DNA from: Octopus sinensis
Lineage: Eukaryota
Direction of reading: 5' to 3'
Assembly (NCBI RefSeq): GCF_006345805.1
Contig: NC_043017.1
Coordinates: forward strand, 27,404,001-27,468,000
Length of the DNA stretch: 64,000 nt
Part shown: positions 1-64,000 of the stretch, piece by piece
How positions within the stretch are numbered: position 1 is the first letter of the stretch
Layout: the number at the start of each line of letters is the position of its first letter
Notes under the pieces: generated by a model
What the model saw: only the letters and a program-made list of their open reading frames with translations
Database searches by the model: none
What the model was told of the DNA's origin: nothing
Translations under genes and position numbers: made by a program

Positions 1-470
1 CATTTTGCTCATTCATCCGTTTACATTTTGTCAATGAATAAAATTTTTATATACATTTAATTGTATTCATGTTCTCCTTTCCATTCACCTGCTTTTTACG
101 TTTGTCACATGCACCCATTTTCTCATACATGTTCTACCAATAGCGCCATTATTTATCTACTCACATTTCTTAATTTTTTAATATTTTTTGTTTCATTCTT
201 AACTTCTTCCAAACCTTTAATTCATCTTACTTTGTGTCATCAGTATTCCTATCTTCGTTCATTCCTCTGTTCCTTCAATCTTTTAGGCGTCTAATGAATC
301 GATGTTTTTAGCTCTTTCATACAGTACAAAATCCTTCTTTTCATATTGAGCATTTTACTCTCCCGTTAGTGCTACATCAGCGTTAACACTCACACGTACA
401 TGTACAAGTAACGAGGACATCACAAAACCCAATAACCCAATCTTTTTGGCGTCTAATGAATCGATGTTCT

Positions 471-880
471 TAGGCGCAGGAGTGACTGTGTGGTAAGTAG
501 CTTGTTTACCAACCACATGGTTCTGGGTTAATCTCAATGCGTGGCACCTTGGGCAAGTGTCTTCTACTATAGCCTCGGGCCAACCAAAGCCTTGTGAGTG
601 GATTTGGTTGACGGAAACTGAAAGAAGCCCGTCCTATATATGAATATATATGTATGTGCGTGTGTATGTTTGTGTGTCTGTGTTTGTCCCCCTAGCATTG
701 CTTGACAACCGATGCTGGTGTGTTTATGTCCCCGTTACTTAGCGGTTCGGCAAAATAGACCGATAGAATAAGTACTGGGCTTATAAAAAATAAGTCCCGG
801 GGTCGAGTTGCTCGATTAAAGGCGGTGCACCAGCATGGCCGCAGTCAAATGACTGAAACAAGTAAAAAGAGAAAAAGAGA
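471..880 (+). mobile_element. SINE family B, full length (tRNA-like head, internal microsatellite, 3' tail)
   Basis: Starts TAGGCGCAGGAGTG..TGTGTGGTAAG, B-box-like GGGTTAATCTC, body CACCTTGGGCAAGTGTCTT, ends GACTGAAACAAGTAAAAAGAG; the same sequence recurs about 20 times in the window. Confidence 0.9.
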
Positions 881-1263
881 GTTCTTTCATACAGTAGAAA
901 ATCCTTCTATTCATGTTGAGTATTTCACTCTCCCGATAGAGCAACATCAGCGTTAACACTCTCACATACGTGTACAACTAATGAGGACATCACAAAACCC
1001 AATGACCTTCGTATTGCAATCCAACACAGACTTTGAAAAAATGTGGCCGGATTTATTGGGTGTTTTAGTTAAAGATATGCAATGTCTAAATTAAATATCA
1101 CATAATTATGAGCACATAATTGATAGTATATTTAATCATTCTTAAAAATACTTTCGACAAAATAACCACAAAATCTACAAAAATGTTCACAAGAAGCACA
1201 AATTCTCCTTCAAATTCATTCACATATGCACATACCCCCCCCACACACACAGTAAGCATTCTG

Positions 1264-1490
1264 TTTCTTTATTACCCACAAGGGGCTAAACATAGAGGGG
1301 ACAAACAAGGACAAACCAATGGATTAAGTCGATCACATCGACCCCAGTGCGTAACTGGTACTTTATTTATCGACCCCCCGAACGGATGAAAGGCAAAGTC
1401 GACCTCGGCGGAATTTGAACTCGGAACGTAACGGCAGACGAAATACGGCTACGCATTTCGCCCGGCGTGCTAACGTTTCTGCCAGCTCGC
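1264..1490 (-). mobile_element. SINE family A, full length
   Basis: Minus strand reads GCGAGCTGGCAGAAACGTTAGCACGCCGGGCG..GAGTTCAAATTCCGCCGAGGTCGACTTTGCCTTTCATCC..GTGGGTAATAAAGAAA; Pol III A/B-box-like head. Confidence 0.9.
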
Positions 1491-1562
1491 ATTCCTCATA
1501 CTAATAAGTATAACCCAATTTGTCCATCTCATCTTGAAGGTACAGCAACATAAATGTACACA

Positions 1563-1995
1563 TAGGCGCAGGAGTGGCTATGTGGTAAGTATCTTGCTAA
1601 CAAACCACATGCTTCAGGATTCAGTCCCACTGCGTTGCATCTTGGGCAAGTGTTTTCTGCTATAGCCTCGGGCCGACCAATGCCTTGTGAGTGGATTTGG
1701 TAGACGGAAACTGAAAGAAGCCTGTCGTATATATGTATATCTATATGTATGTGTGTGTGTGTATGTGTGTATGTTTGTGTGTCTGTGTTTGTCCCCCTAG
1801 CATTGCTTGACAACCGATGCTAGTGTGTTTACGTCCCCATCACCTAGCGGTTCGGCAAAAGAGACCGATAGAATATGTACTGGGCTTACAAAAGAATAAG
1901 TCCCGGGGAGGGGGCGATTTGCTCGATTAAAAGGCGGTGCTCCAGCATGGTCGCGGTCAAATGACATGAAACAAGTAAAAGAGTAAAGGAGTAAG
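1563..1995 (+). mobile_element. SINE family B, full length
   Basis: Same head, body and tail as 471-880. Confidence 0.9.
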
Positions 1996-2506
1996 ATGCA
2001 ATGACCACCACTCTTAACATTATCAGCAGCACACAGAAACGTAGACATACACACATACACACAAACACGCAGACACATATGTTCATATAAGCAAACACAC
2101 ACACACAAACGCCATATACAGGATTTTGTTTCTTCTTTCATTTTCTCATTAAAACACCATTACTTAAAACTTTGATCATATTTTTTTTTCTCTAGTAAAG
2201 ACGCATTTATATAAAAGAAACAAAAAACAGCGACAACTGTCTTTTTGAGCAAAGCAACCTAGCCAAACTGACCTTAGAAAATGTCTATTATAAAAAGGTC
2301 GACATCAGTGAAAAAAATGTACCGCTCTCTTTTAACACTTCTTAAATGTTTTTCAGTAATATCCAACGCTTTCATCTTAGATTCGATATCTTTATATCAT
2401 TGTATTTCTCTCTGTCACCAGTTCTCGTTCATACTTTCTTTTTCTCTTTAACACATATACATGTAAGCATATATGCGTATATATGTCGGTTCATTGTGTG
2501 TAAATA

Positions 2507-2551
2507 TACACACACATATACACACACACATACAAATATATATAGCCGTAT

Positions 2552-2632
<81 letters not shown>

Positions 2633-3085
2633 ATATATATATACGTAAGCACACTCACATCCTATGACTGAAGTTTGTGAAATTGTGAAATATTAGCACA
2701 GAAAATTGATATTAAGCTTGTGAATGTGTGTTGCTGCGTGTGTATATGTATATATATATATATGTGTGTGTGTGTATGTATATATGTGTGTGTATGTATA
2801 TATGTGTGTGTATATATATATATGTGTGTGTGTATGTATATATATATATGTGTGTGTGTGTATATATATGTATATATATATGTGTGTGTGTGTGTATATA
2901 TATATATGTGTGTGTGTGTGTATATATATATGTGTGTGTGTGTGTGTATATATATATGTGTGTGTGTGTATATATATATATATGTGTGTGTGTGTTATAT
3001 ATATATATGTGTGTGTGTATATATATATGTGTGTGTGTGTATATATATGTGTGTGTGTGTGTGTGTATATATGTGTGTGTACAGA
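2507..3085. repeat. Compound (CA/TG)n-(TA)n microsatellite block
   Basis: Alternating TA and TG runs; source of the spurious HT/YI/CV ORFs. Confidence 0.95.
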
Positions 3086-3393
3086 TAAGAGCACCTAAAA
3101 TTATACGCATATTTTCATACACGAACACGTTAGTATATTCATATATGCTTGGTTTTTAATTGCACAAATGTTCTTATAGAGGATGTTGATAATAAAATAT
3201 GTCCTTCAGTCATCTTTCATAACTACTTCCCTCATTTACACCATTATGCCTTCATTCATCTTCTTCTGGAATATTCATTAGGAGCATTCATAATTTGCCC
3301 TCAAATTCCGACCGATATTACGAGCGATAAATCAACTGTCATAGGGAACGTGAAACATGAAGAGACAAGAGATGCATTTAAATTTTCTGTATA

Positions 3394-3511
3394 TAGGCGC
3401 AGGAGTGGCTGTGTGGTAAGTAGCTTGCTTACCAACCACATGGTTCCGGGTTCAGTCCCACTGCGTGACACCTTGGGCAAGTGTCTTCTACTATAGCTTC
3501 GGGCCGACCAA
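3394..3511 (+). mobile_element. SINE family B, 5' part only
   Basis: Head to GGGCCGACCAAA, then abruptly replaced by unrelated sequence. Confidence 0.85.
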
Positions 3512-4167
3512 AATAAAGCATTTCGCGAACAAAGGAGGCCCTGAAAGTAGCTTAGAAAATCGGATAAATACTCTAGAGAAGACACAAAATAAAATGCCAG
3601 AAGCACTCCAAAGGGAATCGAAACCAGTACCTCTCAAATCCCGCCAGAGTCCTATGTACCGTTAAACTAAGAGATCTCCGGCAACAGCTTTCGTGTTTTT
3701 TGGCCATATTTTGCCGGATATTTACCCGATTTTCTACGTTGTCTTTACAGTTTTCCTGCGTTCAAGAAATTCTGTATTTATTCTGGGATACCAACACACT
3801 AGACGCCTATAAATTTCTTTATAAAGTGCTCTCACATTCCAAAAGTCATTTAGCATTTTAAAAGAAATAAATGCGCTGTCGGATGTCTCTTAGGTTAACG
3901 GCACAGAGCGCTTGTGGGGGGAATTTGAGAGGTGCAGCGTTCGGTACCCCCTGAGAACCCCTTTGTTTTCTTTTTCGTCTACTAAGAGGTATATATCGAT
4001 TCTCTAAGTTGTCTCCACAACTTTCTACGAGCATGAAATCCTTTATTTTCTGTAGAATACCGACAAACTCGGCTCTTATAAGCTTGTTTACTAATATATA
4101 TATATATATATATATATACACATGTCACTACTGGATTGAATGGCAATCTCAACTAAATACGTAGATA

Positions 4168-4565
4168 TAGGCGCAGGAGTGGCTATGTGGTACATAGCTT
4201 GTCTACCAACTGTATGGTTCCGGGTTCAGTCCCACTACGTGGCACCTTGGGTAAGTGTCTTCTACTATAGCCTCGGTCCGACCAAAGCCTTGTGAGTGGA
4301 TTTGGTAGACGGAAACTGAAAGGAGCCCGTCCTATATATGTATATATGTGCGTGGGTGTGTTTGTGTGTCTGTGTTTGTCCCCTAGCATTGCTTGACAGC
4401 CGATGCTGGTGTGTTTATGTCCCCGTAACTTAGCGGTTCGGCAAAAAGAGACCGATAGAATAAGTATTGGGCTTACAAAAGAATAAGTCCCGGGGTCGAG
4501 TTGCTCGATTAAAGGCGGTGCTCCAGCATAGCCGCAGTCAAATGACTGAAACAAGTAAAAGATTA
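4168..4565 (+). mobile_element. SINE family B, full length
   Basis: Same sequence as other B copies. Confidence 0.9.
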
Positions 4566-5095
4566 AAAAAAAAGAGATACCAGATACTACTCAACGCAAT
4601 GACAAAATTATTTATTTACATTAGTTTTTACAAGCAGAAGCACTGTAGCGTATATTACCTACGTATTTCTTCACCTTTAAAACCATTATCAACCTAGAAA
4701 ACATCGTTCTGTTCACCGATCGCTATTCATTTTCATATTTGAGCATTCATAATGTCACCAGACAAGATTGCTTAGGATGATTTGCCGGTAAATATTTTAT
4801 GGAGAAACACGTTTTCTGTACATTTTTTTTTCTATTGAAAATGTTTTACATATTTTTATGTGCTCATGTAGTATTTCACAGCAAGTGTTTTTCAGCGTAA
4901 TCTACCAAGAACTAACTGGCATTAAATAATCAAGCTTCACTTATCCTATTATTAGACGTCTCCGTTTCAACAAGTTGAAATTTTGAGAAGCGGCTTTCAA
5001 AAAAAAATACCATTTTATTCCACTTAAGATTCGAAGATTATTCAGTAATTTTGTTGCGTTGAATAATATTTCAACAACATTTACGATGACATATT

Positions 5096-5280
5096 GGTAT
5101 TTCGTTTGCCGTTACGTTGTGAGTTCAAATTCTGCCGAGGTCGACTTTACCTTTCATCCTTTCGGTGTCGATAAATTAAATACCAGTTACACACTGGGTT
5201 CGATGTAATCGACTTAATACCTATGTCTGTCCTTGTTTGTCCCCTCTGTGTTTAGCCCCTTGTGGGTAATAAAGAAATAT
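5096..5280 (+). mobile_element. SINE family A, headless copy starting at GGTATTTC
   Basis: Matches family A from the internal GGTATTTCG site to AAAGAAATA. Confidence 0.85.
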
Positions 5281-5442
5281 GTATACGTTTGTATATTATA
5301 TGCATCGCTATGTGCATCTATGTATATGTACGTCTCCCTTTCACCGTTTCCTCTCTCTTACTCCTCCTCCTCCTTGACTCTCTCGTCACTGACACGTGAC
5401 CAGAGAGAAGCCATCTTTCCAACTGCTATCTTCACCGAGACA

Positions 5443-5830
5443 GTGGAGGCGCAATGGCCCAGTGGTTAGGACAGCGGACTCGCGGTCGTAGGATCGCGGT
5501 TTCGATTCCCAGACCGGGCGTTGTGAGTGTTTATTGAGCGAAAACACCTAAAAGCTCCACGAGGCTCCGGCAGGGATGGTTGTGATCCCTGCTGTACTCT
5601 TTCACCACAACTTTCTCTCACTCTTACTTCCTGTTTCTGTTGTACCTGTATTTCAAAGGGCCAGCCTTGTCACTCTCTGTGCCACGCTGAATATCCCCGA
5701 GAACTACGTTAAGTGTACACGTGTCTGTGGAGTGCTCAGCCACTCACATGTTAATTTCACGAGCAGGCTGTTCCGTTGATCGGATCAACCGGAACCCTCG
5801 TCGTCGTGACCGACGGAGTGCTTCCATCCA
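5443..5830 (+). mobile_element. tRNA-derived SINE family C with 11-bp TSD
   Basis: A-box TGGCCCAGTGGTT, B-box GGTTTCGATTCCC; flanked by TCACCGAGACA at 5432-5442 and 5831-5841. Confidence 0.9.
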
Positions 5831-6029
5831 TCACCGAGACAAGATGGCTTATCCTGTCCCTTTCATAAGCAATCTTCTGAACGCGTTCAAATAATTTTTC
5901 CATCGTCTTCGCTTTACAGACCTCATCGTTTGTTTTTACTGTTATTCTCCTTGTCCTCTCTTTTACTATTTTTACTCGTATTGCTTTTTACTGTCTTGTT
6001 TTATTCTTAATGTTTTGCGGGAAGGACTG

Positions 6030-6225
6030 TTTCAACGAAGCTGCGTCTTGTTCTTACCTTCGGAACGCGTAGACGATGAAATCGGGACAACTGAAGAAGG
6101 GGAATATTCCTTGTGTTGAATGTTTTTTCCTTGTTTGAAAAAAGTTCGTTTCCATGTTTTTGTTTTTATGTTTTCGTTTCTCATTGTGTTCAAAGTGTTT
6201 TGATGTCCTGTACCCATATATGCAT
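6030..6225 (+). mobile_element. Penelope-like terminal fragment ending in TA-rich tail
   Basis: Ends TGTCCTGTACCCATATATG; related pieces at about 61820-61960 and, inverted, 62270-62345. Confidence 0.45.
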
Positions 6226-6318
6226 GTATATATACATATAGATGTAGGTATGTACATATATGTATGTATATATGCATATATTTATATATCATTTATATTA
6301 TTATATATGAATGTATGT

Positions 6319-6382
<64 letters not shown>

Positions 6383-6877
6383 AATACATACTCACTCCAC
6401 ACACAGGCACGCACAGATTTATTTTGAACAAATCATTAAAAATCAATGTTAAGAAGCCACTAATATTCTAAATGGATCACACGGGACAGACAGTAACATA
6501 ATTAATTATCCGTCATCGTAAGCATCTATTATACCTAATACGTACTGGATAGAACTTTCATGAAATGGGCAATTCCAGTTATTTACCTATGATCTAATTC
6601 CTCGATGTACCAATGATGAGGTGCAAGTGTAATAAATAACAAATGAAGGTTGGAATCCGCTTAAGTTAATTCTGAAGTCATTGATGTAAAGTAGTCATAA
6701 TGACTTACAACATATTACATAAATCTCCAGATTCATTGAGCGTTATTTAAACATGACAGCCTGCTAATTTCAACTAGTGGTGTTTTAAAGTTAAGATACG
6801 GATAAATAAAAATCAGGAATTCTTTGTTGTATTCGAAAGAGTGCTCAGTAAACATTGTCGATATTAATGCACATTTA

Positions 6878-7110
6878 GGGCGATGAGCTGGCAAGATCGG
6901 TAGCACGCTGGACGAAATGTTTAGCGGTATTTCGTCTGCCGTTACGTTCTGAGTTCGAATTCCGCTGAGGCCGACTATGCCTTTCGTCCTTTCGGGGTCG
7001 ATTAAATGAGTACCAGTTACACACTGGGGTCGAGATAATCGACTTAATCTGTTTGTCTGTCCTTGTTTGTCCCCTCTGTGTTTAGCCCCTTGTGGGTAGT
7101 AAAGAAATAG
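6878..7110 (+). mobile_element. SINE family A
   Basis: Matches other A copies. Confidence 0.9.
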
Positions 7111-7347
7111 ATATTAATGCACATTGAAGTTTGTATTTTCACGTTAATCCAGTCTTAAAGCCACTGATATTACTAGATAAATATCATTATATATATTTAT
7201 ATATATGTACATATCTATATATGTATGTATCTGTGTCTATATATATATATATATATATATACACACAATTGCAGCGTGGAAGGTGTTTATAAACCATTTA
7301 AGAAACACATAAAACCGTTAGATTTTCTTCAACATTTAAATTTAATA

Positions 7348-7394
7348 TGTCAAAATATTTTCGTCGCTTTGAAACCGCGACCTGTTCACTGACA
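7348..7394 (-). ncRNA. Minimal type I hammerhead-like motif, G3-C8 core variant, in a PLE-like terminus
   Basis: Minus strand UGUCA-GUGAACA-G-GUCGC-ggtttcaaa-GCGAC-GAAA-AUAUU-U-UGACA: 5-bp stem I, 5-bp stem II, palindromic AAUAUU stem III. Confidence 0.7.
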
Positions 7395-7560
7395 AAGCTT
7401 CGTGCTGCATCTGAGAAAGTAACAGTTAGTTCATGATATGCATGTGCGTATGTATGTATGTATGTATGAATGTGCGTATATATATTTGTTTACTCTCCAT
7501 TACTACTTGGTCCTGTTGCTGTTCTATATTACATGTATATCTTACACACACACACATATA

Positions 7561-7720
7561 TGCGTGGCTGTGATGTAAGAAACTTGCTTCCCAACCATAT
7601 AGCCCATGGTTCAGTCCAACTGCGTAACATATTGGGTGAGTGACTTCTACTATAGCCTCAACCTGACTAAAGTGTTGTAAGTGGATTTGGTAGACGGAAA
7701 TCGAAAGAAGCCCGACATAT
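7561..7720 (+). mobile_element. SINE family B, 5' half, diverged
   Basis: GTGGCTGTGATGTAAG..GGATTTGGTAGACGGAAATCGAAAGAAGCCCG. Confidence 0.8.
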
Positions 7721-8033
7721 ATATGTGTGTGTGTGTGTGTGTGTGGTGTGTGTGTGTGTGTGTGTGTGCGTGCGTGCATATATATTTACACTTTATGTGT
7801 GTAATGAGCATTTTTGATAGATTTATGATAGATATGTATATATGTATATATTTATATATATATCGAGCGATAGAAATCACGAAATTGAGAGAGATCGTAA
7901 TTTGGTCCCGACTCATTAGCCACAAGAGCACTATCTTAATAAGCTGACAAGGGAGACAAAGATCCCTACGGTTGCAAACACAGCCATATGGCCGAATTCT
8001 TCAAATTTTAATATAGAACATCTTAGTTCACTT

Positions 8034-8302
8034 CAGTGGTTCTGACTGCGCCTAGGGTTAAGCTCAACTCAACTCGTCAACTGATAAGAAAAACCGTTGA
8101 AAACGTGTGCTGATTTTGAAAACAGTAGATGTGAAAACTATGAATAATATGGTCGGCTTAGCAATTTAACAATTAAAAGGCAAATTTATACACGCTACTA
8201 CAGTGACAGAGGCTACAAAGTGGTACCAGTATTACTAGAAATAAGTCAACCGAATTTTGACGACGTAAGCTGAGCTTAACCTTAGGCGCGGTAAGAGCCA
8301 AA
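8034..8302. mobile_element. MITE-like element with about 45-bp imperfect terminal inverted repeats (hAT-like end)
   Basis: Left CAGTGGTTCTGACTGCGCCTAGGGTTAAGCTCAACTCAACTCGTCAA; right, reverse-complemented, TTTGGCTCTTACCGCGCCTAAGGTTAAGCTCAGCTTACGTCGTCAA. Confidence 0.7.
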
Positions 8303-9123
8303 TACACTCCAAATACACTCACGCAGACAGATAGACAGAGTGATTCCTACTTAGATGTATATACCTTGATACATCCATTTATACACACCTAGATATACAC
8401 ATTTGTGTCATCGATTGAGAACTATATTTCTTGACCTTTACAGTCTACAACGTTTTTCATATTGTTGCATAAATTCCTTACAGCTGTTTCTGAACCCCGA
8501 AACATCTTAACTCAAACCATTTAGATCTCTTTGCTCTCATCTTAAATCTCGACGGATATTAACGTTGTTACTGTCTTTTAAATAATAGTATGGAGAATAC
8601 GATTAATTCGGAATTATATCCTATAGCTTATATTTTCATCATTAGTGTAAAACAAGATCTTTGAGATACTTATATTTTATTTGTGACTAGTGTATTTTAT
8701 AAGCTGATACAACTTCTGAACGTCATCATTCTGAAATGCTTTACGAAATACATCTTACCAGTTTGCTCGATGCACAAATATATACATATATATTCATGTG
8801 ACGATAACCAATCTCCACACCAATAGTAAATGTCAGAAGTAAAATCCCTTCGTATTTACATAATACTTCACAACCAAAGCAGGAATTAAAGAAACCCAGA
8901 GAATAAAACAAACACTTGTCAACAATAGTTATTCTCATGTACTAATACAGTACATTGAGCATTGCAACGCCATAAATATATGTGAAGCCAAATCTATCAA
9001 AAATGCTCATTACACACATAAAGTGTATTACATGAAGGAAATAAATACTAAGTTTGGAACAGTTAAACACACCATGAAAAAGAACTCGTAAAACAGATCA
9101 CAAAAGGCATTGCTCCAGATCAT

Positions 9124-9390
9124 AAATTAACACTAATAATATCCTACCAAAACATTAAAATTGAAAACCTTCTCGACAGTAACGAACCACAAGTACGTAA
9201 AACCGTGTGCAAGTTATTAACGGTCAATGTGATTTATAAGTTCAATAGTAAACATGGAGGATGTAAAGTGCTAGACTCCTATAAGTACGTTGGCCATAAA
9301 AATGCTACACATTCTTAACGCCTTAAGATACACCGGCAATAAGGTGCAATTTCAAAGCACCAGAGCTCGGAGAGGATAAATATTAACTAG
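9124..9390 (+). pseudogene. Decayed Penelope-like GIY-YIG endonuclease fragment
   Basis: Hand translation KLTLIISYQNIKIENLLDSNEPQVRKTVCKLLTVNVIYKFNSKHGGCKVLDSYKYVGHKNATHS*RLKIHRQ*GAISKH; VIYKF..YVG..RLxxH pattern; two in-frame stops. Confidence 0.7.
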
Positions 9391-9606
9391 ATGGGAAAAT
9401 ATTCTCGTAGAACATTTCTAAATTCTTCAGAATTCTCCACAACGATAGTACTATTTTACTTGTTTTATTTATTTGACTGTGGCCATGCTGGAGCACCGCT
9501 TTTAGTCGAACAAAGCGAAAGTAAAAACAGAAAATGGCAAGTTTACCCATCGCGCCTGTAAGTGTGAGTGTGTGTGTATATATAATATATATAATATATA
9601 TATATA

Positions 9607-9960
9607 TAGGCGCAGGAGTGGCTGTGTGGTGTCTTGCTTACCAACCACATAGTTCCGGGTTCTTTCCCATTGCGTGACACCTTCAGAAAGTGTCTTCTAT
9701 TATAGCCTCGGGCCGAATAAAGCCTTGTGAGTGCTTTTGGCAGACGGAAACTGAAAGAAGCGTCTTTATGAGCGAAACACCTAAGCTGCAAGCGGCTCCA
9801 GAACTAGGTAATGGCGAACTTCTACTGACTCTTTCGCCACAACGTTCTCTGACTCTTTGCTCCTGTATCTAGCAGCTCACCTGCGACGGACCGGCGTCCT
9901 GTCCAGGTGGGGAACCTATACACCAGCGAAAGCGAGAAACCGGCCCTTATGAGCCAGGTA
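9607..9960 (+). mobile_element. SINE B head joined to a family-C-like body with a different tail
   Basis: B head 9607-9765, then TTTATGAGCGAAACACCTAAGCT (cf. 5530-5560), then CCTGCGACGGACCGGCGTCCTGTCCAGG tail. Confidence 0.6.
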
Positions 9961-11235
9961 TGAGTAGTATGTACTGAAGTCAATTCGTTTGATTAAAATT
10001 CTTGTAAGCGGTGCCCCAGCATGGCTACAGTCTAATGACAAGTAGAAGATAAAAGACAATATTGTGAATATAGTGGAAGTCCTTGATTAAAAAAAAAACA
10101 TACAACTTGAATACAGATGTTTTTTTTATTATAATATGAAATGACAGTCTCCCCGCTGTTTCAACTTACTGGTATAAGCGTTTAGTCTTTCATCTCAAAC
10201 GGGCGACGTTGAATTTCTTTTACGTTATTTGATATTCGTTCTTTTGTGTAAAAAATTAAATTATTTCAATGATTAATATTTGATCAGTATTGCTTCTGTG
10301 GAGGTAAAAATTACTAATCTATGGATCAACACAGAAAAGAAAAAAAAATATAATTATAGGAAAGATTTGACATTTCGACTTCAAAAATACGACTGAAAAT
10401 AACAAACGTATACAAAATATAATTTGATTAAAGAAAACAAAAATGAAGAAAGTAAAGAGAATAAAAAATTTAGATGTTTTAGAGATTAAATTATCAAAAG
10501 GAAAAAAAAATGTATAATTACTTCAAAAAGTCAACAAAGTAAAAAAAAATGGATAATTAAACAACGAGAGATGGTCTGTGAGGTGGTGGGGGTGAGAAAG
10601 GTTGTACACCTCAGTCGGAATGGGCATAATTCTGAAAGCATTGTCGCGACGAATGGCCGCGACACTTGCTGCAACAGGTATGACACCACGAAGGGCTCGC
10701 TTCACGGACGAACAGTTGTCATCCCGATTTTGCGGAGAAAATCAGTTAGGCGGGGGTCTGGGAAAACCTGAAGAGTCGACAGCGACATTAGCAACTGATA
10801 GCAGCCGGTCAAACCGCGGGATTTCTTTATCTCCTTCTCCCCTACATTACGGTCGGCAGTACCCAAATTTGCGGTGAAGTTGGAACAGGAGAAGATGTGG
10901 CAAGCTGAACAGGCCTGCGAAAAAAAAATATATGTATGTATGGCAAATGAAAGACGGAAGAGGGAATATACAAGAATATATTATTAATCACAATTGTTTC
11001 GACACATCTAGCACCGATTCCGCTTTCATTTGCTATATACCTAACGATCACTGTGACCGTGCTTTATCAATAAGGTACCAGGTGTAAACCATTCGTTTTA
11101 TTATCCAATATATATATATATATACATTATTCACATTATCTTGTTTGTTGTTAACAAACAAGATGAGGACAAATATCCGTCAAATGTAAATAATGTACAT
11201 AATTACTCATCTCTTAAATTTAGAACTACATTTAT

Positions 11236-11457
11236 GTTTCTTTATTACCCACAAGGGGCTAAACACAGAGGTGGCAAACAAGGACAGACAAACGGATTAA
11301 GTCGATTATAACGACCCCAGTGCGTAACTGGTACTTAATTTATCGACCCCGAAAGGATGAAAGGCAAAGTCGACCTCGGCGGAGTTTGAACTCAGAACGT
11401 AATGGCAGGCGAAATACGGCTACGCATTTCGCCCGGCGCGCTATCGTTTCTGCCAGC
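11236..11457 (-). mobile_element. SINE family A
   Basis: Matches other A copies. Confidence 0.9.
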
Positions 11458-13103
11458 ATACTCTCTCCCTCACACATACGTGTGCGCGCAGGCATGCAGG
11501 CACGCACTTAGCCCCCAACGCGTGCGCGCACACATCATCCCCTACACGTAACGTGAGGCATGAAGTTGTGAGCTCAATATACTACAATACATAATTTCTC
11601 AAAGCGAATATTTACAAATTGTCTACCGACCATTGGTTTCAAATTTTGGCACAAGGTCAGTAATACTGGGTGTGGGTGACTCAGTCAATTAAATCGGTCC
11701 CAGGGCTCTACTGGTAGATTATTTAATCGAACCCGATCGGATGAAAGTTAAAATCGACCTCCGTGTAATTTGATCCCAGGACATATAAACAGCCGAAATG
11801 ACTACGCACTTTGCCTGATATGCTAATGATTCTGCCACCTCGCGCATTAATGAGCACAGATCAAGCATTCTTTATTTATTTATTTTTTTTTTTGAAAACT
11901 TAATTAACAGTGCGCTGAGATTTGATGGGTCGATGAAATAAATTTAGATGAAAATATTTCGTGTTCTGCACATGAAGATTGCGTAGACGATTGTGCGTAG
12001 GATTTTCGCAAATTTTGATCTGCAATCACAATTCGAATGTCATTGCACTTTTGATAAATTGAGAATATATTTTAGCTTTATATTGTCATGTGGCTCTTCT
12101 TCATTCGTTTGAATAACTGAGATAATCAGTAATGATTGAAGTAACGGCTCTGCTTTATATACAGTTTCATATACACATATATGAAGAGATGATGGGTGAG
12201 ATGAGAGAGCGAGGAGAGAGAGAGGGAGAGAAAGTGTTGTGGAATCTGCAAGTAAATCTAGAAAAAGATCATAGGATCTCGGACAGAATGTAATTGTGTG
12301 CCCATATGAGAGTCTGTGTGTCCATTTAGCAATCATGATTTTGACTGGAAGATTAAAGAGACATCGAATAGAAATACGTTTCAAAGCAACTGCCAGGGAA
12401 TTGTGTGTGAGCGTGAGTCTGTTCGTGTGTGTGTGTGTGTGTGTGTGTGTCTTTAGTGCATCGTGTGTACAAAGAAGAGTTGTCAATTGATGCCGGACCA
12501 AAGAATAATCAAAGACGACACTTCGCCAATAACAAAACCGTTTTCCACTGCACTCATCCGTTTAACTTCACTGTTTCATATATACGAACAAAATTATATC
12601 AATTTTCACCTTTTTTTTTTTCACCACTTCTCTCTTCTCTGTATGTATGACTCTCACTTTGCATGTATCACTCCGTCCTTGTTTCTGTCTGTCTCTCCAT
12701 CTCTCTCCCTCTTTCTCACTTCCGCCCTCACCCCCTTTCTCTTCTCTCTGTTCCTCCATTTCTCTTTTGTCAATGATTATGTACTGACTGCACGTTCTTT
12801 CGATTGAAGCCTATTTACCATAATTTCTGCGATTCCATTTTCTCAACACTCTAGACCGTATCTGACTTGCCTTGTGTATCTATCTATCTATCTGTTTATC
12901 TATCTATCTATCAATCAAAGAATGATTACATATAGGTGGGTACATTCGTGTGTGTTTGTGTGTGTGTCAGGTACGAGGTGCATGACGTCGGTGTTAGGAA
13001 TTTTGATCGTAGTTTTGTAGTTTGAATTGCTGGAGCGTGTGACACGATATATCCTAGAACAAGAGTTTATAATACAAGGTTGTGAGTTTATAATATTATT
13101 ATA

Positions 13104-13450
13104 GTCCGCATCCGGGACCCCCTTTGGTCACGACACTGACCATGGGATTGCACCTAGAAAGTTACCCTCCTAGTCACAAGTCTGGGCAAGTTTGTTTATG
13201 GAAGACCAGCAGTCGCCCATGCATACCAGCCTCCCCTCTCCACGCCACCACTGTTATCCAATGGAAAGGCAAAGGGGCCGATACATCTTGGCACCAGTGA
13301 TGTCGCAACTCATTTCTACAGCTGAGTGAACTGGAGCAACGTCAAATAAAGTGTCTTGCTCAAGAACACAACACGCAGCCCGGTCCGGGATTCGAGCTCA
13401 CAACCTCACGATCGTAAGCTCGACGCTCTAACCACTGAGCCATGCACCTT
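13104..13450 (-). mobile_element. tRNA-headed SINE family E with RTE-like 3' tail
   Basis: Minus strand GGTGCATGGCTCAGTGGTTAGAGCGTCGAGCTTACGATCGTGAGGTTGTGAGCTCGAATCCC..TTGAGCAAGACACTTTA; probable ATTATTATA TSD; a second head fragment at 14535-14618. Confidence 0.85.
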
Positions 13451-15030
13451 CACATTATTATAGTATTGCATACAAATTATATATATTATATATACAAGTT
13501 AGTAAAATATTCATACATAAAAGTAGGGTTGGGGCGCTGAGGGTATTATGTGTCCATGAGGCGAGCGGTGGACCAAAATGTTTGAGAACCTCTGCTCTGT
13601 ACTCATCGATGATAGCAAACCTAAGCTTCCTACTTCGGGCTCCATTCACTTTCCAATTATCTAGTATAAAAACTGATCCCTATCTCCCCCTCTCTCCTAT
13701 CTCCCCCCCTCTCCCTCCTTCTCTCCCCCTCTCTCTCCTATCTCCCCTCTCTCTCTCCCTCTCTCCCCTATCTCCCCCCCTCTGTCCCTCTCTCCCCGAT
13801 GATAGACTAGATCACTGATTCATGGATTGCTACCGCTTGCTTTGCACAACTTTGTGCTTTGCTTCTGCGCGTACTTTTATTTCCTTTCTTCTTACGATCT
13901 GCTCTCATATTACTTAATCATATTTAACGACATGAATGACGCCAATATATATTGCTGTTTTCTGTAGAATAATTATTAACCACAGCTAAATAAAATAAAA
14001 GGTACCATCAGCAAAACTACTGTTGCTGCTGTTACTACTACTACTACTACTACTACTACCACTACTACTGCTGCTGCTACTATTAGTAGTATTTTATGAA
14101 GTATGTGTCTGTGCATGCGTTTGTCCTCCACCACCTCTTGACAGCCGGTGTTGGTTTGTTTAAGTTCCAGTATGTTTGTGTTTCGGGTAAAGAACCGATA
14201 GAACCAAGTTTTAAAAAAAAGTATTGGCGTCGATTCTTTCAATGAAAAATTCTTGAAGGCGGTGCCTCAACATGGCCACGATCTAACGATTGAAACAAGA
14301 AATAAAAGATAGCTTATATGAAACGTTCACTCAATTATTATTAGTGCCTTTTTGGCAAGGCCAAGGCAAAAAACAAAAAAAAAGGAAGAAATATAAATTG
14401 AAACATATGTTCTGAAAAGGTCGATAAATTAAGTACCAGTTACGCACTGGGGTCGATGTATTCGGCTTAATCCCTTTGTCTCTCCTTGTTTGTCCCCTCT
14501 CTGTTTAACCCTTTGTGGGCAATAAAGAAATAAGAACACATCTCGCAGCCCGGTCCGGGAATCGAACCCACAACCTCACGATCGTAAGCTCGACGTTCTA
14601 ACCACTGAGCCATGCACCAATATATATATCTCAGTTAAATAATCAATACTAGAATATACTGTAAGGGATTGGAAGCACCGTTAGAGCGTCCGACAAAGTA
14701 CCATGTGGTATTTCTTCCTCCGCTATATTATAGGTTCAAATCGCGTTAAGGTCAACTTCAATTCTCTTCCCACAAGGGTCGATAAAATAAAGCAGCAGAC
14801 AAGTAGGGGAGTCGACAGTAGCCTCTAAAACTCCCCTCTAAATTGATGATCTTCCGCCGAAATTAGAAACAGTTATTAGAAGTCTCTCTGGTTATTGATT
14901 TTGTTGTTGTAACTTAATCCATATGTTTCACCTAATCGATCAGACGAAAGATCAAAGGCTTTTAGTTCCTCTCCGTCCCGACTCGGTTTTATTCTTCGTA
15001 AATAGTGTACCGTGGAGTATATTATCCAGT

Positions 15031-15246
15031 CTTTTACTTGCTTCAGTCATTTGAATGTGGCCATGCTGGAGCACCGCCTTTTTAGTCGAGGAAATCAACC
15101 CCAGGACTTATTCTTTGTAAGCCTAGTACCTATCCTATCGGCCTCTTTTTTGTCGAACTGCTAAGTTACGGGGACGTTAACACACCAGCATCGGTTATCA
15201 AGCGATGTTGGGGGACAAACACAGACACACGAATATATACACACGT

Positions 15247-15277
<31 letters not shown>

Positions 15278-15449
15278 CACATATATACGGTGGGCTTCTT
15301 TCAGTTTCCGTCTACGAAATCCACTCACAAGGCTTTGGTCGGCCCAAGGCTATAGTAGACACTTGCCCTAGGTGCCACGCAGTGGGACTGAACCCGGAAC
15401 CATGTGGTTCGTAAGCAAACTACTTACCACACAGCCACTCCTACGCCTA
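15031..15449 (-). mobile_element. SINE family B, full length
   Basis: Reverse complement of 471-880 type. Confidence 0.9.
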
Positions 15450-16796
15450 TATGTCCGTTTTTTTTAAAGGAAGTACGGTTTGGTCTCAGAGAGAGAAAGA
15501 GAGAGTTGAGGGTGGAGAGACATGTATGTGAGACAAAGCGAGAGAGAGAGAGTAGGGAAGAAAGATTGGCTGCTATTTCCAGCAGATCAAACCACCACAT
15601 AGATATTCAGTCGTTGACTAACTGCCGTTCTCGTCGTCGTCATCGTCATAATCAGCGTTGTTGTTGGTTAGTCCCGGCCTAAGCCCCTTCCCTTACGGAC
15701 CTATATACTCAAAGCCAATCCAACCATGACTGTATGGCTTAAGCTAGAATTTTATTATCTGTAGGAGCCGAGCTATTTTCCTGAATACTGTTGTGCTATT
15801 TTGGGAAATCTGACTGCTTTTTCTAGCTGGGTGAATAACCACATAGAAGCTATTTCGTGTAGTGAATGTTACAGTAGTACTGATGTTCCTGTTGTGATTG
15901 TGGTGGTGGTTGTGTTGTTGTTGTTGTTGTTGTTATTGTTGTTGTTGTTTTTGCTGTTCCCTTGACGAGGGGCTCTGCAAGTTCCGATCCGGGCCTCTTG
16001 TTGCTAAACTGCTATAGAAGTCACTAACACGAACAACGTTAACGCAACCGAAAATTCTCAGTAGCAGCAACCAAAACAACAAAAACACACAAAAAAAAAT
16101 ATCAAACACCAAAATAAAATTAAAAAAATCCCAACAACAACATAGCATGAAATAAATCTTCCTAACTGTGAACAGCATGACTGTCACAACATCACGGAAA
16201 CACGTCATCTGGACTATTATACCGTAATACATTCCGCTCTCTCTCCTCTTTTACATCGATAAGCTAGTTACCGTTTCTCTCATTCCATCTGTCTCTCCCT
16301 TTCTTTTTCTGCCGTATACAATTAGAATGCTTCGCTGCCATTCCGAAGAAAATCGTTATTTCATACAGAATGGCCGCGTGGATAGCATACGTATTCTCTT
16401 GGCTCCGAGGTCCTACGTTCGTTACATGCCCGCTTCAAGCGACGCAGTATGTCCCTGGGATAATACGCTTATAACATCTGGCTTAAGGCTGGCTTAAAGC
16501 CGCGTTAAAAAATAATGTAAGGAAACGTATACCTTATTGTTAGTATTACCATTAATTCTTTACTAATTTTTCCTATTATCATAAGAGATATTGTTCTTGT
16601 TCATAATGTCACTGCTATGTTAAATGTGCAAGATTTTTTCTTCAATTTTATTATATTTTGTTGTATTATATTTATTTTATTTATTTATATATTTTTGAGA
16701 TTATTTTAACGTTAAAGATTGGTGATTTAAATTCTATCCTTCATCTATGTGTTCGTCTAATTTTGTATATTTGGGAGTAGATTGATATATTTCATT

Positions 16797-16824
16797 CTAT
16801 CTATCTATCTATCTATCTATTTAC

Positions 16825-16880
<56 letters not shown>

Positions 16881-16948
16881 TTATCTGTCTACCTATCTAT
16901 CTATCTATCTATTTATCTGTCTACCTATCTATCTATCTATCTATCTAT
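16797..16948. repeat. (ATCT)n tetranucleotide microsatellite
   Basis: Direct reading. Confidence 0.95.
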
Positions 16949-17349
16949 CGTATACATACCTGCATATAGATACACACAAACACACACACATATATACATA
17001 TATATACATATATACTTACACGTATGCATACATACATATAGATATATGCATATACACATACGTTCATTCATACGTTATACACACTCAAATACACATACAC
17101 ACCCACATAAACATATACATACATACATAAGTATATAAAATTGAAAGATGGGCCGAAAGTCAAATATAAAGGACACACATCACAGAAATTGTTAGAACCA
17201 CACATATAAGCATGCACGCATCTCTCCCTCTCTTTTTTTCTTTCTCTCTCTTTCTCTCTCTCTCTCTTTGCATCGCTCAGTCCATCTGTCTCTCTCTCAC
17301 GCACACAGGCGGACGTACACTCACTTCGCTGAAGGGTGTATATAATGTT

Positions 17350-17352
17350 TGG

Positions 17353-17404
<52 letters not shown>

Positions 17405-17800
17405 TGTGTGTGTATAGATGTTAGTGTATATATAATATATTGTGTCTGTATAGATGTTTGGATATATATATATATATATGTGTGTGTGTATAGATGTCTG
17501 TATATATTATATATATATATAGTGTGTGTGTGTGTATAGATGTTTGTGTGTATATATATATATATATATAATATTGTGGTGTTATAGATGTTTGTATATA
17601 TATATAGTGTGTGTGTATAGATGTTTGATATTATATATATATATATAGATATATATATATATATAGTGTGTGTGTGTATAGATGTTTGTGTGTATATATA
17701 TGTGTGTGTGTGTGTGTGTAGATGTTAGTATATATATATATATGTGTGTGTGTATAGATGTTTTCATGTATATATATATATATATATATACACGTGTGTG
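17350..17800. repeat. Compound minisatellite: GTGTGTGTATAGATGTTTG-type units separated by variable (TA)n
   Basis: About 8 recurrences of TGTATAGATGT. Confidence 0.85.
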
Positions 17801-18754
17801 TGTGTGTGTGTGGTGTACATTCATTCATTCGCACAGAGGCACACACATTGTGTCTACGTATTATATATTCTTTTTTTTTTTTTTGAAAAAGGCTATCCCT
17901 TCCGCGTCGTTCTTGTTTATATATGTATATATATATTTAAAGGCAAATCAGACCTGTATGAGAAAACATATATTGAAAAATATTCCAACTGTCTGTTTTA
18001 TAAAAGCTTTCAAATATCAATTTTTCTTGTCAAATGTTAGATGTTACTTCTGAAACGAGGGGCAGTGATTTATTGGTTGTTTGTCTGCTATTTCTAGCAG
18101 ATCTATTGACAACATAATGGCTGCCTGTTTGGTTCATCATTACTGATGTTATTGATGCTGTTGTTTTATTTGTTGTTGTTGCTGTCGTTATTGCTGTGGT
18201 CGTCATCAAACCTCTGGTCGGTCCCGATTTTGAAGATTTATCATAGAATTGTACTAAACGTGATAGTCAAACTTAATATATATTTTCTGCCCCGACTTTG
18301 CCTTTCATCCTTTCGGGGTCGATAAATTAAGTACCAGTTACCCACTGTTGTCATGTAATCGACTTAATCCTTTTGTCTGTCCTTGTTTGTCCCCTCTATG
18401 TTTAGCCCCTTGTGGATAGTAAAGAAATATATATTTTCTGCCCCCCCCGCGAAAAACAAAGCAAAATAAGCAACAAAAAAAAAGGGTGGGGAAAGATAAT
18501 AGAGGAGAACAAGGAAGAATTATGAAGAGGTTTCGTGTGATTTTAGGGAGATCTTTTATTGCTTTGTATAACAAAGAGAACGACAGCTTAAAGGCTTTCG
18601 CCTTAACATGGTAGACGTAACTTTCTAAACGGGACGCGAGGAGAGGACTCTGCACCCTCGATGTGTGTGCATTTGCACTCAGCTGTGCACAGATATGCAT
18701 GTATAGGTCTAGGTATAATAATTCTGAGCTCTCAATATTAGTGTTATTACTATT

Positions 18755-18965
18755 CTCTCTCTTTTACTCTTTTTTTACTTGTTTCAGTCATTTGACTGCG
18801 GCCATGCTGGAGCACCGCCTTTAGTCGAGCAAATCGACCTCGGGACTTATTCTTTTGTAAGCCCAGTACTTATTCTATCGGTCTCTTTTGCCGAATCGCT
18901 AGGTGACGGAGCCGTAAACACACCAGCATCGGTTGTCAAGCAATGCTAGGGGGACAAACACACAC

Positions 18966-19002
<37 letters not shown>

Positions 19003-19020
19003 ACAGGTTTCTTTCAGTAT
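18755..19020 (-). mobile_element. SINE family B, 3' half
   Basis: Reverse-complement tail through internal microsatellite. Confidence 0.85.
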
Positions 19021-20089
19021 ACTACAACAGTATTTGTGACTTAGCCCTGTACAGTTTTAAACAAGTGCTTTTTTCTATCATTTAGTGTAAGGCGGCGAGC
19101 TGGTAGAAACGTTAGCACGCCGGCCAAAATACTTATCGGCGTTTCGTCCGTTTGTACGTTGTGAGTTCAAACTCCGCTGCGGTTGACTTGCCTTTTATCT
19201 ACTCAAGATCGATAAAATAAGTAGCATTTGAACTCAGGGATCGCTGTAATCGATTTACCCATTCATTCGAAATTGCAGGCCTTGTGCCAAAAATTGCAAT
19301 CAATATTAGCTTTCAGCTTGAAGGCGCGTGGCCAAGTGAGTAGAATGTTACACCCAAGAGTCTCCGATCGGAGTTTCAATTCCCGGACCCGATCCTGCAT
19401 TTTGTTCTTGAGATAAAGCATTTCAGTTAACCGTTGTTTTACTCCGCTCAGCTGTCAAATACGTTCCAGCTGTAACTGGGAAGTTAACCTGGAGACGGAC
19501 AGGCGTCCTATCCAGGCTGATTGCTCTACTATCAGCTACTTATGCATTATAGAAACTGGATAAAACCCCGATATTATGAACCCTAGGGCACATAACACAC
19601 GAAAGGCGAACACTAATACCAAGAGGGATTAAACAGTGCTCATGGTCCTTTAAAAGACAGGTGGAGACAGGAAAGAGAGACAGAGAAAAAAAAAGGATCT
19701 CTAAACTTCAGACGTAAATCGAAAGCTTGAAACCCAGTTGTGTCCGCAAATCAAGATATAGCTCAGGTAATATTGTTCAACCGGGTGAAGGATTAAATCA
19801 ACCGATGAAGATATCTCCCAACCGTGACCATTCCACAATTTATGGTTTTGTTATTTTACCGTGTCAATGTAAATAAGAAAGTACAATAAAACTAGGATTT
19901 TTTTTTTATTGGTCATCGATCGGTGATGTTTGAGGTGGTATATGGTTGCTATTTCTAGCACATCCAGATCATAGGTAGTGGTTCTCTCGTCAGCCCGTTG
20001 CGACAGCAGACTTCATTCAATGTTTTCTTACTGCTACTGCTAAACGGCAAACTTTAGCATTTCTCGTTCTTATAAGAAGCACGCACACA

Positions 20090-20292
20090 CATACACAAGG
20101 ATAAAAGGCAGAGAAACACATTAGGCAGCTAGATACGCACATACACACATATATACACATACATACATAAATGTATACACATAAGCACACAAACTCACGC
20201 ACACTCGCGCGCACACACACATATATAAACAGACATTTATATACATATATGTATACGCGCACGCATACACACGCATACACACATATATAAAC

Positions 20293-20325
<33 letters not shown>

Positions 20326-20700
20326 TACATACACACACATGCAAACGCACTCACACACGCACATATATATTTTAAGACATAAATACACACGCTCACACAC
20401 ACATATAAACACACACATATATATATATACATATAATATATATACATACACACACATGGAAGCGCGCGCGCACACACATTTTAACAGACATAAATACACA
20501 CGCTCACACATACATATATAAACACACATATAAACACACACATATATATATATATATATATACATATAATATATATATACACACACATGGAAGTGCACGC
20601 ACACACATATTTTAAGACATGAATACACATAATATACACACGCACACACGTACACGCACACGCCCACACACATATATATATAACCGTCCACACACAGACG
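20090..20700. repeat. CA/TA-rich block with about 120-135-bp tandem units
   Basis: TTTTAAGACATAAATACACACGCTCACAC and CACACATGGAAG recur at about 120-135-bp spacing. Confidence 0.75.
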
Positions 20701-21532
20701 TATAAGCATTCCTAGAAATTCCTACACTCTCGACGCTCCTGCTGTGCCGCTTGCGGAAACGTACACTGAACAGATATACAACCCGTTACTTGGGAAGAAC
20801 CACGTCTGTGTGTGTGTGTGTGTGTGTATCTTTCTGTGTGTGTGGGGGTCTGTGTGTTTGTCTGCGAGTGCGTATGTGTGTGTATGTCTGCGTGTGTGTG
20901 TGTTCGTGTTCGTCTGTGTGTGTGTGTGTGTGTGTGTGTTCGTGTGCGTCTGTGTGTGCCTGTCTGTATGCTTCTGTGCGTGTGTGTATGTATGTATGTA
21001 TGTATGTATGTATGTCTGCGTGTGTGTGGCCGCTTGCGCGCGCGCGCGCGCGTGTGTGTGTGTATTTTTATGAGTAATCAGTCTAACATAAATAATGAAT
21101 AAACTTTTATGCAAATCTATGTAAATCAGATTTTTCCCCTTATCTATCGTTGACTAACATCTCTGTCGTTCTCTCTTCTCTTCTCTCTTTCCTCACACAC
21201 ACACACACACACACTCACATATATGCACACACAGATGACTATCGCTTGCCTGTTTTTTCATCAGTGTCCTCATATCAAACATCATCCCTGGAGAATACCA
21301 TGAACATCACATCATCCCACTTATACCTCGTCCGCAAATGAACATTTTCCGAGCTGATGCTGTTTTTTTTAACCAGTTATCTCGACTGATCAGAATTATA
21401 ATTAACAACAATTAACCACAATTGATCAGAAATACTAATAACAGCCGTTCCATCCTTGGCCACCCCAACTTGTTAAATAAGCATCAGGGATTATATTTAT
21501 TCTATTATAAGGCGGCTTATATAGAGTGACGA

Positions 21533-21760
21533 AAGGCGGCGAGCTGGCAGAATCGTTAGCACGCCGGGCAAACTGCTTAGTGGTATTTCGTCTGCCGTTA
21601 CGTTCTGAGTTCAAATTCCACCAAAGTCGACTTTGCCTTATATCCTTTCGGGGTCGATAAAGTATCAGTTACGCACTGGGGTCGATGTAATCGACTTAAT
21701 ACCTATGTCTGTTCTTGTTTGTCCCCTCTGTTTAGCCCCTTGTGGGTAGTAAAGAAATAT
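21533..21760 (+). mobile_element. SINE family A
   Basis: Full head AAGGCGGCGAGCTGGCAG to AAAGAAATA. Confidence 0.9.
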
Positions 21761-21929
21761 ATATTCTATTATATTTGAGATATCCTTATGTCACTCATGG
21801 AGAATTAGTTGCTATTTCTCGCAAATTGCACGCTGCGTAGAGGGCTCCTCATTCCTGTTGCATGGGGTGCAGTTGTATTAAGATAATATTGGTGCCAGCG
21901 TACAACTTCGGTTCTCTTTTTTTTCTCTC

Positions 21930-22328
21930 TTTTTTTTTTACTTGTTTCAGTCATTTTTGACTGCGGCCATGCTGGAGCACCGCCTTTAATCGAGCAACTC
22001 GACTTATTCTTTCTAAGCCCAGTACTTATTCTATCGGTCTCTTTTGCCGAACCACTAAGTGATGGGGACATAAACACACCAGCATCGGTTGTCAAGCAAT
22101 GCTAGGGGGACAAACATAGACACACAAACATACACGCACATACATATATATACATATATACGACGGGCTTCTTTCAGTTTCCGTCAATCAAATCCCCTCA
22201 CAAGGCATTGGTCGGCCTGAGGCTATAGTAGAAGACAGTTGCCCAAGGTGCCACGCAGTGGGACTGAACCCGGAACCATGTGGTTGGTAAAAAATAAGCT
22301 ACTTACCACACAGCCACTGCTGCGCCTA
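21930..22328 (-). mobile_element. SINE family B, full length
   Basis: Reverse complement of family B. Confidence 0.9.
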
Positions 22329-23347
22329 TTCTCAATTTTATCTTTTCTTATAAGTTGTTGCAGTTTTCTCGAGATAGGCATGAATATCACTTAATCTCAT
22401 TCCCTATATTTCATTCCTCTGTTATGAATCTGTGACCAAGTACCCAGTCTTTAGAATATGAAGGTATGAAAAAAACCCCAGGAGCATGTAACATCCTATC
22501 TGTAACAGCCTAATATCCATTAAAATCAAAGAGAAAAGGGGACATTTGATAATGCAGATTTAAAAAAAAAAGTACTGGATGGGCACCTTTTTTATTTGTT
22601 TTTGTTATTACACTGCGGTCACGCTGGGGCACCCCCTTGAGGAATTCTAGTCAAATCAATCGACACTTGTGCTTTTATTTCCTTTCAAGCTGTTATTAAT
22701 TGTATAGTTCGCTTTTGCTAAACAGCTAGGTTACGGAGTCGTAAACACACCAACACCGGTCGCAAAGTGATGATGAGGACAAACTCACACAAAAGAGACA
22801 CACACACATGATTGCATGTATGTATATATATATATATAACGGGTTCCTTTCAGTTTCCATCGACCAATCCCACTCACAAGGCTTTGGTGGACCCGAGGCT
22901 ATAGTAGAAGACATTTGCCCAGGGTGCCAGTCAGTAGGTCTGAACCTAGATCCTCATGCTTGAGAAGCAGTCTTCTTGCCACATAGCTACTCCTGCACCA
23001 GTGGATAGAATCGTTTTGTTACTTAGGGGCCTGTTGGAGTCGTGTTTACCTGCTGTATAAGCACCTCTAACGACAACGATGACCCGTGAATGGAGGACGT
23101 TCACTAGTTCTACTGATGGTATGCCCCTAATTTTGTGGTACGATCCCGTAGAGAATTATTTTTAAGGAACGTCGCAGGTCAACTCACTAATTGAACCGGA
23201 GAAATATAATCCTTGACTAAGCGTACAAATTTCCATCATCCCTATTACAAAACTACTGGCTAAATGTGAGGCCATACTGTTGCAGTTCACTCCATAAACA
23301 TTATTCGCGGATATGTATGTGTGTGTGTGTATATATATATACATATA

Positions 23348-23390
<43 letters not shown>

Positions 23391-23391
23391 G

Positions 23392-23721
23392 GGAGCACTA
23401 CGTCGGTTGCGACGACGAGGGTCCCAGCTGATACGATCGATCAACGGAACAGCTTTGCTCGTGAAATTAACTTGCAAGTGGCTGAGCACTCCACAAAAAA
23501 CGTGTATATTTAACATGGTTCTCGAGGAGATTCAGCGTGACAAAGAGTGTGATAAGGCTGGCCCTTTTGAAATACAGGTCCTACTCATTTTTGCCAGCTG
23601 AGTGGACTGGAGCAACGTGAAATAAAGTGTCTTGCTCAAGGACACAACGAACCGCCGGGAATTGAACTCATAACCTTACGATCATGAGACGAATGCCCCT
23701 AACCACTAAGCCACGCGCCTT
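23392..23721 (-). mobile_element. tRNA-headed SINE family D (head/core like E, 3' tail like C)
   Basis: Minus strand GGCGCGTGGCTTAGTGGTTAGGGG..TTGAGCAAGACACTTTA..AATTTCACGAGCAAAGCTGTTCCGTTGATCGATC..CTCGTCGTCGCAACCGACG, the last part matching 5753-5820. Confidence 0.85.
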
Positions 23722-24734
23722 CTTTCTCTCTCTCTCCTCTCCTCTCTCTCCATATATATATCAAATCCACTCTCAAGCCATTGGTCGGCCCAAAAGCTAT
23801 AGTAGAATAAACCTGCCGAAGGTGCCATGCAGTGGGACTGAACCCGGAGCCATGTGGTTTGTAAGCAAGCTATTTACCACACAACCACTCCTGCACCTTG
23901 GATATATATATATATGAATAAGACTAGGTGAACTGCCTTGTTTAAGATAACACACCGCACTTTGGGGAATCGAAACTACAGTCTTACGACCGGTAGGCCA
24001 ACACACAGAACTTAGATTTATCCCACCCGCGATAAAATTTTCACCGTTCGAGACAACTGCACATAGCTTTATTTATCTGTGTGCGTGTGTCTGTGTAGAT
24101 ACACATACATACACGCGCACACAGACACACATAAATATAGAGATAATTTTACATGTATATGTGCGTATCTGCTTGAGTGTGTCTGTGTATGAATGTAAGT
24201 ATGAGTTGGTAATTAAGTGGTCCATTATCTTTGTGTGTGTGTTGTGTGTGTGTGCGAGCAGAATATAAAATTGCGTCTATATATACTTAGCATTCAAAAT
24301 GAGCATCACACACACACATACACATTAAAGAAAGAGAGAGAAGAGAGCGAGAGAAATGTACACGCATACACACATACAAAAACATATACATGACGCATAT
24401 ACACGCATATATTTCGAATTAACACTCGTACATACAGACATATATACACATATATAAACAGACAAGTATGCAAGCTATTTTTATTCTCATTTTTTTCTTT
24501 TTGTATCAAATTTACTGCAATATTTTTCCTTCCAATTTTTCCTTCCGCTTCTGCCAAACTTTAGGAATAACAAAAATAAATTAATAAAAAAATAACCGAG
24601 ATTATTTCATCATATATTCGTAAGAATATGCTACACTCAGCAAAATGCTTTACACGAAACACTAGGCTTTTGAGTCACAGCGCCGATTAAAATTTTATCA
24701 GTTTTACTTATTCTGTTGCGCTACAAACCGTGAA

Positions 24735-25078
24735 ACCAACCACATGGTTCCGGGTTCAGTCTCACTGCGTGGCACCTTTGCCAAATTTCTTCTACTATAG
24801 CTTGGAGCCGACCAAAGCCGTGTGTGGATTTGGTAGACGGAGACTGAAAGAAGCCTATCACATATATATGTCTGTGTGTGTGTGTATGTCTTCCCCACTA
24901 TAGATTGACAAGTGATGTTGGTGTGCTTACGTTCCTTAATGTTGCGGTTCGGCAAAAGAGACTGATAGAATAACAAGGCTTACAAAGCTTAAGTCCTGGG
25001 GTCGATTTCCTCGACTAAAAGGCGGTTCAACAGCGTGGCCGCAATCAAATGACTATAACAGATAAAATAATAAAAGAG
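24735..25078 (+). mobile_element. SINE family B, diverged
   Basis: Body and tail match family B. Confidence 0.8.
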
Positions 25079-26129
25079 TAATTTGCGTGTGTCAGTGCTT
25101 GTAGATGGGTGTGTGTGTGTTTGTGTGTGTCTCCGCGTGTTTATGCAAATTTAGGTACAAGAATCCCTCGTCTATCGCGAGTGTTACTCCTGATATGTGA
25201 AAATCCGTGAAGTAGAAAATGGACTGTACTGTATATTTTTTATTACTTTTATATTTTGTATATATTTTATTATAAATGCAAAGCAACACCTCATAGGAAT
25301 CCACGTAAGCTTAAATGATAAACCGCGATAAGTGAACCGCGATATGGCGAGGAATTACAGTATTTATCTGTATTCTCTCTCTTTCCTTCTCTTTCTATGT
25401 ACCTCCCTATCTCTCTCTCTCTCTCTCTTCATCTATCTCTCTCTATCTGTCTAAATCTCTTCCCAGCTACGGCTGTGTGGTAAAAATATTACTTCAGAAC
25501 TACATAGTTCCGGGTTCAATCCCACTGCATGGCACCTTAAGCTAGTGATTTTCTACTATAGTCCCGGGACGACCAAAGCCTGAGTAGATTTCGTAGATGG
25601 AAACTGAAAGAATCCCGTCCTATATATATATATATATATACATACAGAGAGAGAGAGCTGCATGTGTGTGTATTTTTGTGTGTGTTTGTTCCTCCCGATG
25701 TTGCTGTGTTTACGTCCCTATTTCTGAGCAGTTCGGCAAATAATGCCGATAGTATAATTACAAGCTTTTTGAAAGAAAAGGCTGGGGTCGCTTTCTTCGA
25801 GAAGAGCCCTTTAAGGCAGTGCTATAGCATGGCCGCAGTCAAATGGCTGAAAGATATAATGCAGCAAAATAAAATAACACACACACACATTTGTAAGTTA
25901 AATAATGAGGGTAGAAATTAATATTAATTAATTAATATCAATATAAAACAGTGGCCTAGCATACTTAAAAATTCCTAAGATTTAGAAAGATTTATATATA
26001 TGTATATATATATACATACATACACGCATATATATATATATACATACACACACAAACACATACACGCATATATATATGCATATATATGTATATATGCATA
26101 CACACACACAAACATACACGTATATATAC

Positions 26130-26169
<40 letters not shown>

Positions 26170-26267
26170 TACATAGACATGTATTTTTGTTGTATTCTGT
26201 TAGATACGGTATAAAATTCTGCGTGGGTGTGAAAACACGTATTTGTATATCTCTTATACACACACAC

Positions 26268-26315
<48 letters not shown>

Positions 26316-26991
26316 ACGTGTGTGTGTGTGTGTGTTTGTGCATGTAAGTATAAGCAGAGGTAGTCGAACATTAAACAGTTTCACTTAAGAAACTCAAGCA
26401 TATCAGTTCGATCCCGCTAAGCGGTATTCTATCTCACAGTCGCTTTCTTTTGGACCGACCTAAAAAGTTGCGAGTGAATTTGGGTAGACGGAAGCAAGTC
26501 TGGCAAGCGTGTCGGCTTGATTGAAGACATAATTCAAAGACTCAGCCTTGACGCACGCAGAATTCTATGATCGATTCTGCTTGAGATAGGGGGAGAGAAC
26601 ATTAAGTAAACTTGCATCTGTTGAATATTTAACTTCTATGCATTCTATCAGTCAACGAGTAGGTAGTTCCGCTGATCTAACATAAACTGGAACAGTCGAG
26701 GTTCGTAAACCGACGCCAGTTCGATCATCTGTGGATAATGCAACCCGAAATTTGCAATAGCACGCAGACGCACACAAACACACAGACACACATACAAACA
26801 CACACACACACACGGAGACACGCACATCGAACACACGCACGCACACTTCTATGCATGTAAGCATAAATATATATTCTTACGTACATATATGTATATATAC
26901 AATTGTATATGTTTAAATATAAATATGCATGTAGATATATATATGTATATATGTTATATATATATATTATATATATATGTATGTATGTATG

Positions 26992-27037
<46 letters not shown>

Positions 27038-27369
27038 ATATACATATATGTAGTTATATACATAATATACATATATGTATGTATATATATATATATATAT
27101 ACATAATATACATATATATGTATATACATATATACATAAAATATATATATACACATATGTATATATACATATGTACACACCGCACGCACATACCCACACA
27201 TACATACATACATATAAGTATATATATATATATATATATACAAAGAGAGGGAGAGAGAGCAAGAGAGAATTGGAGTGTTATTGAGATTGCGCCGGAATGG
27301 AATCGAACATACATTGTGTTCAGTGTAAATTTTGAAGGCTGAAGCTTCCATGCACAATAAGAAACGGCT

Positions 27370-27900
27370 TTGATTATCATTATTGATACTACTTCTACTA
27401 CTACAACTACTACTACTGCCTTCGCCATCATCGTCATGACATTATTCACTATAATCAACCTCACCCCCACCACCAACAACAACAACATCAGCAATTCCGC
27501 CTTCGCCACCGTCGTCAGCGCCGGCACCACCACCACTACTGCAGCCACCCCCATTCCCATCATCAGCACCACCACCACCAGAATTATCATCATCATCGTC
27601 ATTGTTGTCATTGTCATCAGCAGCATCATCCTCCTCCGCCTCATCATCTTCATCACCAATAAGATCCTCATCACTTTCTTCTCGTCGTTGCGTCATCGTG
27701 GTCAGCATCATCATCTTATTGTCAACCACGACTACGAGCCACACCTCCTCGCTGCTGGCGCCTCCACGCCGCCTTCGCTGCGCCATCGCCGTCGTCAGCA
27801 CATCTACCCTTCACCCCCGACCACCACCACCACCACCACCAGCATCATCATTATCGTCGTAGTCGTTGTCCGCATCACCGTCATCATCATCGTCATAAGC
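27370..27900. repeat. Trinucleotide-rich low-complexity block (CAT/CAC/CGT)
   Basis: Runs of ACC, ATC, GTC; homopolymeric translations in several frames. Confidence 0.85.
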
Positions 27901-28191
27901 TGCAATAAGCTGAAAGTGTTCAGCGAGAGAATTATTATCGGAACAGTTGTGCCTTGGCTGCTGTGAATGGATTGCCGAGATCAATGTGATAGACAAGATC
28001 ACACACACACACACACATACACACACATACACACACACACGCACATGAAAGCACACACACACATGAAAGCACACACACATGAACGCACACACGTACATGA
28101 ACGCACACACGTACATGTACAGACGCATACGCACAAGCGTATACTCATACACGTACGCACGCATGCTGACAAACGTGTACACAAACATACG

Positions 28192-28229
<38 letters not shown>

Positions 28230-28368
28230 GACACTAACAGATACACGCACACACACACTAACGGATACACTCGCATACGCAGGTACACACACGTATAGGC
28301 AAACACTGACACACACACACACACACACACACACACGCGAGCACACACTGAAACACACACACGGGGGA

Positions 28369-28402
<34 letters not shown>

Positions 28403-28789
28403 GCATACGAACACACACACGCATAAACACACAGTCATGTACGTGCATAAATCACACACGCGTACACACACAGACTCGCATACACATGGGCTAAACAAAT
28501 ACATACACAAGCACACACATACACAGACACACCCACCCACAGACACATAGACACACAAACAGAAACACATACTAACGCATAAAGACATAAACACACACAC
28601 ACCAGCGCGCACACAATCACACGAACATGTAAACACACAGACACATACAGCCAAACATACACATACAGACAACCACACATACTCACATACAAACACACAA
28701 ACACTCGCATCCAGCCAAACACACACACACATGCTCAGACACACACACAATAACACAAACAAACACACACACACACACACATACACAAA

Positions 28790-31670
28790 CACACACATAG
28801 AGCCAAACACACACATAGAGCCAAACACACACATAGAGCCAAACACACACATAGAGCCAAACACACACATAGAGCCAAACACACACACAGAGCCAAACAC
28901 ACACACAGAGCCAAACACACACACTAGAGCCAAACACACACATAGAGCCAAACACACACATAGAGCCAAACACACACACGGAGCCAAACACACACACGGA
29001 GCCAAACACACACATGGAGCCAAACACACACATAGAGCCAAACACACAACATAGAGCCAAACACACACACATAGAGCCAAACACACATAGAGCCAAAGAC
29101 ACACATAGAGCCAAAGACACACATAGAGCCAAACAACACACATAGAGCCAAAACACACATAGAGCCAAACACACCACATAGAGCCAAAACACACACACAT
29201 AGAGCCAAACACACACCACATAGAGCCAAACACACACATAGAGCCAAACACCACATAGAGCCAAACACACACATAGAGCCAAAACACACAATAGAGCCAA
29301 ACAACACATAGAGCCAAAGACACACACATAGAGCCAAAACACACATAGAGCCAAACACACACACATAGAGCCAAACACACACATAGAGCCAAACACACAC
29401 ACATAGAGCAAACACACACATAGAGCCAACACACACACATAGAGCAAACACACACACATAGAGCAAACCACACACATAGAGCCAAACGCACACATAGAGC
29501 CAACGCACACATAGAGCCAAACGCACACATAGAGCCAAACGCACACATAGAGCCAAACGCACACATAGAGCCAAACACACACATAGAGCCAAACACACAC
29601 ATAGAGCCAAACACACACATAGAGCCAAACACACACAATCACACAAACAAAACACACACACACACATACACACAAACACACACATAGAGCCAAACGCACA
29701 CATAGAGCCAAACGCACACATAGAGCCAAACACACACATAGAGCCAAACACACACATAGAGCCAAACACACACATAGAGCCAAACACACACATAGAGCCA
29801 AACACACACAATCACACAAACAAACACACACACACACACATACACAAACACACACATAGAGCCAAACGCACACATAGAGCCAAACGCACACATAGAGCCA
29901 AACGCACACATAGAGCCAAACACACACATAGAGCCAAACACACACATAGAGCCAAACACACACATAGAGCCAATCACACACAATCACACAAACAAACACA
30001 CACACACACACATACACAAACACACACATAGAGCCAAACGCACACTTAGAGCCAAACGCACACATAGAGCCAAACGCACACATAGAGCCAAACACACACA
30101 TAGAGCCAAACACACACATAGAGCCAAACACACACATAGAGCCAATCACACACAATCACACAAACACACACACACACACACATACACAAACACACATATA
30201 GAGCCAAACGCACACATAGAGCCAACGCACACATAGAGCCAAACGCACACATAGAGCCAAACAACACATAGAGCCAAACACACACATAGAGCCAACACAC
30301 ACATGAGCAATCACACACAAACACACACAAACAAACACAAACACACACATACACAAACACACACCTAGAGCCAAACGCACACATAGAGCCAAACGCACAC
30401 ATAGAGCCAAACGCCACAATAGAGCCAAACGCACACATAGAGCCAAAACACACACATAGAGCCAAACACACACATAGAGCCAAACACACACATAGAGCCA
30501 AACACACACACATAGAGCCAAACACACACATAGAGCCAAACACACACATAGAGCCAAACACACACATAGAGCCAAACACACACACATAGAGCCAAACACA
30601 CACAATCACACAAACAAACACACACACACACACACATACACAAACACACACATAGAGCCAAACGCACACATAGAGCCAAACGCACACATAGAGCCAAACA
30701 CACACACATAGAGCCAAACACACACAATCACACAAACAAACACACACAATCACACAAACAAACACACACACACACACATACACAAACACACACATAGAGC
30801 CAAACACACACATAGAGCCAAACACACACATAGAGCCAAACACACACATAGAGCCAAACACACACACATAGAGCCAAACACACACACATAGAGCCAAACA
30901 CACACATAGAGCCAAACACACACACATAGAGCCAAACACACACATAGAGCCAAACACACACATAGAGCAAACACACACATAGAGCCAAACACACACATAG
31001 AGCCAAACGCACACATAGAGCCAAACACACACACATAGAGCCAAACACACACATAGAGCCAAACACACACATAGAGCCAAACACACACACATAGAGCCAA
31101 ACGCACACATAGAGCCAAACGCACACATAGAGCCAAACACACACACATAGTGCCAAACACACACATAGAGCCAAACACACACATAGAGCCAAACACACAC
31201 ATAGAGCCAAACACACACACATAGAGCCAAACACACACATAGAGCCAAACACACACATAGAGCCAAACACACACATAGAGCCAAACACACACATAGAGCC
31301 AAAACACACACATAGAGCCAAACACACACATAGAGCCAAACACACACACATAGAGCCAAACACACACATAGAGCCAAACGCACACATAGAGCCAAACGCA
31401 CACATAGAGCCAAACACACACACATAGAGCCAAACACACACATAGAGCCAAACACACACATAGAGCCAAACACACACACATAGAGCCAAACACACACATA
31501 GAGCCAAACACACACATAGAGCCAAACACACACAATCACACAAACAAACACACACACACACACATACACAAACACACACATAGAGCCAAACACACACATA
31601 GAGCCAAACACACACATAGAGCCAAACACACACATAGAGCCAAACACACACATACAGCCAAACACACACA
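28790..31670. repeat. About 2.9-kb minisatellite, unit ATAGAGCCAA(AC)n of about 18-20 bp, punctuated by about 45-bp AATCACACAAACAAA(CA)nTACACAAA spacers
   Basis: Direct reading of the array; source of the long CVFGSM/CLAL/WLYV ORFs. Confidence 0.95.
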
Positions 31671-31816
31671 TACAGCCAAACTTACACATACAAACATACA
31701 TACTCAGATACAAACAAACACACAAACACACGCATCCAGCTAAACAAACACACATGCTCAGACACACACACAAACACACACAAACACACACATACAACCA
31801 AACAAACGCATACAGA

Positions 31817-31853
<37 letters not shown>

Positions 31854-32322
31854 ATACACACACACAGGAGCGCGCACTCTCAAGTATCCACATTTGTTGC
31901 ACGTATATTTAAGCATGCGCACTTTGCATGCACAGTTAAATGCAGATATAGGTGCATGAAAACTGCGCTGAAGCTTAACTGTCTACAGAAACGACACACA
32001 GATGCATCTGTCCCGATATTTGAAATGAACTAAAGGTGTGCATACTTGTGTGTCTGGTTGAGTGAATATTGTACAGCAGTGTATATACGTATACGTGTGT
32101 ATGCATGTGAATACACGTGTATGTGTGTGTTTGTATTGTAAATACGTATATGTGTGTCTGTGGATACGTGTGCACATATAGAGAATGTGATTATGCATAT
32201 ATATATATATATATATATATACCGGAGTAAACACATAAATGTGAAACAAGGTGGAAAAAAAGTACTCAAATACCAGTGGTAGAGTAATATGCTATTTTAA
32301 GCAGCAGAAAATTCAACAAACT

Positions 32323-32360
32323 CTGTTACTCTGAGTTTCTCGTTGCCGTTCATCAGACAG
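32323..32360 (-). ncRNA. Type I hammerhead-like motif (GUA site), mirror copy
   Basis: Minus strand CUGU-CUGAUGA-ACG-GCAA-CGA-GAAAC-U-CAG-A-GU-A-ACAG. Confidence 0.7.
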
Positions 32361-32366
32361 TTTTAA

Positions 32367-32404
32367 CTGTCTGATGAACGGCAACGAGAAACTCAGGGTA
32401 ACAG
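32367..32404 (+). ncRNA. Type I hammerhead-like motif (GUA site)
   Basis: CUGU-CUGAUGA-ACG-GCAA-CGA-GAAAC-U-CAG-G-GU-A-ACAG: 4-bp stem I, short stem II with GCAA loop and A.A first pair, 3-bp stem III. Confidence 0.7.
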
Positions 32405-33664
32405 ATTTTGTTGAATTTTCTCTGCTTAAAATAAAGTAATATATATATAGATATATACATACATATACAATTAATAAGGAAACTACTGTTTAGTTTAAGT
32501 ATATATATATTTGCATGCATGCATGTATGTATATATATATATGTTTGTGTGTATGTGTGAGTGTGTCTGTCTGTGCATTACACATGTATGTCTGTATGCA
32601 TGTATATCTGTAAATATATGCTTACGTATACGTATGTTATATGCCATATCTATCTATCTTTCTATCTTTCTATCTATCATCTATCTAAATATCTCTCCCT
32701 CTCTCTCAATATAAATGCAAATATATATATATATATAGAAACATACATAATACATCTATGCATAAGAACATATATACAGGCATAGATGGATAATATACAT
32801 GCATACATACGTAAATTATATATATATATTATATATATATATATATATTATATATATATATATATATATATTATATATTATATATATATAAAACCATACA
32901 TATGTATATACATACTTACATTTATATATGGTGTGCATCTATCTATCAATATATATATATGACACATTCTCACATATGCATATACCTATATTATTCCCGA
33001 GAGTAAGTTTGCTCTATGGAGATCTTTTCTAAATCAATTAACTATTTGAATTATGTATTCTATTCGATTCTGAGTGCTGTTGCCATTTTTAGGATACAGC
33101 GAGCGAGAGAGGGAGAAAGAGATTGGGAGGGAGAGAGAGGGAGAATGAAAAACAGACAAAAAGTGTGCGAGAGAGAGAGAGAGCGAGAGAAGAAAGTGAC
33201 CGAGCAACAAAGACAAGGAAGAAAGAAGAGCGAGAAAAACAGAGATAAGCTGCAGATACGCACCTTTATACATAATAGCACATATATTTGTGTGTTTTGT
33301 GATTTTGTTGGTCCATATGCATAAGGAAGGGCCTCTTGTTCGTTTGTGTATGTAAATACATCCATATAAATGATTTAACTCAATATTCTTCTGCCTCTGC
33401 TTTAATCTTTCTCTCTTCTTTCTCTTTCTCCCATTCTCTCTCACTCAATAATAATAATAATAATACAAATGTACGTATACTTATCTATCTATACAAGACA
33501 CACACACGTCTCTCTCTATATATATACATGTGTGTGTGTGTGTGTAAGAATGCACAACAAAGATACACACACGCATACAGGCACAAACACACACATATTC
33601 AATCAAAAGATTAGAGACAGAGATAGGTAAATAGAGAGATAATGATACGTACATATTAGAGAGA

Positions 33665-33844
33665 AGCCCATCTTTTATACCAAGACAAAACAATGTACAT
33701 GATAACACTTCCAATTAGTTAAGATCAGAAGCCATGAGAACCACTGTCTGGTATTGCATCAGGGCATGCCATCAAAGTGGCACTGGGGTAAAATATACGA
33801 AGCCCAGTTTATCCATAATGACTACCCGTTTGATAAGGGTACAC
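33665..33844 (-). mobile_element. Circularly permuted fragment of the 60331-60780 element
   Basis: 33665-33766 matches 60688-60780; 33764-33835 matches 60347-60417; joined via GCA. Confidence 0.8.
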
Positions 33845-34165
33845 TTAATTCTTTAAATTTTTTTATTTCTTTCAAGAATTTTACGGTCCAATTTTAAACC
33901 ATTAATCATATAGCAACTGTTTCCAATAGCGAGAGCGAGCACCTTTATGTTTGCTGGTATTTCTAAATTTCTTGCTGTACTTAGCGATATCTTTGATAAT
34001 TCTCAATATTTCGGACTTTTGAATTTACGATGGTTTCATAGTTTGGCCAGCAATTTTTGAAGAATGGTAACAGTTGAAGTTGACTTCGACGAAATTTAAG
34101 CTTAGAACGTAAAGAGGAATTAAATATTATTATGCATTGTGTTTAGTTTGTTAACGATTCTTACA

Positions 34166-35336
34166 TCTTTATTGCCCACAAGGGGCTAAACATAGAGGGG
34201 ACAAACAAGGACAGACGAAGGGATTAAGTCGATTATATCGACCCCGGTGCGTAACTGGTAATTATTTAATCGACTCCGAAAGGATGAAAGGGAAAGTAGA
34301 CCTCGGAGGAATTTGAACTTAGAACATAGCGGCAGAGGAAATACCTATTTCTTTACTAACCACAAGTGGGTAAACACAGAGGATAAGCAAGGACAAACAC
34401 ACGGATTAAGTTGAATACATCGACCCCAGTGCGTAACTGGTACTTAATTTATCGACCCTGAAATGATGAAAGGCAAAGTCGACCTCGGCGGAATTTGAAG
34501 TCTGAACGTAACGGCAGACGAAATACCTATTTCCTTATTACCCACAACGGGCTAAACAAGGACAGACATAGGTATCAAGTCGATTACATCGACCCCAGTG
34601 CGTGACTGGTACTTAATTTATCGACCCCGAAATGATGAAAGGCAAAGTCGACCTCGGCGGAATTTGAACTCTGAACGTAACGGCAGACGAAATACCTATT
34701 TCCTTATTACCCACAACGGGCTAAACAAAGACAGACATAGGTATTAAGTCGATTACATCGACCCCAGTGCGTGACTGGTACTTAATTTATCGACCCCGAA
34801 ATGATGAAAGGCAAAGTCGACCTCGGCGGAATTTGAACTCTGAACGTAACGGCAGACGAATACCTATTTCTTTATTACCCACAAGGGGCTAAACACAGAG
34901 GGGACAAACAAGGACAGCCATAGGTATTAAGTCGATTCCATCGACCCCAGTGCGAAACTGGTACTTAATTTATCGACCCCGAAAGGATGAAAGGCAAAGT
35001 CGACCTCGGCGGAATTTGAACTCACAACGTAACGCAGACAAAATACCGCTAAGCATTTCGCCCGGCATGCTAACGTTTCTGCCAGCTCGCCGCCCTTAAA
35101 ATATATTTCTTTACTACCCACAAGGGGCTAAACACAGAGGGGACAAACAAGGTCAGACGAACGGATTAAGTCGATTACATCGACCCCAGTGCGTGACTGG
35201 TACTTAATTTATCGACCCCGGAAGGATGAAAGGCAAAGTCATCCTCAGCGGAATTTGAACTCAGAACGTAACGGCAGAAGAAATACGGCTAAGCATTTTG
35301 CCCGGCGTGCTAACGTTTCTGCCAGCTCGCTGCCTT
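34166..35336 (-). mobile_element. Tandem array of six SINE A units (two full, four headless)
   Basis: Junctions GAAATAC|CTATTTC at 34344/5, 34526/7, 34695/6, 34863/4; full heads end near 35097 and 35336. Confidence 0.9.
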
Positions 35337-36076
35337 AGTGTTTTTAATTTATGATACAATAAAAATAGAAAAGCGTTATAGTCTTTCTACATATCAGCAA
35401 GCAATTTTGATATGAGTGAAAAAAATCAATGACAGTGCTCGCATTCCTTTACTGATATTCTATTTTATCGACCCTGAAAGGAACAAAAGCAAAGAGCTGG
35501 ACGCAAAGTTGCTAAGCATTTAATCCACGCATTAACGGTTCTACCAGTTCGCTGCGTTAAATTACTGAACAATAGCAATCCTTTCTACTAAAGACTCAAG
35601 ACTTAAAATTTTGATGGACCAGATCAGTTGATTAGATTTACACCAGCACTTCCCTTTTCGACCCCACTACTCAACAGGTACTTATTTTATTGATGTCAAA
35701 TTTTGACTAGTAGTTATGTTATAGACCCTTAATTGCTGAAATGCAAAATCGAACTTTGTTGGGATTTGAATTCAGAATGTAAAGATGAACGGAAATATCA
35801 CTAAACATTCTGTCGGACAAACAAACGATTCTGCAAGATACTCACTACAATTAAAACCATTCAGCCAAAGTATGATGGAACGTTTCCAGTTCGATTCTAT
35901 GCAGATATGTCTCTCATATCTTTTCCAGAAAAATCGGTCTTACAGAAATTGTATAGAACCAAGTAGATTAGATTGTATCCAGAAGTCAAAATATCCACCC
36001 TTATAACAAGATGTTATATCACACTGAGCCTACATCAGAAATATTTTTTTATAACAGCAAAGAAGAAAATGTTTCC

Positions 36077-36115
36077 CTGATGAGGTCAGATGAGACTTGA
36101 TAAGACCGAAACGTT
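36077..36115 (+). ncRNA. Hammerhead core lacking an evident stem I (degenerate)
   Basis: CUGAUGA-GGUC-(16 nt)-GACC-GAAAC-GUU; flanks do not pair. Confidence 0.45.
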
Positions 36116-36668
36116 CGTTACTCTCTCCAGTTACTTTTAAAATCCAATTCACCAAAGTCCTTATTGTATCAATCGACCAACAATTTTGACCGACTGACCT
36201 TACCAACGATACCCCTCCCACCCTGTTATTCGAAGCATTTAAACACCTTTTTATGGTGTCTTTTAGGTTATGAGTTACTCAGTTCAGCGCAGCTTTTCCA
36301 CTGAATATTCTACATATATGATTATCCTATTGTGCGTTTTAGTGTAGCTTCTATTGTTTTATCTTTTGTTCAGTCCTAAATTAACTATAACCGGATAAAC
36401 CAAGTGGTGATCACATCGTCTTTTCCGTATAAAAAAGGATTCCAGTAATCCATAATCCTTCCTTGATGAAATGCAAAATCGACCTTTGTGGGATTTGAAT
36501 TCAGAATGTAAAGATGAACGGAAATATCACGAAACATTCTGCCCGACGGACAAACGATTCTGCAAGATACTCACTACAATTAAAACCATTCGACTAAAGT
36601 ATGATGGGACGTTTCTAGTTCAATTCTACTATGCAGTTTCTACTAGGCAAGACATTTTTGGGGATATA

Positions 36669-36897
36669 TATTTCTTTATTGCCCACAAGGGGCTAAACAT
36701 AGAGGGGACAAACAAGGACAGACAGACGGATTAAGTCGATTACGTTAACCCCAGTGCGTAACTGGTACTTTATTTATCGACCCCGAAAGGATGAAAGGCA
36801 AAGTCGACCTCGGCGGAATTTGAACTTAGAACCTAACGGCAGACGAAATATCGCTAAACGTTTCGCCTGGCGCGCTAACGTTTCTGCCAGCTCGCCG
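36669..36897 (-). mobile_element. SINE family A with 14-bp TSD
   Basis: TTTTTGGGGATATA at 36655-36668 and 36898-36911. Confidence 0.9.
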
Positions 36898-37551
36898 TTT
36901 TTGGGGATATAGCTAATCTCGGCTCCAATGTTTAACTGGTACTTATATCATCGAACCCGTGAGGATGAAATGCAAAGCTGACTTCAGCGGAATTTAAACT
37001 ACAAAAGGAAAAGATGGACGAAATGCCGCCTAGACACGGTGCTACGTAATACGTGTGATTTTTCTAACACATTAGCTCGTGATGTGAGGGACATGAAGAT
37101 GCTACTTCTAGCAAGTAAAGGGATCATATTCCTGTTCAATCATTGACTTGTAATTAACTAGTTTGCTTGTTGCAGTCAGTAGACTGCGGCCATGCTGGAC
37201 TGCATTGAGTGGAATACTTCTCGTCGTAACTGACGGAGTGCCAGCAAAGAAAATAAAAAAGCTTCTTTTGAGTAGTAAAGGTGGCATGTTACACAATTAT
37301 CAGAGCGTGGAGAAAACTGCATTGTTGTATTTGTTCTGGCTCCAAATGTTTCGTGTTCAAACTCGAGGTCAACTTCCATTCAGTCGTGGTCAATAAAATA
37401 AAGCGGCAGTAGACAACTTGTGTCGAGGAAATCGACTTGCTCTACTCCTCAAAAGTTTCCGGCCTTCCATCAAATTAGGAGAGTAGTATTACTCCCGTAT
37501 TTTGTTACATTTTTATATATTCATGTTGTTGTTGTTATTATTGTTGTTCTC

Positions 37552-38090
37552 AAGGCAGCGAGCTGGCAGAATCGTTAGCACGCCGGACGAAATGCTTAGC
37601 GGTATTTCTTCTGCTGCTACGTTCTGATTTCAAATTCCGCCGAGGTAGACTTTGCCTTTCATCCTTTCGGTGTCGATTAAATTACTACCAGTTACGCACT
37701 TGGGTCGATATAATCGACTTAATCCGGGTGTCTGTCCTTGTTTGTTCCCTCTGTGTTTAGCCCCTTGTGGGTAGTAAAGAAATAAGTATTTATTCTGCCG
37801 TTACGTTCTGAGTTCTAATTCCGCCGACTTCGACTTTGACTTTCATCCTTTCGGGGTCGATTAAATAAGTACCAGTTACGCACTGGGGTCGATATAATCG
37901 ACTTTGTTTGTCCTTGTTTGTCCTCTCTGTGTTTAGCCCCTTGTGGTTAGTAAAGAAATAGGTATTTCGTCTGAGTTCAAATTCCGCCAGAGTCAACTTT
38001 GCTTTTCATCCTTTCGGGGTCGATAAATCAAGTTCCAGTTGGGTACTGGAGTTAATCTAATCGACTGGACCACTTCCACCAAAATTTAAG
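37552..38090 (+). mobile_element. SINE A concatemer (one full, two headless units)
   Basis: Junctions GAAATAAGTATTT near 37788 and GAAATAGGTATTTCG near 37961. Confidence 0.85.
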
Positions 38091-38379
38091 CCTTGTGCCG
38101 AGATAGAAAAGATTATTCTTGTAGTTCTTGCTTCTGGTGGTGGTGGCGGTGATGATTGGCGTTCTCTACTCTAGGTTCATCCATGGTTCTGTAGATTTAC
38201 TCTCTGACATTCCACCTATAACCATACCATCGACTATATTATCTGGTATGCTCTTAATATTTTAGAGATAGTACAATATAAACCCCTGCAATTGAGAGAG
38301 TTAATTTGGTTGCTCGTTCTTGCCGAAAGATCCATCATGTTTGAAATTCCCTTGCTGGTAACTGCCAAAGAACCACCGG

Positions 38380-38392
38380 CATACTAAAACAA

Positions 38393-38425
<33 letters not shown>

Positions 38426-39110
38426 ACTATTATTTCTACAAATGCTTCTCGTCATCAACATCAATTTTTACTTGTGCTCTTTCTTCTTCATCTCTCACTA
38501 TACTACTACTACTACTACCATTACTACTGCTACTGCTGCTCCTGTTACTAGTAATGCTACTGTTAGAAAGAGGGCAATGTCTACCTATTTTAATTATCTA
38601 ATTATATTCAGCTTGATAAGGTGTCGTTCTCTGACGTTGCCAACGTTACGAATGTTTCTGAGATTGTTGATGATACAACTGCAATTCTGCTGCTGTTACG
38701 ACTACTATTGCTGCTGCTGTTGTTACGACTACTATTGCTGCTGCTGTTGTTACGACTACTATTGCTGCTGATGTTGTTACGACTACTATTGCTGCTGCTG
38801 TTGTTGTTACTGCAGCTGTTGCTGTAGGTGTTGCTGTCAAGTGTAATGATGATGACACCGATAATGATGGGGAGGGTGGATCACGATCTTCCTCCTTCAG
38901 TCTTTTTACTCTTACTACTACTTCTGCTGGTGCTGCTGCTAGTAGTGGTTGCTGTGGTGATGATGGTTGGCTGCTACTAATGGCGATGATGAGCATGATG
39001 AAGATGATGATTATGGCGACGATGGCCACAAAGATTCAGCGTCGACAATGATTACGATAATGCAGTTGATGATGATGACAATGATGATGATGATGAAGAT
39101 GGTCATTTTG
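38380..39110. repeat. Trinucleotide-rich low complexity with a 27-bp tandem (CTGTTGTTACGACTACTATTGCTGCTG-type) at about 38688-38800
   Basis: Direct reading. Confidence 0.85.
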
Positions 39111-40261
39111 TTATTACTAATTCAATAGCAGCAGCTCCAACGTCTTTATTCATCGAAGAATTTCAAAGAAGTTTTTGTTCTTCATTCTTCATGACTGATA
39201 TTTCGGCAACCTTTATATCGTTGTCTTTGTTTAATTCTACGCCGATTGCAATCTAGGACACCTATCATTTATTCTCAGTCTCTTTTTAAAGCAGATACTT
39301 TTTAAGCTCATACCTAGTATGCTTGCGTTCCCCCACTTTGTTTAATATTGATGATGTATGATTTGAGGGAGAATTAGCTGCTATTCTTCAGTACTCATTG
39401 TTGATAACGTCGAGACCTGAATGAGGAGAGCCATATTCGAAAAGGCTTCATCGATACCTGGTATATTTTAACAATATCATAATGAATATTGTCAAGACTT
39501 TATATTTCGTGCACTGAGCTCATGATCATTAGAGGTGACCCTGAACAAGATACTCAATTTTACGTTGCTCCAATCCACTCAACAGTAACACAAGTAGCAA
39601 CGCCTAAATGTTGACCATGCGATAGATCCTAATGCAATTCAGTAAGAGGCCTTGTAATTTTAGTACGTAAGACCTCGAAAATCAGGATTAAGACCAGGTA
39701 CAATGTTGCCATGGTTCAACCATCGATAATTTCGATTCGTAATTTTGAGTTCTTGGATCGATCCGATTGCGTAGCACATTAGGCAGTTAAAAAACTTTGT
39801 TCAAAACCTATTGAAGCTTTGTAAGTGAAATGAAGTTTCATAAAATCTATTTAGAAACTGTTATGATCCTTAAAATTTTGGATTAGTATAATACCACTTC
39901 GATATACAGTATACTTAGTAAAACCAGTAACGACACGAATATCTCTGACCGCCTTCTACGCACTCCCATACTTCACGTACTTCTCTTTACTTATAGTCCA
40001 CTAGGTTATTCCATTCGTCACGTGGGAGGGGCGTACCATTATTACTAAATCCCTACATCTCCCCTTTTATGTTTTTCTTGGTGTCATTTTATTTAGCCAT
40101 ATTTTTTATACTCACACCAAGTTGTTTTTTGTTTTTTTCGTACAATTTAATATTTTTTTGCGCTTGGCATATCGTTTCCGGAATTCTGAAAAATTTCTTT
40201 TCCTTTCACTTGTACTCCTGCATTCAATCATCTGTAGATGTGTTGATACTTGGAATGTATC

Positions 40262-40832
40262 CTATAACCATTCCATCGGTTCTTCCAACTTCTTGGGTTC
40301 GTTCTTCACGAATCGTTTATTCAGTTGATTCACATGTCTCTTATATACGCCTTTTGCACTTTTTACCCAGTAATGCATTTTACCTATGCATTTGGTAATT
40401 ACACCATTTTCCCAACGCTCCTTTCCATTCTTAAATGGCTTCAGAAACACGTTTTCACCACTTGTAAAGAATCTTGCTATGTTTTCCCTGGAATTTTTTC
40501 TCTTCTTGCGCGGTAGCATTTTATCGAAGACCGATTTGACTTTCCAAGCAACCATCAGCTTTGCTGGTGACATACCTGCTGGAGTATTCGGTTTTGGTGT
40601 CACATGGTACATTCTTAAGAATTGTTGAAGAGTCACCTCATCCTTGATTTCATTATTTGATTTTCTTACGGCTCTCTTGAAAACATCGGACAAAGCCCTC
40701 TGCCTGTCTGTTATATCTGGGATGGTATGGCACAGTAATTAGATGTCCTACTGCAAACGTTTCACAATTTTTTAAAATTTGCTAGACACAAATTGTGTTT
40801 CATTGCAGACACCATCTCATCTTGTCTGGGAT
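40262..40832 (-). pseudogene. Decayed Ty3/Gypsy pol: integrase core end and C-terminal domain
   Basis: VPYHPRYNRQAEGFV (cf. YHPxSNGQAERFV), then after a frameshift VFKRAVRK..LQQFLRMYHVTP..GMSPAKLM..WENGVITKCIGKMHYWV..KRHVNQL; stops upstream. Confidence 0.85.
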
Positions 40833-40849
40833 GACAAAGATTCTTTTGC

Positions 40850-41207
40850 TCTCTTTTACTTGTTTCTGTCATTTGACTGTGGCCATGCTGGAGTACCGCG
40901 TTTAGTCGAGCAAATCGAACCCAGGACTTATGCTTTGTAAGCCCAGTACTTATTCTATCGGTCTCTATTGCAAACACACCAGCATCGGTTGTCAAGCGAT
41001 GTTGGAGGGGTAAACACAGACACACAAACACTCACATATATATAAACATATATACGACGGGCTTCTTTCAGTTTCCGTCTACCAAATCCACTCACAAGGC
41101 TTTGGTCGCCCGGGCTATAGTAGAAGACACTTGCCCAAGGTGCCAGGCAGTGGGACTAAACCCGGAATTGTGTGGTTCGTAAGCAAGCTACTTACCACAC
41201 ATTCACT
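40850..41207 (-). mobile_element. SINE family B abutting or interrupting the Gypsy integrase
   Basis: Reverse complement of family B directly upstream of the integrase fragment. Confidence 0.85.
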
Positions 41208-41257
41208 CTTTGCCGATCACACTGAAAGCTTTCGTTTGGATGCAAACAATATTTTTC

Positions 41258-41431
41258 TTATTTACATTATTTACATTTAAGGGATATTTGTCCTCATCTT
41301 GTTGTTAACACAATGTTTTGGCTGATATACCCTCCAGGCTTCATCAGGTGTCTTGAGGAAATTTCGAACCTGTGTTCTCATTCCTAAGATATTTTTCGAT
41401 GTTATGATGATCATTCCATTCTAGTTAGTGA

Positions 41432-41466
<35 letters not shown>

Positions 41467-41640
41467 TCAAAAAATACCTTAGGAATGAGAACCCAAATTT
41501 GAAATTTCCTCAAGACACCTGATGAAGGCTGGAGGGTATATCTTCCGATACGTTGAGTTAACAACAAATAAGATGAGGACAACTATTTGTCAAATGTAAA
41601 TAATGTACATAATTCTTCATCTCTTCAATATAGAACTGTA
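41258..41640. mobile_element. Inverted pair of PLE-like termini, each with a degenerate minimal hammerhead
   Basis: Arms about 41258-41408 and 41458-41605 around an (AAT)n spacer; HHR motifs at 41307-41352 (-) and 41514-41559 (+). Confidence 0.8.
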
Positions 41641-42317
41641 GCATTTTTTAAATTTAATTTTCTAAAATGACTTTGGTGGAAAAGATCATTTAGCGCCGGA
41701 TTATATAACATTTGGTGAGAAAGGGCTGTAGCGCCGGATTAGAACATAAATGTGAAACTTGAAATATTTACATGAATTGAAATTGCAGGAAAGTATCCGT
41801 TGAAACGGTTTCATACGCAGACAAGTCGAGATAATGTTGATTCGTTTCTATGTCGAACCGGCTTTTTGTTACTCCCAGGTCAATTTTGATTTATTTGACC
41901 TCTGGCCTAATATATTTTAGATATCGAGTTTTTTTTCTACCCCGCAGATTAAGTGGAAAACATAGGACGACATGGTACGATGTTTCTGAGATTTGTTTAT
42001 AAAAATAACGTGTGGGACATAAGCGAGATTTGCTCTTGGTGGTATTCAAGTTCATGTCGTTGGTGACCGTGATATTGGTGGTATAGTTTCTGGTGCTGGT
42101 GATGACAGATATGGAAGGTGATGATAATGATGATGTCGATAATAATGGTAATGATAGCGTTGATGATGATAATAATGATGAGGTTGTTTTTGCTGCTGGT
42201 GGTAATGGGGTGATGACCACGATGATGATTATGACGACGATGGTGGTGGTGGTGGTACTAATGACGACTACAACGACAGACGAAGACTTCGACGGCAACT
42301 ACAGCATCAACTACAAA

Positions 42318-42518
42318 AGGCGAAATGCTTAGTGGTATTTCGTCTGCCGCTACTTTCTGAGTTCAAATTCCGCCGAGGTCGACTTTGCCTTTCATCCTTT
42401 CGGGGTCGATTAAATAAGTACCAGTTACGCACTGGAGTCGATACAATCGACTTAATCCATTTGTCTGTCCTTGTTTGTCCTCTCTGTGTTTAGCCCCTTG
42501 CGGGTAGTAAAGAAATAG
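42318..42518 (+). mobile_element. SINE family A, 5'-truncated
   Basis: Matches family A. Confidence 0.85.
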
Positions 42519-43018
42519 GTAACTGCCGCAAAAAATACAAAAGCCAAAAAAAAAAAACATACGATGATTCTTACGATGAGGATGAGGAAGTCGTCGAAAA
42601 GCCAACGATGACAACAAAGATGAAGCGACGTCGACGATGACGATGAAGATGACAACGACGACGATAACGGTAAAGTAGTGGAGGAGGAGGAGAGAATAGT
42701 GGTTAATAGCATTGACATACTGAAGACTGACAATGAAGAAGATGCTGCTGATGACGATGATAATGACAAAGACGACGATGATGACGATGATGATGATGAT
42801 ATTTATGATGACATTGATTATTGAAAGAATCAGTAGAAATGCATAAAGAAGTTAGACGGTGGTTGTTATTGCAAGGAATGACGCTCAAAATGATGATAAT
42901 GATGATGATGATGATGATCACCATCATATTAGTGAAGGTGATGAAGACGCTGACAATGATAATGGCAGTTTAGAAAGACGGACGATAAATTGAATCCACT
43001 TAAGCACGCAGCACTTTA

Positions 43019-43118
43019 NNNNNNNNNNNNNNNNNNNNNNNNNNNNNNNNNNNNNNNNNNNNNNNNNNNNNNNNNNNNNNNNNNNNNNNNNNNNNNNNNN
43101 NNNNNNNNNNNNNNNNNN
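43019..43118. other. Assembly gap (100 N)
   Basis: Run of exactly 100 N, so true distance across it is unknown. Confidence 1.
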
Positions 43119-43520
43119 ATAAAGTAGGTTACCTGTGTAAAGTATGAATCTGCATCAAGAAACCCGTTCTCGTTTCAGATTCATAATGAAATTCAAAGCG
43201 AAATATTGCTTTCAAACTTTAGTACAAGGCCAGCAAGAGACGGCTAATTCAAATCGGAATGTTGCTTTCAAATATTAGCACAAGGCCAGCTAGAGACAGG
43301 GGTTGGGGTAAGTGTATTATAGCCATCCCCAAGGCTCAGCTGATATGCTTTTATTGTGCCCAAAAGTGTTTAAAGTCAAAATCGAATACGGTGACATTTG
43401 AACTCAGAACGTAATGACGGACATAAAGCTGCTCAACGGTTTTTTATCCGGTTCGCTAACAGTTCTGGCTGCTCGACGCCTTCCTTTGAAAGTAGTTTCG
43501 CTATAATATTTAAAGCGGTG

Positions 43521-43960
43521 AAGGCGGCGAGCTAACAGAAACGTTAGCACACCGGGCGAAATGCTTAGCGGTATTTTGTCTGCCGTTACGTTCTGAGTTC
43601 AAATTCCGTCGACGTCGACTTTCTATTTCATCCTTTCGGGTTCGATTAAATAAGTACCAGGTACGCATTGGGGTCGATATAATCGGCTTAATCCCTTTGT
43701 CTGTCCTTGTTTGTCCTCTCTGTGTTTAGCCCGTTGTGGGTAGTAAAGAAATAGGTATTTCGTCTGAGTTTACGTTCTGAGTTCAAATTCCGCCGAGGTC
43801 GACTTTGCCTTTCATCATTTGAGGGTCGATAAATTAAATAGCAGTTACGTACAGAGGTCGATGTAATCGATTGGCTGCCTCTCCTATTGTGGCCTGAGAT
43901 TGGATTACAGAAATATTTAAATTGGTGAGCTGGCAGAATCGACAGCATGACGATTAAAAG
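43521..43960 (+). mobile_element. SINE A concatemer (full plus headless unit)
   Basis: Junction GAAATAGGTATTTCGTC near 43750-43765. Confidence 0.8.
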
Positions 43961-44914
43961 TTTAACGGAATTGCATCCGTCTTTATATTCTGGGTTCAAA
44001 TTCTGTCGAAGTCGACATTGCACTTCATTCTTTCCGTCTCGAACAAAATAAGTAACATTTTAGCCCTGGGGTTTGATGTAATCGAGGTACCTCTCCTCAT
44101 ATCTTGTTGGCATTGTGCCAAAATTTGAAGCAATATCACTACAGTAATAGCAGTAGCAGGGGAAGTGGTAGAAATATTATTATTATTATTATTAAAGGCG
44201 GCGAGCTGGCAGAAACCAGGCTATCAAAAGTTGTTGAAATCTTAGATCATAGATCGTTTTATAAACGATTTTGATAGACAAATTACCAGGCTTTAAATTT
44301 TTAAAAAGTTACCTCTGGGATCGATTCGTTGGACTAAAGTCCTTCATGGCTGCACCTCAGCATCCCCGCAGTCATATGAATGGAGCAGGAAACGAAGAGA
44401 ATCGTTAGCATAGCGGAAAAAATGTTCAGATGTATTTCTTCCGGATCACAACATACAAACGTCGAGGTTGAACTTAACTTTCACCTGTTTTGATTTGAAT
44501 GAAAGATGAACCATTTGAGACTAATTATGAAGTAATTATTTCTCAAATCATCCTCACAAATGCGCACTAAGCTTGTAAATCTGAAAAAGTATTTACTTTC
44601 ATTTTATTTATTTTTTTTTTATTAGATTAAGTAAAAAGCAAATTAAAAAAAGAATGATTAGTTTTACATATTACGCAGAAAAAAAAATCCGTTAGGTATC
44701 TTTTGGTATCTCGAAAACATCACCAGTATTGCGACTCCATTTTCTGAGGTAATCAACGTGTGCTTTTAGTACAACGGTGTTTTTTTTATTAGCAGCCATT
44801 GTGAAAAAAATGCAACGAAGATAATCAAATATGTCATACATCTTATGATATTAATGATTGGTGATTATTTTCACTAAAAATTGAACGTGATAGGTAGCGT
44901 CGTTCAAGTCGAAT

Positions 44915-44924
<10 letters not shown>

Positions 44925-44980
<56 letters not shown>

Positions 44981-46610
44981 GTATATGTATATGTTATATA
45001 ATATATGTATAGTATATATATATATATATAATATGTTATATATGTATATGTATATGTATATATATATATATGTATATGTATGTATATATATATATATATA
45101 TGTATATATATGTATATGTATATGTATATATATGTATATGTATCTATATATATGTATATATATGTATATGTATATGTATATATATGTTATGTATATATAT
45201 ATATGTATATATATGTATATGTTATATAATATATATATGTATATGTATATATATAATATATGTATATGTATATATATATGTATATTATATGTATATGTAT
45301 ATATATATATGTATATATATATATGTATATATATATATATGTATATGTATATATATATATGTATATATGTATATGTATATATATATATGTTATATATATA
45401 TATGTATATATATATATGTATATATATATATATGTATATATATATATGTATATATATATATGTATATATATATATGTATATATATATATGTTATATATAT
45501 ATGTATATTATAATGTATATATAATAATGTATATTATATATGTATATATATATATGTATATATATAATGTATATATATAATGTATATATATATATAATGT
45601 ATATTATATATATGTATATATAATATGTGTATATATATATGTGTATATATATATATATGTATATATAATATATGTATATATATATGAATATATATATGTA
45701 TATATTATATGTATATTATGATAATATATATGTATATATATATATGTGATATATATATATGTGTATATATATATGTGTATATATATATGTGTATATATTA
45801 TATGTGTATATATATATGTGTATTATATATTGTATATATATATGTGTATATATATATGTGTATATATATATTGTATATATATATGTGTATATATATATGT
45901 TATATATATATATATGTATATAATGTATATATATATATATGTATATATATATGTATATTATATGTATATATATATGTATATTATATGTATGATATATGTT
46001 ATAATATATGTATATATATATGTTATATATATGTATATATATATATGTAGATATATATATGTATATATATAAGTATATATATATGTATATATATATTATA
46101 ATATATGTATATATATTGTATATATAATATATGTATAAATATACATATATATGTATATATATATATGTATTATATATGTGTATATATGTATATATATATG
46201 TGTAGTATATTATGTATAATGTATATGTATATATGTATATGTGTATATGTATATGTATATATGTATATGTATATGTATTATATGTATGTATGTATATGTA
46301 TGTATGTATATGTATGTATATGTATATGTATATGTATTTATAGTTATATATGTATATGTATATATATATGTATATGTATATGGTATATGTATATATGTAT
46401 ATGTATGATATGTATGTTATATATGTATATGTATATATGTATATGTAGTATATGTATATGTATAATGTATATGTATATATGTATATGTATATATGTATAT
46501 GTATATATTATATATATGTATAATATGTATAGATATATATATAGATATGTATAGATATATACACATATATATAGATATATATATAGATATGTATAGATAT
46601 ATACACACAT
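44925..46610. repeat. 1.7-kb (TA)n/(TATG)n/(TATATG)n tract
   Basis: Direct reading. Confidence 0.95.
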
Positions 46611-46611
46611 A

Positions 46612-47161
46612 GTGGCTGCCCCCTCGTTATCGAGTATGGCCATTGCACGAAGCTTAGTCAGTGTTGTTATCGTGCAATCCCTGTGCGAGAAGATTCTTTT
46701 TAAAGTGTGGAAAGGCTGTGCACTGTGTCACTCCCATTCACTAAGCAACAGCAACCATAATCCGAAAAGGAGAACAAGTGAACATCATCAGTAACCACTG
46801 AGCCGCAGGTTTTATGTCGGAGTTATCCCAGTTACCTGAGTTACCTTCTCCTAGAAGGATGCCCTAGTAAAGGCTAGGAGTCCTTCACTCCCAATGGTTT
46901 AACCGCGTGATCGGGTATTCAGTCCGATTATTTCTATGTCACCGTACATGACACAGCCTTAAGACATTTATTGGATGGCCGTTGACTCTCAAGAGTTCCC
47001 CCACCCTTTGACGAGCTTTGTTTTTCATCCCGTAGGGTGTCTAATAAACACCCTCCTCACCGAGCAAGCTTGGTGGGGTTGCCGGTTTAGTCGCCGACAC
47101 CCCGACCATACAACAGGTTGTACGGGGTTGCATGTTACCAGTAGCACTCGAAAGTGACCTG
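46612..47161 (-). mobile_element. Short ORF-less element resembling RTE-clade LINE UTRs, inserted in TA repeats
   Basis: Minus strand contains CTAGGAGAAGGTAACTC and GAGGAGGGTG motifs recalled from RTE 5' UTRs and ends GATAACGAGGGGGCAGCCACT; (TA)n on both sides. Confidence 0.5.
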
Positions 47162-47706
47162 ACATATATATATATATACATATATATATATACATATATA
47201 AATATACATACATACACACACACACATATATATATATATATATTATAAGTATATGCTGTGTGGTGAATTTATGGAAAGAAACCCTATAAAACTCATCAGT
47301 TTAGTTAAAAAGGGAGAAGACAAGTAGTTAAAATATATAAGAGAAATTTTATTTCATCCAGACGATCGTTTCGTACACGGATATAAAAATAATGCAAATT
47401 CATTATTGAATTAATTAGATTAAATTAATTAAACTAATTATATGTGAATATATTCTTCAGTGCACGAAGTATAAACAAAATTTACAATGAACTTCAAAAA
47501 GGAATTTGCAGATGCATATTTATCCTTATGGGAAAGAGAGGAGTCATGTTAGATATTATATACATACATTATTTACGTTATTTACAATTGACGGATGTTT
47601 GTCCTCGTCTTGTTTGCTGTCACTAGTAAATAATGTACATAATTCCACATCTCCCAAATATAGAACTGTACATACATACATACATACTTATATAATACAT
47701 ACACAC

Positions 47707-47744
<38 letters not shown>

Positions 47745-48419
47745 ACTAGGATGTGTAACACACTACCTAACTACCTATCTTGAGAAATTAAGCTTCTTAA
47801 AACCAGAAACGAGAAAACTTATTAAAAATTTGCAGATCCAAACTAATACTGGATCTCTAAAGATCTGTAAAATTTTCCAGATGATTATCATTTAAGTATA
47901 CATGCTCATATCTAGACATGCAGCTTTATGCGTGCAAATTCATACGCGATACATAATATGCAAATCTGCAGGTATACATACATACAATCATGCTCTGTTG
48001 GTGTTGTTGATATCCCAGTCAAGGAGCCCTGGATCTAGGTTAGAAACCAACTCTTTCTCCATTGGCAAGACATCTTGAAATAAAGCTGAATAATGACATA
48101 CATATATACATACACGTATACCTATATACACACACACATACACAGAGTGAAATACGCATACATATATATTTTTTTGTTTCATCTTTTACTTATTTCACTA
48201 ATTAGACTGCGGCCGTGCTGGGGCACCACATTGGGCGATAGTAATCGAATGAATCGTCCCCATTATTTACCAGTTCTTATTCTGTTTCGGAGTCGTACGT
48301 AAACGAACACTAGTTGCCAAGCGGTGGTGGGACACACACACACACATACTTACAATGTTGCTACTCGGCCAATATATATCTGCACCATTATATATATATA
48401 TATAACTGTGTGTGTTTGC

Positions 48420-48815
48420 TAAGGAGTGGCTGTGTTGTAAGTAGCTTGTTTACCACCACATGGTTCCGGGTCAGTACCACTGCGTGGCACCTTGGGCAAC
48501 TGTCTTCTACTCTAGCCTCGGGCAGACAAAGCCTTTGATTGGATTTGGTAGACGGAAACTGAAAGAAGCCCGTCGTATATATATATAATATAATATATAT
48601 ATATACATATATATATATATGTGGTGTGTGTGTGTGTGTCTGTGTTATTCTCTCTAGCATTGCTTGACAACCAATGCTGGTGTATTTATGTCCCCGTTAC
48701 TTAGCGGTTCGGCAAAAAAGACCGATAGAATAAGTACTGGGGTCGATTTGCTCGACTAAAGGCGGTGCTCCAGTATGGCGTCAGTCAGATGACTGAAACA
48801 AGTAAACGAGAAAGA
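48420..48815 (+). mobile_element. SINE family B
   Basis: Matches family B. Confidence 0.85.
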
Positions 48816-49706
48816 GAGAGTGCGTACGATTGTGTATGTGCGTGCATCTGTATGTCCGCCTGTATTTGCGCGCGCGCGCGCGTGTGTGTATTGCTGTGTG
48901 TATGTTTACTTTCGTCTTGAGTTCTAGGGCTCATACGTCGATTTACCAAGTTTCCAGGTGTGAAAGTGATCGAGATCAGAATATGTTGCTAAACGAGAAG
49001 CCAGTGTTTTCCAAGGGTTCAAAGCCACAAATTTTGAGTGACAGGTACAATTCAATTTCATTCGAGCCTAGTTCACTTCTTGATTGCCACCTTATTTTAT
49101 CGACCGCGAAACGATGAAAGGTACAGTTACCTACTTTGAAATTTGAAGAAGGTAAACAGTTAGGAAAATGACCACTATCCATGTTGTCCGACATGCTAAC
49201 ATTTCTGACATTTAACTGCTTTAACGCTAGGGTTAAGGATACTTAAATCTCAAGAGCAAGTACACGAACGCCATTATAATTAATGTAGTGACACAAAATA
49301 CATCTTCAATTCGATTATTATCGTATTCATTCTATCATCTATCTTCTAACATCTAATATGCTATCATATGATTCGATGTAATTTTAGCTTTTGCTTCTAG
49401 CAGGTTGAGAAAGTACATGAAGACACTCTCGTCGTCTTATAACACCATGTACTCACATCAGAACATTTTGTCAAGTGACTTATTGGAATATATTGCTTAA
49501 ATACAAAGCTTGTGTTGGTTTACTGAATGCACTAAGCGACACAATGACATCTACAGACCTGCTAGTCTACAATCTTTCACACCGTAATCGATCTCCTTCT
49601 TTGATATTCGATATTGTTGTAACCAGCTAAGCAATACGTTCCTAAGCTATATTCTATCACACACGTTTTCTTTTTCTCTGTATCCATTTCTCTCTCCCTC
49701 TCTCAG

Positions 49707-49742
<36 letters not shown>

Positions 49743-49858
49743 ATATATATTTGTTTTGCAAGATTTTGTTGTGTGTGAATGTATGTACACAAATGTATGT
49801 ATGAGATAGATATATAGATATATATAATAGATATATATATATATATATATATATATAG

Positions 49859-49891
<33 letters not shown>

Positions 49892-49954
49892 GATACATAT
49901 ATATATATATATATATTACATATATATATATATTATATACATAGTATATATATA

Positions 49955-50299
49955 TACATATATAAATATAAAATATAAATTAGTAAAAACACTACGTACG
50001 GTTTTCTCTCAATTATATTATATTTAACTTTTCATACTTTTGCTTAGGTATATATTAAAAGTTTAAATATTTAAAAAAAAAAAGTAAAAATTAAAAATTT
50101 AAATTTTATATATATATATATATATATATTATATTATATTAATTATATTTATTTTTTATGGTTTGGGTTATGTCTATCACTGTTTGAGTTGCCTAATAGT
50201 GGTTTTATCTCTAATTTAATTATATTTATATGCGAAATTGATTTAATCCTAAATCTAATTTTTTCAATGTAAGTTTGGATATACTCCCTAATATTATTG

Positions 50300-50344
<45 letters not shown>

Positions 50345-50716
50345 TATACATATATTAATATATACATATATAAATAATAAATATAAATTAGTAAAACACT
50401 ACGTACGTGTTTTGATTCTCAATTATATTATATTTAACTTTTCATACTTTTTGCTTGGGTATATATTAAAAGTTTAAATATTTAAAAAAAAAAATGTAAA
50501 AATTAAAAATTTAAATTTTATATCTATATATATATATATATATATTATATATATTAATTATATTTATTTTTTTTATGGTTTGGGTTATGTCTATCACTGT
50601 TTGAGTTGCCTAATAGTGGTTTTATCTCTAATTTAATTTATATTTATAATGCGAATTTGATTTAATCCTAAATCTAATTTTTCAAGTAAGTTGGATATAC
50701 TCCCTAATATTATTGT
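49955..50716. repeat. About 410-bp tandem duplication of an AT-rich segment
   Basis: 49955-50300 and 50362-50716 differ almost only by small indels. Confidence 0.9.
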
Positions 50717-52930
50717 GTATTATATATAATATATATATATATATTATATATATATATATATATATACATTTGTGTACATACATTCACACACACTACATGT
50801 GCGTGTGTGTGTTTTTAGTGGTATTTCGTCCGTCTTTATTTTAAAATTCGACCGAAGTTGACTTTCCCATTCGGTGTGGATAAGGTAAGCATGAGTTGAG
50901 CAACTTAACGCCCAACCCAGAAATACCTGACTTTGTGCCAAAACTCGTAAGCAATATGAATATGTCTGAGAGCGTATGCGTATGATTGAATGTGTATAAG
51001 TTTATAAAGTACATGTATGTATGTGTGTATGCCTGTATGTATGTGTTTGCATGTTCGTGTCTGAGTCATCATCGTTTCCAAAGGGATTGCTGTAAAACTG
51101 ACATAAAAATAGCTTAAAATAAAGTAGGTGCGGATGTGGCTGTGTGGTAAGTAGCTTGCTTCCCAACCACATGGTTCCAGGTTCAGTGGCACCTTGGCTG
51201 AGTGTCTTCCGCTGTAGACTCAGGCATATCTGAAAGCTTAGGTGTGGATTTGTTAGACTGAAACTGAAAAACGCCAGTCTTATATGTATATACGTATGTG
51301 TTTGTTCCCCCTCCACCGCTTGACCACCGCTGTTGGTGTGTTTACGTCTGCGTAATTTAATGGATCGACAAAAGAGACCGATAGAATAAGCACCAGTGTG
51401 TGAAATATCAAGGGTTCGATTAGCTCGACTAAAAATTCCTCAGGGTGGTACCCCCAGCATGGCCGTGGAATAACGACTGAAACAAAACGGAAAAGAATAA
51501 AAGAATATATATATTCTTTACTGATCACTACAATTGATTCGACCCTTCTCGCATCGATCTTTCGCGGGTCGGATATTGCGGTACTGAACAATGAGTTTAG
51601 GCATATCCCTCGGAGTGGTTGTGTCTCCTCAGGTGATTATGGATGTACACACGTTCACACACACGTGGTCTGCATACTCACACACACGCGTAGTCTGGCG
51701 CACAAGCTCTCACACACAATGAAGAAGGTATTAATAAAGTCGGTGTGTATTACTGTCCATTCATGCGATGCTACTTTTGAAGGGGTCACAGAATACGTGG
51801 TGGACTTCACTGCTTCTAGCTGGTATAGTTATAACACTTGTACACGCATAAATGGGGACATACATATTGATATATACTCATACTTTCTCACACGGATATA
51901 TGAAAGCATTCCAGGGTATATTGCTATATATAAATACACACAAACATAATGATACACTACTGATTCTCTCCCACTTCCTCTTTTTCTCTCTCTCCCGTTG
52001 CTCATACGTGATCATCGTCCACCTTTCTTTTCCTCACGTGATCATCTTTCTTTTCTTCAGTGGTATCATAAGGACTGGACGTTGTACTATCTCCCTCTCT
52101 TCTATCATTTCTTTTGTCAAAGAAAATATTTCTCTAGCGTTCGCTATTTTATCCTCGTTTTGGTCTAATGATCCTCCACGTTCCTTTTCGTTCGGTTTCC
52201 TTTTATGTCTCAACTGTCTTGTTTTTCTTCCCAACTTGGGCTCTCCATAAATACCGAATTATTTTGTTTTGGTACTTATGGGAGCAACTGTCTTCGAAGA
52301 CTCATATTGTCGTTCAGTGCTCGAAATAAAGAGTAGATAGACAGCTGACAACTGATAAAATGTACTTCTTAATGTGACATATTCTCTCTTCCATTTGCTT
52401 CCCTTGTTAGCATATTGAACTCATTTGTTTTCGTATGTCATGTTGTTTACCGTTGGTGACGTTCTGTAACCATATATGCATGTGTGTATATGTATATATA
52501 TTTGTGTGTATGTGTGTGTGTATATATATGCATATATATATTATTCATATCATTATTTGATTGAAAGCCACGAATCCATTTCTAATTAAGTTTATATATA
52601 TACATACAGATATGCATTAACATACGTCTATCAGCACATCTTTTGGGGTTGATATACACGCACATACACGTAAACCCGTTTCTGTACTCAGATACCAACA
52701 CATTTGTATAAATGTATATAAATTGGCACATAAATCTATAGAAATGCACAAGGATATGCAACCATGTGGATACAGATAGATAAAACTGAAACACATACAA
52801 AAGAATGTTACGTCGAAACAGATGTAACGAATGCAATTACTCAGTATCATATCGAAAAAAAAATGATTTAGCTCAACTTCACATCAAGATTTCCTTCTGC
52901 ATTGTGTAGTCTCTGATTATATATATATAT

Positions 52931-53625
52931 AGTTATCCGTAATAATGAAGGGTGAAATTAATTAATTTGGAATAATTATCAATTACACCAAGTAGTCTTC
53001 GGCACGTAAAAGCCTCATTCGAGGAAAATTTAAGTAATACTAAGCAATAAAGGGTTTAGCAACGAATTGCCTTACCACATACCGAATTTAGAAATAGCAG
53101 TCAAAAGGTTATAGCTATTTCTTCTACTAAAAAGGGAGATCTCAGTAAAAACAGCAATTGGAAGGCAGACACAAACACGCGGGTGGGAAGGGGCTGGTGA
53201 CACAATCTTTTCATTCACGCATTGAATTTGGTGATACTATTTTGCGGATTCTAGCTCGCTCTGATACTGAGTTGAGTTGGTGCCTTCTAGTATCTCAAAA
53301 TTCAATATATAATCATTTATGATATAGTATTCTACGCTGAAGAGAAAAGAAGTTTTGGTGAGATAGAATTATTTAATATTTAATTCTTATGCTTTCCTAA
53401 AAACTTGATTTCGAAACGTACGTCCGTAGATAACTTAAAATTGTATGATAGATTGCCGTCAATTCATTCTCTCTTACCTGTTTGTGTCTGCCTTCCAATT
53501 GCTGTTTTTACTGAGATCTCCCTTTTTAGTAGAAGAAATAGCTATAACCTTTTGACTGCTATTTCTAAATTCGGTATGTGGTAAGGCAATTCGTTGCTAA
53601 ACCCTTTATTGCTTAGTATATATAT
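52931..53625. mobile_element. PLE-like terminal structure with perfect 141-bp inverted repeats (53037-53177 / 53479-53619), TA tails outward
   Basis: Arms identical by base-by-base reading; (TA)n at 52915-52930 and 53617-53630. Confidence 0.85.
53331..53430 (+). ncRNA. Canonical type I hammerhead ribozyme with extended stem II; predicted cleavage after C53424 (GUC)
   Basis: UCUACG-CUGAAGA-[GAAA..69-nt hairpin..UUUC]-GAAAC-GUAC-GUC-CGUAGA: 6-bp stem I, all core nucleotides, palindromic ACGUACGU stem III. Confidence 0.85.
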
Positions 53626-53699
53626 ATATACCATTTACACATATTGGTTGTATCTATTGCATGCATAAACTCTCTAGGATGATGTGTTAGTAGATGCGT

Positions 53700-53985
53700 G
53701 TTTTATTATTATTATTATTATCATTATTATTATTATAATTATCATTATTATCATTATTATTATCATCAGTATTATTATCATTATTATTATCATCAGTATT
53801 ATTTTATTATTATCATTATTATCATTATTATTATCATCAGTATTATTATTATTATTATCATTATTATCATTATTATTATCATCAGTATTATCATTATTAT
53901 TATTATCATTATTATTATCATTATTATTATTATTATTATTATCAGTATTATTATTATTATTATCATTATTATTATTATTATTGTA
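53700..53985. repeat. (ATT/ATC)n trinucleotide microsatellite
   Basis: Direct reading. Confidence 0.95.
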
Positions 53986-54245
53986 TCAACAGCTAATCAA
54001 ACATCCGAGAGGCTGTAGAATGCATCAGTGACAGGGTTAGGATTTCCGGTGTAGTCAGTCGTAGGTTTCTTGCGTTTTCATCCCATGTATTGAGAGGCAC
54101 AAATTAGTCTTTATCTCATTTTAAGCTGTATGCACGGACCAAGGGTTATCTTAGTGATGCTGGTAACCATTGTGCCATGGTGTTTATAAAAATGGGGAAG
54201 TTGCGATTATTCATCCATACAATTAGCTAAAGTGTGATTATCAAT

Positions 54246-54600
54246 TTAAAGCCTACTGAATAGTGTGGAACTATCTGTATTAACATGCAATCGTCTTGTT
54301 AATCTTTCTGAAATTCTATTAATGAGCTTTTTTTTCATTAGTCCACAAATTGCACAGCGATTCCTCGGTGCATAATCTGCATCTCCTGGAAGTATGTGGT
54401 ACCGTTGTTCATGTCTTATGGACCAAGGGAGATCAAATTCACACTTATCGTCTTGAATTCCCACACAAAAACCAAAGATATCGAGAGCCTATTGTTGATT
54501 TTCATTTAAGCTGTCGACATGGTTTCATGAACGAATCGTCGTTGCACCAATGTAAACGCGCGGGCCGCCCTCGTGTGTGTAAGGTGCATTTATATTCAAC
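54246..54600 (-). pseudogene. Decayed Penelope-like GIY-YIG endonuclease C-terminal region
   Basis: Hand translation VEYKC..(frameshift)HEGGPRVYIGATTIRS*NHVDSLNENQQ*ALDIFGFCVGIQDDKCEFDLPWSI..PG..RCAICG..LINRISE; YIG motif, WSI, CxxC and LNxxSE-like tail recalled from PLE endonucleases. Confidence 0.7.
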
Positions 54601-54717
54601 ATGGGTAATCATGCAGAGGTTCATCAATAAGCATTTTGCTTTGTCTTTGCACGAGCATTTCTTAGATTTTGTGGCTCAAAACTCCCCTCAGAACTACCCC
54701 AAGGTATACACATAAAC

Positions 54718-54951
54718 TAAGGCAGCGAGCTGGCAGAAACGTTAGCACGCTGGACGAAATGCTTACCGGTATTTCGTCTGCCGTTACGTTCTGAGTTCAA
54801 ATTCCGCCGAGGTCGACTTTGCCTTTCATCCTTTCAGGGTCGATAAATTAAGTACCAGTTACGCACTGGGATCGATGTAATCGATGTAATACCTATGTCT
54901 GTCCTTGTTTGTCCCCTCTATGTTTAGCCCCTTGTGGGTAATAAAGAAATA
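54718..54951 (+). mobile_element. SINE family A with 15-bp TSD
   Basis: GGTATACAC(A/C)TAAAC at 54703-54717 and 54952-54966. Confidence 0.92.
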
Positions 54952-55654
54952 GGTATACACCTAAACCAGTTGTGCAATATACGAAGGATCGATGTTAGAT
55001 GTGTCGAAACGATTGTAGTGATCAATAAATATTCCCATATCTTCCATTTTCCATCTGTCGCATTAATCACCTCCGCACTAAACTAGTAAGCGTGTTTTAC
55101 CTGCTATCTACTAGGCTTATACCATATGATTTCATTAGATACTAATTATATATATCACGTAGCGTGATCACGTGTCCGACAGGCTATTAGATGCAGTTAC
55201 ACATCGCTGGTTACAATTCGCTTTTGCATTGTTTTATGCAAATAACGCCACTCCGCTACTGAGTGAGAAACAGCGTGAAATGATGTTTTGCTCAAAAATA
55301 CAATGCGGTGTCCAGTGTAGAATTCGAACCCTCATCTAGCCACTACGCCACGCGCCTACACACCCATATGTCATAATATAAAATGGAATACACATGACTG
55401 GCTTTCCACTGTACGTAATCCTTCTATTAATAACATTTTTGTTAGATGTAACCCAAACTTAACAGATTTTTCGGAACGCTGCAAAACAAGTTATCACTGA
55501 GAAAGCTTTCGGTCTGCAGTGCTCAAAAAAGAAAATGAATAAATAAAATTTAAAATAAAGGGAGGTCATGGACACTTTGTATACAAATGTACACAAACAT
55601 ATGCACACCTACCTCCTTATAAATATATATATATATATATATACATATATATAG

Positions 55655-56048
55655 TCGTAGGAATGGATGTGTGGTAAGTAGCTTGCTTACAAACTACATG
55701 GCTCCGGATTCAGTCTCACTGCGTGGCACCTTGGACAGGTGTCTTCTATAACCACGGGCTGACCAAAGCTTTGTGAGTGGATTTGGTAGACGGAAACTGA
55801 AAGAAGCCCATCGTATATATATATATATATATATATGGTGTGTGTCTGTGTGTGCCCGTGTTTGTCCCCCCCGACATCACTTGACAACCGATGCTGGTGT
55901 GTTTACGTCCCCGTCGCTTAGCGGTTCGGCAAAAGAGAAGGATAGAATAAGTACAAGGCCTACAAAAAATAAGTCGTGGGGTCGATTTACTCGACTAAAG
56001 GCGGTGCTCCAGCATGGCCACAGTCAAATGACTGAAACAAGTAAAAGA
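55655..56048 (+). mobile_element. SINE family B
   Basis: Matches family B. Confidence 0.88.
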
Positions 56049-57420
56049 ATATATATATTTATTTATTTAGTCATACACACCATATTGCTCAAAGTATTTA
56101 TTACTTCGTATTTTTCTAATGTGTCACATTGCTTGGCTGCACTTGAGACCACATAGTTCTGAAAGAAACTTCAACCACACATCCAATGCCTACCGCTGTA
56201 TTTATTGATGCTGTTGATGAGTCAATGTTACGGTCCAAATTGATTTTTATGTGACACTCGCAGATATTATCTTCGTGAGTTTATATCAAGTGCAAGGAAA
56301 CTGAAAAGAGCAGAGCCTTCCACTAGTGATTTAAGTTAACTAAATTCATTCAAATCAATATCATTGTTCTGTCGTTGATTATAAATATCACCATTAGAAA
56401 GCAGCGAACAAGCAGAATTGTTAGTACGCAGCATAAGATGATTTGCCGCATTTTTACCGGTTTTACGTTCTTAGATCAATTGCCACCGAGGTCGACATCC
56501 TTTTTCGCAGTCGATAAAATACGTAACTGTTGAGCAGTGAAGTGAATGTAATCGACTTACTCGCACCCTGTAAATTTGCTGGCCTTGTACCAAAATTTGT
56601 ATCCATTATAGTTTGGGCTGAGAAGCATTCGAGCAACAGAAAAAAAATAGCTTTCAGTATTTGCTCCCATTTTCTCGGTTCTTCGTTGAAATATCGCCAA
56701 CGTTAAGTTTGATTTTCATCCGTCCATTTTCCATGATATAAAGAAGTCAAGTTCTATGATCCGATGTTAATGATCGCATATTCTCGCCTCAAAATTCCAG
56801 GCTTTATTCATGAATTTGAAAACATTATACTTATTGGTGTGTTATTGTTTTGTTGTAATACCATCTTCTCTACTACAGTGTATACCAACATATTTTCGCC
56901 AACATTGAATCCATATTTATGTACAGCATATGTTTTGCTTTCAATTCGAATCGTTTTGATTTAACAGTTTTGAAATACGTGTAACGGTACCGTAACATAT
57001 ATAAAATGGAGCCCGTTCTGACCACGAATAACTTTGTACATTATGTGATTTATAGTACAGAAAAGAAATATATTTGCCACCGGATCTAAACATTTTTATA
57101 CTTCAGAATTGTTCCAAACATCGTATAATAATGTTTTACAAAATAGGGGATTATATTTTAGATGACGTCTGTAAACATAGAAATACGACGGTCAATGTAA
57201 TTGACAGTTTGTGAGGTTTCTCGGGTTGGTAAAAAAATAAGTACCAAATAAGTAGCCACTACACACATTTTTTCACTCATTTTTTCACTCCCTTTTCTCT
57301 CCTTTTCTCACTCCTTTTTTTCTCTCCTTTTTCTCTCTCCTTTTTTCTCTCCTTTTTCTCTCTCCTTTTTTTCACTCCTTTTTTTCACTCCTTTTTTCAC
57401 TCCTTGTTTTTTCTGTGTCC

Positions 57421-57456
57421 CTTTCTGTAGAAGAGCGTAGGCTCGAAACGTAAAAG
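57421..57456 (+). ncRNA. Minimal hammerhead-like motif with A6U core change in a PLE-like terminus
   Basis: CUUU-CUGUAGA-A-GAGC-GUAG-GCUC-GAAAC-GU-A-AAAG; the element ends in CTCTCCCT(AT)n at about 57548. Confidence 0.6.
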
Positions 57457-58289
57457 ACATTTTTCTTTTCCTGAGCGTTATACAAATACACCTGTTTGTT
57501 TTGTACACCACCTGTCTTCGTCTTTTGTTTTTTTCGTAAACTCTCCCTATATATATATATATGTATTTATATATATATATAAAATCATTTCACCGGACGC
57601 GCTTTCTGAATTTGTATCTAAACACGAGAACACTGACAGCGTGCATTTCACAACAGTTGCAACACGGTTTAAACAACAGATTAGTAACACTCTTACACAG
57701 CTGTACTATCGACAGCGAAGTGCAGAGGAAGATAATGAGAAGCACAGGGTCTTACACACAGACACAGAGATGCGAAAATTTCTTATTCGCTTAAGTATAA
57801 GCTCACCTGCGATCAATACACACGCGCATACCCCCTCCGTAAAATTCCTTCCATCTCCTCTCTCTCTCTCTCTTTTTGTCTCTGAATCTCCTCTCACTCT
57901 CACAGGCATTCAAATTTTACATATACACATGGCCATACACTCGCATATCAATGTGTGCGTGTCTGTACATATGCACATATATACATACTTATGCGTACGC
58001 ATGCATTGTGCGCGCACATACACACACATATATGATTCTTATACAAGAATGTTGTTGCCGGTAACTTCGAAGTCTGCTCCTGCTAACACATCGACAGATT
58101 TTCTGACGGTGGCCTAGCTGTCTAAACTTCGAAGTTACTTTCAACAGCTTTCTTTTATAAGAATAATAAATTTGTTCTATACAAAAATATAGAGTAACTA
58201 ATCACATTAGTGTAAAATTCATTTCATTATAACTGAACATAAAATGCAAAACAATAATTAATACATACATATATTTTTTTTTCTTTTAT

Positions 58290-59030
58290 TCTTTTTACTT
58301 ATTCCACTCAGTTTACTGCGGCCACGGTGGATCACCGCCTTTAGTCGAGCAAATCGGACCCAGGGCATATTCTATCGGTGTCTTTTGCCGAACCAGTAAA
58401 TTGCAGGGACGTAAACACACCAGCATCGATGGTGTCAAGCGACGTTGTGGGAAAAAAACACACGCACACATATACGATGGGCTTCTTTCAGTTTCCGTCA
58501 ACAAAATCTATTCAATGTTCTGGTCGGCCCGAGGCTATAGTAAAAGACACTTGCCCAAGGTGCTGCACAGTGGGACTGAACCCTGAACCATGTGGTTGGT
58601 AAACAAGCAACTTACCACATAGTCACTACTATATATACTCTTCTACTCTTTTTCTTGTTTCAGTCATTTGACTGTGGCCATGCTTGAGCATCGCCTTTAG
58701 TCGATCAAATCGAGCCCACGACGTATTCTTTGTAAGCCTAGTACTTTTTCTATCGGTCAGTTTTGCCGAACCGCTACGTTACGGGGACGCAAGCACACCA
58801 GCATCTGTTGTCAAGCGATGTTGGGGACAAACGCACAAACACACACACATATATATATATATACATAAATACGAAGGGCTTCTTTCAGTTTCCATCTACC
58901 AAATCCACTCAATGCTTTAGTCGGCCCGAGGCTATGGTAGAAGACACTTACTCAAGGTGCCACGCAGTGTGACTGAACCTGGTACCATGTGGTTTGTAAG
59001 CAGGCTACTTACCACAAAGCCACTCCTATA
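58290..59030 (-). mobile_element. Two adjacent SINE family B copies (about 58290-58625 and 58640-59030)
   Basis: Reverse complements of family B. Confidence 0.85.
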
Positions 59031-59058
59031 TATAGATACATACATATGTGTGTGTATG

Positions 59059-59101
<43 letters not shown>

Positions 59102-60080
59102 TTGCAAATTCACCTCTAAATTTTTTTTATTTCATTCTATCTTTCATCCCACAGTTTTTGTGAGGTACGTTCTGTGCTTGACTTAACAAGTACCAACTCT
59201 CTAAAGAAAGTTGCGTTTATTTCGTAACACTTGTGAGTTATGAGAATTTGCTGCACATTCTCTAATGCATATTAACAGTTTGTTGTTGATTATTATTTAA
59301 TAGTAGTACACTAACTAACCAGTAACAGCTGCATCAAATGCAGCGGCTGTGCAGCAGGATCAAAAGCAACAGTTGTAGTAGTAGCAAAATCGGCATTAAC
59401 AGCAGCAGTAGCTATATTAACTGTAGTAGTAGTCACTTTACTTTGTCATCTTAGAGTATTAATAGAAGCAACCCCATTAGTAGTAGTAGCCGTAGCAGCC
59501 ATAGTAGTAGTAGTAGTAGTAGTATGATTGATATCAGTAACAGCAACAACTGTGAAATAAGTCATAGCTGCAGCAGCATAAATTAGAACGGAGGCGATGA
59601 AATGGTAGATTCGTTGAAGCGTGTGATAAATATGTCTTGCGTTATTGGTTCTGGTATTCTGCTCTCGTCAGGGTCACCTTTGCCTTTTATCGTTTAGCGA
59701 TCAATAAATAAAATACCAGTCCAGTACTGCGGTCGACATAACTCTACTTTCACTTTCATTATCTGTCTCGCTCTTTCTCTGTATCTCTCTGCTTAGTGCT
59801 CGTAATTTTACGTCCTGTCATTAACATATAGCATCTCACGTTGAATCGACCTGAGAGTTGCACTAATGTTACAATTGTCTGTAGAATAACTAAATAGGCA
59901 AACGTTAATATCATAAGTAGATGTTCATTTCATCGTACAAACTAAATGCTCGTCGCCAAAACGAACCGACACCCCACCGTTTATAGCTATATTAATAATT
60001 ATTTCTCAAATACGCAGAAGTTCAGAAATTGCGGTTATATCTGTTGTTGTTGCTATTATTATTATTATTATTATTATTAA

Positions 60081-60306
60081 TAAGGCGGTGAGCTGGCAAA
60101 ATCGTTAGCACGCCAGGCGAAATGCTTAGCGGCATTTCGTCTGCCGTTACGTTCTGAGTTCAAAATCCGCCGAGGTCCACTTCGCCTTTCATCCTTTCGG
60201 GGTCGATAAATTAAGTACCAGTCACGCACTGGGGTTGATGTAATCGACTTAATCCGTTTGTCTGTCCTTGTTTGCCCCCTCTATGTTTAGCCCCATGTGG
60301 ACAATA
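60081..60306 (+). mobile_element. SINE family A
   Basis: Matches family A. Confidence 0.9.
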
Positions 60307-60330
60307 AATTATTAATATTATTATTATTAT

Positions 60331-60780
60331 TGTGTGAGAGAGCAGTGCATGCAATCAAAGCATCATTGGAGTAAAATATACGAAGCGCAGTATACCGATG
60401 ATGACTACCTGTCTGATGTAGCATTTTATTTAAAACGAGTTGCACATCCGCTCCAAAGGGCCCTGAATAAGGGTTGTATAAAGATGTTGAACAACAAAAC
60501 CATGTTTCAAGAGGTTAGTTATCCAAGCCAATAAGATTTCCTCTCAGCACATGGATATGATGCTCCCCTATTACTTCTGCTCTTCATCAGAGATGCACAT
60601 ATCGTCAACCACATAGGGACATGCTCAACTGGTCATGGTCAAACAATTGACAAGCAAATCTGTGGTATTGAGCAGAATATTTGCTGTAACACATCTTTTA
60701 TACCAAAACAAAACAATATACATAATAACATTTCCTATCAGTTAAGATTGAAAGCCACTGCCTGGTACTTCATCAGGGCA
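60331..60780 (-). mobile_element. Unclassified about 450-bp non-autonomous element with (TAA)n tail
   Basis: Minus strand begins TGCCCTGATG and ends CACTGCTCTCTCAC followed by (AAT)n; second partial copy at 33665-33844. Confidence 0.65.
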
Positions 60781-61963
60781 GAGCAACTGTCTGGTTGTTA
60801 TTATTATGATAAAGGTAGCGATCAGGCAGAATCGTTATCACAACGGTCAGAATGCTTAACGGCATTTTGTCCGTCTATACGTCCTCCGCTCAAATTCCGC
60901 CGGGGTCACCCTTGTTTTCATCTTTTCGGTTTCGATAAGTTAGGTACCAGTTAAGTACTGAGGTCGGTGTTAACTGCTTATCTACCTCCCCACAAATTTC
61001 AGGCCTTGTGCCTATAGTAGGAGCGATAATTATTATCATTATAATAATAATAATAATAATTATTATTATGGGATAAACCGTCGAGCGAAGAAAATCGTTA
61101 CTACGTCAGTCGAAGTTTGTCTGGCGGCTTCATCGAGCTTTATACGCTGGGTGGCAAAGCCATGCAAGGCTCTAATTTCTAAAGCAATGGCATTGGACGA
61201 CATCTTGTATGTCTTCTAACATAATCGAAAACCAACAATTGTTTTGTGAAGCGAATTTGAAACACAAATCCTTATCACGAGTGTATATAACAACAAGCAC
61301 ACACACAAACACATATATACATATGCATAAATATGTGCATATATGTATCTCTTCATTTATGTTATTATGTTTGGTCATCCCCACCACTTGAGGACATGTC
61401 TTGGTTTGTTCCGTTACAGTAAATAGTGATTCTGCAAATATGTCTCCTAAAATATGAGCTAATCTTAAATAATAAATGCATGGGTCCATTAATCCAATTA
61501 AATCTGTCAAGGCAAAACACCCAGCATTTCCAAAATCGAGTGACTGGAAAAAAATTAATTAATTTATGGCATATCATAGTAACACTAACAGAACTCTTTA
61601 ATACATCTGTATATGTAGGAGCACGCGTGACTGTGTGGTAAGAAGTTTGTTTCGAAACCACATGGTTCTCTGTCCAATCATAGTCCGTGATACCTTGGGT
61701 AATTGTCTTCAATTACAGCCTCGGGCCCACCAAAGCCTTGTGACTGGATTGGTAGAATGATACTTAAAGGAACCCATCGTATACACACATATAGACATTC
61801 ACTTATATATATATGCTCGAAATGAGGAGTAGGTAGGCAACTGTTGAAGAGTCGTTCTTTATGTTACTTTCCTGTTTTTCATTTGTTTCTCTCGTTGTTT
61901 ACGTATTAAACACATTTGTTTTCGTATTTCATGTTGTTGAATGTTTGTGACGTCCTATAACTG

Positions 61964-62049
<86 letters not shown>

Positions 62050-62170
62050 GTGTGTGTGTGTGTGTGTATATATATATAGACTTAATATATATATATTTAG
62101 ATATATACACACATAATATATATTATATATATATATACACACATAATATATATATATATATATACACATA

Positions 62171-62235
<65 letters not shown>

Positions 62236-62427
62236 CATACATACATAATATATATATATTTATATGCATATATGGGTACAGGAAGTAACAAACAGTAAAC
62301 AACATGAAATACGTAATCAAATGAGTTGAAAGCGCAACCAACGAAAGAAATCATTTTATTTATATTTATATATATTTAAACACTTATATATATATATATA
62401 TTTATACATATATGTATATATATTTAA

Positions 62428-62460
<33 letters not shown>

Positions 62461-63454
62461 CATACACACATAAATATGGGTGTTATTTAATATGCGTAAT
62501 ATATATCTTAATGTGATACTATTAGTTTCTTGTGCCGAGAATCATTGTTTTTTAACCTGTCTGGTTCACCAGCACAGTTATCATGCACAGCCCACTTGGC
62601 ATAAGATCATTGTGTGTGTGTATGTTTGTGTGTGTGTGTGTGTGTACTCGTGTGTCTTTTACATCTGAGTCTGTCCCTCGCCACCGCTTGACAACCTGTG
62701 GTAGTGTATTTATATCCCAATAACCTAGCCATCCGTCAAAAAGTGCACGCTAGAATAAGCATCTAGCTTGTAAATATTACTTCTAAATATCGAATTTTCA
62801 ACTGAAACACTTCAACGCAATGCCCCAGCATGACCGCAGCCATATAACTAAAACAGTTAGAAGATAGATGCTGGAAACTAGAAGAGAAAAAGTAGAAGAT
62901 ATAGGTATGAAAACTGCAAAAAACCTCCTTCTGTTATAACTTATTCATTTGCAATTATTCATCCAAGCAGAACGGATCTGGAAGAGAAAACTCTGAGTAT
63001 TAGCTATATGGTATTTTATTGTTTGACTTTTCCTATTCACGATCTGAACTAGACGCTCTTATTACATTATTATGTGATTCTGTACAATACGTAATATGGA
63101 AGCCATGTTATTGTAGTGAAAATGTCTTGTGTATAAAGTATTATGTGACCAGTAAGGAGAAGATGTTTTTTATTGTGTGCAAATTTGCAAAACATGGTGT
63201 AATATATTTTTTTTTTTGTGATCTCTCCGCGTTTTTGTTTCTATTATTATTTTATTTATTATCTTTATTTATCCATTTTTTGGTTTTTAGTATTGGCAAC
63301 ATTTTTATATCTTGATTATTTCCATTGCGAAGCCATTTTATAAGTTTATAACTGTTCAATTTCCCTCCAGACGATGTTATGATATGCAGTGATAGAGATG
63401 TTTATCAGATATTGCCTTATTACTATTTTTGTGTTGTAACAGTTCTTGCTGTTG

Positions 63455-63456
63455 TC

Positions 63457-63491
<35 letters not shown>

Positions 63492-63610
63492 TACTTTTAT
63501 TATTATTACTCTTATTATTATTATTACTTATTATTATTATTATTATTATTACTTTTATTATTATTATTTTTTTTTTCTTCTTATCATTATTATTATTACT
63601 TTTATTATTA
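63455..63610. repeat. (ATT)n microsatellite
   Basis: Direct reading. Confidence 0.95.
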
Positions 63611-64000
63611 TCGTACACAGCATCGGTTTGGTAGATACCAAACTCTTCCCCCTACAGTCACACGTACTTTGCACCGTTTCCATTGTCCTTGTTCAGCTTA
63701 GTAAACGAGATTTCTGCTGAGAGAGGTAATTCACCTCGATATCCAATAACCTCGACCAAACATTTACGCTTCTTGCCAGACACTTCGAATTAAACATAAA
63801 AATTTGTTTTCTAACAGCTTCACTGCAATTTCAACTTTTAGACATCCGCATTCTAGGTTTTGGTCAATAGGACGAATAGTCAGAGCTTCGGAAAGAAATT
63901 CCGTGAGATAACTTCTTGTTATAAGTTGAAATATTTCAAAGATTAACTATGCCTTTCCTCCTCTTGATGTGGATGATATTGATCTCCCGGTACTCCGTCA

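What the first reader, a model, noticed from the sequence alone, without database searches (positions are those of the whole stretch)
53037..53619. Intact hammerhead with a 69-nt stem II enclosed by perfect 141-bp inverted repeats
Seen: every core base is canonical (CUGAAGA, GAAA, GUC) and stem I is 6 bp. Stem II is 4 bp, a 2x2 AG/GA loop, 7 bp, then a further AU-rich helix. Stem III is a 2-bp helix with GUAC loop, or an 8-bp ACGUACGU intermolecular duplex. The arms have no mismatches, so the event is recent. Established: HHR stem II is usually short and its loop docks on stem I. Inference: a young, probably active PLE/retrozyme terminus with an unusual stem II; a plus-strand transcript would form a 141-bp duplex whose 301-nt loop is self-cleaved. 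Best experimental candidate in the window.
Basis: partly seen in the sequence, partly recalled or inferred. Interest (0 to 1): 0.9.

Follow-up and report, generated by a model that had tools for sequence, protein, structure and literature searches.

The report
Hammerhead retroelement inserted head-to-head in octopus
The perfect inverted repeat is the overlap of two copies of a small hammerhead-ribozyme-carrying, non-coding retroelement that were reverse-transcribed head-to-head into a (TA)n microsatellite, the usual insertion pattern of Penelope-like elements, so the structure is real but largely ordinary apart from the ribozyme's very long stem II.

Summary
Both observations hold. The arms 53037-53177 and 53479-53619 are 141 nt and 100% complementary. 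A complete type I hammerhead lies at 53331-53430, with predicted cleavage after C53424.

The inverted repeat is not a terminal repeat. The genome matches Octopus sinensis by assembly statistics. It holds a young, ORF-less family with a 593-nt unit, in head-to-tail arrays. An exact hammerhead pattern finds 2,275 intact copies.

Nearly every insertion lies in (TA)n. The 3' ends fall at two sites only and the 5' ends vary. Most insertions are a minus copy joined head-to-head to a plus copy. In 34 of 34 clear pairs one arm ends at the unit end and the other carries a ~105-nt tail.

The window holds one such insertion, 52927-53619. It has a 251-nt minus arm with the tail and a 445-nt plus arm with the only hammerhead, joined by 3 nt of microhomology. 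This matches published Penelope-like element behaviour.

Stem II is 59-83 nt across subfamilies and no short version exists. One stem II pair covaries (A-U, G.U, G-C; A.C almost absent). Rfam scores it 21 bits, below its cut-off of 34.

Cleavage, transcription and the autonomous partner are untested.

The parts
52918..52931 (.). Left (TA)n, a remnant of the target microsatellite
   Evidence: Sequence read. 45 of 46 family arrays have (TA)n at their 3' flank.
52927..53036 (-). The 'tail': reverse complement of unit positions u1 to about u105-110, the sequence that follows the unit end in tandem arrays. It forms the outer part of the minus arm. Its end is ambiguous over 52927-52932 because it overlaps the TA run.
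   Evidence: WIN 1927-2177, minus, u453..u110. The tail junction with (TA)n occurs 362 times in the genome.
53037..53177 (-). Left arm of the inverted repeat: reverse complement of the last 141 nt of the unit (u453-u593). It forms the inner part of the minus arm.
53175..53177 (.). Head-to-head junction: 3 nt (ACA) shared by the 5' ends of both arms (microhomology)
   Evidence: overlap -3. Among the 20 pairs, 14 junctions have 0-10 nt of overlap and 6 have 2-11 nt of filler.
53175..53619 (+). Plus arm: unit positions u149-u593 (445 of 593 nt), 5'-truncated, ending at the canonical unit end ..GCTTAGTAT
   Evidence: It differs from the 445-nt family consensus at 6 alignment columns, none inside the hammerhead.
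53331..53430 (+). Type I hammerhead ribozyme motif. Stem I 53331-53336 / 53425-53430; CUGAAGA 53337-53343; stem II 53344-53412 (69 nt); GAAA 53413-53416; stem III C-GUAC-G 53417-53422; U53423 C53424; predicted cut between 53424 and 53425.
   Evidence: It is identical to the commonest haplotype, found in 22 of 58 independent copies.
53479..53619 (+). Right arm of the inverted repeat: the last 141 nt of the plus arm
53617..53630 (.). Right (TA)n, a remnant of the target microsatellite
   Evidence: The unit-end junction with (TA)n occurs 497 times in the genome.

Best explanation
Window 52927-53619 is one insertion of a non-autonomous, hammerhead-bearing tandem retroelement. By its features it is a metazoan 'non-LTR retrozyme', or PLE-derived repeat: unit 593 nt, no ORF, 35% GC.

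Inferred mechanism:
1. A PLE reverse transcriptase / GIY-YIG endonuclease acting in trans cut both strands of a (TA)n microsatellite.
2. Each 3'-OH primed reverse transcription inside the element RNA, one at the unit end (u593) and one about 105 nt further downstream. That second start gives the 'tail'.
3. The template was longer than one unit: a multimeric transcript or a circle.
4. The two cDNAs grew towards each other, stopped at arbitrary points, and were joined through 3 nt of microhomology.

The stretch copied by both arms, the last 141 nt of the unit, therefore appears as a perfect inverted repeat.

The hammerhead belongs to the element's RNA and not to this locus. In tandem transcripts it would cut once per unit, most likely as a dimer through the ACGUACGU helix III or with protein help. 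Its long, covarying stem II is a family trait.

Shown here: the anatomy, the family, the target, the two 3' end classes, the one-of-each rule, microhomology at junctions, the strong fold of the unit RNA, and one covarying stem II pair.

Inferred only: the enzyme, priming on both strands, the form of the template, and self-cleavage.
For: Family and unit:
- More than 200 matches at 97-99% identity; head-to-tail arrays with a period of 593.
- The exact pattern CTGANGAG-N37-90-CGAAACGTACGTC finds 2,275 sites; the reversed-pattern control finds 0.
- No ORF longer than 66 aa; GC 34.6%.
- The unit RNA cut at the hammerhead site folds at -160.4 kcal/mol against -122.1 +/- 5.5 for shuffles (z = -6.9, 0 of 100 shuffles as stable). 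Hammerhead stems I and II are kept in that fold.

Insertion architecture:
- 45 of 46 arrays have (TA)n at the 3' flank. The 3' ends fall only at u593 (27 arrays) or u92-110 (19); the 5' ends vary.
- There are 20 head-to-head pairs and none tail-to-tail. In all 19 pairs made of full arms, one arm has each kind of end.
- 15 further pairs with one end of each kind follow from the coordinates.
- The junction differs at every locus.
- Arms within a pair are more alike than arms from different loci: 99.11% against 98.61%.

Resident enzymes:
- RT + C-terminal GIY-YIG ORFs of 781 aa are very abundant.
- Their 3' ends also abut (TA)n in four to five independent copies.

Literature:
- PLE insertions show 5' truncation, partial tandems, an adjacent inverted 5'-truncated copy, a tail at only one end, and microsatellite bias; (TA)n is the bias named for Naiad PLEs (PMC8557442).
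- A purified PLE protein cuts and extends both strands of AT-rich DNA. It starts reverse transcription at two internal RNA sites, and the tail is the sequence between them (PMC11167929).
- Non-LTR retrozymes are tandem, carry a type I hammerhead, have low GC and consensus lengths of 51-972 bp, and are related to PLE pseudo-LTRs (PMC7229834; bioRxiv 10.64898/2026.07.22.740005).

Hammerhead:
- Full-length Rfam alignment.
- Stem II pair 10.3-11.3: A-U about 2,190, G.U about 17, G-C about 53, A.C 2.
Against: - No autonomous partner was identified. The unit shows no sequence similarity to the 5' or 3' parts of the one abundant PLE family examined.
- Rfam's gathering score is not reached (21.1 against 34 bits).
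- A second stem II pair shows C-G and U.G variants, but also about ten A.G mismatches and one C.A.
- The copies share descent, so the covariation counts sequences and not independent events.
- 5' ends are not enriched at the cleavage site: one array of nine solo arrays ends within 3 nt of it. Nothing here shows cleavage in vivo.
- In the anole PLE the hammerhead was dispensable for insertion in vitro.
- Units within an array differ by 0.58%, which gives no support to rolling-circle copying of a monomeric circle.
- One place, C1:177187065-177187522, may hold a pair with two unit-end termini.
- I could not examine reads to validate the assembly at this locus.
Confidence: 0.8

Rival explanations
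1. The locus is a miniature inverted-repeat DNA transposon, or foldback element, with 141-bp terminal inverted repeats and a TA target duplication (Tc1/mariner or Stowaway style). The hammerhead motif is merely carried along.
For: Perfect arms with TA on both sides. Three other loci match all 583 nt.
Against: - Those loci have different inner junctions and arm lengths.
- The left arm continues about 105 nt beyond 53037 with no partner on the right.
- The same sequence forms head-to-tail arrays of up to at least 15 units.
- Fixed 3' ends with variable 5' ends are the signature of reverse transcription.
- The flanks are long (TA)n runs and not a 2-bp duplication.
Confidence: 0.03
2. The inverted repeat is an assembly artefact, for example a palindromic chimeric long read, and the real locus holds a single plus copy.
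For: Long-read assemblies can contain such chimeras. I could not inspect reads. Craig et al. note that PLE insertions often cause assembly problems.
Against: - The same architecture recurs at 34 or more loci with a lawful rule: one arm ends at the unit end, the other carries the tail, and both outer ends lie in (TA)n.
- The arms are unequal, as expected from two independent stops of reverse transcription. A chimeric read would give a mirror image.
Confidence: 0.03
3. One reading: this is the pseudo-LTR terminus of an autonomous Penelope-like element, young and itself active.
For: PLE pseudo-LTRs carry hammerheads and can be inverted. PLE ORFs are abundant in this genome.
Against: - tblastn with two PLE ORFs finds nothing in the 64-kb window.
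- The two neighbouring ORFs scanned (51002-51439, 51404-51949) have no Pfam domain; those at 51852-52250 and 55752-56156 were not scanned.
- The insertion is bounded by (TA)n at 52918-52931 and 53617-53630, so it is complete at 693 nt.
- In arrays, units follow each other directly with no ORF.
- The locus holds a truncated unit and only one ribozyme.
Confidence: 0.05
4. A variant of the best explanation in which the template differs. Self-cleaved, ligated circular unit RNA (the classical retrozyme cycle) is copied by rolling-circle reverse transcription, not a linear multimeric transcript.
For: - Arms and arrays run across the hammerhead cleavage site and exceed one unit. That requires uncleaved multimers or religated circles.
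- The unit RNA is highly structured.
- Metazoan retrozymes are expressed as circRNAs ligated by RtcB.
Against: - Units inside one array are not identical: 0.58% against 1.00% between arrays.
- The anole PLE uses unprocessed multimeric RNA in vitro, and no reads end at its ribozyme site.
- No RNA data were available here.
Confidence: 0.3

Closest known systems
Metazoan non-LTR retrozymes (Cervera and de la Pena 2020, PMC7229834; Li, Clavereau and Pollet 2026, bioRxiv 10.64898/2026.07.22.740005)
   Same: - Head-to-tail repeats with one type I hammerhead per unit.
- No ORF and low GC (34.6%).
- Unit length within the reported 51-972 bp.
- Helix I of 6 bp, proximal helix II of 4 bp, and a short palindromic helix III.
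- Strongly structured unit RNA.
- Co-occurrence with PLEs.
   Different: - Helix II continues for 59-83 nt where a loop 2 of a few nt is usual. Rfam's cut-off and the usual descriptors therefore miss it.
- The 593-nt unit exceeds the ~170-400 nt of the circRNAs first described.
- Expression, cleavage and circularisation are untested.
- No cephalopod retrozyme turned up in the paper library.
Penelope-like element insertions with pseudo-LTRs (Craig et al. 2021, PMC8557442; Frangieh et al. 2024, PMC11167929)
   Same: - 5' truncation and partial tandems.
- An adjacent inverted 5'-truncated copy that creates inverted repeats.
- An extension ('tail') at only one end.
- An AT-rich / (TA)n target.
- Two alternative reverse transcription start sites, with the hammerhead upstream of them.
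   Different: - No RT/GIY-YIG ORF, so the element is non-autonomous.
- The tail is about 105 nt against the reported 30-40 bp.
- One tail per head-to-head pair holds in 34 of 34 clear cases here, whereas the literature says 'often'.
- No sequence similarity to the one resident PLE family examined.
Hammerhead ribozyme type I, Rfam RF00163
   Same: All core bases, the G10.1-C11.1 pair, the type I topology, and a full-length alignment to the model.
   Different: - A 65-nt insertion in stem II; 21.1 bits against a gathering score of 34.
- No hairpin loop 2 close to the core to dock on stem I. The AG/GA internal loop 4 bp from the core could take that role, as internal loops do in type II hammerheads (my inference from general knowledge, untested).
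L1 twin priming
   Same: The second target strand primes a second cDNA, which gives a head-to-head inversion with microhomology at the junction.
   Different: Here both arms carry a genuine 3' end of the element at the target, because both strands of (TA)n offer the same primer. The arms also overlap in sequence, which does not happen when two parts of one RNA are split between them.

Membership tests
Hammerhead ribozyme, type I (RF00163) | Conserved core CUGANGA ... GAAA ... UH, with the G10.1-C11.1 pair | tested here: met
   CTGAAGA, G...C closing stem II, GAAA, GTC.
Hammerhead ribozyme, type I (RF00163) | Three helices with helix I open-ended | tested here: met
   The fold and the Rfam alignment show stem I of 6 bp, stem II closed, and stem III of 2 bp with a GUAC loop.
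Hammerhead ribozyme, type I (RF00163) | Score at or above Rfam's gathering threshold (34 bits) | tested here: not met
   No hit. 21.1 bits, E=0.0038, on 119 nt. The loss comes from the 65-nt stem II insertion.
Hammerhead ribozyme, type I (RF00163) | Helices supported by compensatory change | tested here: inconclusive
   Pair 10.3-11.3: A-U about 2,190, G.U about 17, G-C about 53, A.C 2 (the tally of the rows is mine). A second pair shows C-G and U.G but also A.G. Copies share descent, so independent events are few.
Hammerhead ribozyme, type I (RF00163) | Loop-loop tertiary contact between helices I and II | not testable with these tools
   There is no hairpin loop 2 near the core, only an AG/GA internal loop 4 bp from it and a 2x2 internal loop after 6 bp of helix I.
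Hammerhead ribozyme, type I (RF00163) | Self-cleavage at the predicted site | not testable with these tools
   Needs in vitro transcription. One array has its 5' end within 3 nt of the site, which is within chance.
Metazoan non-LTR retrozyme | Head-to-tail tandem units, each with a type I hammerhead | tested here: met
   Met for the family: arrays of 2 to at least 15 units. This locus holds only one truncated unit plus an inverted fragment.
Metazoan non-LTR retrozyme | Non-coding, low GC, unit of tens to hundreds of nt | tested here: met
   Longest open stretch 66 aa, GC 34.6%, 593 nt. The reported range is 51-972 bp.
Metazoan non-LTR retrozyme | Expressed as linear and circular unit-length RNA | not testable with these tools
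   No RNA data. Only a strong predicted fold (z = -6.9).
Metazoan non-LTR retrozyme | Sequence relationship to the pseudo-LTR of a resident PLE | tested here: not met
   No similarity to the 5' or 3' parts of one abundant PLE family. Other PLE families (69-72% identity classes) were not examined.
PLE-type (GIY-YIG/RT) insertion | 5' truncation, partial tandems, an adjacent inverted 5'-truncated copy | tested here: met
   20 head-to-head pairs, variable 5' ends, arrays.
PLE-type (GIY-YIG/RT) insertion | Two alternative 3' ends, with the 'tail' at only one end of an insertion | tested here: met
   3' ends at u593 or u92-110 only. 19 of 19 pairs made of full arms, plus 15 more, have one of each.
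PLE-type (GIY-YIG/RT) insertion | AT-rich or microsatellite target | tested here: met
   (TA)n at 45 of 46 3' flanks. Genome-wide there are 497 and 362 junctions with (TA)n. Resident PLEs end in (TA)n too.
PLE-type (GIY-YIG/RT) insertion | Element encodes RT and GIY-YIG endonuclease | tested here: not met
   No such ORF in the unit, in the window, or next to the arrays. The element would have to be mobilised in trans.
MITE / Tc1-mariner-like DNA transposon | Constant terminal inverted repeats in all copies and a 2-bp TA duplication | tested here: not met
   Arm length and inner junction differ at every locus. The flanks are long (TA)n runs.

The most novel reading that the evidence does not exclude
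The family may be a natural, genome-wide record of how Penelope-like enzymes integrate. In every clear head-to-head insertion one target strand started reverse transcription at the unit end and the other about 105 nt downstream. That would mean a dimeric enzyme loads the two strands of a self-complementary (TA)n cut onto the two start sites of one RNA in a coordinated way.

In addition, the 59-83-nt helix II may define a hammerhead subclass that current descriptors miss. Its extension may serve as a protein-binding or folding platform.
Probability: 0.3. Interest if true: 0.6.

Novelty: new variant of a known kind. Interest (0 to 1): 0.4.

Why it matters
The finding is not a new kind of element. 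It extends hammerhead-bearing PLE-dependent repeats to an octopus genome. It also shows that a type I hammerhead with a helix II six to eight times the usual length can sit in a family of more than 2,000 intact copies and go undetected at Rfam's threshold. Surveys based on Rfam or on short-loop descriptors probably undercount such ribozymes.

The family also gives a clean data set for the poorly understood PLE integration step: hundreds of young insertions, one target motif, two sharply defined start sites and readable junctions. The one-tail-per-insertion rule is a testable prediction for the in vitro system published in 2024.

Finally, most insertions of this family form long perfect hairpins when transcribed. 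In an animal with heavy RNA editing these are candidate double-stranded RNA sources. That last point is speculation.

Tried and rejected
- Rfam at gathering score on the whole window, and at E<=10 on 1 kb: no hammerhead. Only the 119-nt search recovered it.
- Search for an autonomous partner. I compared the unit by blastn (word size 7) with 12 loci around GIY-YIG hits and 12 loci around the N-terminal part of the abundant PLE ORF. Nothing scored better than E=0.1. tblastn of PLE ORFs against the window and the family loci gave only two distant degenerate fragments.
For that reason no formal covariation test (count of structure pairs) could be run on diverged copies. I did not retype the printed sequences.
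- Short-stem-II relatives with the same core and helix III: none in the genome.
- Covariation within the young subfamily: too little variation. There are 27 haplotypes in 58 copies, mostly singletons.
- Rolling-circle signature (identical units within an array): not seen.
- Enrichment of 5' ends at the cleavage site: not seen.
- Genes near the locus: ten window ORFs have no convincing Pfam domain.
- MITE and artefact readings were rejected as set out under the rival explanations.

Full report
**The observation**

The inverted repeat is exactly as described. Arms 53037-53177 and 53479-53619 are 141 nt, 100% complementary and 301 nt apart.

The hammerhead is also there:
- Stem I: TCTACG (53331-53336) pairs with CGTAGA (53425-53430).
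- CTGAAGA: 53337-53343.
- Stem II: 69 nt, 53344-53412.
- GAAA: 53413-53416.
- Stem III: C-GTAC-G, 53417-53422.
- TC: 53423-53424.

A descriptor as strict as the observed motif found nothing in 82 dinucleotide shuffles of the window. A loose one found 0.06 per shuffle. Rfam finds nothing at its gathering score, nor at E<=10 on 1 kb. On the 119 nt alone, Hammerhead_1 aligns over its whole length at 21.1 bits, E=0.0038, with 65 nt where the model has 10.

**The organism**

The window is C21:27404001-27468000 of an assembly of 2,719,151,902 bases in 13,516 sequences. A published table gives the same figures for Octopus sinensis ASM634580v1: 13,516 scaffolds and 2719.2 Mb (PMC10700109). I take the genome to be O. 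sinensis on that basis alone.

**The family**

The 583 nt match more than 200 places. The recurrent piece is the last 445 nt (window 53175-53619). In arrays it alternates with a 148-nt segment, which gives a 593-nt head-to-tail unit. I number the 148-nt segment u1-u148 and the 445 nt u149-u593. The predicted cut is after u398.

- The unit has no open stretch above 66 aa and 34.6% GC.
- Cut at the ribozyme site, its RNA folds at -160.4 kcal/mol against -122.1 +/- 5.5 for shuffles (z = -6.9). Hammerhead stems I and II are retained.
- The exact pattern CTGANGAG-N(37-90)-CGAAACGTACGTC occurs 2,275 times; the reversed control gives 0. Arrays reach at least 15 units.
- With N(6-36) there is no hit, so the long stem II is a trait of the whole family.
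- Subfamilies have stem II of about 59, 69, 76 and 83 nt. The young ones differ by 7-nt steps in the distal AU-rich hairpin.
- The window's hammerhead is the commonest haplotype, 22 of 58 independent copies; the core is broken in 2.
- Mean divergence from the consensus is 0.57%.

**What the inverted repeat is**

The left flank of the window, 52927-53036, is the reverse complement of u1 to about u105-110. The locus is therefore built as follows:
- (TA)n on the left.
- A minus-strand arm, u453-593 plus the tail (52927-53177).
- A plus-strand arm, u149-593 (53175-53619), sharing 3 nt (ACA) with the minus arm.
- (TA)n on the right.

The 141-bp repeat is simply the part present in both arms. The three other full-length matches have different junctions and arm lengths. 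They are independent events and not copies of one inverted-repeat element.

**The rule behind it**

I surveyed 46 de-duplicated arrays.
- 45 have (TA)n at the 3' flank.
- The 3' ends fall only at u593 (27 arrays) or u92-110 (19). The 5' ends are scattered.
- There are 20 head-to-head pairs and no tail-to-tail pair.
- In all 19 pairs made of full arms, one arm ends at u593 and the other carries the tail.
- Eight of the nine solo arrays end at u593.
- Of the 20 inner junctions, 14 have 0-10 nt of overlap and 6 have 2-11 nt of filler.

Genome-wide there are 497 exact u593/(TA)n junctions and 362 exact tail/(TA)n junctions. Cross-matching the printed coordinates on C1, C2 and part of C3 gives 15 further pairs. 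All have one end of each type and the expected strands. One complex place, C1:177187065-177187522, may be an exception. If the two ends were chosen independently, about half the pairs would be mixed. Observing 34 of 34 mixed is far from that expectation.

Arms of a pair are more alike (99.11%) than arms from different loci (98.61%).

**Comparison with what is known**

Craig et al. describe PLE insertions as 5'-truncated and partly tandem. They often have an inverted 5'-truncated copy at the 5' end that creates inverted repeats, and a 30-40-bp tail at only one end. They insert preferentially into microsatellites, and (TA)n is the bias named for Naiads (PMC8557442).

Frangieh et al. worked with a purified PLE protein. 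It cuts and extends both strands of AT-rich DNA and starts reverse transcription at two internal RNA sites. The tail is the sequence between those sites, and the template is a multi-copy transcript. The hammerhead is protein-assisted and not needed for insertion in vitro (PMC11167929).

Non-LTR retrozymes are tandem, ORF-less, low-GC repeats with a type I hammerhead. They are expressed as circRNAs and related to PLE pseudo-LTRs (PMC7229834; bioRxiv 10.64898/2026.07.22.740005).

This genome is full of RT + C-terminal GIY-YIG ORFs of 781 aa. Their 3' ends also abut (TA)n. The window insertion fits this picture point by point. It departs from it in a tail of about 105 nt and in a strictly kept one-tail rule.

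**Mechanism (inferred)**

1. Both strands of (TA)n read the same, so a double cut gives two equivalent primers.
2. One primer starts at u593 and the other about 105 nt downstream.
3. Both cDNAs run upstream on a template longer than one unit.
4. Their 3' ends meet and are joined by microhomology.

The template must span the ribozyme site, because arms and arrays cross u398. It was therefore either uncleaved or religated. The data do not distinguish a linear multimer from a circle. Units within an array differ by 0.58% against 1.00% between arrays.

**Is the hammerhead functional?**

For:
- A complete core and the type I topology.
- A palindromic short helix III like the canonical hammerheads of the same genome that pass Rfam's cut-off.
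- 2,275 intact copies.
- Stem II pair 10.3-11.3 goes from A-U (about 2,190) through G.U (about 17) to G-C (about 53). A.C occurs twice. G-C is found on two sequence backgrounds (the tally is mine).

Against or open:
- A second pair shows C-G and U.G, but also about ten A.G mismatches.
- The copies are related by descent.
- There is no loop 2 near the core for the usual tertiary contact.
- No cleavage data exist.

Supported: a hammerhead of the PLE/retrozyme world, a young family, an unusual stem II, and the hairpin fold.

Not supported:
- A 'terminus'. The insertion is complete and no RT or GIY-YIG coding sequence is found in the window.
- Recency inferred from perfect arms. About one difference is expected in 141 nt.
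- 'Best experimental candidate'. The locus has a single ribozyme in a truncated unit, and the dimeric helix III would need a second copy.

**Limits**

- The autonomous partner is unknown.
- No reads, RNA data or sister genomes were available.

Noticed in passing
L049:2200-2900 (hammerhead-like motif at 2621-2678, +): A second candidate hammerhead with a long stem II (39 nt) and a palindromic CTCGAG helix III. It lies in a repeat of roughly 470 nt next to long (TA)n runs. Stem II closes with G.U where G-C is usual, so it may be chance or a degenerate relative of another retrozyme family.
   Followed up: partly
L040:1902-1978 (+), and the canonical hit at G000:C5:60037714-60037760 (near L040:1501-1547): A hammerhead-like motif with a 58-nt stem II and a CGGCCG helix III lies about 400 nt downstream of a canonical type I hammerhead that passes Rfam's cut-off. 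All three long-stem-II motifs seen have a fully palindromic 6-nt helix III.
   Followed up: no
G000, e.g. L052, L053, L058-L069: A very abundant Penelope-like element family with open 781-aa RT + C-terminal GIY-YIG frames (8,275 first-look candidates). It has subfamilies at about 90-100%, 72% and 69% protein identity. The 3' end ..CTTTTTTACAAAT abuts (TA)n in four to five independent copies. My descriptor found no hammerhead in the parts held.
   Followed up: partly
L009:1501-2878 (the same sequence is in L010, L025 and L026): A solo array whose 5' end (u401, next to (TA)n) lies within 3 nt of the predicted hammerhead cut. It is the only such case among nine solo arrays, which is compatible with chance. 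The unplaced contigs C12618 and C12611 carry identical copies of this region, so they are probably haplotigs or duplicated scaffolds.
   Followed up: partly
G000:C1:177187065-177187522: Two unit-end/(TA)n junctions on opposite strands, 174 nt apart, followed by a tail/(TA)n junction 259 nt further on. This is a possible exception to the one-tail-per-pair rule, or two adjacent insertions. The sequence could not be fetched.
   Followed up: no
window 28193-31867: A 3.7-kb satellite with units of 36 and 54 nt rich in (CA)n (ACACACACATAGAGCCAA...). Strand asymmetry is extreme: GC skew -0.52 and AT skew +0.75.
   Followed up: no
window 44933-46603; also 26885-27172, 49707-49970, 62015-62273: Long (AT)n microsatellites, one of 1.7 kb. 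This is the target motif of the family and of the resident PLEs, and it is very frequent in this window.
   Followed up: no
window 34169-35047: Five tandem copies of a 169-nt unit at 84% identity. Its nature was not examined.
   Followed up: no
window 6091-6159 (+): A weak hammerhead-like match with stem III of 1 bp around a 17-nt segment. It passes only the loose descriptor, which gives 0.06 hits per shuffled window. Probably chance.
   Followed up: partly
window 53703-53982: A (TTA)n microsatellite of about 94 repeats lies 85 nt downstream of the insertion.
   Followed up: no
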